A stretch of DNA of 64,000 nucleotides from an uncultured Actinomycetes bacterium (GCA_963704885.1 CAVPIB010000001.1:1-64000), one strand, 5' to 3'. Shown: positions 1-64,000, counted from the stretch's first letter. The notes: generated by a model not told the origin, from the letters alone. Numbers and translations: made by a program.

Positions 1-1
1 G

Positions 2-1663
2 ACCTGCCTCCGCTGTGACTGGCAAGGCGAGACGAAGGAACGAGCGTGCCCCAACTGCGGAGAACAGCCGCTTTACAACGTCGGTGCTCCCACGTCAGGG
101 GAGGCGGGGGTGCCGGTACAGAGCCGACCCAAGGAGCAAAGCCACAAAGCATCCAGCACAGCAAGCGTGACTTCCGTCCGGCGCCCGGTCCCTCCGGTCG
201 AAACACCCCCGTCCACGACGGATGCGGTCGAACCGTCGGACCGATCCGCCCGCTCAGCCGTGGTGTTCGGCGTGACAGCCCTCGTGCTGACCGTCACCCT
301 GGGCACCTGGCTCAGGGCGCACGAGGAACGCACGTCCCCGGCAGCACCGGCGGACGCCGCGGCTCCCGCCAGCGACGGCTCGCCTGCGCCGGTCGTCGAG
401 TCCTCACCGACGCCCGCGAACGCCCCTCCCTACGAGCCACCTCCTCCCTTCCGCTGGCACACGGTCTCCGAGATGGGCGTTCCGCTCTCGTTCAAGGTGC
501 CAACGGGTGGGTGGGAGAGCTTCCGCAGCATCGGGACTCCCGAGTCCCCCGGAGGGCCGATCTCGATCAACAAGTCGATAGTCGGGCCACAGGGCGCAGA
601 GGCCATCATCTTCTGGACGAGCTTCCCCGACGGCGACTACGCCGACCCTTGCACCCGTCTGCTGGGGCCGTCGGTTGGTCCATCGGTCGCCGATCTCGCG
701 GACGCGGTCGCTACCGCGCCCGGCACCGTCCTCGTCTCCGGCCCTTCGGACGTCACCATGGGCCGGCGCGCCACGAAGCACGTAGCGCTCACTGTTCGCG
801 AGAACGTCGGGTGCGACCCGGGATTCTTCTACACGTGGAAAGACGTGTCTGGGGGTGCGCTCTGGCCACACACCGGCTTGGGCGCCACGATCGACGTATG
901 GATCGTCGATGTGGACGGGAAGACTTTGTTCATCGAAGCCGCGACGAGCAAGCAGGCCGATCCCGATCTGAAGCGGGAAGTCCAGAAGATCATCGGCTCG
1001 ATCCGCTTCGCCGAGCCCGATCTGCGCACAACCGCGGCTTTGGCAGCCGACTACGATTTCCGGAACTCACGCGCCAGCTCGGTCGAGACGGCCCCGGACC
1101 TGACAGACATCGGTCAGGGCTCGAACAGCTTCATCGACGAGATCTTGCTCAGGCAGAGGCGGACCGTGCTGGCGTTCCCCGAGGGCAACGGCTTGTCTCT
1201 CTCCCCAACCACCGGGGTGATCAACGGAGACCGATACTCGATCGAGCTCCTGTTCCGCCTCGACAGCATCGAGGGCTACCGGAAGATCATCGATCTCAAG
1301 AACGCCTCGGACGATTCCGGGCTGTACATCCTCGATGGTCGGCTGACCTTCTTCGACGTCGGAACGCCTTCACCGACGACGATCGAGGCAGATACCTACG
1401 TACAGGTCGTGCTGACCCGGGCCGCCTCCGGTAAGGTCGCGGCGTACGTCAACGGCGATAGGCAGTTCTCCTTCCAAGACGTCGGCGGGCTTGCCTTGAT
1501 CGATACGAGCGATGCCCTTCGATTCTTCACAGACGACGCGATCATGGGTGGTGAGCAGTCCGGGGGAGCCGTCTCTCGGATCCGGTTGTATGACCGGCCG
1601 CTCAACGCGAACGATGTCTTCGTGCTCGCGTGCGAGGAGATCCCGAACGCCCCCTGCGGCTAG
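2..1663 (+). CDS. Membrane-anchored protein (5'-partial): CxxC-x10-CxxC zinc ribbon, Pro/Ser linker, one TM helix, PsbP-like domain and C-terminal LamG/concanavalin-like domain
   Basis: The frame of ORF 110..1663 is open back to base 2 (TCLRCDWQGETKERACPNCGE). TM helix VVFGVTALVLTVTLGTWL. LamG-like motifs YSIELLFR, YVQVVLTR..AAYVNG and SRIRLYDRPL. Confidence 0.7.
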   Translation, partial: TCLRCDWQGETKERACPNCGEQPLYNVGAPTSGEAGVPVQSRPKEQSHKASSTASVTSVRRPVPPVETPPSTTDAVEPSDRSARSAVVFGVTALVLTVTLGTWLRAHEERTSPAAPADAAAPASDGSPAPVVESSPTPANAPPYEPPPPFRWHTVSEMGVPLSFKVPTGGWESFRSIGTPESPGGPISINKSIVGPQGAEAIIFWTSFPDGDYADPCTRLLGPSVGPSVADLADAVATAPGTVLVSGPSDVTMGRRATKHVALTVRENVGCDPGFFYTWKDVSGGALWPHTGLGATIDVWIVDVDGKTLFIEAATSKQADPDLKREVQKIIGSIRFAEPDLRTTAALAADYDFRNSRASSVETAPDLTDIGQGSNSFIDEILLRQRRTVLAFPEGNGLSLSPTTGVINGDRYSIELLFRLDSIEGYRKIIDLKNASDDSGLYILDGRLTFFDVGTPSPTTIEADTYVQVVLTRAASGKVAAYVNGDRQFSFQDVGGLALIDTSDALRFFTDDAIMGGEQSGGAVSRIRLYDRPLNANDVFVLACEEIPNAPCG

Positions 1664-1676
1664 GACCCGGGGTTCG

Positions 1677-4166
<2,490 letters not shown>

Positions 4167-4563
4167 GTCAGCGTCCTCCGGGCAACGACCCGCATGTTCC
4201 ACGGCCACGGGGATCTGCGGACCACGTCCTACCCCCGAGGTGCGCCGGACGCCGCACCCGTGGGTCGGTCGCGGCGTCCGCTGAAGGGAAGTATACCCGT
4301 GGCCCCCGATAAGCCTTGAGCGTCACATCACATCTTCCGTTCGCTTCGTATCCACTCACTCCTTGGTATTCGGAAGTTCCGTGCCGAAGGATGAGGCTCC
4401 TAGACATGGAATACGAGAACCCTCCATTCGGACTAGCGGAAGTCCCCCGTTGGCCCGTTGTGGCCACGTACATCGCGTGACACGATCGACAGACCTTCCC
4501 CACCCACGGTGGTGCCCCCCGCCGCTGGTCCGCAGGTCCGTGTCGTGTGAGGAGGTCCGTAGC

Positions 4564-4932
4564 GTGCGAGTTCTGGTCGTCGACGATCATCCGGCATTCC
4601 GACAAGCACTGACGAGCGCACTCGAGATGGTGGATGAGATCGAGGTCGCCGGTGAGGCCGGGGGCGGGCTCGAAGCCTGCCGTGAGGCCGAGCACATCGA
4701 TCCCGACGTGGTGCTGATGGATCTGTCCATGCCGGATCTATCGGGGTTCGACGCCATGGAGCGGATCCACGCGCGCGATCCGAGCATGCCGATCGTGATC
4801 TTGACCGCGAACGCCGATCCCGACGTGGAGGCCGAGGCGCGGCGCGCCGGGGCATCGGGTTTCGTAGCGAAGGGCACCATGTTGGACGACATCGTGGTGG
4901 TGCTTCACGAGGCGGCCGAGCCGCCCGTCTGA
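4564..4932 (+). CDS. Stand-alone response regulator receiver domain (NarL-like, no output domain)
   Basis: GTG start after GAGGAGG. VLVVDD, VLMDLSMP, LT, FVAK. Confidence 0.88.
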   Translation: MRVLVVDDHPAFRQALTSALEMVDEIEVAGEAGGGLEACREAEHIDPDVVLMDLSMPDLSGFDAMERIHARDPSMPIVILTANADPDVEAEARRAGASGFVAKGTMLDDIVVVLHEAAEPPV

Positions 4933-4940
4933 GCGCTCGC

Positions 4941-5363
4941 CTACTGCGAGACAGACCCCTCGACCGAACGCAGCCGCCTGCATAGCTCGACCAACAGCTT
5001 GCGCGCCAGCTCGGGGTACTGATCGAGCAAGGCGTTGAAGTCCCAAGACGTGAGCGAGATGGTCTTGAGGTCGCTCGTGGCGGCAACCGTCGCCGACCGG
5101 GGACGTCCGTCGAGGAGCGACATCTCGCCGAAGTAGGAGCCGGGGCCGAGCGAGGCGTGGGTCGTGCCGTCGACCGAGACCGAGACCTCGCCCTCAACGA
5201 TCATGTGGAACCCGACTCCCGATTCGCCCTGCTTGGCGATCTCCCTACCGGCCGGGAACTCGACCTCCTTGGCGATGGAGGCGACCCGCTGGAGGTCCTT
5301 GTCGCCGAACTCGCTGAACAGTGGCACGGACCGGATCCGCTCGATCGCTCCCTGCTCCTCCAT
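4941..5363 (-). CDS. Stand-alone cyclic nucleotide-binding domain protein
   Basis: Phosphate-binding cassette FGEMSLLDGRPRSATV. No C-terminal HTH. GAGGAGG RBS upstream. Confidence 0.9.
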   Translation of the reverse strand: MEEQGAIERIRSVPLFSEFGDKDLQRVASIAKEVEFPAGREIAKQGESGVGFHMIVEGEVSVSVDGTTHASLGPGSYFGEMSLLDGRPRSATVAATSDLKTISLTSWDFNALLDQYPELARKLLVELCRRLRSVEGSVSQ

Positions 5364-5441
5364 CGCGTCCCTCCTCATGCGAGCCCAGGCTGCCCCGGGG
5401 CGCGGCCAAGTATAGGGGTCACCCCCGTTCCGGGGATACGG

Positions 5442-6974
5442 CTACTCGGGCGCTGTCGAACCCTCAGGACGGTGCGCGGGGAACATGATCAGGTCGCGCA
5501 GGCTGTCCGCCCCGGTCAGCAGCATCAGGAGTCGGTCCACGCCCAAGCCGAGACCCCCCGCCGGGGGCATGCCGTGCTCAAGGGCGCGCAGGAAGTCCTC
5601 GTCCATGGGATGGGTCTCCTCGCCGAAGACCTCGCGCATCTGCTGCTGGAGCTCGAACTTGGCGCGCTGTTCGATCGGGTCGGTGAGCTCGGAGAAGGCC
5701 GTGACCAGCTCGAGACCGGCGACCACCAGATCGAAGTGCTCGGTGAGCCCCGGATCGTCCCGGTGAGGGCGCGCGAGCGGCGAGACCTCGCGCGGGAAGT
5801 CACAGACGAACGTCGGCTGCTCGATGGTCCCCTCGACCAACTTCTCGAACAGTTCCTGAACGATCTTCCCCGGTCCCCAAGCCGGGTCGATCGAGACGTC
5901 GTGCTTCTCGGCAAGGGCGGGCAGGTCGTCGCGGTGGAGCGTGACTTCCTCGCCAACCGCGTCCGATACGGCGCCCAGGATCGTGATCCGTCGGAACGGG
6001 GGCGCGAGATCGATCGTCCGGCCTTGGGTTTCGAACGCCGTGTCTTCCAGATCGCGGCCCATGATCGGGTTCACAGCCCGAGCGACTCGACGATCAGTGT
6101 CTCCGACAACTCCATCATGGTCGAGTAGTCGCCGTAGGCCTGATAGGCCTCGAGCATCGTGAACTCGGGGTTGTGGTCGCGGTCGATACCCTCGTTGCGG
6201 AAGTTGCGACCTAGCTCGTAGACGCGTTCGATCCCGCCCACCAACATACGCTTGAGGTACAGCTCGAGCGAGATGCGGAGCTTCATGTCCGTGTCCAGCG
6301 CGTGGTGGTGCGTGGTGAACGGGCGCGCGTTGGCTCCGCCGGCGATCGTCTGCAGCATAGGACCCTCGAACTCCGTGAACCCGCGATCGTCGAGCACACG
6401 GCGGATGGTCTTGAGGACGACCGCGCGGGCAAGCACATGGCGCCGAGGGACTTCGTCGACGATCAGGTGGACGTATCGACGACGCTGCTGCATATCTGGG
6501 TCCTGCAGCCCGTGCCACTTCTCGGGGAGCGGACGGAGGGCCTTCGTCAGCATGGTGAGACCGTCGGCCAGGAGCGAGAGCTCGCCCCGTCTGGTGCGGT
6601 ACGCCACGCCGGTCGCCCCGATGATGTCCCCCAGATCGATCTCGTCGAGCAGCGCGTAGAGCTCGGAGCCGAGCGTCGCCTCTTCGCAGAAGAGCTGCAG
6701 ATCGCCAGAGCGGTCGCGGATCACCAGGAAGGTGAGCTTTCCGTGCCGGCGCGCCAACACGACCCGGCCCGCGAGCGACGCCCGGCGGTCCGACCGCTCT
6801 TCGGGCGCCAGGCGACCCTCGAACTCGGTGCTGCAGGTCGGCCGCGTGCGTATCGACGTCGTAGGTGAGCGCGAACGGCTCGATCCGGTTCTGGCGGAGG
6901 CGTTCCAACGACTCGCGGCGGGCGCGCAGGACCTCGGACTCGCGTGAAGGAGCCGTCTTGGGACTCGAACTCAC
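5442..6974 (-). CDS. lysS: Lysine--tRNA ligase, class II (two compensating frameshifts near 6830 and 6085, probably sequencing errors)
   Basis: OB-fold and motif 2 ([21 protein letters not shown]) in ORF 6071..6760. Motif 3 ([15 protein letters not shown]) in ORF 5442..6974. Confidence 0.93.
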
Positions 6975-7750
6975 TCATCCGTGGTCACCACGTTCCGTTC
7001 GAAGACCAGACGGAGGCCTTCGAGGGTCAACCACGGCTCGTGGTGATCGATCGAATGGCAATGTGGGATGACGACGGGCGCCAGACCCCCGGTGGCGATC
7101 ACCGTGGCGGGCCCGAGCTCTCCGCGGATCCGCTCCACGATGGCATCGACCTCACCCGCCGTGCCGAAGATAAGCCCCGACTGGACGGCCTCGACGGTGC
7201 TCTTGCCGACGACCGACGCGGGAGCTGTCAGCTCCACGCGTGTGAGGCGCGCCGTCCGCGAGAACAGGCTGGCGGCCGAAGCCTGCATCCCCGGCGCGAT
7301 CACCCCTCCCAGGAACTCGCCCTTGTCGGACACCACGTCGAAGTTCGTCGCGGTGCCGAAGTCAACGACGATCGCGGGACCGCCGAAGCGCGCGAACGCA
7401 GCCAGTGCGTTCACCACCCGGTCGGCCCCAACCTCGCGGGGGTTGTCGGTGAGGATGGGCACCCCGGTCTTGGTTCCCGGTCCGACGATCACCGGAGGTG
7501 CCGGGAAGTAGCGGGCGGCCATCTCACGGATGGCTGCGGTTACATCGGGAACGACCGAGGCGACCACCAGCCCCGTTATCTGGGATGCGAATGACATCGA
7601 CTCTTGGGACAGGAACCCGGAGAGCATCAGAGCGAGCTCGTCGGCGGTGCGCTCCGCTTGCGTTGAGACCCGCCATGTGTGCGCAAGCTCGGATCCGCGG
7701 AAGACCCCGAGGACGATCTCGGTATTGCCGACGTCGGCTGCCAGGAGCAC
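6971..7750 (-). CDS. coaX: Type III pantothenate kinase
   Basis: DVGNT, GADR and VDFGTAT motifs. Confidence 0.96.
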
Positions 7751-7760
7751 TGGCGGAATC

Positions 7761-8615
7761 CTACCGGGCGGTCGGCAGCCGGAGATCGTCGATCAGGCGG
7801 GCCGAGGGGAACCGCGCCGCGACCACCGCGCGGGCGGGAAGTTCGATCGTTCGGACCGCTTCGAACGTCTCCACGTCCACCAAGGCCGCGTAATCGAGCC
7901 GGGCGAGCGGCGTAGCGCCGATCTCTCGAGCCATCGCCGCGATGATCACGGCCGAGTCACGCTCGCCGGCTCCAGCAAGCTCGGCCGCCTCCGACAGCGC
8001 CAGGAACAGACACGCGGCCTGTGCCCGCTCATCCGGCGCGAGGAAGACGTTGCGTGACGACAACGCCAAGCCGTCGGGCTCGCGGACCGTGGGGCACTCC
8101 ACGATCTGGATCGGGAGGCCAAGGGCCAGGACCATCCGATCGATCAAGAAGAGCTGCTGCGCGTCCTTCTCGCCGAAGTAGGCGGTGCAGGGCCCAACGA
8201 CGTCGAAGAGCCGGCTCACGACCGTGAGGACTCCGGCGAAATGGCCGGGTCGCGCCGCGCCCTCGAAGGTTTCCCCGACAGGTCCCGGATCGGGCCTGGG
8301 AAGGACGATGCCGGGCGGATAGACCTCCTCGAGCGGAGGCGCCCACACCAGGTCGGCGCCGAACGACTCGCAGAGCGCCACATCCTTGGCCTCGTCGCGT
8401 GGATACCCCGACAGGTCTTCCCCGGGAGCGAACTGCAGCGGGTTCACGAAGATCGACACGACAACCAGGTCGCGCTCCGACCGCGCCCGCCGGATCAACG
8501 ACGCGTGGCCGCCATGTATGGCACCCATGGTGGCAACGAACCCCACTTCTGCACCTGCCGCACGCCGACCGTCGAGTCCGGCTCGCAGCTCCTCGGCGCC
8601 GCGTATCAGTTCCAC
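7761..8615 (-). CDS. panC: Pantoate--beta-alanine ligase
   Basis: TMGAIHGGH, SIFVNPLQF, RPGHFAGV, FGEKDAQQ, GLALSSRN. GTG start overlaps the upstream gene. Confidence 0.96.
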   Translation of the reverse strand: MELIRGAEELRAGLDGRRAAGAEVGFVATMGAIHGGHASLIRRARSERDLVVVSIFVNPLQFAPGEDLSGYPRDEAKDVALCESFGADLVWAPPLEEVYPPGIVLPRPDPGPVGETFEGAARPGHFAGVLTVVSRLFDVVGPCTAYFGEKDAQQLFLIDRMVLALGLPIQIVECPTVREPDGLALSSRNVFLAPDERAQAACLFLALSEAAELAGAGERDSAVIIAAMAREIGATPLARLDYAALVDVETFEAVRTIELPARAVVAARFPSARLIDDLRLPTAR

Positions 8616-9469
8616 CGCGACAAGACCTCCTCCACACCCGCCCGGCGTTCGGCGCTCAGGCGGCCTGCCCGCTCCCCCAGTTCGAGCGCGACGCGGCACA
8701 TCTCGATGTAGGCGGGCACGACGTGAGGAGCCGACGCGTGGAGCGCGGCGAGGTTCCGATCGACGGTGGAGGCATCGCCCCGGACGGCGGGCCCCGTCAG
8801 CGCCTCCTCGGGCCCCAGCCGCTCGACGTTGTCCAGGGTGGCTCGCTGGAGCGGGAGCATGGCGAGCACAGGATCTGGGACGCCCGACAGCGCGAACAAC
8901 TCCTTAGCGATGGCCGAGACACCGACCAGGTAGTTGGACGCGAACACGGCGGCCGCGTGGTAGAGCCCGCGGTCCTCGTCGGCCAATCGGAACGAACGCG
9001 TCATCAGATCGTCTGCCAGACGCTCGCCGATCAGATACCCCTCGGGATCGTCGGCCGTGACGGCCATGAAGCTCCCTGGGATCCGGTCGATCCCGCCGTC
9101 CACGTCAGGGAAGGTCTGCAGCGGGTGGATGGCGAGCGGCCGGGCACCGGCCGCTCGCACGGGAGCGAGGACGCTTAGCCCCGCGGCCCCCGACAGGTGC
9201 GCCACCCACTGGCCCGGCCGGAAAGCCTCTTCGTGGGCCAGTCCTTCGACGGTCTCGGCGATCAGGTCATCGGGGACCGCCACGATCACCAGATCGCCGA
9301 GGCGGGCCGCTTCATCCTGCTCCACGAACGCCGCTGACGGCAGATATCGGCTCGCGCGATCGCGGGTTAGATCCCGCCCGGAGACGGCCACGATGTCGTG
9401 ACCCGCGCGGCCGAGTAACACGGCCACGGCGGTCCCCGCGCGACCCGCGCCTACCACGGAGATGTTCAT
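8606..9469 (-). CDS. Rossmann-like/DUF2520 oxidoreductase (PanG-like candidate ketopantoate reductase)
   Basis: GAGRAG, HLSGA, HPLQTF, YHAAAVFASN and LTGPAVRGD motifs. Directly upstream of panC. Confidence 0.85.
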   Translation of the reverse strand: MNISVVGAGRAGTAVAVLLGRAGHDIVAVSGRDLTRDRASRYLPSAAFVEQDEAARLGDLVIVAVPDDLIAETVEGLAHEEAFRPGQWVAHLSGAAGLSVLAPVRAAGARPLAIHPLQTFPDVDGGIDRIPGSFMAVTADDPEGYLIGERLADDLMTRSFRLADEDRGLYHAAAVFASNYLVGVSAIAKELFALSGVPDPVLAMLPLQRATLDNVERLGPEEALTGPAVRGDASTVDRNLAALHASAPHVVPAYIEMCRVALELGERAGRLSAERRAGVEEVLSRWN

Positions 9470-9487
9470 CGCCGCGAGTATGCCAAC

Positions 9488-10849
9488 TCAGCTGATCCAC
9501 ACGATGGGGCCCGTCGGAGCCGGGCCGCCCGTCGGTGGATCGAGCCTGGAGACGACCGCGTCGATCACGGTGACCAGCCCCGCCTGTGTCAGGACGATCG
9601 CCGAGCCGTCGTGGGAGTAGGTCGCGTAGGCCGTGCCTTCCGCTCCGGCCAAGAGGACGGGCGGTCGAGGCTCGTCCTCCGGACCGGCACGCAGCTCGAA
9701 CACCCCACGTCGTTCGCCCACTCGTCCGATGACCAGGACCGCCGAAGAGTCCGGCGACCAGGCCAGTACCCGGTTGATCGCGAGGCGCTCCTCACCCACG
9801 CCGTAGCGCGAGAGGACGTTGGAGGCACGAGCACGGAAGTAGAGCTCAGTGTTGGCGAGCTCGGCACTGATGTGCGCAGGCCGGACCGCGACGAGTGGGG
9901 CCCCGGGAAGCGACGTGGACGGTACGACCAGCATGTCGCCCACGGATGAGGTCCCGATCAAAGCATGGTCGGACAGGATCGAGTAGATGCGGTCTGGGCC
10001 GGCTATGAACACCCCGACGTGCCCGCTCCGGCTCAGCGTGAAGTACGTGGCCGCCGTTGCGTCGACCCCTACGGAGAGCACGTCGCCGCAGAGCGCAGGA
10101 TCGGCGAACCTCTGTTCAGGGGTCGCCCCGAAGAGGCTCGCCCACCGGATGGTGACGCGCCGCTCGCAGCCGGACGTAGGACCTCGACGCACGGCGACGA
10201 CGGCCGTTCCTCGTGATTCCCAGCTCACGATATCCCCCGACAGCAGTGCCACGGATCGATCGTCCTCGCGGAGCGACCGCAGGACCGACGCCCGTAGCGA
10301 CCCATCTTCGAGCTCGGAGGTCACCCCCACCCATCCGACGTTCGCCCCCGATGCGCTCACCAGCTCGATGGCCGTTCGCACCCGCGGGCCCTCCGCCACC
10401 ACACCACTCTCCAGATCCCAACGCCACAGCCGCGACCAGCCCTCGCCGTCGGGGACCGCGTACACGAGCGTCCCCGTCAGGTCGACCTGGGTCGAGGCCG
10501 CGGGGGCGGGTCGTTCCTCGTGGGCCGTGAGCCAGGCGCCCAGGGCTACGGTCAGCACCAGGGCAGCGAGGACGAACGCCAGCGCGTATAGGCGGGATCG
10601 GCGGGACGGCTCTACGGGGTTCGCCGGGGACGGGGGTGGGTCTAGCGAACGGGTGCGTATGCCGGGCCGGGCCGTGCCTGCGGTGCTCGCCGTTCCGCGG
10701 CTGCGCTCCTCGGAAGGGCCCCCTTCCGGCACCCGCACCCGGTCCGAATTGGAAACACCGGCAACGTAGAGGCGCTCTCCGCAGTTCGGACACCTCGGTT
10801 CCTTAGTCTCGCCGTGCCAATCGCAGCGGAAGCAGGTCTTGGGGGTCAT
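9488..10849 (-). CDS. Membrane-anchored protein: zinc ribbon, linker, TM helix and a beta-rich (propeller-like) ectodomain
   Basis: CFRC-x10-CPNC, TM helix LAFVLAALVLTVALGAWL, AWSPD-type repeats. ATG overlaps the folK stop. Confidence 0.7.
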   Translation of the reverse strand: MTPKTCFRCDWHGETKEPRCPNCGERLYVAGVSNSDRVRVPEGGPSEERSRGTASTAGTARPGIRTRSLDPPPSPANPVEPSRRSRLYALAFVLAALVLTVALGAWLTAHEERPAPAASTQVDLTGTLVYAVPDGEGWSRLWRWDLESGVVAEGPRVRTAIELVSASGANVGWVGVTSELEDGSLRASVLRSLREDDRSVALLSGDIVSWESRGTAVVAVRRGPTSGCERRVTIRWASLFGATPEQRFADPALCGDVLSVGVDATAATYFTLSRSGHVGVFIAGPDRIYSILSDHALIGTSSVGDMLVVPSTSLPGAPLVAVRPAHISAELANTELYFRARASNVLSRYGVGEERLAINRVLAWSPDSSAVLVIGRVGERRGVFELRAGPEDEPRPPVLLAGAEGTAYATYSHDGSAIVLTQAGLVTVIDAVVSRLDPPTGGPAPTGPIVWIS

Positions 10850-11340
10850 GGGTCAACCGGGACGACCAGCGGAGGGGCGAAGGGGTGGGCTTCGCCTTCG
10901 GGGGATGCGTCGAGGAGGCGGGTGCCGTTCGGAAGCACCGGGTCGGAGACGAGCTCCAGGAGGGGCATGAGGGCGAAGGCTCGCCGATGAAGACGGGGGT
11001 GGGGAACGGTCAGGGTCGGGTCGTCGATAGCAAGCGCGTCGATCAGCAAGATGTCGATATCGATAGTGCGGGCGCCCCATCGGACCTCGCGGGTCCGGCC
11101 CAGATCCACTTCGACGCGGCCGCACGCGGCGAGGAGATCGTGAGGCTCCAGCTCGGTGGTCACGGCGATGACGGCGTTCAGGAACTCAGGTTGTTCGGGC
11201 CCGCCCAGCGGATCGGTCTCCCAGACGCGTGAGCAGCGGGTCACTTCGATCCCGGGTTGGTTGCCGAGCCTGTCCACGGCCCGCTGCAGCGTGGCCAGGC
11301 GATCCCCCAGGTTCGAGCCGAGCCCCAGGAACGCCTCCAC
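10846..11340 (-). CDS. folK: 6-hydroxymethyl-7,8-dihydropterin pyrophosphokinase
   Basis: LGLGSNLGDR, FLNAV, RWGARTIDIDIL, VPHPR. Confidence 0.97.
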   Translation of the reverse strand: MEAFLGLGSNLGDRLATLQRAVDRLGNQPGIEVTRCSRVWETDPLGGPEQPEFLNAVIAVTTELEPHDLLAACGRVEVDLGRTREVRWGARTIDIDILLIDALAIDDPTLTVPHPRLHRRAFALMPLLELVSDPVLPNGTRLLDASPEGEAHPFAPPLVVPVDP

Positions 11341-11346
11341 GCGCGG

Positions 11347-11700
11347 CTACCCCCCGGGCGCTGTGGCGGCGGCCGCGACGCCGTCGATCTCCAGCCTTGC
11401 AGCGGCGTTCGGCTTGTGGACCACCGCGGTCACGCGCAGGACCCGATCCACGGACAGGATCTGGTCTGCGATCGCCGTCGCCATGGACTCGATCAGGTCG
11501 AACGACCGCTCCTCGACGACGGCGCGCACGGCGTCGGTGATCCCTCGGTAGTCGGCCGTGCCGTCGATCTCGTCATCACCGACGTTCACTTCGAGGTCCA
11601 GATCCACCACGAACGGTTGCACCTCGTCCTTCTCGCCTGGGCGGGCCCCGTGATGCCCGCTGGCGCGGATCCCCGACAGGAACAGCCTCGTCGTGCTCAC
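11347..11700 (-). CDS. folB: Dihydroneopterin aldolase
   Basis: GHHG..EK..QPFVVD, TADY, FDLIE, HKP. Position in the fol operon. Confidence 0.92.
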   Translation of the reverse strand: MSTTRLFLSGIRASGHHGARPGEKDEVQPFVVDLDLEVNVGDDEIDGTADYRGITDAVRAVVEERSFDLIESMATAIADQILSVDRVLRVTAVVHKPNAAARLEIDGVAAAATAPGG

Positions 11701-12656
11701 CCGTCGTCCTCCTCGTCCTCGACGTCGTGCCATCCATCTTCCTCGTCCTCGGCCAGATCGACCCACGGTGGTCGGCGCTCCAGCTGGATCGTCACGATCC
11801 CGGACGGGTCGGCGTGTCCGTGCGGGGCACCCAGGTACCGAGCGCGTAGGTACTCGTAGATCATGGGGCCGATCGTCTCTATCGCGTCTTCCACCAGGAG
11901 ATGGCCGGATCCCGGCACGAGTCCCAGGGTGGACGTCGGGATCGTTTCGTTCAGCCGCTCGGCGATCGAGGACGGGTAGAAAGGGTCGTCCTCGCCCCAG
12001 AAGATCAGGACGGGTATCTCCAGTCGCCCCAGGTCCTCCTCGCGACCTGCCAATCCATCACCGTCCATAGCCCTGGCGAACCGGAAGAACGCCGCGACGC
12101 CTTCGGGTCCCGACCACGGGCGCAGGTACGCCTCGATGTGGTCCTCACTCATGCGGTCGGGCTCCGTCATCCCAGCGCGGAGCCCGGCGCGGACCACCGA
12201 ATGAACCAAGGGCTCCAACTCCCGCTCCGGCGGTGTCCGCTGGATCTCCCGCGTGAGCGCCGAAGGCCAGGCGTTGAAGGCCGCGGACGAGATGAGGACC
12301 ATGGCGTCGACACCCGGCGCGTCCATGGCGAGGAGCTGCGCCACGCCACCGCCCACGGAATGACCGATCACCGCGAACCGCTCGATCCCGAGGCCATCGA
12401 CCAGCTCTCGCGCGTAGCCGGCCTGGGCGATCAACCCCAGCGGCGGATCGTCAGGCTTGTCCGATTCTCCTGTGCCGAGCATGTCGGGGACGATCACCCG
12501 GAAGCGCGAGGCCAGGAGCGGCACCAGATCGCGCCAGACGTAGGAGGACTCGGGGAAGCCGTGGAGCATCAGGACCGGTGGCCCCTCGCCCGAGTCGGTG
12601 TAGGAGAGCTCGCCGCCCGAGGTCGGCGCCCGCCGCCTCTCGGATCGTGGGTCCAT
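11697..12656 (-). CDS. Alpha/beta fold hydrolase with acidic C-terminal tail
   Basis: HGFP, nucleophile elbow GHSVGG, WGEDD, SGH. Overlaps the folP stop and the folB start. Confidence 0.88.
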   Translation of the reverse strand: MDPRSERRRAPTSGGELSYTDSGEGPPVLMLHGFPESSYVWRDLVPLLASRFRVIVPDMLGTGESDKPDDPPLGLIAQAGYARELVDGLGIERFAVIGHSVGGGVAQLLAMDAPGVDAMVLISSAAFNAWPSALTREIQRTPPERELEPLVHSVVRAGLRAGMTEPDRMSEDHIEAYLRPWSGPEGVAAFFRFARAMDGDGLAGREEDLGRLEIPVLIFWGEDDPFYPSSIAERLNETIPTSTLGLVPGSGHLLVEDAIETIGPMIYEYLRARYLGAPHGHADPSGIVTIQLERRPPWVDLAEDEEDGWHDVEDEEDDG

Positions 12657-13504
12657 CAGGTCGCGCGGGTGATCGCGTCCACGACCCGAGCGACCCGAAC
12701 CATCTCCTTCACGTCGTGGACCCGGACGATGTCGACCCCGCGGGCCGCGCACCACGCCACGACGCCGGCGGTGCCCTCGAGACGATCTCCCACCTCGGTG
12801 TCGGTGAGCGCGCCGATGAACCCCTTGCGGCTTGGCCCGACGATCACCGGCACCTCCAGGTGATGGAACGCATCGATGTCATGGAGGATGGCCAGGTTGT
12901 GTTCGAGCGTCTTTCCGAATCCCAGACCCGGATCGACGCACAGCTGGTCCATGTCGATACCAGCGGCGACGGCCGCCTCCAGGCGCTCCCCTAGCCATCC
13001 GCGGACCTCGGCGACCACGTCGTAGTAGGTCGGGTCCTCCTGCATGGTCTTCGGCTCGCCCTTCATATGCATCAGGACCATGCCGGCGTGCGCCTGGCGA
13101 ACGGTCTCGAACATTTCCGGATCGGCACCGGCGGCGATGTCGTTGACGATCGTGGCGCCGGCATCCAGCGCCGAACGCGCCACTTCGGCCTTCCGCGTGT
13201 CGACCGACACGGGCGTGTCGGGGAGCTCATGTGTCAGGAGTTGGATCACCGGGACCACCCGAGCGAGCTCTTCGACGGCAGGGACCGGATCGGAGCCCGG
13301 ACGGGTGGACTCACCACCTACGTCGAGCAGGTCCGCGCCATCGGACACCATCTGGATCCCGTGCTTCACGGCGTCATCGATGCTCAGATACGACCCACCG
13401 TCGGAGAACGAATCGGGCGTCACGTTCACGATCCCCATAACCAGGGTGCGCTCACGCAGAGGGATAGCGTGCGGGCCGCAACGCCAAAGCGCCTCCCCAG
13501 CCAT
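12656..13504 (-). CDS. folP: Dihydropteroate synthase
   Basis: MGIVNVTPDSFSDGG, GGESTRPG, DPGLGFGK, SRK, RVHDV. Confidence 0.97.
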   Translation of the reverse strand: MAGEALWRCGPHAIPLRERTLVMGIVNVTPDSFSDGGSYLSIDDAVKHGIQMVSDGADLLDVGGESTRPGSDPVPAVEELARVVPVIQLLTHELPDTPVSVDTRKAEVARSALDAGATIVNDIAAGADPEMFETVRQAHAGMVLMHMKGEPKTMQEDPTYYDVVAEVRGWLGERLEAAVAAGIDMDQLCVDPGLGFGKTLEHNLAILHDIDAFHHLEVPVIVGPSRKGFIGALTDTEVGDRLEGTAGVVAWCAARGVDIVRVHDVKEMVRVARVVDAITRAT

Positions 13505-13559
13505 GGGGGCATCGTAGCCCGAGTCGCGAGGAGCTCGCTCGCCGCTGTGGAGAGTGCGG

Positions 13560-15137
13560 CTAGCGGTGGCCCATGTGGTACATGGCCTCCTGGCGCGTCC
13601 GCGCGTCGGTGCGGAACAGGCCACGCACGGCGGAGGTCACGGTCACCGAACCCGGCTTCTTGATGCCGCGCATGGTCATGCAGAAGTGCTCGGCCTCGAT
13701 GACCACGAACACCCCACGCGGCGAGAGCGCCTCGTCCAGCGCCTCGGCGATCTGCGTGGTGAGACGTTCCTGGACCTGTGGTCGCTTGGCCAGTAGATCC
13801 ACGACGCGCGCGACCTTCGACAGACCGGTGATCTGCTGCTCCTTGTTCGGGATGTACGCGACGTGCGCCTTCCCGCTGAACGGGATCAGGTGGTGTTCAC
13901 AGTTGTGCGTCTGGATGCCCCCGACGAGGAACGTCGGATAGGGAGAACACTCGAAGCTGTATACGCGGTAAGGCCGAGTGCCCACCGCCTCGATACGGCG
14001 GACGTTCGTCACCTCAGACCAGTCGCTGTCGGCGGGCAGGAGTGGAACGCTCACCCGTCGGAAACCAGGCTTGCCATGCCAACCGGGGACGTTCCACCTC
14101 GCGGAAACATAGATCTGCCATATCCCCGCGCGCGTCCGTTGCGGCATCGTTCCAAGGATGCCGCTCAGCTCGGCGGCAAAGGTGTCGTTCGCCGTGATGA
14201 TGGTTCGAGCACCGTTCGCGCCCTTGATGGTGTAGCCGTCGCCGTCGCAGTACCCGTCGAGGAAGCCACGCATCATGTCCTCGGATCGGAGCACCACCGA
14301 TGGGAAGTGGAACGCCTTGGTCTTCTTCGAGCCGCCGTACCAATCCAAGAGCAGAGTGGCGATGCGGCGCGAGACCACGCGGACCCGATGCATCGGGATA
14401 TCTCTCCCCAGGAAGCCGCTCGGCACATCCAGCTCCTCGACGGGACGCTCGGCTCCGAAAGCGATCTCCAGCGCCGCAGCGAATCGATCAGCGAACCCGC
14501 GATCCCGAACGACGAGCGAGACCCTCCGGCCCTCCTGGATACTGGCGTCGCTGCCGACGGCGCCGATCACGTATCCCAGCTCGTACCCTTCGCGAACCGG
14601 ATACCACGCCTGTGAGAGCTTCCTCGTCTCGATCGCCTCGACCTTGTCACCAACTCCTACCGCCCCTGCTTCGACCCACCCATCGGGAGTGGAGATCGGG
14701 TGCTCCGGCGTGAGGCGAACAACGTTGTTCCGTGTGCGGATCTCAACGATCTCCCGTGCGTTCCGCCATGCGGCGTCAACCACTCGGGTGGTCGCGAGCA
14801 CTCCGTCCTCGTCGAACGTGAGCAACTCTTGACCGACGCGAACGTGTGACGCCTGGATCACGCCCGTTGGAGTATTCAGGCGCTCCTTCGAGGGGACGCA
14901 CATCGAATACAGGGGGATGTCGCGGACCATGATCATCTCGTCGTGGTCGGCGCCCTCTACGACGGTCACCAGGCGGGCGGCGTCCTGGCCGATCCCCGAG
15001 AAGACCTCGCGGTACATGCGCGCCACGCGCGCAGGCGTCTCGCGCAACCCACCGCGCTCGGGATCCTCGCCGATCCCCTCGAGGATCAGCCGAACGCCCT
15101 CTTCGACCTTCCTGTCGTCGAACCGGTCTTCATCCAT
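13560..15137 (-). CDS. folE: GTP cyclohydrolase I, intein-containing precursor (192 aa after splicing)
   Basis: TPARVARM...YSM / [29 protein letters not shown]. Interrupted in frame by a 333-aa insert. Confidence 0.95.
13902..14900 (-). mobile_element. Intein with LAGLIDADG homing endonuclease domain
   Basis: Begins with Cys (CVPSKE). Block B LTPEHPI, endonuclease helices [13 protein letters not shown] and [10 protein letters not shown], block [17 protein letters not shown]. Ends in HN followed by extein Cys. Confidence 0.93.
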
Positions 15138-15150
15138 GCGGACCTCGATG

Positions 15151-15825
15151 CTACCCGTAGGTCGCGGGAACCAGGTCGTCGAGCGTGTCGGGCAGCCCCG
15201 TCAGATCGGCCAGCTCTCCCGCGCGTGGGAGCTCGCTCGTCTCGTCCTCCCGGTTGATCCACACGCACGACAGGCCGAGCGTGGCGCATGGCTGCACGTC
15301 GTGGAACAACGAGGCGGCCACGTGGACGTGGCGCCTGCGGTCGGCGTCCGTCCGCGCGAAGAACGTCCGCCAGTGCTTGAACGACGGTTTGTACGAACCG
15401 ATCTCGGACGCCACGACGCGCTCGTCCACAGGCACTCCGATCGCGGCGAGCGACGCGTCCAGGAACTCGGGGTCGGTGTTGGACAAGATCCCCAGCTTCC
15501 ATCCGCGCGCCCGCAACTCGGCGAGCGACTCCGGAACTTCGGGGAAGTACGGCCAGGACGGCAACGACTCTCCTAGCGCATCCTCCCGGCCGGCCGGGAT
15601 CACCAGCTCCTCCGCCGCCGCGACCCCCGCGAGCGTCTGGGCCATCACGGCGCGGTAGGCGATCCCGCGAGCGGCCTGCACGGACGGCTCCACCTCGTGG
15701 TAGCGATCCAGGAGCCGATCGGCGTCGTGATCGGGCCAAAGCGCGGCCAGGGTCGAACGGATCCCGCCCATCCAGTCGATGAGCGTTCCGTAGCAGTCGA
15801 ACGTGGCCCAGCGATCCGACGACAC
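15151..15825 (-). CDS. HAD-superfamily hydrolase (2-haloacid dehalogenase type II-like)
   Basis: [29 protein letters not shown]. Confidence 0.88.
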
Positions 15826-15844
15826 GTGCCGAGTCTACGGCGCG

Positions 15845-17764
<1,920 letters not shown>

Positions 17765-17889
17765 AGGGCTCTCGGGTTGGCTCAGAACGCGCTCCTTGAG
17801 GGTGGGCGGAGATGCCGCAGGGCTCCGACGCCGTATGCGTCAGGGCCCGTTGTCGATGGTAGCACCGGCCGCGGACACGGGGTCCGCGC

Positions 17890-18270
17890 TCAGCGGATAC
17901 CCGAGTCGACTTCGAGGGTGACCTGGGTGTACGAACCTTGCTCGACCACCACGCTCTGCGGGATCGGCGCTGGCGGGCCACCGCCCCCACGGATGACGGC
18001 CGCCAACGTGTAGGAGTCTGGGACCAGGTCCATGATGAACCTCCCCTCGCCATCCGTCGTGACGGTCGTGACGGTGCCGTCGGAAGCCGTCGCCTGCACG
18101 TCGCCGACGAACGGGAGATCGGGGCACGGGCTGTCGGGGGTCTCGACCGGGCACTGCGGCCCCACGCTGACGATCCCTTCGACCCCAGTGCCGAACTCGG
18201 CGCCCCCGCCGCCTCCGCACGCCGCTATCAGGAGGGCGAGGACCAGCAGGGTGAGGGATCGCGGCGACAT
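17890..18270 (-). CDS. Putative lipoprotein (carboxypeptidase-regulatory-like beta fold)
   Basis: Lipobox LIAAC, VGPQCPV...PCPD, TTDGEGRF. Confidence 0.7.
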   Translation of the reverse strand: MSPRSLTLLVLALLIAACGGGGGAEFGTGVEGIVSVGPQCPVETPDSPCPDLPFVGDVQATASDGTVTTVTTDGEGRFIMDLVPDSYTLAAVIRGGGGPPAPIPQSVVVEQGSYTQVTLEVDSGIR

Positions 18271-18310
18271 GGCCGTTCGACGGCCTCGGCCACCCAAAGG
18301 TTCCTGCGGC

Positions 18311-18904
18311 TCATTCGCCGCCGTAGGCCTGGGGGCGGAGGGTGGCTATGTATGGCAGGTTCCGATAACGCTCCGCGAAGTCCAGCCCATACCCCACCAC
18401 GAACTCGTTCGGGATCTCGAAGCCCACGTACCGCAGGTCCAGCTTCACCTGCTGGATCCCCTCCTTCCGCAGGAGCGCGGCCACCTCGAGCGATGCGGGT
18501 TTGCGCCCCGCCAGGTTCTTCAGCAGGTATTTCAGCGTGAGCCCGGAGTCCACGATGTCCTCGACCACAAGTACGTCGAGTCCTTCCAGATCGTGGTCCA
18601 GGTCCTTCAGGATGCGGACCACGCCCGAGGTCTTGGTCGCTGCGCCGTAGGAAGACACCGCCATGAAGTCGAACTCGAGCGGCAGTCGGATGTAGCGCGC
18701 CAGATCGGCCATGACCACGAAGGCGCCCTTCAGCACACCCACCAGGAGCAGCCTTCGTCCAGCGTAGTCGGCGCCGATCCGTTCCCCCATCTCGGCCAGC
18801 TTCGACTGGATCTGCTCAGCCGAGATCAGGACACGATCGATGTCGGGTTCGTAGGCCTCCACGTAAGTGCTCAGTGTAGAGAGCGAGGCAAGATCGAGCG
18901 TCAC
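18311..18904 (-). CDS. hpt: Hypoxanthine phosphoribosyltransferase
   Basis: VGVLKGA, VLVVEDIVDSGLT, FVVGYGLD. Confidence 0.97.
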   Translation of the reverse strand: MTLDLASLSTLSTYVEAYEPDIDRVLISAEQIQSKLAEMGERIGADYAGRRLLLVGVLKGAFVVMADLARYIRLPLEFDFMAVSSYGAATKTSGVVRILKDLDHDLEGLDVLVVEDIVDSGLTLKYLLKNLAGRKPASLEVAALLRKEGIQQVKLDLRYVGFEIPNEFVVGYGLDFAERYRNLPYIATLRPQAYGGE

Positions 18905-18946
18905 GTCCTTCCCCTTTCCCGGTCGGGGTCCATCGCTCCCGTCGGC

Positions 18947-19933
18947 TTAGGGGGAAGGACGAGAGAGGTGAACATACCCCCGGTCCCTCCGCGCCGTCGA
19001 GCCCGACGACAGATCCCTACGGCGGCCGGGGCGCCCCGCCGCCAGGTCCAGCACCGCCAAGACGTCCGCGCGGGAGCACGGAACCCCGCAGGCGTACACG
19101 GCGTGAGCTACCACGCGCCCCGAGATCGCGCGCGGCAGGTCCAGCAGGCGGATCGCATCCAGGTCGGCGCCTTCCGGGGTCTCCTCCACGATGTCGTCGA
19201 CGACGGCCGAGGTCTGCCGGGACAGCTCCTCGGCGTCTTCGCGTAGCCCCGCCGCGGTTCGCACCAGCGGGTCTCGAAGGCTCCGGCCGACCGATCGCTC
19301 CAGTGCCGGCAGACCCTTCAACCGGATCGCGTTCCGCAGGAATCGGGTGTCGCGGTTGGAGGGGTCCAGGCGGGGACGCAGATGCAGCGAGCGGCAGGAC
19401 GCCTCGACCTCCTCGCGGGTGACGTCGATCAGCGGGTTCACCCACGGACCCAGGACGGGGGCGATGCCGCCGAGACCCCGGAGCCCGCTCCCGGTGACGA
19501 GCGCCATCAGCACGGTCTCGGCCTGATCGTCCATGGTGTGGCCGATCGCGATCCGGGCGGCGCCGATCTCGCGCGCGACCTCGCCCATGGCCACCATCCG
19601 GCGTTCGCGCGCCCAGGCCTCCACCGACTCGCCCTTGGCCGGCCGCGACTCGACAACGTGAAGATGCGCGGTCAGCCGGTGACGCTCCGCGAGCCGTCGG
19701 ACGTATGTGGCGTCGGCCGCCGAGCCGTCGTGCAGCCGGTGGTCCAGGTGGAAGACCTCCAGGCGGATCTTGAAGAGGCGTCGAAGACGAACCAACGACT
19801 CCAGCAGGCATACGGAGTCGGGGCCTCCCGACACGGCGACGAGGACGGTCTGACCGGGAAGGAACATCTTGTGCCCCCGCGCGGTCGCCGTGACCCGCTC
19901 CAACACTCGGGCGACGGCGGGTGGACGACGCAT
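18947..19933 (-). CDS. tilS: tRNA(Ile)-lysidine synthase
   Basis: PP-loop AVSGGPDS, GHTMDDQAETVL, DPSN...RNAIR. Confidence 0.95.
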   Translation of the reverse strand: MRRPPAVARVLERVTATARGHKMFLPGQTVLVAVSGGPDSVCLLESLVRLRRLFKIRLEVFHLDHRLHDGSAADATYVRRLAERHRLTAHLHVVESRPAKGESVEAWARERRMVAMGEVAREIGAARIAIGHTMDDQAETVLMALVTGSGLRGLGGIAPVLGPWVNPLIDVTREEVEASCRSLHLRPRLDPSNRDTRFLRNAIRLKGLPALERSVGRSLRDPLVRTAAGLREDAEELSRQTSAVVDDIVEETPEGADLDAIRLLDLPRAISGRVVAHAVYACGVPCSRADVLAVLDLAAGRPGRRRDLSSGSTARRDRGYVHLSRPSP

Positions 19934-19943
19934 GGGGCCGGCC

Positions 19944-21014
19944 CTAGCCGCCGATCCTGGCCAGCCAGCGATCTGGCTCGCCGATCTCATCGAGCGTAGG
20001 CAGGTCGCCGGCGCTCCGCCACACCAGGTTGAACGTGGACATCCCCGCCCGCTCCACGATGGCGCGGACGAACCGTTCGCCGGTGTCGTACTGACGGATC
20101 TTCTGCTCGAACCCGATCGCCTTCTGGAAGCCGCGCTCGACGTTGGATGCGCGACGACGCGCCGAGAGAGCACGCCTCATCCGGTCGACGTCGGAGACGT
20201 GATCGCGGGCGACCTCGTTCATGACGAAGGAGGCGTGACCCTCTAACAAGGACATCAGCGCTTGCATGCGCATGAACATCTCGCGCTGCTCTGGCGTGAG
20301 GAGCAGGAACACGCCTCCCATCCCGCGCCAGTCGCCGCCGGCCTTCGCCTCGGCGGCAGCACGACGCAGCTGGTTGATCAGCTCGTGCGAGTCCAGCTGA
20401 ACGCTGTCCAGGTACTCGTTCACCATGCCCGACAGGTAGCCCTGGAGCCACGAGGCCGAGCCGAACTGTACGCGGTGCGTTACCTCGTGGATGGCGATCC
20501 ACAACCGGAAGTCCCTGGGAGGAAGCGAGAACCGTCGCTCCACCTCGATCACGTTCGGACCCACGAAGTACAGCAGGCCCTCGTCGTCGGGCGGCAGGAA
20601 CACGTCGTACTGACCGAGCACCTTGCGCGAAACGTAGCCGATCAGGATCCCGGCCTGCGCACCCAGCGCCTTGCGCTTGTACACGGCGCGATCGGGACGT
20701 CCGTCCAAGATCCGCTCGGCCAGCGGCTCCAGCAGGCGCTGCAACCCGTTCAGGTTGGCGCGTATCCATTCGGAACGCGCCATCACCCATGGACGCGAAC
20801 GGAACCCCGTTACCTCCATATCCGTGAACCCGCGGATCAGGTCCTCGGCGTGAGGGACCAGCTCCGCCAGGTCTTCGCGCAACCGCGCCCGCTCGATGCT
20901 CGGCACGGGAACGCCGGGACCGGACACGCGGCGGCCGATGTCGACGGCCGTGTTCCAATCGGCCAGGCGCGCCGAGTAGGAACCCATGGACCAGTCGACC
21001 TTGGCGGCGTCCAT
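19944..21014 (-). CDS. Zinc-dependent metalloprotease-like protein (zincin_2/DUF2342 family)
   Basis: VLGQYD, HEVTHRVQF, MSLLEGHA. Conserved position upstream of tilS in actinobacteria. Confidence 0.88.
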   Translation of the reverse strand: MDAAKVDWSMGSYSARLADWNTAVDIGRRVSGPGVPVPSIERARLREDLAELVPHAEDLIRGFTDMEVTGFRSRPWVMARSEWIRANLNGLQRLLEPLAERILDGRPDRAVYKRKALGAQAGILIGYVSRKVLGQYDVFLPPDDEGLLYFVGPNVIEVERRFSLPPRDFRLWIAIHEVTHRVQFGSASWLQGYLSGMVNEYLDSVQLDSHELINQLRRAAAEAKAGGDWRGMGGVFLLLTPEQREMFMRMQALMSLLEGHASFVMNEVARDHVSDVDRMRRALSARRRASNVERGFQKAIGFEQKIRQYDTGERFVRAIVERAGMSTFNLVWRSAGDLPTLDEIGEPDRWLARIGG

Positions 21015-21030
21015 GAGGCGAGGAGGGCGA

Positions 21031-21699
21031 CTAGCCCTCTTCGGCCTTCTTCCGAGCGGCGATCATCCCGGCCCGGCGTGCCTGGCCCTCGGCCACGCGC
21101 TTGTCGGTGCCGGCCGCGAGCAACTCGGCGAGCTTGGCGTCGAAGACCTCCTGGTCCATGGCGACCTCCTTGCGCTCGGCAGGAGCCGCCGCCGGCACAG
21201 GCGGTGCTGAAGCTCCTGCGGCTGGGGCCGCGTCTGCGGCTGGGGCCACGACGGGTGCGGGGGGGGTCGCTGCGGGGGGGGTCGCTGCGGGGGCAAGCGC
21301 TGCGGCGACGGTCGCGGGAGCAGGCGCGCTCGCCACGACTCCGGCCGGGACCGGAAGGGCAGGGGGCGCCACCACCACAGGAGCCGCCTGCGAGAGATCC
21401 ACGGCCCGACGCGGCAGATCCTGTCCTGGCCTCACCCGATCGGCGCGCACGACCTTCAGGCCGCTCTCGTCCTTCGAGAACCTCGGCGCGTAGCGCATAT
21501 ACATCACGATCAGGAAGAGACCCGTGATGACGCCCATGATCGCGAGCAGCCAGGCCATGCTGAACACCCACCCGCCGTTGTTTTCGACCGGCGTGGCCGA
21601 AGGGTCGATCTTGACCTGGGCGGCAGCCATCTGTGCCGAGCCGATGATCAGGACGAGCGAACCTGCGAGCGTGGCGGGAAGCCTGCGGAAGATCGTCAT
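21031..21699 (-). CDS. Hypothetical membrane protein (signal/TM helices, Pro/Ala linker, charged C-terminal helix)
   Basis: Two hydrophobic segments, a PAAT-rich linker and GC-typical codon usage. Confidence 0.65.
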   Translation of the reverse strand: MTIFRRLPATLAGSLVLIIGSAQMAAAQVKIDPSATPVENNGGWVFSMAWLLAIMGVITGLFLIVMYMRYAPRFSKDESGLKVVRADRVRPGQDLPRRAVDLSQAAPVVVAPPALPVPAGVVASAPAPATVAAALAPAATPPAATPPAPVVAPAADAAPAAGASAPPVPAAAPAERKEVAMDQEVFDAKLAELLAAGTDKRVAEGQARRAGMIAARKKAEEG

Positions 21700-21756
21700 C
21701 GGGCGGATTCTCGCAACCCCAGGCCCGGGCGGCAACCGCATCGTCCGGCCGCGCGG

Positions 21757-22431
21757 TCAGAGCGGCGCTTCTGAGCCGGCCGATGGGCCGGGTTGCTGAG
21801 TCCGCCGGGAGGTCGCCGATGGATGCATGAACTCCACGGACGGTTCCCAGCTGGTTCGTAGGACGTCGACGAGAGAGGGGGGCGTGACCACGACGACCGG
21901 TCGGCCCTTGGGCCGTGGCGATCGCTCGACATAGCCAGCGACGGTCCACCTCAGCATCTCTTCACCGAGCACCAGCCAGGGCGCGCCCTCCCGAAGAAGG
22001 AACACCCCGTCGGGCAGATCGTCGAGAGGCGCCTCGTGGTGGCGCTGTCCGCGCGTCATCTGATCCACCCGCTCGGCGTGCAGCTGCGCGTCGATCGCAT
22101 CGGCGCCGACCTGGCCGGCGTGGAGAGGGCGCCAGATCTCGGCGAACCTCTTGTAGTCCTCATTGCGGCACTGGGCGCAGGGGCGATGCCCGGCAGCGAA
22201 CGCGGTCGCCTCATCTAAGAAGAACAGCTCGGTGAAGCGACCCGGCTGCATCAAGGGGTGGCGATGCCAGCCTCGGAATCGCAGCCGGCACGTGATCCAG
22301 CGCTTGCCGTTGTACCGGCGTCGTATGCGCGCGACCTCGTCGTGCAGACAACCGCGGTTCCCGTAGACGAGTCCGCGCGCCGGATCGGCGATCAACTCGC
22401 CGAGCGGCGTGACCCGGTTCTGCAGGGGCAT
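21757..22431 (-). CDS. Conserved hypothetical protein with Ada-like Cys metal-binding motif
   Basis: GNRGCLH, WITC, LFFLDEATAFAAGHRPCAQCR. Confidence 0.75.
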   Translation of the reverse strand: MPLQNRVTPLGELIADPARGLVYGNRGCLHDEVARIRRRYNGKRWITCRLRFRGWHRHPLMQPGRFTELFFLDEATAFAAGHRPCAQCRNEDYKRFAEIWRPLHAGQVGADAIDAQLHAERVDQMTRGQRHHEAPLDDLPDGVFLLREGAPWLVLGEEMLRWTVAGYVERSPRPKGRPVVVVTPPSLVDVLRTSWEPSVEFMHPSATSRRTQQPGPSAGSEAPL

Positions 22432-22452
22432 CTCGACGTCACCGATACATCA

Positions 22453-23040
22453 TCAGAGGGTCGGGGACAGCCGGTAGCGAAGCTCCACGAGCCCCGTTGA
22501 GTAGGACTTGGCGTGGATCAGATCGGCCGCGGCCGGCCCCGTGTCGCTGAAGAGCCGGACGCCGGCGCCCAGCAAGACCGGCACCACGAACAGGATCAGC
22601 TCGTCGATCGCCTGGGCGCTTAGGAACTGGGCCACTAGCCGCGCACCCCCGACCAGGAAGATCTCGCGCTCCGACTCCCTGATCGACGCCACCACGTCGG
22701 CCACCGGGCCGCTGACGAAGCGCACGGTCGCTCCCTCAGGAGTCGGGAGTTCCCGATGGGTGAAGACCCAGGTCGGCCGCGTCCCGTACGGCCACTCGCC
22801 GCGCGCCACGTCCTGTTGGTACGTGGTGGCCCCCATGACCACGGCGTCGACCTCCGACATGAACCGTCCGAAGCCGTGATCCTCGCCCTCGACGTTGAAG
22901 CGCTCGAGCCAAGCGACGCCGCCCTTTGCATCGGCGATGAAACCGTCCAGGCTCGCCGCGATGTAGAGCACGATCTTCCCCAGGGGCCGCCGGCCCACAT
23001 CAGGATCCCCGCCACGCGAGACCCCAGCAGCCCGTTCCAC
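22453..23040 (-). CDS. Dihydrofolate reductase-family (RibD C-terminal) protein
   Basis: YIAASLDGFIA, VMGATTY, VGGARL, IDE...PVLLGAG. Confidence 0.9.
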   Translation of the reverse strand: MERAAGVSRGGDPDVGRRPLGKIVLYIAASLDGFIADAKGGVAWLERFNVEGEDHGFGRFMSEVDAVVMGATTYQQDVARGEWPYGTRPTWVFTHRELPTPEGATVRFVSGPVADVVASIRESEREIFLVGGARLVAQFLSAQAIDELILFVVPVLLGAGVRLFSDTGPAAADLIHAKSYSTGLVELRYRLSPTL

Positions 23041-23161
23041 GTGGCGAGGGTAGCGCGAGCAGGATCGGCTTCTCAGACTCCCGAGTGATCAGGGCATCCC
23101 ACCGTTCCGACGGGCTACGTTCGGATGGTCAGATAGAGCCATCCATGAGCTTGACGAGCCG

Positions 23162-23548
23162 ATGTCCTTTGGGACAACGAAACCTCCAGAGTCCCGACTC
23201 ATGAAGAGCGGCCTGCGTGCCGACCATTGCACTATGAGAGAACCGATCCCGTTCCTTCGAGAGGCCGCTGTAACTATCGTGCCCCAGCTCTCGGACGAGC
23301 AGCTCGAACGCATCGGCGGCGAGCTCGCCTCGCAGAGCAACCCTTTCCTGCTGGTCAGCCGGGTGAGCGACTGCACGGCGTTGATCCAGGGGATCCCGGT
23401 AACCGCCGAGTCGCCGCACGAAGCCGACGCGCTCACGTGGGACATCGTCCACAGCCATGTGAGCGCAGCCTTGTGCGAACCGTGGGACTGGGACACGACC
23501 GTCACCGCGATCGACGTCCGATCGGCCGACGGGGCCCTCGCCTCCTAG
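23162..23548 (+). CDS. Hypothetical protein (start uncertain)
   Basis: The most protein-like ORF between the DHFR-family gene and the tRNA. No recognisable motif. Confidence 0.4.
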   Translation: MSFGTTKPPESRLMKSGLRADHCTMREPIPFLREAAVTIVPQLSDEQLERIGGELASQSNPFLLVSRVSDCTALIQGIPVTAESPHEADALTWDIVHSHVSAALCEPWDWDTTVTAIDVRSADGALAS

Positions 23549-23588
23549 CGCGAACCCGTAGCCGGACCTCGATACGGAAGCGTCGCAG

Positions 23589-23660
23589 AGCCGGAGCGGG
23601 GATTCGAACCCCGGACCTACCACTTACGAGGCGGTTGCTCTACCACTGAGCTACTCCGGC
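23589..23660 (-). tRNA. tRNA-Thr (anticodon CGT), CCA not encoded
   Basis: Cloverleaf GCCGGAG TA GCTC AGTGGTA GAGC A ACCGC CT CGT AA GTGGT AGGTC CGGGG TTCGAAT CCCCG CTCCGGC T. Confidence 0.96.
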
Positions 23661-23682
23661 GGCGGCTGCCGAGTCTACCGAA

Positions 23683-23719
23683 CGGGTGCTGGCACCACGG
23701 GAGGAGCGGCGGTCTGCAC
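23683..23719. promoter_or_regulatory. Candidate regulator site: near-palindrome CGGGTGCTGGCACCAC plus downstream box GCGGCGGTCTGCAC
   Basis: Matches the 38538..38553 palindrome at 14/16. The second box matches 30687..30700 at 12/14. Confidence 0.6.
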
Positions 23720-23758
23720 GGTCGTCGAGTTGAGCCTCCATCAGCGATGATGCCCTCC

Positions 23759-25871
23759 ATGAGCTCCGGCGTAAGCGTCAACACCCAGGGGCAGGTCGGC
23801 CGTGTGATGGTGGGAACCGACCGATCGGAGACCGCCGAGCGCGCCGTCCGGTGGGCCGCCTCGTTCGCGGAGCTGTACGCCGCGGACCTCCACATCGTTC
23901 AGGTGATCCTGCCGAGCCACCCGTCTGACACCGAGTTCGGAGCCGCCGAGGCAACACGCGCTCGCGGTGCTGCCGACGAACTTCAGACCTACGCCACCCA
24001 GATCGCCGGCGAACGCGGCAAGGCCCACGTGGTGATCGACGACGACCCCGCGATGGCCATCGTGCACGCCACCGAGGAGCACTCGATCGACGTCCTGGTG
24101 GTGGGCAACGCGGGGATGGCGGGCCGCAAGGAGTTCCTGCTGGGGAACGTCCCCAACCGGATCAGCCACAATGCGCGCTGCACGGTGATCATCGTGAACA
24201 CGGCGGCTGACGGGCAGGCGGCAGCGACCGGCGTCGCACGCGCACCTGACGTCGATCCGCTCCAGCGCCGTCGAGGTCGAGACCGAGCCGCACCTGGTCG
24301 CGCGCGGCACCAAGATCGCGAGCGTCTTCGCCAAGCACGGACTGAAGGAGCTGTTCGGCCGGCCCGACGAGGAGGGATCGGTCGGCAAGGTCCGTCAGGC
24401 TAAGCGCTTGCGCTCGGCCCTGGAGGAGCTGGGACCGACGTTCGCCAAGATCGGGCAGATCCTGTCAACGCGGCCAGACCTGCTGCCCCCGGAGTTCATC
24501 CAGGAGCTGGCCACCCTGCAGGACGACGTGCCACCGCTCCCCGAGGAACAGGTGGTCCGGGTCATGGAGCAGGAGCTGGGAGTGCCGTGGGAGGACGTTT
24601 TCGATCACATCGAACCCCAGCCGTTGGCCGCGGGAACCATCGCGCAGGTGCACCGGGCGGTGCTGGCCAACGCCGAGCGAGTCGTGATCAAGGTCCAGCG
24701 CCCCGACGCCAAGGAGCAGATCGAGCAGGACCTGGCACTGCTCGAGGTCTTCGCGGAGAAGGTGAGCCACCGCCCCGGGCTCAAGCAGGTGATCGACATG
24801 GAGGCGGTGTTCATCCATCTGTCCGAATCGCTGCACCGAGAGCTGGACTTCCGCCAGGAGGCCGGGAACATGCGTCGCCTGGCGGCTGTGATCGAGCCGT
24901 TCAGCCGGCTGCGGGTTCCCGAGGTGCACGGTGATTACTCCACGTCGCGCTTGTTGGTGATGCGCGACGTCGCCGGCGGTCCCCTCTCGTCGGCCCCTGA
25001 GGGTGGCCCGCGCAGAGAGGCGGCGCGGCAGCTGCTGGAGTCGTTCTACAAGCAGATCCTGGTCGACGGCTTCTTCCACGCGGATCCGCATCCGGGGAAC
25101 CTCATGTGGCAGCCCGAGGAAGAGCTCCTCTACTTCTTGGACCTGGGCATGGTCGGCGAGGTGGGCCCCGAGATGCGCGAGCAGATGATGCTGCTGCTCA
25201 TGGCCTTCTGGCAGGAGGACGTGGGTTTCCTGACCGACGTATCTCTGATGCTCGCGGGCGCGATCGATCGCAGTGATCTGGACGTCGACGCGTTCAGCGA
25301 GGAGATCGGCGAGCTGATGGCCAAGAACCGCACGGCCTCGCTCAAGGACATCCAGCTGGGACCCGTGCTGCAAGAGATGACCGAGATCTCGCTCCGACAC
25401 GGGGTGCCGCTGCCTGCATCGCTCACGTTGACCGGCAAGGCGCTCGCCCAGATGCAGCTGGCCGCGGCCGAGCTGGATCCCGAGCTGGATCCGTTCGACG
25501 TGGCAGGGAGCTTCCTGATGCGCAGCGTGATGAAGGACATGGGCACCAAGTTCGACCTGAAGGCGATCTTCTACCAGACCCAGAAGTTCAAGGTGCGCGC
25601 GATGCGGGTGGTCGAGGCCGTGGAGCGCCTTATCGGCGCCAGACCGGGCCAGAAACTCGAGGTCAACTTCCGTGCTTCCACGCTTGAGACGACGATCCGG
25701 CGCGCGGGAAGACGCCTCGCCCTGGGCCTGACTGCAGGTGCCGCGATCCTGGCGACGTCGCTCTCGGCTTTGTCCGCGCGTGTCGCCGGCTGGGTACCCG
25801 CGGCGTTCGGGGTCGTGGCAGGCCTGCTCACGCTGGCGCTGGTCGTCGACCTGGTCCGGCGGCGCGACTAG
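23759..25871 (+). CDS. Universal stress protein (USP)-ABC1/UbiB/AarF atypical kinase fusion (one frameshift near 24200-24245)
   Basis: USP: VGTDRS, VGNAGM..LLGNVP. The kinase frame stays open upstream of 24408 (ARGTKIASVFAKHGLKEL) with no ATG/GTG start. LGPTFAKIGQ, VIKVQRP, FHADPHPGN, LDLGM and two C-terminal TM helices. Confidence 0.8.
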
Positions 25872-25901
25872 TCCAGCTCAGACTAGTCAGCCGGCCGAAG
25901 A

Positions 25902-26102
25902 TCACGGCTCGTCGAGCTTCGCCTCCGTCCCTTTCGTGGTGATCGTCGTGGGTTCTGGCGTCGTGGCGCCGCCCTTCTTCCTCACCGAGCGCATGACGAC
26001 CTTCTCGAGCACGAAGGCGATCACCGCCATGATCACGCCAACGGCCCAGCGTTCGAACCGGCGGATCCCTTTCGGCTTCTTTGTCGTCACGCGCCCGGTC
26101 AC
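25902..26102 (-). CDS. Small single-TM hypothetical protein (66 aa)
   Basis: GTG start overlaps the kinase stop (GTGA). Hydrophobic segment WAVGVIMAVIAFVL. Confidence 0.6.
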   Translation of the reverse strand: MTGRVTTKKPKGIRRFERWAVGVIMAVIAFVLEKVVMRSVRKKGGATTPEPTTITTKGTEAKLDEP

Positions 26103-28204
26103 GCGGGCACCTCGGCATCCGACAGACGGAGTCGCCCCTCGATCGTGGTGCCGCGTCCCGGCGACGATGTGACCACGAGCTCGCCGTCCTGGGCGCCCAG
26201 TCGGTCGGCCATCCCCTGCAACCCGGAACCGCCGACGCTGGATACCGGATCGAAACCGCGACCATCGTCCGCAACGATGAACGTGAGCACGCGATCGCGT
26301 TCGGCGAGCGACACGGTCACCGACGACGCGTCCGCGTACTTGGCCACGTTCTGAAGCGCCTCCAGGCAGGAGAAGTACACGGCGGCCTCGACCTCCTGCG
26401 GGTAGCGACCTATCCCGTCGGCCTCGATCTGCACCGGCAACCCACTCTTGCGGCCCTGCGCCGCGAGTGCGGCGGCGAGACCCTTGTCGGCCAGGAGCGG
26501 TGGGTAGATGCCTCTCGCTAGGTCCCGCAGGTCCTCCAATGCGGAGTTCGTCTCACCCTGGAGCTGAGCGAGCAACTCGTGAGCTTGTGTCGCATCGCGT
26601 TCGACCAGGCCATCCGCCAGCCGCAGCTTCACCGACAGGGCCACCAACTGTTGCTGCGCGCCGTCATGGATGTTGCGCTCGAGCTTGCGACGCTCCTCGT
26701 CCTGGGCCGAGACCAGCCGGCGCTGCGCCGCCTTCAGGTCTTCGAGCCGGGCCTTGAGCTCTTCGGTCAAGCGAACGTTCCTCAGCACCAGCCCGGCCTG
26801 GGACGCCAGGCCGGCGATCAGCTTCTCATCCGCTGCGGAGACCGGATCGCTCGCCGACTTGCGGACCGCGAGCGCTCCCAGCAGCTCACCGCCCTGTTCG
26901 ACCGGATAGACGCGGTCGGCGCCCTCGATCGATGGCATCGCGCCGTTCGCCAGAGGTATCGCCGATGCGCCGCCCGCGTCGGGTGGCCAGGCCGCCACAT
27001 CGCGCAGCTCCCGGTCGACCGCGAGCCAGACGTCGGCCCGATCGGCGCCGACCCCTTCGCCCAGGATGCGGGCCATACGAGGCAGGACGTCTTCGTCGGC
27101 GTATGCCTCCCCCACTCGCTCGGAGAACTCGGAGAGGACCTCGTACGGTGTCGCGCGCTTGCCGTACACCAAACGGTTCGCGAAGCGACCGGCGCGGCTG
27201 CGTATCGGGAAGATCAGTAACCCGATCGCCAGGCCGATCAGCACTTGCCAGGCATCTACGCCCGACCCTGAGCCGCGTCCGAGCACGATGGTCGGCAGAG
27301 CGATCGCCACCATCAGGTAGAAGGCCGTCACCGCCACGACCACCGTAGCGAAGATCACGGTCTTCTTGATCACGACGTCAAGGTCGTACAGGTGGAACCG
27401 AAGGACAGCGATGCCGATGGACAGCGGGAACATCAGGAACGCAACACCGCCGATCACCGAACTCAACAGCGTGTCCTGGCTGGAGAAGCTGGTGCTGGTG
27501 ATCGCCAGGAGCGCAGCCACGAGACCGAACACGACCCACTTGATCTGTTGGCGTTCGAGGCCTGACGACCTCCGGAAACGGAGGACCAACGAGACGATCG
27601 AGGCCCCGAAGATGGCGGGGAACAGGATGCCGATCACCGGATCCAGGTTGGGGAAACCTCCGATAGCGTCGACGTAGAAGGGGTTCTTTACCCCGACGTC
27701 GGCCGAACCCGTCAGGACCTCTTGGCCGAAGGCGAGATTCATCGCCAAGATCACGATGAACGCGGCGATGAACCACAGCAACGGGCGCCATCTCCTCGAT
27801 GGAAGGCGGCCGTCCGGGAACAGCAGCGGCAGGAGGAACACCATCAGCAGGATCCCGAACATCCACCCGGCGCTGTTCAGGAAGCCGCACACTACGACCA
27901 ACCATCCCTCGGTGCCGTGCGTCACCGCGTAGGTGAACCACTCTCCGCTGAGGAAGGACAGAGCGGTGAAGAACGACGACCACATGAGCAGAAGCCCGAT
28001 GGTGTTCCGCCGGTCGCGGCTCACGATGAGCGCGCCCACAGCGCCGAACATCGAGAAAGCGATCACGTACGGGATCTGCTCGGCAAGGGACTCGCCGTTG
28101 AGCTCGACGAGGACCATGCTGGCCGTCGCCACCACAAGGAAACCGGCGAAAGCCACCCAGGGCCACCGCGCGGGGCGCAACGACAACTCAGGAGATGACG
28201 ACAA
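26099..28204 (-). CDS. Multi-TM sensor histidine kinase (GAF-like, HisKA_3, HATPase); start uncertain
   Basis: H-box ERNIHDGAQQQL, EALQNVAKYA, DDGRGFD, GSGLQGM. About 9-10 TM segments. Confidence 0.93.
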   Translation of the reverse strand: MSSSPELSLRPARWPWVAFAGFLVVATASMVLVELNGESLAEQIPYVIAFSMFGAVGALIVSRDRRNTIGLLLMWSSFFTALSFLSGEWFTYAVTHGTEGWLVVVCGFLNSAGWMFGILLMVFLLPLLFPDGRLPSRRWRPLLWFIAAFIVILAMNLAFGQEVLTGSADVGVKNPFYVDAIGGFPNLDPVIGILFPAIFGASIVSLVLRFRRSSGLERQQIKWVVFGLVAALLAITSTSFSSQDTLLSSVIGGVAFLMFPLSIGIAVLRFHLYDLDVVIKKTVIFATVVVAVTAFYLMVAIALPTIVLGRGSGSGVDAWQVLIGLAIGLLIFPIRSRAGRFANRLVYGKRATPYEVLSEFSERVGEAYADEDVLPRMARILGEGVGADRADVWLAVDRELRDVAAWPPDAGGASAIPLANGAMPSIEGADRVYPVEQGGELLGALAVRKSASDPVSAADEKLIAGLASQAGLVLRNVRLTEELKARLEDLKAAQRRLVSAQDEERRKLERNIHDGAQQQLVALSVKLRLADGLVERDATQAHELLAQLQGETNSALEDLRDLARGIYPPLLADKGLAAALAAQGRKSGLPVQIEADGIGRYPQEVEAAVYFSCLEALQNVAKYADASSVTVSLAERDRVLTFIVADDGRGFDPVSSVGGSGLQGMADRLGAQDGELVVTSSPGRGTTIEGRLRLSDAEVPA

Positions 28205-29465
28205 GGAAGACCTCCACGGGTTCCTCCCGGCCCTTCACGTACCGCGACCCGACCGGCTCGCATTCGACCTTCGGCGCCGCCGCGACCGTCGACGCGGCCG
28301 CGACGATCTCGCCGCCCTTTGCCTCGGACTGCAACCGCTGGGCGATGTTCACGGCGTCGCCCACCACCGTGTACTCGAGGCGGCCGCCCCCTCCGACCGT
28401 CCCGGCGATCACCAGACCGGTGTTCACGCCGATCCCGACCTCGAGCTCCGGAACGTCTGCGTCCCAGCCCTGCGCGTTCAGCTCCGCTTGGCGCTCTTGC
28501 ATGGCGATCGCGCAGCACAGCGCCCGCTCCGCGTGATCGGATGTGGGCTCAGGAGCTCCGAAGACGACCATCACAGCATCCCCCTGGAACTTGTCGATCA
28601 TGCCGCCCATCGACAGGACCACCTCCGCCATCGCGGTGAGGTGCTTGCCGACGACCGTCGCGACGATTCGCGCGGGGAGGCGTTCGGCGAGCGTCGAGAA
28701 CCCTCGGATGTCCGAGAACAGGACGCTCACCTCGACCTCCTGCGGCTCGATCGCGATCTCGGGGTGCGCGGCGAGCCGATCGGCCAGCTGTTGTGGGACG
28801 AACGACGCGAGCGTCTTGCGGGAGGTCGTCTGCTCGACGACGGCTGCGTGCAGGCGCTTGAACTCGTCGACGAGCCCGGCACCGGCACCGTCGCCGGCCA
28901 TCCGCTTGAACAACGCGGTGACCTGCGAATCGACGGCCTCTTGGGTGGTCCCCAGCGCCTCTGCGATCTCCGCGTAGCCAAGACCCTTGGCCATCATGTC
29001 GAGCAACTCGCGCTCACGCTCGACCGTGTCGCCGCGGCCCGACAGGCGCTCGGCGATCGTCGGATCCACGGTGCTGCCTCCCGCGTGTACCTCTCGGATC
29101 GCACGAGCGAGCTCGTCGCCCTGGGAGATGCGGTCCTTCAAGAGGTAGGCCAGGCCGCTATGACCGCCGCCGAGCAAGGCGAGCGCGTACGCCTCGTCGT
29201 CGTGGGCAGACAGGACGACGACGCCGGTATCGGGGTGCGAAGAGCGGATCGCGTGCGCGCAATCGATCCCCTCCAGCTGGAACGACGGCGGCATCTTGAT
29301 GTCGGTCACGACGACGTCGGGCGTATGCTCGGCGGCGGTCTCCAGCAGCGAGGGCGCGTCGACCGCGACCCCGACCACCTCGATGTCTTCGTAGGAATCC
29401 AGCAGCGCCCGGACGCCTTCGCGTACGAGGACGTTGTCCTCCCCAAGCACGACCCGGATGCTCAT
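28188..29465 (-). CDS. REC-LuxR-type HTH-class III adenylyl cyclase fusion
   Basis: REC: GEDN, VTDIKMP, YLLK. HTH: ERERELLDMMAKGLGYAEIAEALG. Cyclase: LFSDIRGFS, DKFQGD, YTVVGDAVNIAQRL. Confidence 0.9.
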   Translation of the reverse strand: MSIRVVLGEDNVLVREGVRALLDSYEDIEVVGVAVDAPSLLETAAEHTPDVVVTDIKMPPSFQLEGIDCAHAIRSSHPDTGVVVLSAHDDEAYALALLGGGHSGLAYLLKDRISQGDELARAIREVHAGGSTVDPTIAERLSGRGDTVERERELLDMMAKGLGYAEIAEALGTTQEAVDSQVTALFKRMAGDGAGAGLVDEFKRLHAAVVEQTTSRKTLASFVPQQLADRLAAHPEIAIEPQEVEVSVLFSDIRGFSTLAERLPARIVATVVGKHLTAMAEVVLSMGGMIDKFQGDAVMVVFGAPEPTSDHAERALCCAIAMQERQAELNAQGWDADVPELEVGIGVNTGLVIAGTVGGGGRLEYTVVGDAVNIAQRLQSEAKGGEIVAAASTVAAAPKVECEPVGSRYVKGREEPVEVFLVVIS

Positions 29466-29509
29466 CCCGCTGCCTCCGACCGCTCGATGCCCGCGTGTAC
29501 CATCCGCGC

Positions 29510-30178
29510 ATGATCCGCGTTGTGTTCGCCGAGGATAACTACCTGGTCAGGGAGGGGACGGCAGCCCTCCTGGCCACCTCGGATCAGATCGAGCTGGTCG
29601 GAACCGCGACCACGCGCGACGAGCTGCTCTCGGCCGTCGAGGAGCACTCCCCCGACGCGGTCCTCACGGACATCCGCATGCCCCCGACCGGGACCAACGA
29701 GGGCATCGAGGCCGCGAAGACGATCCGCTCCACCCACCCGGCGATCGGTGTGGTCGTGTTGTCGCAGTTCGTCGAGGAGGACTACGCGTTCGACCTGCTG
29801 AAGGACGGCGCCGCCGGCCTCGGCTATCTGCTCAAGGAGCGGGTCGCCGACGTGGACGAGCTGGTTAGGGCGCTGGGAGAGGTCGCCCGTGGAGGCAGCG
29901 TGCTCGACCCCAAGGTCGTCGAGGCGCTCGTCTCGGCCAAGGAGCGCATGGCGCACTCGCCGCTCGCGCAGCTGACCGATCGCGAACGCGAGGTGCTCTC
30001 GCACATGGCGCAAGGAGAGAACAACGCGGCGATCGCCAAGTCGCTCTTCCTCACCGAACGCGCCGTCGAGAAGCACATCAACTCCCTTTTCCACAAGCTG
30101 GGTCTCACGGAGGAGCCCGACGTGCACCGCCGGGTGATGGCAGTGCTCGCGTTCCTCCGCGAGACCGGCGACGCCTGA
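29510..30178 (+). CDS. NarL/LuxR-family DNA-binding response regulator
   Basis: AEDN, LTDIRMP, YLLK, LTDREREVL..MAQGENNAAIA...AVEKHIN. TACCAT lies 6 nt before the ATG. Confidence 0.95.
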   Translation: MIRVVFAEDNYLVREGTAALLATSDQIELVGTATTRDELLSAVEEHSPDAVLTDIRMPPTGTNEGIEAAKTIRSTHPAIGVVVLSQFVEEDYAFDLLKDGAAGLGYLLKERVADVDELVRALGEVARGGSVLDPKVVEALVSAKERMAHSPLAQLTDREREVLSHMAQGENNAAIAKSLFLTERAVEKHINSLFHKLGLTEEPDVHRRVMAVLAFLRETGDA

Positions 30179-30180
30179 CA

Positions 30181-30588
30181 TCACTGCGCTCGGCGCGTAT
30201 CCACGATGAACACCGAGCAAGGCGCGTGGCGCAGGATCATGTTCGGGACGCTGTCGCGAACGTGCCACCGTCCGCCCTGCGCCCCTCGGTTGCCCACCAC
30301 GATCGTGTCGGCAAGCTCCTCGGCCGCCACCTCGCAGATGCGCTCGGCGGGCTCTCCTTGCTCAACGCGGGTGCGGGCCGCGACGTCGGGGAACCGCGTC
30401 GCGATCCGAGCCAGGTACGCGGAGGGGTCCGCCGCCCGATCGGGGTCGATGACCGCACGCAGATCGGACTCGGGCTGGACGTACAGGACCAATAGCTCGG
30501 CCCCACGGTCGCGTGCTAGCCGGGCGGCGCTCTCTACGGCCAGATCGGCCGCTGCGGATGTATCCGTTCCTACCAAGACGGTGCTCAT
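30181..30588 (-). CDS. Universal stress protein
   Basis: VLVGTDTS, GEPA, VVGNRG, SVP..ILRHAPCSV. AGGAGG RBS. Confidence 0.92.
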   Translation of the reverse strand: MSTVLVGTDTSAAADLAVESAARLARDRGAELLVLYVQPESDLRAVIDPDRAADPSAYLARIATRFPDVAARTRVEQGEPAERICEVAAEELADTIVVGNRGAQGGRWHVRDSVPNMILRHAPCSVFIVDTRRAQ

Positions 30589-30664
30589 CTGGGGCCTCCT
30601 CACTCGTCGCCCCGAACGTACGCTCGGGGGAAGGCGGGGACAGCCCGGCCGCCACCACCGTTCC

Positions 30665-30700
30665 CAGGGGGTAGCACCACCCACCGGCGGTGGTCTCCAC
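30665..30700. promoter_or_regulatory. Candidate regulator site CAGGGGGTAGCACCAC plus box GCGGTGGTCTCCAC
   Basis: Same two-part layout as 23683..23719. Lies between the divergent USP gene and the kinase operon. Confidence 0.5.
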
Positions 30701-30762
30701 TCGCGAGCGAAGGCGGGTACCGCCCTTCCGGCCGCGGCTGCGAAGAGGCGACAATCTCGGCT

Positions 30763-30903
30763 ATGACGACGACCATGGAGGGACGGCGTCGGCCGACCTG
30801 GACGCTCGCCGTCACAGGCTCGGTCATCGGAAGGCTCATCGATCGGAGCGAGCAGCGTCTCGGGATGCGTCATCTTCCGGTGGAAGTGGAGCACGCATCG
30901 TGA
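30763..30903 (+). CDS. Small 46-aa ORF, probably leaderless and coupled to the downstream kinase
   Basis: MTTTMEGRRRPTWTLAVTGSVIGRLIDRSEQRLGMRHLPVEVEHAS. GACAAT lies 7 nt before the ATG, and the TGA overlaps the kinase GTG. Confidence 0.5.
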   Translation: MTTTMEGRRRPTWTLAVTGSVIGRLIDRSEQRLGMRHLPVEVEHAS

Positions 30904-33117
30904 GTCCTGCGACAGCGAAACGCCTTTCGCGCGCGATCATCGCGGTCGCACTCGCGATGATCGCGATCTCGCTCTTCGTCGGCATCACGTCCTCCAGGCA
31001 CCAAGAGCCGGGGCGCATCTTCATCGTCGGTGATGCGACCGTCGGTGACGGCCCGCTGGTTCACGAGGCGCTCATCGATCGTCAGACGGAGGGCGAGACG
31101 TTCACTGTCGCGGCGGTCAACCCGCAGATCGTGCTCGGGTTGGTCGTCGGTCTGCTCTGGATGATCACCGGGTCGCTGATCGTGTCGCGCCAGCCGCGCA
31201 ACACCGCGGGCTGGATCTTCCTCGCGATCGGTGTTGCCCTCCCTCTCAGTGGTATGGCCACCACGCTCGCCGTGACGGGTGTGAAGACCGTTGCCGCCTC
31301 GGTGCCGCTGGTCGGTCTCTGGGCGGTCGTCAACGAATACAGCTCCCTTCCGGTCGTCCTGCTCCCCCTGCTCTTCCTGCTCTTCCCCGATGGGCGGCCG
31401 CCCACGCCTCGCTGGCGTTGGGCCGAGCGTGCGTTGTTCGCGGGGCTCGCGATCGCCATCGTGGGGTTCACGCTGTCCCCGGGGCCACTGAACAACCTCG
31501 TCGACTCCGGCATCCTGTACGAGAACCCGATCGGGATCCCCGCGTTCGCCGGCGTGTCCGACGCGATGACGACGATCGGCGTCGTGTTGTGCCTCATCGC
31601 CGGCTTCTCCACGGTCTTCGCGGTCCGAGGTCGCTTCAAGCGCTCGACGGGCGAGGAACGCCAACAGCTCCGCTGGCTCGTGTTCGTAGCGACGACCGCC
31701 GGGATCTTGTTCACGATCCTCTTCGGGATCACCGTCCCCGGCGATGTCATCGGCCCGGTGTTCGGAAGCTTGCCGATCTTCGCCGTCCTCTTCCTCCTCC
31801 TGGCCGTCGTGATCGCGTTCGGCGTTCCCGGCGCCTACCTGGTCGCGATCTTCCGATACGGGCTGTGGGAGCTGGACGTCGTGGTGCGCAAGACGATCGT
31901 GTATGTGGTACTGGCCTTCCTGCTGCTCGGGACCGGGATCGCGTTCGTCTGGTTCATAACCGGACTGTTCGCCTCGACGGCTGCGTCGAACGGAAGGGTG
32001 GACCTGCTGGCGGGTGTGGCGATCGGTCTGTTGTTCTGGCCGCTTCGCAAGCTCGCGGTCAGGGTCGCCGATCGTCTCGTCTACGGGGGGCGAGCCACGC
32101 CCTACGAGGTTCTGACCTCGTTCGCAGGACGGGTCGGGGAGACATATTCGACCGACGACATCTTGCCCCGGATGGCGCAGGTGCTGGCGAAGGGAGTCGG
32201 GGCACAAGGGGCGACGGTGTGGCTCCGGGTCGGGAACGAGCTCCGCCCCGCCATGACCTGGCCGGTCGGCGCGCCGGATCCGGCTCCGGTGAGGCTGACC
32301 GCAGACGCTTTGCCAGCGATCTCCGATCAGCACGCGTCCGAGGTGCGAGATCAGGGCGAGCTCTTGGGCGCGCTCTCCGTGGCCATGTCCGCCTCGGATC
32401 CGATGACGCCCGGGAAGGAAAGGCTGGTCCGCGACCTAGCGTCACAAGCCGGACTGGTCCTCCGAAACGTACGCCTGATAGAGGAGCTCCGGGCGTCGCG
32501 ACAACGACTGGTCACCGCGCAGGACGAGGAGCGGCGCAAGCTCGAGCGCAACATCCACGACGGAGCGCAGCAGCAGCTGGTCGCGCTCGCGGTCAAGCTC
32601 CGGTTAGCGGACACGTTGATGGAACGCGACCCGACGAAGGCCCACGAGCTGATGACGCAGCTGCAAGCAGAGACCGCACGATGCGTTGGAGGATCTGCGC
32701 GACCTCGCACGTGGGATCTATCCGCCGCTGCTCGCGGACAAGGGATTGCCTGCCGCACTCGAGGCCCAGGCCAGGAAGGCGGCCGTGCCGACAACGGTGG
32801 TCGCCGACGGCGTGACTCGGCACTCGCAGGACGTGGAGGCCGCGGTCTACTTCTCCTGTCTGGAGGCGATGAGCAACGTCGCGAAGTACGCCTACGCGGC
32901 CAGCGCATCCATCGAACTGACCCAAGCCAACGGCCACCTCACATTCGTGGTCAAGGACGACGGGCGGGGGTTCGATACGCAGGCCAACGGCTACGGAACG
33001 GGGCTGCAGGGGATCGCGGATCGGCTCGATGCGATCGGCGGAACGCTGTCGGTAGCCAGCCGAACGGGAGCTGGGACGACGATCACCGGCACGGTGCCGG
33101 AGGCGGTGGAACGATGA
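30900..33117 (+). CDS. Multi-TM sensor histidine kinase, paralog 2 (frameshift near 32676)
   Basis: LLFPDGR, ERQQLRW, ERNIHDGAQQQL. The HATPase domain continues in ORF 32686..33117. Confidence 0.88.
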
Positions 33118-35200
33118 AAGGGAGTCGCTGGACCCGTTGGCTGGCGCTTGGGATCTGGCTCGTCACGCTCCTCCTGTTGTTGCTCGCCGTCATCCTGTCG
33201 ATCGGCGACCCGGCGAACGAGGTGAAGGACCTGCCGTTCGCCCTCGGCTTGGGGGTCGGCATGCTGGCCTTCGGCACGATCGGCGCGGTCCTCGCGACCC
33301 AGGCACCGAGGAACCCGATCGGATGGCTCTACGGGCTCGCCGCGTTCGGCGTGGTCCTCAGCGTGAGCGCGGAGCAGTACGCGATCCGAGGGCTCGAGGA
33401 CCTGACCAACCTGCCGGCCGTTCCGTACGTCTATTGGTTGAACCAGGTCATCACCCCGATCGCGATGTCGCTCATCCCGATCGCGCTCGTTCTCTTCCCC
33501 GACGGCCACCTCCTCTCTCGGCGCTGGCGTCCGATCCTGTGGTCCCTGTTCGCCGCGGCGGTGCTGGGATCGTTCGCGTCGGCGTTCTTCGAAGACATGT
33601 TTCAGGTCGGCGAGTCCGCGTACGTGAGGAACCCGTTCAGCATCGGATCCGGAGCTGGCGATCGTCTCTGGCCACTGCTGATCGGCCTGCTGCTGGTGGG
33701 GATCGTGGGATCGCTCTCGTCGGTGATGATCCGATACCGCAGGTCCGAGGCAGAGCAGCGCCAGCAGCTCCGTTGGCTGGCCGCCGCCGTGCTGGTCATC
33801 GGCGTCGCGGGTGTCGTTGCGCTCGCGATCGGCTTCCTGCCGCCAACCGATGTGACCGGGATCCTGAGCGCCGTCGCAGGCTATGTCATGTTGGCCGCCG
33901 CAACGATCGGACTCCCCGCCGCGACCGCGGTCGCGATCCTGCGGTACCACCTCTACGACCTCGACCTGGTCGTGAAGAAGACGGTCGTGTTCACGATCGT
34001 GGCGGTATTCCTCACTGGCCTCTACATAGCGGCTCTGGCGTTCGCGGCTTTGTCCGGGGTCGGGGCGATGGCGGGAGCGCTCGTCTTCGTCTTTACGTTC
34101 AACTTGGTCCGGCGACGAGCTCGGAAGGTGGCCGACCGGATCGTCTATGGCGAGCGCGCCACACCGTTCGAGGTGATGAGCGACTTCTCCGAGCGGGTGG
34201 GCGAGACGTACTCGATCGACGACGTCCTGCCCCGCATGACCGAGCTGCTGACCGGGAGCACTGGGGCGACGGAAGCCCGCGTCTGGCTGCGATCCGGCTC
34301 CCGTTTCAGCCCGGTCGCCGCGTCGCCGTCGGATGCTCCCGTCGTGGCGGACGCGGCGCTCGGGCAAGGCGACCAGCTCCCGTCCTTCGGGGACGGACTC
34401 ACCTCGTTCGCCGTAACGCATCAAGGCGAGTTGCTCGGGACGATCACGCTGCGGATGCCACCGAACGACCCGATGGACCCGGCGAAGGCACGTCTGGTAT
34501 CCGGCCTAGCCTCGCAGGCTGGGCTCGCGCTCCGAAACGTGGCGCTCGTCCAGGATCTCCGCGAGTCTCGCCGTCGCATCGTTGCGGCGCAGGACGAACG
34601 GGCGAAGACCTTGGAGCGCAATATCCACGACGGCGCTCAGCAACAGCTCGTCGCGCTCTCGGTCAAGCTCCGCCTGGCCCAGCAGCTCGTCGAGCGCGAC
34701 CCGAAGAAGGCTGGAGTCGATCCTGGGCGAGCTTCAGGGTGACGCCACGGATGCTCTGGACAACCTCCGCGATCTGGCCAGGGGTATCTACCCCCCGCTC
34801 CTGGCCGACAAGGGGCTCCCAGCCGCGCTCTCCGCGCAGGCTCGGAAATCCGACCACACCGATAGCTGTGGAGCCGGACTGGGATCGGAAGGTACGCGCC
34901 CGAGGTTGAGACGACCGTCTACTTCTGCTGCCTCGAAGCCATGCAGAACATCGCGAAGTACGCGCGAGCCTCAGCGCGCCACGATCCGGCTCGACCAGCG
35001 CGATGGCGTCCTCGTGATTCGAGGTGACGGACGACGGGGTCGGCTTCGATGTGGAGGGCACCCCCCGCGGAAGCGGCCTGCAGGGCATGGCCGACCGCCT
35101 GGACGCCGTCGGCGGCACCCTCGAGATCGCGAGCGAGCCGGGATCTGGGACCACGGTACTGGGGCACATCCCGGCGACCGCGGACCAAGGACCGACGTAG
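33114..35200 (+). CDS. Multi-TM sensor histidine kinase, paralog 3 (several frameshifts between 34710 and 35025)
   Basis: ATGA overlap with paralog 2. RNPIGWL, LFPDGH, ERNIHDGAQQQL, DDGVGFD and GSGLQGMADRL are spread over shifted frames. TAG at 35198. Confidence 0.85.
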
Positions 35201-35286
35201 GCGGCGAACGGACTCCCCAGCCCGTCCGATGTTTGGCGCCATCCGGGATGCTAGGTTGCTTCCACTTGAGCAGAGGGGGTTCCAGC

Positions 35287-38065
35287 ATGCAGCGTGCTAC
35301 CCGACGCGGACGAGATGGTCGTCGCGCGTTCGTGGCAGGAGCGACGACGGTCATGACGCTCGTCGCGGTCCTGGCTTTCACCGTTCCGGCCCGGTCGGCC
35401 GATCGTCACGTCCGGCGCCAGGCGCAGACCGCGCACAGGCACGGGACGTTCGACATCCGTTCGCGAGGCACGGCCGCCAGGCCGAGCTCACGCGCCGTCA
35501 AGGCGCGGACCGCGCTAGCACGGCGCTTAGGTTCCCAGTCGCTGATCGTCTCCGACGACGTCACCGGCACGCTCCGGATGGTGGGCCGTCTCGACGGTTA
35601 CCTGACGGGACCCAGTTCGCGACGTGCGAGTGACGTGGCGATGGGATTCGTCCGTTCGAACCTGCGCGCGTTCGGGCTCTCCGAAGCCGACCTCCGAACC
35701 TTCCACCTCCGGCAGGACTACGTGGACATCGCCGGGACCCATCACATCTCGTGGACCCAGTCCTGGCGCGGGATCAAGGTCTTCCACAACGGACTCCGCG
35801 CAGCCGTAACCAAGCACGGACGTTTGGTCAACGTGACCGGCTCGCCGGTCCACGGACTGCGGGCCTCCACCATCCGACCCCAGGTCTCCTCGGCTGCGGC
35901 GATCGCCGCCGCACGGGCAGACGGCGGTGCTCGGGTGCGCGCGGCGCAGAAGGGTGACTCGGCCGCGCTCACGCTGTTCCCGACCGGACGCGGCGCGCGC
36001 CTGGCGTGGCGCACCCTAACTTGGCCCAACACGCAGAGGCTGAACCTGTCGGTAGTGGACGCCCTGAGCGGCGAGGTCCTTTACCGCCAGAGCCTCACGA
36101 GCGATGCCACCGGCACCGCTACCGCCTGGGAGTTCTACCCGAGCACGCTGGCCCCGGGCGGCGACGTGGCCAACCCGGTCTCGTTCCCCGTGGATGATGG
36201 CACCCGTCTCTTCGGCGACAACGCATGGGTGTTCGCCGATGTGAACGACAACAACGAGCCCGACTCCGGCGAGGAGATCGCGGCGATCTCGGGTACCGAC
36301 TGGTCGATCCCGGCCGTTCTGGACTCCACCACCGCGTCGCAGAACTGCTCGACCGCCCGTCCCTGCACCTGGAGCTCCAGTACACCGTTCAGCTGGCAGA
36401 CCAACATGGCGCAGAACGCGGCGCAGGTCATGTACTTCCTCAACCGGTTCCACGACCACCTGGAGAGCTCGCCATACGGTTTCACGGCGGCGGCCGGCAA
36501 CTTCGAGCTGGCGGACGGTGACCCCGTGGTCGCCAACACCGATGACGGAGCCAACACCGACGGCGGGCTCCCGGACGACTTCCACGTCAACAACGCCAAC
36601 ATGAGCACGCCGCCGGACGGCTTCTACCCGACCATGCAGATGTACCTGTTCGCGGCCGAGAGCGGGTTCCCACTGCCGAGCGTGAACGGAGGCGACGACG
36701 CCGAGGTCGTCTACCACGAGTACACCCACGGCGTGTCCAACCGCCTGGTGCTGTTCCCCGACGGCAACTCGGGCCTGACGACCCAGCAGGCGAACTCGAT
36801 GGGAGAGGGTTGGAGCGACTGGTACGCCGAGGACTTCTTGAACAACCTGGGGATCAAGCCGGACACGGCAACGATCGGTGACGTGATCATGGGTCAGATC
36901 ACGTTCGCGGGTCTCTTGCGGTCACAACCCGTCGACTGTCCGGTCAGCGGTGCCCCGCCCAGCACGTGCCCGGGCGGGGCCAGCACCGGTTCCGGGGGCT
37001 ACACCTACGGCGACTTCGGCGGGGTCGCCGGGTTCCCCGAGGTCCACGCCGACGGCGAGATCTGGCTGGAGACCCTCTGGCAGATCCGGCAGACGCTCGG
37101 GGCCTCCACCACGGAGAGCCTGGTCACGAGGGGCATGGAACTTTCGCCGCCCGGGCCGTCCATGCTGGATATGCGCAACGCGATCCTGCAGGCGGACCTG
37201 GTGAACAACGCAGGAACGAACCAGACCGCGCTCTGGACCGTCTTCGCCGACCGCGGCATGGGGTTCTTCGCGTCCAGCACGAGCGACGGTATCGCCCCGA
37301 TCGAGGACTTCTCCACCCCGGTCGATTGCGGCAGCTCGCCTTGCGGGACGATCAGCGGCAAGATCACCGACAAGTCCTCGGGCAAGGGTCTGTCCGGCGT
37401 GGCCGTTGGCGTCGCGGGTCTGAACTCGGGCTTCGGGTGGGACCTGGCCGCCACGACCGGCTCCAACGGGAGCTTCACGATAGCCGACGTGCCGTTCCAC
37501 ACGTACCCGCTCCTGCAGGTGACCCGGAAGGCATACGAGTCGATCAACCTGAAGAACGTCGTCGTGGACGGCGACGAGACCGTGAACGGCAAGCTGGTCC
37601 GGGACTGGGCCGCGCTCGAGGGCGGGGCCAAGCTCAAGAAGTTCAGCCCACCCGACTACACCGACTTACGGATGTGGTCCCGGGAGTGCCTTCGATCTGT
37701 CGCTCGGCGCCGGCTGGGGATCCGACGCGGTCGGCAGCGACGTCGGCAGCAACTACACGGGTCCTCGCAAGGTGACGGTGAAGCTTGCCAAGGTCATCCG
37801 CGTCACGAGCTTCGCCGTGGCGTCGAACGGCACGTGCGGTGACGGTCCCGAAGCCGGCGTCAAGAAGTTCCGGATCGAGACCAAGGGCAAGCGCGGCGGC
37901 TGGGTGACCGCGCTCACTGGCAAGGTAGACAACAACGCCAAGTTCAAGGTCTTCAAGCCGAAGGCAGGGACGAAGAACGTGCTCTTCGTGCGGTTCACCA
38001 TGTTGTCGAACCACGGCGATCCGCTGTTCATGGACATGCTGGAGCTGTCGGTCAGAGGCAAGTAG
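35287..38065 (+). CDS. Secreted M36 (fungalysin-like) metallopeptidase with propeptide and C-terminal beta domains (frameshift near 37666)
   Basis: Signal peptide with RRAFV (Tat-like). NNANMSTPPDG, HEYTH, MGEGWSD, EVHADGEIW. Confidence 0.88.
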
Positions 38066-38113
38066 TCTGACGCGGACTAGTCCAGAGGAAGCCTGCTCGA
38101 CCGGTGCCGCCGT

Positions 38114-38503
38114 TCAGGCGGCGCCGGTCGCGTCGGCCCAGGCCGACTCCAGCCGGTCTGGGCCGAAGACAGCCTTGGGGATGTAGGCGGCGGCGCCGCA
38201 TTCGGCGGCACGCGGCGCGTACTCCTCCTCCTCGTACGTCGACAGCAACAGGACCACTACTGCGTCCGAGTCCGAGAGGATCTGCCTGGTGGCGTCCAGC
38301 CCGTTGATGCCCGGTAGGTTCACGTCCATCAGCACGAGGTCCGGGCGGAGGGCGGCAGCCATGGTCACGGAGTCCTCGCCGCTTTCGGCCTCGCCCACGA
38401 CCTCGAAGCCGTCCGTGGCATCGACCACCATGCGGGCGGCCATCCGGAACGGCGCCTGATCATCGACGATCAACACTCGAACGCTCATGGGCTGCTCCTC
38501 CAT
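38114..38503 (-). CDS. Stand-alone response regulator receiver domain
   Basis: VLIVDD, VLMDVNLP, LST, YIPK. No output domain. Confidence 0.9.
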   Translation of the reverse strand: MEEQPMSVRVLIVDDQAPFRMAARMVVDATDGFEVVGEAESGEDSVTMAAALRPDLVLMDVNLPGINGLDATRQILSDSDAVVVLLLSTYEEEEYAPRAAECGAAAYIPKAVFGPDRLESAWADATGAA

Positions 38504-38536
38504 CAACAAGCGTCCCACCGGTCATGCACCGATGCC

Positions 38537-38554
38537 AGTGGTGCCAGCACCACT
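38537..38554. promoter_or_regulatory. Perfect inverted repeat AGTGGTGC-CA-GCACCACT, candidate response regulator operator
   Basis: 8-bp arms with a 2-bp spacer, about 35-50 nt upstream of the receiver gene. Confidence 0.65.
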
Positions 38555-38571
38555 CTTGGCGTGGGCCGCGG

Positions 38572-39685
38572 CTACGCCGCGAGCTCACCCAGACGGAGGA
38601 ACGCACGTTCCAGCACCAGCCGGACATTCAGGTTGAGATCCTCCGCCAGCTCGGCGCGGGCCTCTTCGATCCCTGCCAGGCCACGCGCGGAGCGGACCAC
38701 GCTCAAGCGGCCGTCCGGGACCACGTCGGGGTTCATCATCAGATCCGCATCCCCGCCGACCGCCGCGGCGATCCGATCGCGCAGGAGCGAGGAAACACCC
38801 AGTAGCACCCAGTCCACGTAGTCGCGTTCGGCCCGGCGTTCGCGGCGCTGGAAACGGATCTCGATCCGTTTGATCGCACCGCGGTACGCGTCCTCGGGCC
38901 GCCCCTTCTCATCCAGGAACGGGCCGAGCTCGGCCTCCAGCTCGGCCTTCAGCCCCTTGCGGTACTCGGCGGCGGCGGCGAGCACGACATCGGCGGCTCC
39001 CAGCGCCCCCACGGGGCCTTCGGCCGCGAGCTCAACGGCACGGTCCGCCGCCTCGCGGAAGCGCAGGCCGTCGGGGGCTGTGGCCAGCCGGCGGGCCCGG
39101 CCCAGGTTCCCACCCGACAGTCGCGCGGCAAGACGTGCACGCGTCGAGATCGACCCCCTCGTCGATGAGCACGTCCACCACGAAGCTCTCCGACAGGGCC
39201 GTGAACGTGACGACGTGACAGCGGGAGAGGACGGTGTCGGGCAGTTCGTGCGCGCGCGCGGACATCAGCAGCAGGACGGCGTCGGCGGGCGGCTCCTCCA
39301 GGACCTTGAGCAGCGTGTCGGCCGCCGCCGGCGAGAGCCGATCCGCCTCGCGGATCACGAACACCTTGCGGCCAGGCTCGGGCGCCGTTCGGAACGCGGG
39401 CGTCCAGACCTCCTCTCGCACGGTGTCCACGTGGATGTCGCGACCCTCGGGCTCCACCAGGAACTCGTTCGGGTGGTGGTCCTCGAGCGCCAGTCGACAT
39501 GCGCGGCATGCGCCGCAACCGCCCTGCGAACAAAGGAGCGCGGCGGTGAACGCGCGCGCGGCGATGGACTTGCCCGATCCCTCGGGGCCGGCGAAGACGT
39601 ACGCGTGATGGGGGCGTTCAGCAGCTCCGGACAGGAACGCCATAGCGGCGTCCTGTCCCGGGACCCGATCGAGGACCGCGCTCAT
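38572..39685 (-). CDS. holB: DNA polymerase III subunit delta' (one frameshift near 39145)
   Basis: HAYVFAGPEGSGK, CGACRAC, LLKVLEEPP, SRC, then LSGGNLGRARRL in the shifted frame. Confidence 0.92.
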
Positions 39686-39694
39686 GCCGGGATG

Positions 39695-41746
39695 CTAACC
39701 GGGTGGACCGACGGGGTCGGCGGATCCGGATCCGGGCGGTGGCGCGACGCCGCCGTTGTCGTCGCGATCTCTGAGCACACGGTGCAGCGCGTCCTTCACA
39801 CCCTCGAACACCTCTGCGGGCGGGTGGTCGGCGTCGACCACGACGAACCGCTCCGGGTGCTCCTCGGCGATCTTCAGGTACGCGTCGGACACCTTGGCGT
39901 GGAAGTCCTGGCCTTCCAGCTCCATGCGGTCGGGGCTCTCGGTCGATCGGAGCAGCCCTAGTTCGGGCTCCAGGTGCAGCAGGATCACAAGGTCCGGGAA
40001 GAGTCCCTGCGTGGCCCAGACGTTCAACGTCAACACATCCTGTTCGCCGAGGCCACGCCCCCAGCCCTGGTAGGCGAGCGACGAATCGACGTAGCGATCG
40101 CAGATCACGATCTTGCCGTCGGCCAGCGCCGGACGGATAACCGAGGTCACCGTTTGCGCGCGCGAGGCGGCGAACAGCAGCGCCTCGGCCCGGGCATCCA
40201 GCGTGCCCGTGCTCGGATCCAGCAGGACCTCGCGGACGCGTTCACCCAGCTCGGTCCCACCGGGCTCTCGCGTGACGAGCACATCCAACCCGAGGGAACG
40301 CAGGTGCTCCTCGGCCAGGCGGATCTGCGTTCCCTTTCCTGCACCTTCCACGCCCTCGAAGGCGATGAACAACCCCGTCGCGGGCGGGCGCTTCAGCTTC
40401 GGCACGAGCGTGAGGGGTTGGGGGCGGGAGAGGCGATACCTGCGCAGGAGCCGGCGCGTGTTGAGACCGGCCGCGAGCACCAGGAGCCCAGCGGTCCACA
40501 GCGCCACCCGCGTTCCGGAGAGCACGAACCCTTCGTCGCCGGGATGGATAGCTTTGTCATAGACGGACGACAGGATAGGGAAGATGGTGAGGGACAAGAA
40601 GAGCCCGAGCCGAGACATCACGGTGAGCGAGGCGAACGTCCGACCTCGGTACTCATCCTCGACGTTCTCCTGCAGGAGCGTGTAGCCGCTCACCCACGCC
40701 AGTCCACAGAACAGCCCGAGCCACACGGTCACCACGGACGCGAGCGAGAACGTGGGCATGGCGGCGAGCACGAAGAGCGCCACCGCCGCCGAGAGCAGCG
40801 ACCGGGTGAACACCAGGTCGCGCTCGACGAACTTCGTGACCTGGTTGGAGCCGGCCATACCGATCGCCATCCCTATCCCGAACGCGACGACCATGACGCC
40901 CCATCCCTCGGCGCTCGCGTGCAGCGTCGTGTTCACGAAGATGGGTCCGAGCGCCAGCACCGCTCCAACCGCCCCGAACGCGATCACGATGCCCGCGGTC
41001 ATGGCCGAGGCGATGGAGTCCTCGCGGAGGAAGCGGAGCCCGTCCAGGACGTCGCGCCAGATGCGGGACAGGTCGAAGCGCTCGAGCCCTCGCGAGGCGG
41101 GTGCCCTGAGCGGCACACCGCTCACCATGATGGCCGAGAACGCGAACGTGCACGCGTCCAGCAGGAGCGCCAGCGTTTCGGGCCGCGCGAGGCCGATCGC
41201 CGAGCTGATCAGGGCCAGCACGGCGAAGACGGCACCCCCGAGCGGGAGCGTCGCGTACGTGCTGACCAGCCCGATCGAGTTGGCGTTCGCGAGCTGTCGC
41301 CGCGGCACCAGGTTGGGAAGCGACGCGTCGCGGGCGGGCGTCCACAGGAGCGAGAAGCACTCGATCACGAACGACAGCAGGAGGATGATCCCGAGGCTGT
41401 GGACGAACGCCATCGTGCCGTACAGCGCCCCGCGCACGACGTCGGCCGCGATCATGATCTGCTTGCGGTCGAACCGGTCGACGAGCGCGCCGGCGAACGG
41501 GCCGAACAGGATCGCCGGCAGCATCCTCGCGGTCATCACGCCTCCGACGGCGAGGCCGGCGGTGGCGGCGGTCCCGGACAAGGTCGCGGCCAGCGAGGTC
41601 ACGGCCACGAAGCCGACCCAGTCGCCGAGCGACGACACGGTCATCGCCGCGAGCAGCCGGGTGAACCCCGGGTTGGTCAACAGGTCCTTGAGGGTGGCTG
41701 AACGGGTTCCGCGGAGCGCCGCGACCTCTTCGGCGATGCTCGCCAC
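39695..41746 (-). CDS. tmk: MFS transporter-thymidylate kinase fusion
   Basis: 12-TM MFS domain, then FEGVEGAGKGTQ, TREPGG and DRYVDSSLAYQG. This fusion is known in actinobacteria. Confidence 0.93.
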   Translation of the reverse strand: MASIAEEVAALRGTRSATLKDLLTNPGFTRLLAAMTVSSLGDWVGFVAVTSLAATLSGTAATAGLAVGGVMTARMLPAILFGPFAGALVDRFDRKQIMIAADVVRGALYGTMAFVHSLGIILLLSFVIECFSLLWTPARDASLPNLVPRRQLANANSIGLVSTYATLPLGGAVFAVLALISSAIGLARPETLALLLDACTFAFSAIMVSGVPLRAPASRGLERFDLSRIWRDVLDGLRFLREDSIASAMTAGIVIAFGAVGAVLALGPIFVNTTLHASAEGWGVMVVAFGIGMAIGMAGSNQVTKFVERDLVFTRSLLSAAVALFVLAAMPTFSLASVVTVWLGLFCGLAWVSGYTLLQENVEDEYRGRTFASLTVMSRLGLFLSLTIFPILSSVYDKAIHPGDEGFVLSGTRVALWTAGLLVLAAGLNTRRLLRRYRLSRPQPLTLVPKLKRPPATGLFIAFEGVEGAGKGTQIRLAEEHLRSLGLDVLVTREPGGTELGERVREVLLDPSTGTLDARAEALLFAASRAQTVTSVIRPALADGKIVICDRYVDSSLAYQGWGRGLGEQDVLTLNVWATQGLFPDLVILLHLEPELGLLRSTESPDRMELEGQDFHAKVSDAYLKIAEEHPERFVVVDADHPPAEVFEGVKDALHRVLRDRDDNGGVAPPPGSGSADPVGPPG

Positions 41747-41752
41747 GGAGCT

Positions 41753-44269
41753 CTAGACCTCCGGCGAGGCCTCGGCCACGGCCGATGTCGCCGCGGCGGC
41801 CGGTGTTACCGCGGCCGGTGCCTTGGTGGCCGGCTTGCGAGCACCGCTCTTCTTCGCGGTCGACTTCTTGCGCGCCGTGGGCTTCTTGCGCGCCGCCGGC
41901 TTCTTCTTGGCTTTGGCAGCGGCCCTCGCCTCTCGGGCCTTCGCCTTGGCCGCGCGGACGGCGGCCTCGGCCTCGACGTCACCCGTCTTGGTGACCTTGA
42001 ACTCCAGATCCATCTCCGCGCCGCAGTTCCAGCACTTCACGCTCTTGGGTCGCTGCAGCAGGAGCGACCCGCACTCCGGACACGGATGGTCGGGGATGGG
42101 TGGGTTGCTCACCGCGAGCGTGCACTCGGGATACCGATCGCAGCTGTAGAACGGCGCCCCGAACCGATTCTTGCGCTCGACCAGCTCGCCCTTGGCGCAT
42201 TCGGGACACGTGACGCCGGTCGTCTTGGGCGGCTCCTTCTTGATGAATCGGCACTCGGGGTAGCCGCTGCATCCCACGAATGGACCGTAGCGGCCCACGC
42301 GCTCCTGGAGCTGGCGCCCGCATTCCGGGCAGGTCTCGTCCAGCAGCACCGGCTCAGGGCGGACCGAGCCGTCCATGTTGCGGATGTAACGGCACTCCGG
42401 GTAGTTGGTGCACCCGACGAACTTGCCGAACCGACCGAGCTTCACCTGGAGCTGGCCCGGTTCGCGTCCCTCGGTCGGACAGACCGGGCAGGTCTCGTCC
42501 AGCTCCTCCTCGTAACGCTCGAACGAGTGCTCCGCCTTCTCGAGCGCCCGCTCGAACGGTCCGTTGAACTCGTGCAGGACCTGGGTCCAGCCGATCTGCC
42601 CTTCGGCGATGTTGTCGAGCTCCTCCTCCAGGTGAGCGGTGAAGTTCACATCCACCACGTCGGGGAAGTGCTCGATCAGCTTGTCGGTGACGACCGAGCC
42701 CACGTCCTCGGGATAGAAGCGCTTCTCCTCCAGGCGGACGTAACCGCGGTCCTGGATGGTGGAGATGATCGACGCGTAGGTGGATGGCCGGCCGATCCCC
42801 AGCTCCTCCAAGGTCTTCACCAATGAGGCCTCGGAGTAGCGAGGAGGTGGCTGCGTGAAGTGCTGCTCGGGCAGGACCTCGAGCATCCGCAGCAGCTGCT
42901 CGGCCGTGAGCGCCGGGAGCATGGATTCCGCGTCCTCGTCGGGACCTTCGTCGCGCCCCTCCTTATAGATGCGGATGAACCCGTCGAACACGAGCGTCTG
43001 CCCGGTCGCACGCAGGCCGTATCGCACCTCTCCGTCGCGCGCCTCGACGTCCACGCCGACCTGGTTGAACCGGGCCTCCGCCATCTGAGTGGCGACGGTG
43101 CGCCGCCAGATCAGCCGATACAGACGGAGCTGATCGTGCTCCAGCACGGAAGACATCAGGTCGGGCGTCCGCAGCACGGAGGTGGGGCGGACCGCCTCGT
43201 GCGCCTCCTGAGCGTTGCGCGACCGGGTCTTGTACCGGCGGGGCTCCGCCAGGCCGTACTCCCGGCCGAAATCGGTCGTCACCAGCTCGGCGATCTCGCG
43301 AAGCGCGGTGTCGGCGATGTTCACCGAGTCGGTCCGCATGTACGTGATGAGCCCGACCGAACCTTCGCCGGGAAGACTGATGCCCTCGTACAGCCGCTGC
43401 GCAAGGGTCATGGTCTTGCGCGCCCCGAACCCCAGCTTGCGAGCTGCTTCCTGCTGCAACGTGGAGGTCGTGAAGGGCGGCGCCGGCGAGCGCTTGCGCT
43501 CCTTCTGCTCGACCTTGGCCACGCGGTACGCGGCGCGGTTCAGTCGTTCCACGTGCTGCACGGCGTCCGCTTCCGCGCTGAGATGCACGCCCTTCTTGTC
43601 GGGCGAGGCAGCCACCTTGCCCTCCGGGACCTCGATCAGGCGAGCCACGAACGGCTGCTCCGGGCCATCGTCGGGCGTCAGCCGGACATCCACGCTCCAG
43701 TACTCGATCGGATCGAACGCCGCGATCTCTCGCTCACGTTCGACGATCAAACGGACCGCGACCGATTGCACCCGGCCGGCCGACAGGCCCGGACGGACCC
43801 GTCGCCAGAGCAGCGGAGAGATCCGGTAGCCGACCAATCTGTCCAGCACGCGCCGAGCCTGCTGCGCATCCACCAGCTTCATGTCGATCTCGCGCGGGCG
43901 GCCGAACGCCTCCAAGATGGCGTCCTTGGTGATCTCGGTGAAGGTCACGCGCTTGGCGCCACCCGGCGCGACGCCCAGTAGAGCGGCCACGTGGAAGGCG
44001 ATCGCCTCGCCCTCGCGATCGTAGTCAGTGGCCAGCACCAGGTCATCGGACCTCTTGTAGACCGAGCGCAGCTCGCGGACGTGCCGCTCGGAGTCCTCGG
44101 GCACGACGTACTCGGGCTCGAAGTCGTGCTCGGGATCGACACCCAGCTTGGACTTAGGCAGATCCCGGATGTGCCCATAGGAAGCCCGGACGGTGTAGTC
44201 ACCGCCCAGGTACTTCTCGATCGTCTTCGCCTTCGCGGGCGATTCGACGACGACCAGGGTTTTCGGCAT
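41753..44269 (-). CDS. topA: DNA topoisomerase I with four C4 zinc ribbons and a Lys/Ala-rich tail
   Basis: VESPAKAK, DYDREGE, SAGRVQS, ITYMRTDS, GIGRPSTY. Confidence 0.97.
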   Translation of the reverse strand: MPKTLVVVESPAKAKTIEKYLGGDYTVRASYGHIRDLPKSKLGVDPEHDFEPEYVVPEDSERHVRELRSVYKRSDDLVLATDYDREGEAIAFHVAALLGVAPGGAKRVTFTEITKDAILEAFGRPREIDMKLVDAQQARRVLDRLVGYRISPLLWRRVRPGLSAGRVQSVAVRLIVEREREIAAFDPIEYWSVDVRLTPDDGPEQPFVARLIEVPEGKVAASPDKKGVHLSAEADAVQHVERLNRAAYRVAKVEQKERKRSPAPPFTTSTLQQEAARKLGFGARKTMTLAQRLYEGISLPGEGSVGLITYMRTDSVNIADTALREIAELVTTDFGREYGLAEPRRYKTRSRNAQEAHEAVRPTSVLRTPDLMSSVLEHDQLRLYRLIWRRTVATQMAEARFNQVGVDVEARDGEVRYGLRATGQTLVFDGFIRIYKEGRDEGPDEDAESMLPALTAEQLLRMLEVLPEQHFTQPPPRYSEASLVKTLEELGIGRPSTYASIISTIQDRGYVRLEEKRFYPEDVGSVVTDKLIEHFPDVVDVNFTAHLEEELDNIAEGQIGWTQVLHEFNGPFERALEKAEHSFERYEEELDETCPVCPTEGREPGQLQVKLGRFGKFVGCTNYPECRYIRNMDGSVRPEPVLLDETCPECGRQLQERVGRYGPFVGCSGYPECRFIKKEPPKTTGVTCPECAKGELVERKNRFGAPFYSCDRYPECTLAVSNPPIPDHPCPECGSLLLQRPKSVKCWNCGAEMDLEFKVTKTGDVEAEAAVRAAKAKAREARAAAKAKKKPAARKKPTARKKSTAKKSGARKPATKAPAAVTPAAAATSAVAEASPEV

Positions 44270-44459
44270 AACTGCGAACCTCTACTGGGAGTGGGGAAGG
44301 GGTGTCAAACGCACGATCCCGGCGCCGACGGTACCACCGCGGTCGGGCTCGACAAGGACCATCACATCTGGAAGGACGGTCCGGACGCCCTGCCGAACGC
44401 CCACCCAAGCGCCGATATTCCCGTGGCTGATGCTACGCTCGGACCTCCCCCGACCGATC

Positions 44460-45129
44460 GTGGAGCCCGTGCTCGCCCTCTTCACCGACTTCATCACGAA
44501 CGAGATCCTGCGGTACGGGTACCTGGCGATCTTCGTGCTGATGGTGCTCGAGTCGGCATGCATCCCGATCCCTTCCGAGGTGACGATGCTCTTCGGGGGA
44601 GCGCTCGCGAGCACCGCGTTCGTTGGTGGGGAAGCAGGAGCTCAGCCTGTTCTGGGTGGCCATGGCCGGCACGGCAGGCAACGTCGTCGGCTCCTGGTTG
44701 GCCTACGGAGCGGGGGCCTGGGGTGGACGACCGCTCGTCGATCGGTTCGGGCGATACCTATTGATACGCCCACACGAGATCGACCGCGCACACGAATGGT
44801 TCGAACGCCACGGCGATGCGGCCGTGTTCTTCTCACGGCTGCTTCCGGTCGTACGGACGTTCATCAGCGTTCCGGCTGGTGTGGCCCGCATGAACTTCGC
44901 GAAGTTCACCATCTACACGGTCCTGGGATGCCTGCCGTGGACGTTCGCGCTGGCCTGGGTGGGCTACCTCCTGGGACAGAACTGGACCAAGGCGGAAGAG
45001 GTTCTCCGCCCCCTGGCCTGGGCGATCGCGCTGGTGATCCTGGCGATGGGTGTCTGGTGGGTGGCTCGGCGTTGGCGTCAGGTTCGCCAGGAGTACGCGG
45101 CGCTCGATCGCGAGCGCGCGGAGCCTTAA
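44460..45129 (+). CDS. DedA family membrane protein (frameshift near 44625)
   Basis: LESACIPIPSEV, FERHG..AVFFSRLLPVVRTFISVPAG. Confidence 0.9.
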
Positions 45130-45133
45130 CGCC

Positions 45134-45616
45134 TCAGAGGTTCACCAACATCACCCACGAGCCGGTGTCGTCCTCGGAGAGCCGTTCGAACCCGACCCGC
45201 TGGTACATCATCCGCGAGCGGTTGTGGACCGCCACCGAGAGCGAGAGCGCCTGGTAGCCCTCCTCGCGCGCCTGCACCATGAGCGCGCGGAGCAACGTGG
45301 CCCCGATCCCCTTGCGCCGGTGCAAAGGCTCGACCGCTATCCCCAGCTCCGGGATCTTCTCGTCCACGAACCCGTAACCGGGGGCGTCTTCGGTGAACAG
45401 CCGGTACCACGCCGCCCCCACGGGGACATCGTCGAGCTCGGCGATCACTCCGGAGTCACCGGAGCGACCCCATCCCTCGTGGTAGCGCGTGAGCATAGGG
45501 TCGGCCAGAACCTCCTCCATCGGTCTGAGCGGCCAGTCGGGGTTCCAGCGGGTCGCCTCGTACAGCATCTTGTGCAGGAACTCGACGTCGTCCTGGATGG
45601 CGGGTCTGATGTTCAC
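45134..45616 (-). CDS. GNAT family N-acetyltransferase
   Basis: AVEPLHRRKGIGATLL, N..MYQRVGF. Confidence 0.9.
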   Translation of the reverse strand: MNIRPAIQDDVEFLHKMLYEATRWNPDWPLRPMEEVLADPMLTRYHEGWGRSGDSGVIAELDDVPVGAAWYRLFTEDAPGYGFVDEKIPELGIAVEPLHRRKGIGATLLRALMVQAREEGYQALSLSVAVHNRSRMMYQRVGFERLSEDDTGSWVMLVNL

Positions 45617-45652
45617 GCTGGCCTCCTAGGCCTAATGAGAAGCTTCGCTCGC

Positions 45653-46600
45653 ATGGGCAACCTAATACAGCGGTGGATCGGGCGACTGCGGAACGTGGGC
45701 GAAACTTGGATCCTCCGCCTGATCCAGTGGGTCTCCATCCGGCTCGGACGCTTCACTCCGAGGGTGCAGACGCGCATCGTCCGGGCGGTGCAAGTGGCCG
45801 TCGAGGTTCACGTCAAGAGCCTGGTCGACGACGTGAGCACACAGGCGGCCGCGCTCACCTACGCCACCTTCCTCTCGCTCCTCCCACTCATCCTGGTGGG
45901 ATTCTCGCTCGCAGGCACAGTGATCGCGAACGTTTCTGAGACGGCCTGGCTCCAGGATCTGATCGCCGGCGTCCCCGGACTCGCCGAGACCGGGATCGGC
46001 TCGCTCCAGGAGCAGCTGACCTCCCGAGCGGACATCGGCTTCATCGGGCTGATCGGAGCGTTGTGGGCGGCATCGGTGCTATCCAACCGGGCGGAGCGCG
46101 CGTTGGCCAAGGTGTTCAAAGTGAAGCGCCGGAACGTCGTGAACCGGTTCCGCGCGATGCTGATCACGGTCATGCTGGGAGCGGTCGTCATCGGCGGGCT
46201 CGTCGTTGGGGCCGTGCTCCAGAGCCTGGACCTGCACGGACTCATCGTGATCCCCGCCTGGATCGTTGTCCGCTTCCTGCTCCTGTCGGTCGAGTTCGGG
46301 TATTTCCTGCTCCTGTACAAGCTCCTCACGCCGAGCAGCGCGCTTCGATGGCGCGATCACCTGCCGGGCGCGATCGTGATGACGTTCGGCTTCGCCGTGT
46401 TGAAGGCCGTGGGAGGGTTCTTCGTCGATCGGACGATCGAGCATTGGTCCTCGCTGTACGGCACGATCGGCGGGATCTTCGGTCTCTTGTTGGTCATCAG
46501 GCTGGCGATGTGGATATTCCTCTACGGTGCCGAGCTTTCTTCCGTGTTGATGCGCGAGGGCCATGGCGACGCAGGAGTTCAGGTCGTCAAGGTCGCCTGA
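45653..46600 (+). CDS. YihY/virulence factor BrkB family membrane protein
   Basis: AAALTYATFLSLLP, LYKLL, LPGA, YGTIG, LYGAE. Confidence 0.88.
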   Translation: MGNLIQRWIGRLRNVGETWILRLIQWVSIRLGRFTPRVQTRIVRAVQVAVEVHVKSLVDDVSTQAAALTYATFLSLLPLILVGFSLAGTVIANVSETAWLQDLIAGVPGLAETGIGSLQEQLTSRADIGFIGLIGALWAASVLSNRAERALAKVFKVKRRNVVNRFRAMLITVMLGAVVIGGLVVGAVLQSLDLHGLIVIPAWIVVRFLLLSVEFGYFLLLYKLLTPSSALRWRDHLPGAIVMTFGFAVLKAVGGFFVDRTIEHWSSLYGTIGGIFGLLLVIRLAMWIFLYGAELSSVLMREGHGDAGVQVVKVA

Positions 46601-46606
46601 GTCAGG

Positions 46607-47168
46607 CTAGGCGGGATCGGGAGAAAGACCTATCTCCGGTGCAACCGCCTGAAGGCCTTGGATGGAAACCGCCAGGAACTCGTCGAGTGGAAGGCCGATC
46701 GAGTCCTCTACATCGGCTGATCTCCTGGCGGTTGACGCCCGGCGCGAAGGCCTTCTCCTTGAGCTTCTTCTTGAGCGAAGAGACCTTCATCCCCACGGCC
46801 TTCTCGGGACGGACGAGCGCCGAGGCCACCAGAAGCCCAGCTACCGCGTCGGCGTGCACGATCGCGCGAGACATGAGATCGGTGCGGTGGTCGGCGTAGG
46901 CGTGGGCGAGCACGCCGTTCACTATCCGCTCGTCGACGCCCGCCTCGCGGAGCCATCCGGCCGCCATCACGGCGTGGCTCGCGCCGTCGTCGCCCGTGTG
47001 GTCCTGATCCAGGTCGTGGAATAGCCCGGTAAGCGCCCAGAGATCCTGGTCCTCACCCAAGCGTCCCGCCAACGCACGCATGACTCCCTCGACGGAGATG
47101 AGGTGCCGGACGGTGGTGTCCTTCAGGCACTTCTCCCGGCAGAACGCGATGGCGGTGTCTCGGTCCAT
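46607..47168 (-). CDS. HD-domain (HDIG-type) phosphohydrolase (frameshift near 46712)
   Basis: H..VEGVM, GLFHDLD, ALVRP, KKKLKEKAFA. The shifted frame continues IGLPLDEFL. Confidence 0.85.
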
Positions 47169-47170
47169 CG

Positions 47171-49504
47171 TCAGCCTTTCGCGGGAGTGGTCTCGGGCTG
47201 GGGGATCTCGGGCTCGCGCAGGTGGAAGGGCACGCTCGTCACCACGACCATCGGCTCGAACAGCAACATGCGCTTCAGCGCGAACGCGGTCTGGTTGTGC
47301 AGCAGGTTCTCCCACCAGTGGGTCGGCACGAGCTCGGGTAGGACCACGGTCACCACGGTGTCTCCTCTGCCGGTATGGGCGCGCACGGCGGCAAGCAGCG
47401 GCTCATCGATATCTCTGAACGGTGCCTCTTCGATCAGGAGCGGCACATCCATCTGGCGCTCGTGCCATGCGTCGATCACGCCCTGGACCTCCTCGGGGTC
47501 GGTCACGAAGTAGACGCCCTCCACGATGGTCGGATGGAGTGACTTGGCGTAGGTCACGGCCCTCACCACCGCGTCGTGAACAGCGGAGACGGGGATCAGC
47601 ACGACGCTCCGCTCCGGTTCGACCGGCCGGGTGGGCGCTTCGAGGCGCTCCTGACCTTCCACGAACGGCACGTCCGTCACGACGACACCGGTCTCGAACA
47701 GCAGCGACCCCTTCAGGAGGAGCGTTCCTCGGTGACGAAGGAACTGCCACCACGACTGATCCCTGAGGACCTCGGGGATCACGACCGCGAAGTACTCCTC
47801 CGGCTCCCGAGGTCGCGACCGAACGAGGCCTCGAACCGCGCGGACGAGTTGCCGGTCGGCACCCTCCAGCATCTGGAGTTCGCCCAGGCGTGGCGCCACC
47901 TCCGCCCAACGCTCTGCGGTTCGCACGAACTCGCCGGGCGGCCCAACGAATAGCGCCTCGAGTCGCTCGGGACGGATGGCCCGCAGGTAGCCGATCGCCT
48001 CCAGCGTCGCCGGACCAAGATCGGGAACGAGTAGGAAGAACGTGGACCGCGCCTGCTGGGTGCCCAACAGCTTCCCTGCCCGGAGCCTGGCCCCGACGCG
48101 CGCGTAGTGCCGGTACACGCTCAGGAAGAACAGCACGATGATCGGCATCGCGGCGATCACGATCCATGCGCCCTTCGTGAACTTCGTCAACGTCACGATG
48201 ATCAGAACGACGCCTGTGGTTACCGCGCCGATCCCGTTGATGACCGCCCGTCGACGCCACTTGTCGCCGCGTGTCTTGAACCACCGCCGGACCATGCCCG
48301 ACTGCGACAGCGTGAACGCCGTGAAGACACCGATGACGTAGAGCTGGATCAGGTGCGTCAGCTGCGCGTCGAACAGCCAGATCAGCAGGCAGGCGAACCC
48401 GGCCAGCATGAGCACGCCGTTGGAGAAGACGAGGCGGTCGCCGCGGTTACGGAACTGCGACGGCATGAACCGATCGCGGGCAAGATCGAGGAGAGCCGAG
48501 GGAAGTCCTGGAACGCCGTGTTCGCCGCCAGGACCAGGATGCCCGCCGTGAAGACCTGAAGAAGTATGAACGCGAACCCCCGGCCGAAGACCGTCTCGCC
48601 GATCTGGGAGAGCACCGAACTGGTCGCCGCGATCTGCTCGTCGACCCGGACGTTGAACAACCCAGCCAGGAGCGTTATCCCAAGGAACATCGACACCGCC
48701 AGAGCGGCCATGACCGAAAGGGTCGCCGCGGCGTTCTTGGCCTGGGGCCTCCGGAAGGCCTGCACCCCGTCGGCGATCGCCTCGACGCCTGTGAGGGCGG
48801 TGGCCCCCGACGCGAACGCGCGGAGGAGAAGGAACAAGGACAGCGTCGACTTCGGCTTCGATCGCCAGGTTGGCGGTTGGTGCTTGCGGACATCCGCTGA
48901 TGCATTCGGCGAGTCCGACGACCAGGGTGATCCCGACGATCACGACGAAGCCGTACGTGGGGATGGCGAACAGGGTGCCCGCCTCCTTGACGCCGCGCAG
49001 GTTCGCGAGGGTGAGGAGAAGCACGAGCCCCACCGCCATCAACACTCGATGGTCCGCCAGGCCGGGAGCCGCGGAGGTGATCGCGATCGTCCCCGCCGTC
49101 ACGCTCACGGCCACCGTCAACACGTAGTCCGTGAGGATCGCGGCGGCGGCGATCAGACCCGGGAGGGTTCCCAGGTTCTCCTTCGCGACGATGTAAGAGC
49201 CGCCGCCGCGCGGGTAGGCCTTGACGGTCTGGCGGTACGACGTGACCACGATGACGAGCAGGGCGCCGATCGCCAGGGAGAGCGGGATCTTGTAGCTGAG
49301 GGCGCCGGTACCTGCCAGGATCAACACCAGCATCATCTCCTCGGTCGCGTAGGCGACCGAGGAGAGCGGGTCGGACGAGAACACCGGCAGCGCCAGGATC
49401 TTGGGCAGTAACTGGTGCTCGGCCTTGCTGGATGCGATCGCCCGCCCGAGGAAGAGGCGCTTCAAGTAACCACCGGCGCCCGTCTCGTTCCGCGTCGAGG
49501 TCAC
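47171..49504 (-). CDS. APC-superfamily KimA-like K+ transporter with cytoplasmic C-terminal domain (compensating frameshifts near 48845 and 48480)
   Basis: SSDPLSSVAYATEE, YPRGGGSY, ALTGVEAI (ORF 48382..48837), WWENLLHNQ. Divergent from the trkA pair. Confidence 0.88.
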   Translation of the reverse strand: MTSTRNETGAGGYLKRLFLGRAIASSKAEHQLLPKILALPVFSSDPLSSVAYATEEMMLVLILAGTGALSYKIPLSLAIGALLVIVVTSYRQTVKAYPRGGGSYIVAKENLGTLPGLIAAAAILTDYVLTVAVSVTAGTIAITSAAPGLADHRVLMAVGLVLLLTLANLRGVKEAGTLFAIPTYGFVVIVGITLVVGLAECISGCPQAPTANLAIEAEVDAVLVPSPPRVRVGGHRPHRRRGDRRRGAGLPEAPGQERRGDPFGHGRSGGVDVPWDNAPGWVVQRPGRRADRGDQFGALPDRRDGLRPGVRVHTSSGLHGGHPGPGGEHGVPGLPSALLDLARDRFMPSQFRNRGDRLVFSNGVLMLAGFACLLIWLFDAQLTHLIQLYVIGVFTAFTLSQSGMVRRWFKTRGDKWRRRAVINGIGAVTTGVVLIIVTLTKFTKGAWIVIAAMPIIVLFFLSVYRHYARVGARLRAGKLLGTQQARSTFFLLVPDLGPATLEAIGYLRAIRPERLEALFVGPPGEFVRTAERWAEVAPRLGELQMLEGADRQLVRAVRGLVRSRPREPEEYFAVVIPEVLRDQSWWQFLRHRGTLLLKGSLLFETGVVVTDVPFVEGQERLEAPTRPVEPERSVVLIPVSAVHDAVVRAVTYAKSLHPTIVEGVYFVTDPEEVQGVIDAWHERQMDVPLLIEEAPFRDIDEPLLAAVRAHTGRGDTVVTVVLPELVPTHWWENLLHNQTAFALKRMLLFEPMVVVTSVPFHLREPEIPQPETTPAKG

Positions 49505-49590
49505 GGGCGCAATCCTAAGGCGCGAACGCCGTGGCGCGGCGGCGTAGGGGGCCGTGTCGCGGCTTGGGGCGTCGACTAGGCTTACCGGTC

Positions 49591-50253
49591 GTGCACGTCA
49601 TCATCATGGGTTGCGGACGAGTGGGTTCCGAGCTCTCCTTGAAGCTCTTGGAGGGCGGCCACGACGTCACAGTGATCGACAAGAAGCCCTCTGCGTTCGT
49701 GAAGTACCCCCCGGGGGACAAGGCGAAGACCCTGGTCGGACTCGGGTTCGATCGCGACGTTCTGGAGGCGGCCGGGATCAAGGACGCCGATGCCTTCGTG
49801 GCCGTTTCCAGTGGCGATAACTCCAACATCTTGTCGGCCCGAGTGGCGCTCGAGCACTACCACGTACCCAAGGTCATAGCCCGGATCTACGACCCACGCC
49901 GGGCCGAGATCTACCAACGGCTGAACATCCCCACCGTCGCCACGACCACGTGGGGGATCAAGCAGATCCAACTGATGCTGTTCCACGATCACCAGGAGGT
50001 CCGTGAGAGCCTCGGCGGCGGCGATCTCGTGCGGCTGCGCCTGCCGGTCCCGGCCCACCTGGTCGGCAAGAACGTCTCCGCGATCAACCTGGACGGCAAG
50101 ATCCTGGTCGCCGGAGTCTCGCGAGGCGGCGGCGGCTTCATCCCGACGGCCGAGAGCACGTTCCAGGCGGGCGACTATCTGGCGGTGATCATGGCCAAGG
50201 ACGGGATGGATCTCCTCGACGAGGTCATGGCCGAGCCGACCGGGGATCACTGA
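49591..50253 (+). CDS. trkA: TrkA-family RCK regulatory protein (CeoB-like)
   Basis: IMGCGRVG, GFDRDVL..AGI, SSGDNSN, ARIYDP. Confidence 0.9.
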   Translation: MHVIIMGCGRVGSELSLKLLEGGHDVTVIDKKPSAFVKYPPGDKAKTLVGLGFDRDVLEAAGIKDADAFVAVSSGDNSNILSARVALEHYHVPKVIARIYDPRRAEIYQRLNIPTVATTTWGIKQIQLMLFHDHQEVRESLGGGDLVRLRLPVPAHLVGKNVSAINLDGKILVAGVSRGGGGFIPTAESTFQAGDYLAVIMAKDGMDLLDEVMAEPTGDH

Positions 50254-50969
50254 TGAAGGTCGTAGTGACGGGAGCCGGAGCGGTCGGTCGTCACCTGGCC
50301 GCGGACCTGGCGGACCGCGGCCACGAGGTGACCCTGATCGACCAGGACCCGGAGATCACCGGAAAGATCCAGGAATGGGCTCCCAACGTCTCGGTGGTGC
50401 TCGGTGACGCCTGCGAACCGTGGGTGCTCGAAGCGGCCGACGTGAAGCACGCCGACGTCGTCGTGGCCGTCACCGGTGACGACGAGGACAACCTGGTGAC
50501 CTCGCTGCTCTCCAAGCAGGAATTCGGGGTGCCACGCGTGCTGGCGCGCGTCAATCACCCCAAGAACGAGTGGCTCTTCACCGAGCAATGGGGCGTGGAC
50601 GCGGCCGTCTCGCCTCCACACATCCTGACCGCGATGGTGGAAGAAGCCGTGACCGTGGGCGACCTGGTTCGGTTGATCAGGCTCGAGGGCGGCCGGATCT
50701 CGATCGTGGAGATGACGCTCCCCGGCGACTCGCCCTCCGTCGGCCGCCCCCTCTACGAGCTACGCTTGCCGCCCGACTCGGCGATCGTGGCGATCCTGCG
50801 CGACGGGCACGTCGTCATCCCGCAGCCCGAAACGGTGCTCTCCGCCGGAGACGAGGTCGTGGCCCTCTCGAGCCCGGCGTCGGAAGGGGAGCTTCGCAAC
50901 ACCGTCGTCGGTGATGGCATCACAGGTGGAGCGCCGTCGGACCCCATGGCAGGGGCGAGCGAAGCCTAG
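50253..50969 (+). CDS. trkA: TrkA-family RCK regulatory protein (CeoC-like)
   Basis: GAGAVG, GDACE, TGDDEDN, ARVNHPKNEWLF, TrkA-C domain. Confidence 0.9.
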   Translation: MKVVVTGAGAVGRHLAADLADRGHEVTLIDQDPEITGKIQEWAPNVSVVLGDACEPWVLEAADVKHADVVVAVTGDDEDNLVTSLLSKQEFGVPRVLARVNHPKNEWLFTEQWGVDAAVSPPHILTAMVEEAVTVGDLVRLIRLEGGRISIVEMTLPGDSPSVGRPLYELRLPPDSAIVAILRDGHVVIPQPETVLSAGDEVVALSSPASEGELRNTVVGDGITGGAPSDPMAGASEA

Positions 50970-50989
50970 TCGCGGTTCCCTGCGTCGTC

Positions 50990-51349
50990 CTAAGCGCTGA
51001 ACTCCAGCTTCGGGTTGATCATCCTCACGGCGCCCCGCTGCTCGCCCAGGACGCCCTCGACGACCACGCGCGTCCCCAGCGTGAGCCCGCCGATGCCTCG
51101 ACGGCCCATGAATACGACCACGGCCTCGCCGGACCCGTCGGAGACCAGGGCCTCGAGCGACTCCTTGCCCTCCATAGGGAAGACGGTCATGCGCTTGATC
51201 ACGCCCGCGATCTTGACGGGCTCGCGCATGGGCGCGTGTGCGATGTCGGTGGTGCCCGGCACGCTCTCGGCCCAAGTGCGGATCTCGGCCGACAGGCGCA
51301 CCTCGTCGCTCTCGCCCAGTCGGTCCAGGAAGCGACCGATCGCGCCCAT
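50990..51349 (-). CDS. OB-fold nucleic acid-binding domain protein
   Basis: LEALVSDGSG, FMGRRGIGG, MINP. Typical neighbour of the ceoBC pair. Confidence 0.8.
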   Translation of the reverse strand: MGAIGRFLDRLGESDEVRLSAEIRTWAESVPGTTDIAHAPMREPVKIAGVIKRMTVFPMEGKESLEALVSDGSGEAVVVFMGRRGIGGLTLGTRVVVEGVLGEQRGAVRMINPKLEFSA

Positions 51350-51361
51350 CTCGACTCCTGC

Positions 51362-53618
<2,257 letters not shown>

Positions 53619-53808
53619 CGAACCTCCTCGAACTAGGGGAGCGAAGTCTCATCCGCCCGGCAACCCGGCCGGGAACCCGGGAAGTATAGGGAATGGCTTG
53701 ACGCCCCGACCTGCGAGGAAGAGCCGGGAAGCCGTCATCCTCCGGGCCATCTGACCCTTTGCCGCCTCGTGGGCGAACCCCTAGCATCCGAACGAAGCAA
53801 CGCACGAT

Positions 53809-53854
53809 GGGGTGCCGGGAAGCCGGGTCGGCAGGACGTTCCGGTACCCCTTTT
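53809..53854 (+). promoter_or_regulatory. 5'-leader element: shared 21-nt motif (53814..53834) overlapping a 12-bp terminator-like hairpin with U-tract
   Basis: GGGGTGCCGGGA (53809-20) pairs with TTCCGGTACCCC (53839-50), followed by TTTT. TAGCAT -10 at 53782. Confidence 0.6.
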
Positions 53855-53872
53855 CTGTGTTCCAAGGAGACC

Positions 53873-55246
53873 ATGAAGACGAGGCGAGCGACCAGGATCG
53901 GCGTCTTGTTGTTCGCGTTCTCTTTCGCGGTGATGGCCGATCCGGTGTCCTCGGTCGCCTATGCGATCGAAGCGGCGCTTCGCGCATTGAAGGGCAACCT
54001 GACCCTTCTCCTCCCGACCATGGTGCTCGTCCTCGCGATCATCTACCTGGTCAAGGTCAACTACGACCAGCTGATCCACCGGTTCCCCGAGGGCGGAGGC
54101 GCGGTGGCCGCGACCGGCGCGGCGTTCGGCGAGGGCTGGGCGTTCCTGCCGCTGGGAGCGCTGATCGTCGACTTCGTGCTCACGATCGCGATCAGCGTGG
54201 CGGCGGCCTCCTCGGCCGTCATCGCGTACTTCCCCTCGCTCCAGGGTGCGCGGACGATCATCGCGCTCGCCCTCCTCTGCTTCGTCGCTGGGCTGACGTG
54301 GTTCGGCCACATCGGACGGAGCGTGTTCGCGGCGATGACAGTGCTGTTCATCCTCGCCGTCGTACCGATCGTGCTGTTCGGGTACCTGGCGCCGCACTCG
54401 ATGGGCGATGCGCCTTTGCAAGGGACCGGCAGCGGGTCTTCCATCCTGCTCGTGCTCCTGGCCTTCCCGGTGGCGATGGCTCTGGCGACCGGGGTCGAGG
54501 CGCCCGCGTCCGCGATCGCGCAGCTGGGCCAGTTGGACGACGTGCAGAAGGAACGGTTCGGCCACCGGACCCTCTACCTGACGGTGCTGACCACCTCCGC
54601 CATAACGCTCGCGATCGCGGGCCTGGCCTTGAAGCTCCACGTCGGGGTACCGGCCGAGGGCAGCACCATGATCGCCGACGTAGCGAAGACGGCCACGGGC
54701 AACGGTGTCTTGTTCGCGTTCTTCCAGCTGACCAGCTCGCTGCTGCTGCTCGCGGCCGCCGCATCGTCCTTCCAGGCTGGTCCGGGCCTGCTGAAGGCGC
54801 TCGCCCGGCACACGCGGGACAACGGCGAGGAGGTCGGGATCCTGGCCCCTCCGCTAGGGCGGACGAACCGCCACCACACGCCCTACTGGAGCGTCACCGT
54901 CTACCTCGTGATCGCGGGGATCGTGGTCGTGGCCGCGGGGGGACGCGACCAGGAGCTCGTGCTCTTCTACGCCGTCGCGGTGTTCGTCAGCTTCCTGGCG
55001 GGGCTGCTGTCGATGGCGCGGTTCTCACACCAGGAGCGCGACCGCCTCCACGTGGTGATCAATATCATCGGCGCCGGCGTGGTGGCCTTCACGATCCTCG
55101 TGAACCTCCAGCGCGGGTACCCACTGGCCTCGCTCGCGGCGGGGCTGGCGATCTCTGGCGTGTTCTTCTGGCAGTGGGACCGCCTCGGCCGGCCGCGCGG
55201 GATCGCGATGGTCGAGATGCAGGCCGAGGCCGAGATCCAGGAGTAG
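53873..55246 (+). CDS. APC-superfamily KimA-like transporter lacking the cytoplasmic C-terminal domain
   Basis: MADPVSSVAYAIE, PEGGG, DFVLT, ATGVEAP. About 12 TM segments. AAGGAG RBS. Confidence 0.85.
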   Translation: MKTRRATRIGVLLFAFSFAVMADPVSSVAYAIEAALRALKGNLTLLLPTMVLVLAIIYLVKVNYDQLIHRFPEGGGAVAATGAAFGEGWAFLPLGALIVDFVLTIAISVAAASSAVIAYFPSLQGARTIIALALLCFVAGLTWFGHIGRSVFAAMTVLFILAVVPIVLFGYLAPHSMGDAPLQGTGSGSSILLVLLAFPVAMALATGVEAPASAIAQLGQLDDVQKERFGHRTLYLTVLTTSAITLAIAGLALKLHVGVPAEGSTMIADVAKTATGNGVLFAFFQLTSSLLLLAAAASSFQAGPGLLKALARHTRDNGEEVGILAPPLGRTNRHHTPYWSVTVYLVIAGIVVVAAGGRDQELVLFYAVAVFVSFLAGLLSMARFSHQERDRLHVVINIIGAGVVAFTILVNLQRGYPLASLAAGLAISGVFFWQWDRLGRPRGIAMVEMQAEAEIQE

Positions 55247-55266
55247 CGAGCCACATCTAGTCCGTA

Positions 55267-56634
55267 TCAGACTAGACCTCGGCGGGCGTTCGTCTCTCCC
55301 GCCCAGCGGAACAGCATGTAGCCGATCGCGGCGGCAAGGATCGAGGCCACCAGGATCGCAACCTTCGCCTCTGCCAGGAGCGGCGACTGGCCGAACGCCA
55401 GATCGGCAACGAACAACGACACCGCGAATCCGATCCCTGCCGTGGTGGCGAGTCCGGCCAGCGCCCCCCACCCCACCCCTTCGGGCAACTTGCCCAAGCC
55501 GAGCTTGACGGCGGCTAGGCTCGCCAGCCAAACACCGAGGAACTTGCCGACCACGAGCCCCAGAACGATCCCCAGCGCGATACGGCTGCTCGCCGCCTCG
55601 CGCAACGCGGCCGCAGACAGCTCGACGCCGGCGTTCGACAGGGCGAACAGCGGCAGGATCAAGAAGCTCGACCACGGAAGGAGGAAGTGTTCGACCCGTG
55701 CGAGAGGCGACACAGCCTCCTTGGACAGTTGCGCGAGCCGCAGCCACCAGTGCGCGTCCGCGTCGGGGGGAGACGGGTCATCGACCGTTTCGTCCGCGGT
55801 TCGGTGCGCCTCCTCGCTCACGGCCTTCGGGCGCTGGAACGGCACGGCGGGCGCGAGCAGGCCGAGGATCACGCCGGCGATGGTTGGATGGATGCCGGAC
55901 CTCAGGATCGCGAACCAGAGCAGGACCCCGAGGATGACGTAGACAGTCGTCGCACGGACGTGGAGGTTGCCCAAGGCTGCGATCAACAGGACCAGCATCA
56001 CGGCGATCAGCAGCGAGACCGGTTTCACCCCGCCCGAATAGAACAGGGCGATGACCATGATCGCACCGATATCGTCCACGATCGCGAGGGTGAGCAGGAA
56101 CGGCTTGAGAGAAGGAGGCGCGAACCTGGCCGCAAGGGTAAGCGCGCCCAAGGCGAAGGCAACGTCGGTCGCCATAGGGACGCCCCACCCCTCGGCACCG
56201 GGCCCTCCCGCGTTGACAGCCAGGTACAGCAGCGCCGGCACGACCATCCCGCCCAGGGCCGCGATCATCGGCAGCGCGGCGGCCCGCCACTCTCGGAGCT
56301 CGCCGGTCGTCAATTCGCGCTTGATCTCAAGGCCCACGAGCAGGAAGAAGAAGGTCATGAGACCGTCGTTGACCCATCCGCGCAGATCCTCCACTACGAC
56401 CCATGACCCGATCCGAAGAGACGCCTCCGTGTGCCACAGCTGCGCGTAGCCCTCACGCCACGGGGAATTCGCCCAGACCAGGGCTACGACCACGGCCACG
56501 AGCATGAGGAGGCTGCCGGCCGTGGACGTCCGCATGAACTCCTGCAGCGGACGGAGAACCACTCGAGGAACGAGACGGTCGGAACTGGCGAACGGGGTGC
56601 GCAGCCCTTCGCTCGGGGGGCCGGTGTCGACCAT
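55267..56634 (-). CDS. nhaA: Na+/H+ antiporter NhaA
   Basis: WVNDGLM..FF..VGLEIKRE, GWGVPMATDVAF, LAIVDD, GK..G, GIGF. Confidence 0.96.
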   Translation of the reverse strand: MVDTGPPSEGLRTPFASSDRLVPRVVLRPLQEFMRTSTAGSLLMLVAVVVALVWANSPWREGYAQLWHTEASLRIGSWVVVEDLRGWVNDGLMTFFFLLVGLEIKRELTTGELREWRAAALPMIAALGGMVVPALLYLAVNAGGPGAEGWGVPMATDVAFALGALTLAARFAPPSLKPFLLTLAIVDDIGAIMVIALFYSGGVKPVSLLIAVMLVLLIAALGNLHVRATTVYVILGVLLWFAILRSGIHPTIAGVILGLLAPAVPFQRPKAVSEEAHRTADETVDDPSPPDADAHWWLRLAQLSKEAVSPLARVEHFLLPWSSFLILPLFALSNAGVELSAAALREAASSRIALGIVLGLVVGKFLGVWLASLAAVKLGLGKLPEGVGWGALAGLATTAGIGFAVSLFVADLAFGQSPLLAEAKVAILVASILAAAIGYMLFRWAGETNARRGLV

Positions 56635-56649
56635 GGTCACCTCACCCTT

Positions 56650-56670
56650 CTGCCGACCAGTCTTCCCGGC
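56650..56670 (-). promoter_or_regulatory. Second copy of the 21-nt leader motif (GCCGGGAAGACTGGTCGGCAG), upstream of nhaA
   Basis: 19/21 identical to 53814..53834. Lies between a TATCCT -10 (56684-89, minus strand) and the GAGG RBS. Confidence 0.65.
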
Positions 56671-56758
56671 GCACCGGGCGACAGGATAGCCGTCGCCGCG
56701 GCCTCGGATGACCCGGATGGTTGTGGGACCCATGCCGCACCCGTAGGCTGTCGGCGTT

Positions 56759-57445
56759 TTGGCACAGGGCCGTCACGTTTCCTCATCCTCCCGCATCAAG
56801 CTCGCGATCCTCGCCATCGGCGGGGTCGTGGTCGTCGCCGCGGTGATCCTTGCCTTCGTACCCAACGGAGGCGGGGGTAGCGAGGGACCCTTCAAGCACG
56901 ATCCCGAGACCCCTCCGTTCGAGTTCGTGACGGCGAAGGTCCTCTCGGTCCCGACCAGTCCTGATGCCGATGAGGCCGCGTTGCAGACCAGAGCCGAGGC
57001 ACCGGCCGGCGAGGTCACCAAGGCCATGGACGCCTTGTACACCAGCGCATTCCTGGATCCGGTCAACTGGCAGGACGGCACCTACGACGACGTCTGGACC
57101 TTGTTCGATCCGGGATCGGGGACCGAGGCGCAGGCTCAGATCGAGGTCGTCACCGCGGGAACGGGCGCCGGCGCCGTCTTCGACTCGATCGTGCCGATAG
57201 GAGACTCGACCCTCAGCGCGAAGGTCCTGTTCGATCCCCAGGACGAGCCCTACTCCGTGATCGCGATCGTGAGGTTCAAGGCCAGGGGCAGCGGCCTGGA
57301 CGGCCAGGACGTCGAGATCATGAGCAGCGGGCAGTACGTGTTCCAGAGGGTCGATGGCTCGTGGAAGGTGGTCTCTTTCAAGGTGTTGCGAGACGACGAG
57401 ATGCGGGTGCGTCGCTCTCCGAGCCCGTCCGGGAGTTCGGTGTGA
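56759..57445 (+). CDS. Hypothetical membrane-anchored secreted protein
   Basis: N-terminal TM helix. The stop overlaps the LCP start (GTGA). Confidence 0.65.
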   Translation: MAQGRHVSSSSRIKLAILAIGGVVVVAAVILAFVPNGGGGSEGPFKHDPETPPFEFVTAKVLSVPTSPDADEAALQTRAEAPAGEVTKAMDALYTSAFLDPVNWQDGTYDDVWTLFDPGSGTEAQAQIEVVTAGTGAGAVFDSIVPIGDSTLSAKVLFDPQDEPYSVIAIVRFKARGSGLDGQDVEIMSSGQYVFQRVDGSWKVVSFKVLRDDEMRVRRSPSPSGSSV

Positions 57446-58392
57446 GCGTACGGCGACGAGCGATGATCGCCGTCTCCGTGCTGGTGGCGTGGGTGGCCGG
57501 TTCCGCCTTGGGTGCGCTCGGTGGCGTGGCCCCGGCCGCCGCTCAGACGGGGATCGTGATCGGCAAGGCTCACGCCGGATACGCGCCCTCGCTCACCGGC
57601 AGCGAACCGATCGTGCTCCTGGTGGTGGGCAGCGGCGCCCGCCTGGGCGACGACGTGACCCACTCGCTCGCCGATTCGATCCACGTGCTGACGATCAACC
57701 CCGACAACCACAAGGCGACGATCATCGGCATCCCGCGCGATTCTTGGGTCGAGATCCCGGGCTACGGCAGCAGCAAGATCAACGCGTCGATGGTGGACGG
57801 CGGTCCCGACGTGTTGATCCAGACGGTCGAGAGCCTGTCCGGCCTCACCATCGACTACTACGCGCTCACCACCTTCTGGGGCGTGTCTCAGCTATACGAC
57901 AACCTCGGCGGTCTAACGATGGACGTTCCGTTCGCCATGCAGGACTCGTACTCGGGTTCGGACTTCGAGCCGGGGGTGCAGACGCTCGACGGCAAGCAGG
58001 TGCTGGCGTTCACTCGCGACCGGCACAGCCTGTCGGGCGGGGACTTCGCGCGCTCGGAGAACGGCGGCCGAGTGCTGCTCGCGTCGCTCGCGGAGTTCCG
58101 CCGTGAGTTCCAAGTGGATCAGAGCGCGCTGTTCGCCTGGATCGCGTCGGGCATGCGCAACGTTGAGACGTCGGTGCCGTTCGACGAGGTCGTGGCGCTC
58201 GCCTACACGGCCTCGCACATCAACCCGAAGGGCGTGACCAACGTCGTGCTCCCCGGATCGACCGGGTTCCAAGGAACGCTCTCCGTAGTGTTCCTCTCCC
58301 AGGAGAAGGACGTGATCTTCGCCGACGTGAAGGGCGACGGACTCCTGTTGAGGAAGAACATCCCACCGAGCCCTACGGAGAACGAGAGCTAG
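57442..58392 (+). CDS. LCP (LytR-CpsA-Psr) family glycopolymer transferase
   Basis: ADSI, IGIPRD, KINA, IDYY, LAFTRDR, GDFAR. Confidence 0.92.
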   Translation: MSVRRRAMIAVSVLVAWVAGSALGALGGVAPAAAQTGIVIGKAHAGYAPSLTGSEPIVLLVVGSGARLGDDVTHSLADSIHVLTINPDNHKATIIGIPRDSWVEIPGYGSSKINASMVDGGPDVLIQTVESLSGLTIDYYALTTFWGVSQLYDNLGGLTMDVPFAMQDSYSGSDFEPGVQTLDGKQVLAFTRDRHSLSGGDFARSENGGRVLLASLAEFRREFQVDQSALFAWIASGMRNVETSVPFDEVVALAYTASHINPKGVTNVVLPGSTGFQGTLSVVFLSQEKDVIFADVKGDGLLLRKNIPPSPTENES

Positions 58393-58473
58393 TCGCGCCT
58401 CAGGTCGATCCGCTCCGAGCCAAAGACGAGTCAGCCCAGGACTCAGCAACCGGCTGAGGAGTACGGTGACGTA

Positions 58474-59415
58474 GTGACGAACCCCATGTCCAAGCGGCTA
58501 CTTTGGGCCGGCCTCGCACTTGGGCTGATCGTGACTTACGGGGTGGTGGGTTACGTGGTGCTCGAGCGGTGGTCGTTCTTGGACGCGCTCTACATGACGA
58601 CGATCGCGCTAACGACGGTGGGGTTCGAGGAGGCAAGGCCGCTCGACGCGAGCGGCCGCATCTTCACGATCACGCTCGTCGTGCTGGGGGTGGGCCTTGC
58701 CCTGATCACGGTCACGTTGATCGCGGCCCTTATCGTCGAAGGTGAGCTGGGAGCCGGACGTAGGAGGAGGCGCATGGACCGAAGGATCGAGGAGCTCCGC
58801 GACCATTTCATCGTTTGCGCATACGGTCGCGTGGGTCGCGCCGCAGCTCGTGAGTTGGATGCGATGCACGTTCCGTTCATCGTGATCGAGCGGCTAGAAG
58901 ATCTTCGAGTAAGACTCGAAACCGACGGGGTCCTCTACATGATCGAAGACCCCAGCCTGGAGCCGGTGCTCCGCCGTGCGGGGGTCGACCGAGCACGCGG
59001 CCTCGTTTGTGCGGTGGACTCTGACGCGACGAACGTCTACATCACACTGATGGCTCGATCTCTGAACCCGGATCTCCTGATCGTCGCTCGGGCGAGCGAG
59101 CCGGGGTCACCAGAGCGCTTGCAGCGGGCGGGCGCGGAGCGCGTCGTCTCACCGTTCACGACCAGCGGCCGGCACATGGCGCGCATGGTCGTCGACCCCG
59201 GCCTGGTCGACGTACTCGAGCTTGGATCGCAGACACGATTCATAGACGTCGAAGAACGCGCCATCGAAAGGGGTTCGGATCTAGAGGGCCACACGGTCGC
59301 CGATGCACCGGGCCCCGTGCTCGCGATCCATCACGCGGACGGCGCCGTGACACCCATGCCCGAGCTAACGGCGACGCTCTCCAACGGAGACGTGATCCTG
59401 TTGCTACGAAGCTGA
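58474..59415 (+). CDS. Potassium channel protein (2TM pore plus RCK domain)
   Basis: Pore helix and filter DALYMT..LTTVGF. RCK domain IVCAYGRVG. Confidence 0.9.
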   Translation: MTNPMSKRLLWAGLALGLIVTYGVVGYVVLERWSFLDALYMTTIALTTVGFEEARPLDASGRIFTITLVVLGVGLALITVTLIAALIVEGELGAGRRRRRMDRRIEELRDHFIVCAYGRVGRAAARELDAMHVPFIVIERLEDLRVRLETDGVLYMIEDPSLEPVLRRAGVDRARGLVCAVDSDATNVYITLMARSLNPDLLIVARASEPGSPERLQRAGAERVVSPFTTSGRHMARMVVDPGLVDVLELGSQTRFIDVEERAIERGSDLEGHTVADAPGPVLAIHHADGAVTPMPELTATLSNGDVILLLRS

Positions 59416-59455
59416 CGCCGTCGCATGGATAGTCCCACCTGCTCTGCTACGGTGA

Positions 59456-59556
59456 CCGGTCGAAGGGGAGTAGTCCGACAGAGGCCCGCCGTCAGCACGG
59501 TCGCGCGACGCGACCCGGCGACCTCCCGCGGCGGCGGGGACGAGACCTTCGGCCGG
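59456..59556 (+). ncRNA. yybP-ykoY (Mn2+) riboswitch
   Basis: P1 CCGGTCGAAGG / CCTTCGGCCGG. Signature segments GGGGAGTAG, CGTCAGCACG and CGAGACCTT. Confidence 0.88.
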
Positions 59557-59573
59557 AAGGCTGGAGGCTTGGG

Positions 59574-60926
59574 CTGAAGACGAGCGACGATCTCATCGAC
59601 GTCCATCCGCGTCGCCAGGTGCTGGTACTGGCAGCCGCGGTGGCGGTGACCGTTCCCGGACTGACGCTGGCCGTGTCTAACGCCTCACTCCCTCACCCGG
59701 TCCAGGCACTCGTCTTCGGGCTCGGCATCGTAGGCTCGGCGTTCATCCTGTCGTGGGCGGCTGAGGCGGCTCAGCTCGACGTCTCCGCGGGTCTGGCCAT
59801 AGCGATCCTGGCGCTGATCGCGGTGCTGCCGGAGTACGCCGTGGACTTCGTTTTCGCATGGCAGGGAGGGAAATCGTTCGAGGCGACCGGCCCCGCCTGT
59901 CTGCCGATCCAGGGAACGGGAACGGAATCTCCCTGCTCCTTGGCGCTCGCGAACATGACCGGGGCGAACCGTCTGTTGATCGGGATCGGTTGGACCATGG
60001 TCGTGTTCATCGCCTGGCACCGGCTCCGCAAGCGCGACGGTAAGGCCGCGACCAAGCGATGGGAGGGCGTCAGGCTCGACCGCGAACACTCGATCGAGTT
60101 GGCGTATCTGGCCGCTGCGACGATCTACTCGCTCACGCTCCCGCTGAAGCACTCGATCACCCCGTTGGACGCCGTCGTGTTGGTCACGATCTTCGTGCTG
60201 TACACGATCCGCGTGTCCCGCGCCCCCGCGGAAGAGCCGCACCTGGTAGGGCCCGCTCGCTACCTGGGGACGTTCTCCACCGTCGGCCGGCGCACCTCCC
60301 TCGTGGTGATGTTCCTGTTCGCCGGCGGCGTGATCCTCGCCTGCGCCGAACCGTTCGCCCATGCCCTGGTCGAGACCGGAGCCGACGTGGGGATCAGCGA
60401 GTTCTTCCTGGTCCAGTGGCTCGCCCCGTTGGCCTCGGAGGCGCCCGAGCTGCTGGTGGCCGGTCTGTACGCGTGGCGACTCAACACGAACGCGGGTCTG
60501 GGGACCCTCGTCTCGTCGAAGGTGAACCAATGGACCTTGCTGGTCGGAACACTCCCGATCGTGTTCTCGATCGCCGCGGGCGGGCTGCACGGGCTGCCGA
60601 TCGACGCGGTGCAGAGAGAGGAGCTGCTCCTCACCGCCGCGCAGTCGTTCTTCGCGGTCGCGGTCTTGTCGAACCTATCGATGTCGCTCAAGGAGGCCTG
60701 GCTCTTGTTCGGCCTCTTCTGGGCACAGTTCGTCCTTGGCGCGGTCGTCCCGGAGTCCCTCCACGGAGCGGAGCGGATAACCGTGTCCTTCGTCTACATG
60801 GTGCTCGGGCTCCGGATCTTCCTGGGGGACCGGCGGCGGATGCCTCGGTTGCTCCGGGACGGGTTCCGCGCGCCGTTCGCGGAGCTTGCGGCGGCCGACG
60901 ACCAGCCGGAGGACGCGCCCGGCTAG
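59574..60926 (+). CDS. CaCA (Na+/Ca2+ exchanger) family cation antiporter; start is CTG 59574 or GTG 59619
   Basis: Alpha-repeats AVLPEY..ANMTGAN and LASEAPE..SSKVNQ. About 11 TM segments. Confidence 0.88.
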   Translation: MKTSDDLIDVHPRRQVLVLAAAVAVTVPGLTLAVSNASLPHPVQALVFGLGIVGSAFILSWAAEAAQLDVSAGLAIAILALIAVLPEYAVDFVFAWQGGKSFEATGPACLPIQGTGTESPCSLALANMTGANRLLIGIGWTMVVFIAWHRLRKRDGKAATKRWEGVRLDREHSIELAYLAAATIYSLTLPLKHSITPLDAVVLVTIFVLYTIRVSRAPAEEPHLVGPARYLGTFSTVGRRTSLVVMFLFAGGVILACAEPFAHALVETGADVGISEFFLVQWLAPLASEAPELLVAGLYAWRLNTNAGLGTLVSSKVNQWTLLVGTLPIVFSIAAGGLHGLPIDAVQREELLLTAAQSFFAVAVLSNLSMSLKEAWLLFGLFWAQFVLGAVVPESLHGAERITVSFVYMVLGLRIFLGDRRRMPRLLRDGFRAPFAELAAADDQPEDAPG

Positions 60927-60936
60927 CATCGCGCCC

Positions 60937-63216
60937 GTGGATCCCCGAGAGTTCCTAGCCTCGATCACGGCCGACGAGGATGCCGCGCGCTCGCTCGTCC
61001 ACGTCCGCGAGTTGCCGGCCCGACGTCCTCAGATCTCGCCGTTCCCCAGCTGGATCCCGCCGCTCGTGCGAGATCGGGTGGAGATGGTGGGTGTACGCGG
61101 CCTCTATCCGCACCAGGCGGACGGCCTCGAGGTCCTGGCCGCCGACCGGAACCTGATCATGGCCACGGGCACCGCCAGCGGGAAGACGCTCGTGTACAAC
61201 CTGGCGTTCGCGGCCGAGGCCGTGGAACGTCCGACATCGACCGCGCTCTATCTGTTCCCCACGAAAGCGCTCGCGAGGGACCAGCTCCGGGCGGTGCGCG
61301 CTCTGAAGATCCCGCAGGTGAAGGCCGCGGTCTACGACGGCGACACCCCGCGAGCCGAACGTCCGCTGATACGCAAGAACGCGAACCTGGTCATGACCAA
61401 CCCCGACATGCTGCACCTGGCACTCCTGGCCGACCACGCCCGGTGGGCCGACTTCTTCTTCCGCCTGTCGCTCGTGGTGGTGGATGAGGCGCACGTGTGC
61501 CGCGGCGTGTTCGGCTCGCATGTCGCGATGGCTCTGCGACGACTCAGGCGCACGGTGGCTCACTACGGAGGATCCCCGCGGTGGATGCTCGCGAGCGCCA
61601 CGATCGGCAACCCGGCTGAGCTCGCCAACCGCTTGACCGGTCTCGAGTTCCGGGAGGTCACCGACGATGCCTCGCCGTCGGGTGAGAAGACGTTCGCGCT
61701 GTGGAATCCGCCGATCGTGGACGAGGACTCGGGCGCTCGTCGCAGCGCGCTCTCCGAGGCGTCGGGGATCATGTCGCGACTGGTCCAGGCCGGGGTCCGC
61801 ACGATCGGCTTCACCCGGTCCCGGCGCGGCGCGGAGCTGCTGGCGGAGTTCGCACGACGCGACGTGGGCGATGCACAGCTGCGCGAACAGATCAAGTCCT
61901 ACCGCGCCGGCTACCTCGCCGAGGACCGGCGCCGGATCGAGCGACAGCTCGCGGACGGCGAGCTGCTGGCCATCGCCTCCACCAGCGCGCTCGAGCTGGG
62001 CATCGACATCGGCTCGCTCGACGCCGCGGTGCTCACCGGCTACCCGGGCACGCGCGCGTCGATGTGGCAGCAGGCCGGGAGGGCGGGCCGGCGCGACACC
62101 GATTCGCTCGCCGTGTTGGTAGCCCAGGACGACCCGCTCGACCAGTACCTCGTGCATCACCCGGAGGATCTGTTCGACAAGCCGGCCGAGGCCGCGGTTA
62201 TCGATCCGACGAACCCCTACGTGTTGGAGCCGCACCTGCGGTGCGCGGCCCGTGAGATCCCGCTCCGGGACAGCGAGCTAGCGTTCTTCGGTGAGGCCGA
62301 GGACGTGACGGCCGCCGTGGAGCGGATGACGGATCGCGGAGAGCTGGTGCGGCGCAGGGAGTCCTGGCATGATCGCGGTCGGGACGATCCGCATCGCTCC
62401 GTCGACATCCGGGCCGGAGCGGGCCACATCTACTCGATCGTGATCGGCGACACCGGCGAGCTGCTCGGCACGGCAGACGAGCATCGCGCCTACAACACCC
62501 TGCACCCTGGTGCCGTCTACCTGCATCAAGGCGACCAGTACCTGGTGCGCGAACTGGACCTGGTCTCGCGTGTGGCGGTCGTGGACGAGGCCGACCCCGA
62601 CTTCTACACGCAGTCACGTGATATCACCGACATCGAGGTCGTCGACGTCTCCGAGGGCGGGACGACCGGCGACGCAGCGGCGCTCTTCGGCACCGTGCGC
62701 GTCACCAACCAGGTCGTGAGCTACGTGAAGAAGCTTGTGTCGACCAACGACGTGGTCGACGAGATCCCGCTCCCGCTCCCGCCCCAGCACCTGGAGACGA
62801 AGGCGGTGTGGTGGACGATCCCGCAGACGGTGATCGATCGCGCAGCGGTCTCGCACCGCGCACTCCCCGGCGCCGTCCACGCTGCTGAGCACGCCGCGAT
62901 CGGCTTGCTGCCGCTCGTGGCGACCTGCGACCGGTGGGACGTAGGTGGCGTGTCCACGCCTCTTCACCCCGATACCGGGTTGTGCACGATCTTCATCTAC
63001 GACGGATACCCGGGTGGGGCGGGGATCGCCGAGCGCGGGTTCCACACGGCGGAGCGGTGGCTCCTGGCAACACTGGAGGCGATCCGTCAGTGCCCGTGCT
63101 CCCGGGGATGCCCGTCGTGCGTGCAGTCACCGAAGTGCGGGAACGGCAACGAGCCACTCGACAAGCAAGGCGCCGCCGCCCTGCTGGCCGCCATCCTGGG
63201 CGAACGCTGGGGCTGA
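60937..63216 (+). CDS. DEAD/DEAH-box helicase with C-terminal DUF1998 Zn domain (YprA/Hrq1-like)
   Basis: TGTASGKT, PTKAL, DEAH, SAT, QQAGRAGR, CPC..GCPSCVQSPKC. Confidence 0.93.
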   Translation: MDPREFLASITADEDAARSLVHVRELPARRPQISPFPSWIPPLVRDRVEMVGVRGLYPHQADGLEVLAADRNLIMATGTASGKTLVYNLAFAAEAVERPTSTALYLFPTKALARDQLRAVRALKIPQVKAAVYDGDTPRAERPLIRKNANLVMTNPDMLHLALLADHARWADFFFRLSLVVVDEAHVCRGVFGSHVAMALRRLRRTVAHYGGSPRWMLASATIGNPAELANRLTGLEFREVTDDASPSGEKTFALWNPPIVDEDSGARRSALSEASGIMSRLVQAGVRTIGFTRSRRGAELLAEFARRDVGDAQLREQIKSYRAGYLAEDRRRIERQLADGELLAIASTSALELGIDIGSLDAAVLTGYPGTRASMWQQAGRAGRRDTDSLAVLVAQDDPLDQYLVHHPEDLFDKPAEAAVIDPTNPYVLEPHLRCAAREIPLRDSELAFFGEAEDVTAAVERMTDRGELVRRRESWHDRGRDDPHRSVDIRAGAGHIYSIVIGDTGELLGTADEHRAYNTLHPGAVYLHQGDQYLVRELDLVSRVAVVDEADPDFYTQSRDITDIEVVDVSEGGTTGDAAALFGTVRVTNQVVSYVKKLVSTNDVVDEIPLPLPPQHLETKAVWWTIPQTVIDRAAVSHRALPGAVHAAEHAAIGLLPLVATCDRWDVGGVSTPLHPDTGLCTIFIYDGYPGGAGIAERGFHTAERWLLATLEAIRQCPCSRGCPSCVQSPKCGNGNEPLDKQGAAALLAAILGERWG

Positions 63217-63240
63217 GCCCGGCCCGTTCGCCGGATCCCG

Positions 63241-63774
63241 TCAGCGGCGGAGAGCCTCCAGCGCACGCCGAGCCTGCGCGATGTGGAACCGATCGTGCCC
63301 GGCGATCATGCGGAACGCCAGGTCGTAGCTCTCGGGGCCGCGCTCGCCGTGGATCCCCACCCGCTGCCGGAGCTCCGCCGGGGTGCGCTGCCAGAGCGTG
63401 ACGTTGGCCAAGCGGAGCGCGTCGAACAGCTCGAGCAATCCCTCGGTATCGGTCTCGCCCGCGTGGAGCCGGTCGACCCACAGGTCCTGGTCGTAGCCGA
63501 TCAGCGGCGGCTCATCGTGGGCCAGCACCCACCGGTACCGCCCCGACATCACGATCTCGGCGTCCACGATGTGGGCCATGCACTCCAGCGCCGACCATTC
63601 GCCGGCCTCTGGGCGAAGCGACAGGTGCGGCCCGGCCTCACCCGCCTGCTGGCGGAGCGTGGCGGGCGTCGCGGCCTGCACGGCCGCGGGATCATCCTCG
63701 CCGAGCCATCCGAGCAGGTGTTCCTGGTATCCCTTCGGATCGCTGACCGGATCCGGTGACTTCTTCTCGTCCAT
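63241..63774 (-). CDS. DinB family protein
   Basis: GEWSALECMAHIVDAE, YDQD, AGHDRFHIAQ. GGAGG RBS. Confidence 0.88.
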   Translation of the reverse strand: MDEKKSPDPVSDPKGYQEHLLGWLGEDDPAAVQAATPATLRQQAGEAGPHLSLRPEAGEWSALECMAHIVDAEIVMSGRYRWVLAHDEPPLIGYDQDLWVDRLHAGETDTEGLLELFDALRLANVTLWQRTPAELRQRVGIHGERGPESYDLAFRMIAGHDRFHIAQARRALEALRR

Positions 63775-63827
63775 ATCGGTGGCCTCCTATCGATCACGAT
63801 AGCCGGGGTTCCTGTTAGACCCATCGA

Positions 63828-63998
63828 TCATCGGCTGATGTGGGCGATCCGCAGGACAGCCGCCCTCTCCCCCGGCTTCAACCCGATCGCGACCAGGGCG
63901 AGGACGTAGACGGCACACCCGACGATGGACGAGATCACCAGGTCGGCGAACCACTTCTCCGGTGGAAGCACCGTATGAGTGATCCATATGGCCAGCCC
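63828..63998 (-). CDS. C-terminus of a membrane protein cut by the window edge (possibly an oligosaccharide flippase)
   Basis: Frame reads GLAIWITHTVLPPEKWFADLVISSIVGCAVYVLALVAIGLKPGERAAVLRIAHISR*. Confidence 0.5.
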   Translation of the reverse strand, partial: GLAIWITHTVLPPEKWFADLVISSIVGCAVYVLALVAIGLKPGERAAVLRIAHISR

Positions 63999-64000
63999 GC

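Follow-up and report, generated by a model that had tools for sequence, protein, structure and literature searches.

We identified two copies of a 21-nt motif in the window, the whole 64,000-nt stretch of DNA from an uncultured Actinomycetes bacterium that was analysed here. We propose, with modest confidence, that they are a small cis-acting RNA switch that turns genes on from a position at or near the mRNA 5′ end, that its signal is most probably Na+ (or Li+), which the RNA itself would bind, and that the element would constitute a new class of alkali-cation riboswitch.

Copy 1, GCCGGGAAGCCGGGTCGGCAG, lies at 53814–53834 on the + strand, and copy 2, GCCGGGAAGACTGGTCGGCAG, lies at 56670–56650 on the − strand. 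A sequence-only reading of this DNA had reported the pair, and its coordinates, strands and identity (19 of 21 positions) were confirmed. A degenerate pattern with up to three mismatches matches the window exactly twice, at these two places; dinucleotide-preserving shuffles of the window averaged 0.08 matches, and two or more were reached in 0 of 100. Pattern searches of the whole 3.0 Mb genome returned no further good copy. A covariance model likewise gave two matches in this genome, of which copy 2 is the best (44.2 and 36.9 bits).

Both copies are sense-oriented, each upstream of its own gene. Copy 1 precedes a KimA-like APC permease gene (RBS AAGGAG at 53864–53869, ATG at 53873, stop at 55246, + strand, 457 aa). 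The permease matches KimA (PDB 6S3K, E = 1.4e-22 over residues 20–383), and the only solved relative is this K+ transporter. Profile searches gave no Pfam or NCBIfam match for this protein; a homologue at another locus (L034) matches AA_permease_2 (4.7e-13). Copy 2 precedes nhaA (55267–56634, − strand, 455 aa from the ATG at 56634; PF06965, 1.2e-141; TIGR00773, 396.9 bits against a cut-off of 254). The earlier gene assignments therefore stand, as does the placement of each copy between a candidate TANNNT −10 hexamer and an RBS. The candidate −10 hexamers are TAGCAT for copy 1 (53782–53787, +) and TATCCT for copy 2 (56683–56688, −), and the corresponding RBSs are AAGGAG and GAGG.

The conserved element extends beyond the 21-mer, which is its core. 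Its consensus is GGNGN-GCCGG-GAAGNCUGG-UCGGC-R (about 26 nt). The GGT-containing segment that had been noticed ahead of each copy belongs to the element itself: GGNGN precedes the core in all 151 exact-core instances from other genomes, with G−5, G−4 and G−2 invariant, and these three G lay outside the pattern used to collect that set. Tail variants of the form G-NN-G-N also occur. The consensus hairpin has six pairs, comprising a non-Watson–Crick closing pair (−1/20) followed by G1–C19, C2–G18, C3–G17, G4–C16 and G5.U15. Its 9-nt loop, GAAGNCUGG, is almost invariant, although the instances were collected by pattern, so that core invariance is partly built in by construction, and related genomes are not independent.

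In copy 1, the tail GGGGU (53809–53813, +) also forms the outer part of a predicted terminator 5′ arm. The sensor hairpin (53813–53833, +) is the minimum free energy (MFE) fold of the isolated 26-mer and agrees with compensatory changes in homologues. Its helix A pairs U53813–G53818 with U53828–A53833 (+) around the loop GAAGCCGGG (53819–53827). Loop position 12 (53825) is G in this copy, where the consensus has U; the same U12G variant is found at one other locus, L204. In copy 2 (56651–56675, −), which is predicted from the 44.2-bit covariance-model match together with the same covariation, the tail is GGUGC (56675–56671). Helix A pairs C56671–G56666 with U56656–A56651 (−), with a C.A closing pair and the loop GAAGACUGG at 56665–56657.

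Compensatory changes among homologous sequences establish a hairpin that pairs positions 1–5 with positions 15–19. When position 2 was forced to differ from C and positions 18–19 were left free, we obtained 120 matches, 79 with promoter context and 41 without it. Positions 2 and 18 can pair in 78 of the 79 variants with promoter context (71 Watson–Crick, 7 G.U, 1 mismatch), whereas 25 of the 41 variants without it are mismatched. Variants at position 3 behave similarly, with 3–17 paired in 32 of 37 with promoter context and mismatched in 39 of 83 without. Ten helix variants were found, including U–A, A–U and G–C at 2–18, U–A and A–U at 3–17, and U–A and A–U at 1–19, so that pairs 1–19, 2–18 and 3–17 each show changes on both sides. 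G5.U15 and U3.G17 pair on the sense strand only. The three compensated stem pairs and the strand-specific G.U pairs indicate that the motif acts as RNA, as the sequence-only reading had favoured over a DNA operator. The closing pair follows another rule. Among 261 instances it is U.G in 122, C.A in 72, U–A in 15 and C–G in 2, which indicates that U.G and C.A alternate and that C–G is avoided; Streptomyces by itself already shows both U.G and C.A.

By nearest-neighbour folding, the hairpin is no more stable than shuffles (z +0.14 and −0.82). The exact-core alignment showed no standard covariation, and a pair count found fewer standard pairs than in shuffles. This is as expected, since the search pattern itself dictates five of the six pairs and C.A is favoured at the remaining one. 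When copy 2 is folded by itself, its MFE structure adopts a different register, GCCGG:CUGGU. As a conserved structure this hairpin (loop GAAGN) was rejected: it is broken by the A2, G2 and A3 variants and leaves the changes at positions 17–19 unexplained. It may be a transient conformer. A three-way junction (GGU/ACC, GCCGG/CUGGU, CGGC/GCCG) was rejected on the same variants and changes. A tail–loop pseudoknot was also rejected, as N−3 and N10 show no covariation, with U/U the commonest combination, and U12G variants retain G−5.

We identified the element throughout Actinomycetota. The 19-mer core with at most one mismatch is present in 52 of 61 related genomes, at 74 places against 12 for a reversed-pattern control. 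Exact cores occur in at least 125 stretches among the 185,579 species genomes scanned, and the matches listed include Streptomyces, Nocardia, Arthrobacter, Mycolicibacterium, Amycolatopsis, Acidimicrobiia, Gaiellales and Solirubrobacterales. In 151 phylum-wide genomes, the covariance model gave 69 matches of at least 33.7 bits in 42 genomes; the other 14 matches all scored 29.6 bits or less. The element also occurs in Saccharimonadales, Dormibacterota and Chloroflexota. Saccharimonadales have strongly reduced genomes, and their metagenome-assembled genomes (MAGs) carry the element with NhaA-type N-termini. This occurrence would favour a self-sufficient RNA, though it is only suggestive.

Promoter-like hexamers lie at preferred distances from the element. 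TANNNT ends 6–8 nt before G−5 in 78 of 155 canonical instances (the mode) and 12–16 nt before it in 28, and the 6–8 nt spacing is found in 67 of 75 compensated position-2 variants. A TANNNT at these preferred spacings just upstream indicates that the element is transcribed and lies close to the 5′ end. In copy 2, TATCCT ends 7 nt before G−5, which places the predicted transcription start at about 56676–56675. In copy 1, TAGCAT ends 21 nt before the GG tail, further away than at the usual spacings of 6–8 or 12–16 nt. With this atypical spacing and its U12G loop substitution, copy 1 may be impaired. A promoter and terminator scan of the two leaders found nothing; its loop limit of 8 nt caused it to miss the copy 1 terminator, and its −35/−10 consensus is also unfit for these sequences.

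The element is strongly tied to cation-transport genes. A hand count of the first downstream ORF at 150 instances gave NhaA (81), Na_H_Exchanger (18), CBS (6), DUF2254 (6), Na_Ca_ex (5), ABC_tran (3), AA_permease_2 (2), PPDK_N (2), seven families found once each, and 20 ORFs with no family. Besides the 81 NhaA genes, at least 25 of these ORFs encode Na+-coupled transporters. This is the enrichment ahead of cation transporters on which the sequence-only reading had made its proposal depend. Behind covariance-model matches, 19 of 31 ORFs encode NhaA and 1 of 31 encodes a CBS protein. Downstream classes other than NhaA include CPA antiporters, Na/Ca exchangers, NatA-like ABC ATPases, KimA-like permeases, CBS proteins and DUF2254 proteins. 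From this regulon, Na+ cannot be told apart from Li+, ionic or alkaline stress, or a signal relayed by a protein.

Two types of downstream sequence could convert the state of the hairpin into an effect on the gene. Copy 1 is followed by a predicted intrinsic terminator (53809–53854, +; fold −26.5 kcal/mol, z −2.25), in which a 12-bp stem (53809–53820 with 53839–53850) precedes TTTT (53851–53854), just as the sequence-only reading described it. Its 5′ arm is built from the tail together with the helix A 5′ strand, so that the terminator and the sensor hairpin are mutually exclusive. In 12 of 414 instances, against 1 and 4 in controls, the tail and positions 1–5 together make up the 5′ arm of such a terminator. 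The 3′ arm matches N−3 in 11 of the 12 and N−1 in 11 of the 12, and the arms thus covary with the variable tail bases.

The second type is a downstream arm complementary to the 3′ strand of the hairpin. In 42 of 148 instances CCGACC, which is complementary to positions 13–18, is present no more than 50 nt downstream, compared with 2 of 148 in a background window. The arm shifts with position 18: UCGACC outnumbers CCGACC when position 18 is A (20 against 8), and the reverse holds when it is G (19 against 40; Fisher p = 0.001, with related sequences non-independent). No compensation in the arm was seen among A17 variants, and a crude longest-helix search for the arm did not beat its reversed-arm control (modes 7 and 6 pairs). 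In relatives, a CCGACC(CC) arm falls within the first nhaA codons; numerous other leaders have an arm that stops immediately ahead of the Shine–Dalgarno (SD) sequence and leaves it uncovered. These patterns are consistent with two output modules that compete with the hairpin, namely a terminator that would take up its 5′ strand and a (G)YCGACC arm that would take up its 3′ strand beside or around the SD and AUG.

In copy 2, the 21-mer ends at 56650 and GAGG follows 6 nt further on at 56643–56640, a distance that had been correctly given as about 6 nt. The putative output region (56615–56649, −) contains the SD AAGGGUGAGG (56649–56640) and the ATG (56634–56632). Segments complementary to the element, UGACC (56639–56635), GGUC (56632–56629) and CCGGCCCC (56624–56617), all on the − strand, could enclose the SD and AUG. 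The 61-nt leader has an MFE of −24.3 kcal/mol with z −0.30, so that the enclosing fold is no better than in shuffles. Of the two expression platforms suggested by the sequence-only reading, the terminator is thus borne out by its covarying arms, and the SD/AUG-enclosing pairing for nhaA can be drawn but stays a prediction.

Taken together, the proposed mechanism would place a conserved sensor of about 26 nt (GGNGN tail, six-pair hairpin and near-invariant loop) in mutual competition with a second pairing that turns the gene off. For the permease gene of copy 1, the tail and the hairpin 5′ strand would be drawn into the 5′ arm of the terminator. For nhaA, the hairpin 3′ strand, and in part its 5′ strand, would pair with sequence around and immediately after the start codon, so as to enclose the SD and AUG. 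Read-through or translation would result when a signal stabilises the sensor hairpin, and the element would therefore act as an ON switch. The regulon points to intracellular Na+ (or Li+) as the most probable such signal, which the RNA would bind directly. Such a class would be new and structurally unrelated to the known alkali-cation riboswitches.

The sequence-only reading could not assign the motif to a named family, and no Rfam model matches it. A cmscan of window positions 53400–57000 against 4227 Rfam 15 models (E up to 10) gave no family match, the whole window at gathering thresholds gave tRNA only, and 20 other loci (E up to 1) gave nothing relevant. Word and sequence-string searches did not find a description of the element in the literature, although a motif listed solely in the supplements of PMC5737381, PMC6429828, PMC8632094 or PMC11109978 would be missed. 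A 2026 language-model preprint contained no relevant term. Validated Li+ and Na+ aptamers are larger than about 26 nt, and a sensor of this length would be exceptionally compact among ion aptamers. To our knowledge, no mechanism of Na+ sensing has been established in actinobacteria. The closest published systems are the nhaA-I/Li+-I and nhaA-II/Li+-II riboswitches, described as ON switches in 5′ leaders with nhaA as the commonest gene (White et al., 2022, PMC9646797; Weinberg et al., 2017, PMC5737381). The relevant sections of PMC9646797 presume that the majority of these RNAs work through access to the RBS, and they mention rare variants with an intrinsic terminator. The element resembles them in its leader position and its preference for nhaA. 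It differs in lacking a match to their Rfam models, in consisting of a single six-pair hairpin with a 9-nt loop and 5′ tail, and in having a wider gene set (CPA1/2, Na/Ca exchangers, ABC ATPases, KimA-like, CBS and DUF2254) than those sections describe. Na+-I (the DUF1646 motif) controls diverse sodium-related genes (White et al., 2022, PMC9337991), and DUF1646 RNAs are reported to be frequently followed by terminators (PMC5737381). The diversity of the present regulon is closer to that of Na+-I, as summarised there, than to a pure nhaA regulon; the element has no match to the DUF1646 Rfam model. The words Actinobacteria and Streptomyces are absent from the main text of PMC9337991. The known alkali-ion classes are few, and the portions of PMC9646797 and PMC5737381 that treat them name none in Actinomycetota. 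The terminator-embedded HMP-PP (thiS) aptamer (PMC6478431) is likewise described as a tiny sensor, some of whose nucleotides also belong to the terminator stem, as in copy 1; its sequence, ligand and genes, as given in that account, are unrelated.

Several other explanations were weighed against a directly ion-binding RNA. A diverged member of nhaA-I/Li+-I, nhaA-II/Li+-II or DUF1646/Na+-I would share the commonest gene, nhaA, in the published descriptions (PMC9646797, PMC5737381). Given that neither the window leaders nor the other 20 loci match any of these models, and that the representatives named in PMC9646797 are proteobacterial (Azorhizobium, Pseudomonas, Brevundimonas) where the present element belongs to Actinomycetota and their neighbours, we regard this as extremely improbable. 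It is hardly more credible that a transcription factor binds the motif as a DNA operator immediately downstream of the promoter. The 19-mer, GCCGnnnAGnCTnnnCGGC, is partly palindromic and overlaps about +5 to +25; yet its changes preserve RNA pairing, including G.U pairs that are asymmetric in DNA, and the flanking pair favours T..G and C..A, with the palindromic C..G in only 2 of 261. Non-palindromic positions are as invariant as palindromic ones, and compensatory changes accompany the reuse of the 5′ half as a terminator arm. A constitutive hairpin that sets mRNA stability or translation rate without sensing would fit the placement at or near the predicted 5′ end, which is typical of stabilising hairpins. 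It would leave unexplained the invariant loop and tail, the single functional regulon, and the mutually exclusive, covarying terminators and downstream arms, and we consider it very unlikely.

NhaA is needed at alkaline pH, which would suit an RNA that responds to pH without a ligand, either by protonation of an A+.C closing pair or through transcription speed at alkaline pH. The C.A wobble requires a protonated A and closes the hairpin in 72 of 261 instances, including copy 2. The majority, however, have a non-titrating U.G (122) or U–A (15), losing A+.C at high pH would make the ON conformer weaker, contrary to what nhaA requires, and Na+-coupled transporters dominate the regulon; this reading is therefore improbable. 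A more serious alternative, though still unlikely in our view, is a cis-regulatory hairpin that binds no ion itself and is recognised by an RNA-binding protein (or sRNA) acting in trans, which conveys the ionic signal. A small element with a near-invariant 9-nt loop and tail resembles protein-recognition hairpins, by itself the hairpin has an ordinary thermodynamic stability, and the small CBS-pair proteins that recur downstream (6 of 150; 1 of 31) could be sensors. ANTAR-target RNA consists of two tandem hairpins with hexaloops, unlike the single hairpin with a 9-nt loop described here, which has no Rfam match. The U.G/C.A alternation of the closing pair has a geometry typical of metal-binding sites and is not a protein signature. 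Since the same element sequence is kept in Actinomycetota, Saccharimonadales, Dormibacterota and Chloroflexota, the same protein would also have to be kept in all four groups. ANTAR targets offer a model for such a system: PMC8164766 and bioRxiv 10.1101/660928 portray them as leader hairpins of actinobacteria that lie close to start codons and are recognised by a protein.

Under the preferred reading of a directly ion-binding switch, we advance a more specific proposal that we hold only tentatively and rate somewhat below even. The 5′-terminal hairpin of about 26 nt may be an undescribed Na+/Li+ riboswitch class, among the smallest natural aptamers, with a pocket formed by the wobble-type closing pair (U.G or A+.C), the G.U pair, and the G-rich nonaloop and tail. 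Its seven conserved unpaired G would leave room for a G-quartet-like or triplex core. It may govern sodium export and potassium uptake across Actinomycetota (Streptomyces, Mycobacterium, Bifidobacterium and Rothia among them) and reach into Saccharimonadales, Dormibacterota and Chloroflexota.

The small size of the element and the existence of compensatory variants in nature make these ideas directly testable, and in Streptomyces and other high-GC hosts the element would be attractive as a minimal ion-responsive part. It would also illustrate that widespread RNA classes can hide in very short leaders that searches of long intergenic regions pass over. If the proposal is correct, the element would define a phylum-wide Na+/Li+ regulon that comprises nhaA, CPA1/2, Mrp, NatA-like pumps, Na/Ca exchangers, KimA-like K+ uptake, CBS, DUF2254 and NfeD, and it would provide a physiological context for several uncharacterised families, including the CBS, DUF2254 and NfeD proteins.

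The two 21-nt copies reported in the sequence-only reading lie on opposite strands of the window, at 53814-53834 (+, copy 1) and 56670-56650 (-, copy 2), each in sense orientation ahead of its own gene. A degenerate pattern allowing up to three mismatches matched the window at these two places only; dinucleotide-preserving shuffles of the window gave a mean of 0.08 matches and reached two in 0 of 100 cases. A third copy was not found in the 3.0-Mb genome by pattern search or covariance model. The 12-bp hairpin followed by TTTT at copy 1 and the 6-nt gap between the 21-mer and GAGG at copy 2 are also as originally described. The gene after copy 1 encodes a 457-residue APC permease that has no Pfam or NCBIfam match; among solved structures its only relative is KimA, a K+ transporter (E 1.4e-22). 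The gene after copy 2 encodes NhaA, as identified by Pfam and NCBIfam profile searches. The two units converge, 2.85 kb apart, and share this arrangement with a genome of the same genus (G011).

The intergenic region of copy 1 also contains a 12-nt partial copy of the motif 5' half (GCCGGGAAGCCG, 53723-53734, +), which lies about 80 nt upstream, is without the 3' half and could be chance or a remnant. Upstream of copy 1, a divergent membrane pyrophosphatase gene (51000-53618, -) appears frameshifted, with a break near 52100-52115. Past about residue 503 the listed frame is Arg/Pro/Gly-rich nonsense, and typical pyrophosphatase sequence resumes in another frame. The Pfam match is limited to residues 32-504, and NCBIfam sodium-translocating pyrophosphatase scores are under the cut-offs. 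The break may be an assembly indel or mark a pseudogene. A candidate 228-residue ORF divergent from nhaA (56759-57445, +) has no Pfam or NCBIfam match.

Searches with cmscan against Rfam 15 (4227 models) returned only tRNA across the whole window at gathering thresholds, nothing relevant in 53400-57000 at E values up to 10, and nothing relevant in 20 loci of other genera at E values up to 1. At these thresholds the Rfam models thus detect the element as a member of no catalogued family, nhaA-I, nhaA-II and DUF1646 included, in line with the earlier statement that no named family could be assigned. Literature word and sequence searches and one 2026 preprint yielded no description of the element, and 'nhaA' is absent from the main text of the intergenic-region motif-discovery papers that these searches listed. 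We regard the leader element as a probable new class within a known kind of regulatory system. Short leaders and a size of about 26 nt may explain its escape from searches of long intergenic regions.

The element consists of a GGNGN tail (positions -5 to -1), a 19-nt core (positions 1-19) and position 20. G-5, G-4 and G-2, none of which was in the search pattern, were invariant in 151/151 exact-core instances, and position 20 was a purine in 141 of these. A scan with G-4 forced to differ gave 73 matches with tails such as GUUGA and GAUGY, many in good promoter context (a TANNNT -10 hexamer at the right spacing); the tail is therefore conserved strongly, not absolutely. Among 155 canonical instances, 78 have 6-8 nt between the end of the hexamer and G-5 and 28 have 12-16 nt, the latter being the arrangement of the window's relatives. 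From this spacing, the element is predicted to begin no more than a few bases from the transcript 5' end.

When one mismatch is allowed, 52 of 61 genomes from the same genus, family and order carry the 19-nt core, at 74 places in all (versus 12 for the reversed control). An exact-core scan of one genome from each of 185,579 species gave at least 125 stretches; the matches listed include Streptomyces, Nocardia, Arthrobacter, Mycolicibacterium, Amycolatopsis, Micromonospora, Leucobacter, Acidimicrobiia, Gaiellales, Solirubrobacterales and one Chloroflexi MAG. A covariance model derived from 147 distinct 30-mers was run on 151 genomes sampled evenly across the phylum Actinomycetota; 42 of them contained matches of at least 33.7 bits, 69 in total and as many as 7 in a single genome, and the remaining 14 matches all scored 29.6 bits or less. 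Variant scans also brought up the element, ahead of the same kinds of gene, in Saccharimonadales, Dormibacterota, Chloroflexia, Rothia and Bifidobacterium. Outside Actinomycetota (loci L336, L349, L372, L434, L452, L339, L470 and L347), it precedes NhaA-like N-termini in Saccharimonadales MAGs and DUF2254-like and KimA-like genes in Dormibacterota, and is also carried by Chloroflexia. The counts include loci from genomes flagged unpublished (L010 in G059, L013 in G049, L030 in G034, L034 in G008, L169 in G173, L181 in G200 and L207 in G137, and one 1-mismatch match in G041); no conclusion depends on these alone.

Helix A, the putative sensor hairpin, pairs positions -1 to 5 with 15 to 20 around a 9-nt loop. 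Because core invariance in the first set arose partly by construction from the pattern search, we forced one side of a pair to differ and scored the free partner, using a promoter-context filter that is independent of pairing. When position 2 was not C (120 distinct matches), 2-18 was Watson-Crick in 71, G.U in 7 and mismatched in 1 of the 79 matches with promoter context; 25 of the 41 without it, mostly from other phyla or coding sequence, were mismatched. When position 3 was not C, 32/37 matches with promoter context paired (16 Watson-Crick, 16 U.G) and 39/83 without it were mismatched. Ten helix variants occur among 261 clean instances, including U-A, A-U and G-C at 2-18, and U-A and A-U at both 3-17 and 1-19. 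The closing pair, -1/20, is U.G in 122 of the 261, C.A in 72, A.A in 22, U-A in 15, A.G in 14 and C-G in 2, and both U.G and C.A are found among Streptomyces leaders. Exchange of U.G and C.A is a classic signature of a wobble-geometry pair. At the level of sequence comparison, these compensatory changes establish helix A on the sense strand. They argue against a DNA palindrome acting as an operator, and against the GCCGG:CUGGU register, which is favoured when copy 2 alone is folded with nearest-neighbour energies.

In the loop, position 12 of copy 1 (53825, +) is G where the near-invariant base elsewhere is U. The same substitution occurs independently in another genome, before an ABC ATPase gene (L204). 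This variant may be tolerated or specificity-changing.

The sequence-only reading proposed two expression platforms, termination and ribosome-binding-site access. A terminator platform is supported: 12 of 414 instances (reversed arm 1, shuffled arm 4) have a predicted stem whose 5' arm consists of the tail and positions 1-5, with closure 2-8 nt past position 19 and a T-rich tract behind it. Of the variable tail bases, N-3 finds a partner in the 3' arm in 11/12 (G-C, A-U or U-A), and so does N-1 (U-A, U.G, C-G or G-C). Copy 1 is of this type (-26.5 kcal/mol, z -2.25), and 10 examples are left without L010 and L013. A thirteenth match, in a Burkholderiaceae MAG, was rejected as chance.

The candidate access platform is a downstream arm. 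CCGACC, the complement of positions 13-18, occurs within 50 nt downstream in 42/148 instances versus 2/148 in a background window, and GACCCC in 29 versus 2. The arm shifts with position 18: UCGACC and CCGACC number 20 and 8 in the A18 clade, versus 19 and 40 with G18 (Fisher p = 0.001, relatedness ignored). This arm and helix A are mutually exclusive. In Streptomyces nhaA leaders it extends into the SD (CCGACCGGAGG), whereas the window's relatives have it within the first nhaA codons, so that SD and AUG fall within the loop. The 61-nt fold of copy 2 encloses SD/AUG, yet shuffled sequences fold about as well (z -0.30). Since the arm merely adjoins the SD in many other leaders and A17 variants show no compensating change, this candidate module is less secure.

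First downstream ORFs were chosen by third-position GC. No ORF candidate followed 4 of the 155 instances, and the window's permease was scanned on its own, which left 150 ORFs that were scanned against Pfam and counted by hand. As the cation-transporter proposal anticipated, NhaA dominates (81/150), with Na_H_Exchanger (18), CBS (6), DUF2254 (6), Na_Ca_ex (5), DrrA/NatA-like ABC_tran (3), KimA-like AA_permease_2 (2), PPDK_N (2), and TrkH, CitMHS, Sulfate_transp, NfeD, Peptidase_S15, Glyco_transf_28 and Proton_antipo_N (1 each); 20 had no family. The 31 ORFs behind covariance-model matches comprise NhaA (19), NfeD (2), CBS (1), Mrp-type Proton_antipo_M (1), SulP/STAS (1), a hydrolase (1), a weak rve match (1) and five without a family. 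Judged from these predicted products, the gene set is a sodium/alkali-cation homeostasis regulon. Recurrent non-transporter members are NfeD-type membrane proteins (L026, L173, L191), S15-family hydrolases (L100, L151) and PPDK_N/PEP-utilising proteins (L125, L142); DUF2254 and small CBS-pair proteins likewise recur. In several genomes, two back-to-back copies about 150-800 nt apart in one intergenic region serve divergent genes, for example nhaA paired with NfeD or with TrkH (L083, L112/L113, L173, L190, L191, L202).

The sensor would comprise the tail, helix A and loop, because these are common to all leader types. The regulon, the wide spread including Saccharimonadales, and the analogy to Li+ and Na+ riboswitch classes, as described in PMC9646797, PMC9337991 and PMC5737381, lead us to infer direct binding of Na+ or Li+ by the RNA. 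Alternatively, a protein may read the element, a pH effect may act through it, or its role may be purely structural. Either output module would use up one strand of helix A, and a signal stabilising helix A would thus prevent termination or free the initiation region, making the element, we infer, an ON switch. Such logic would suit genes for Na+ or Li+ export and for K+ uptake.
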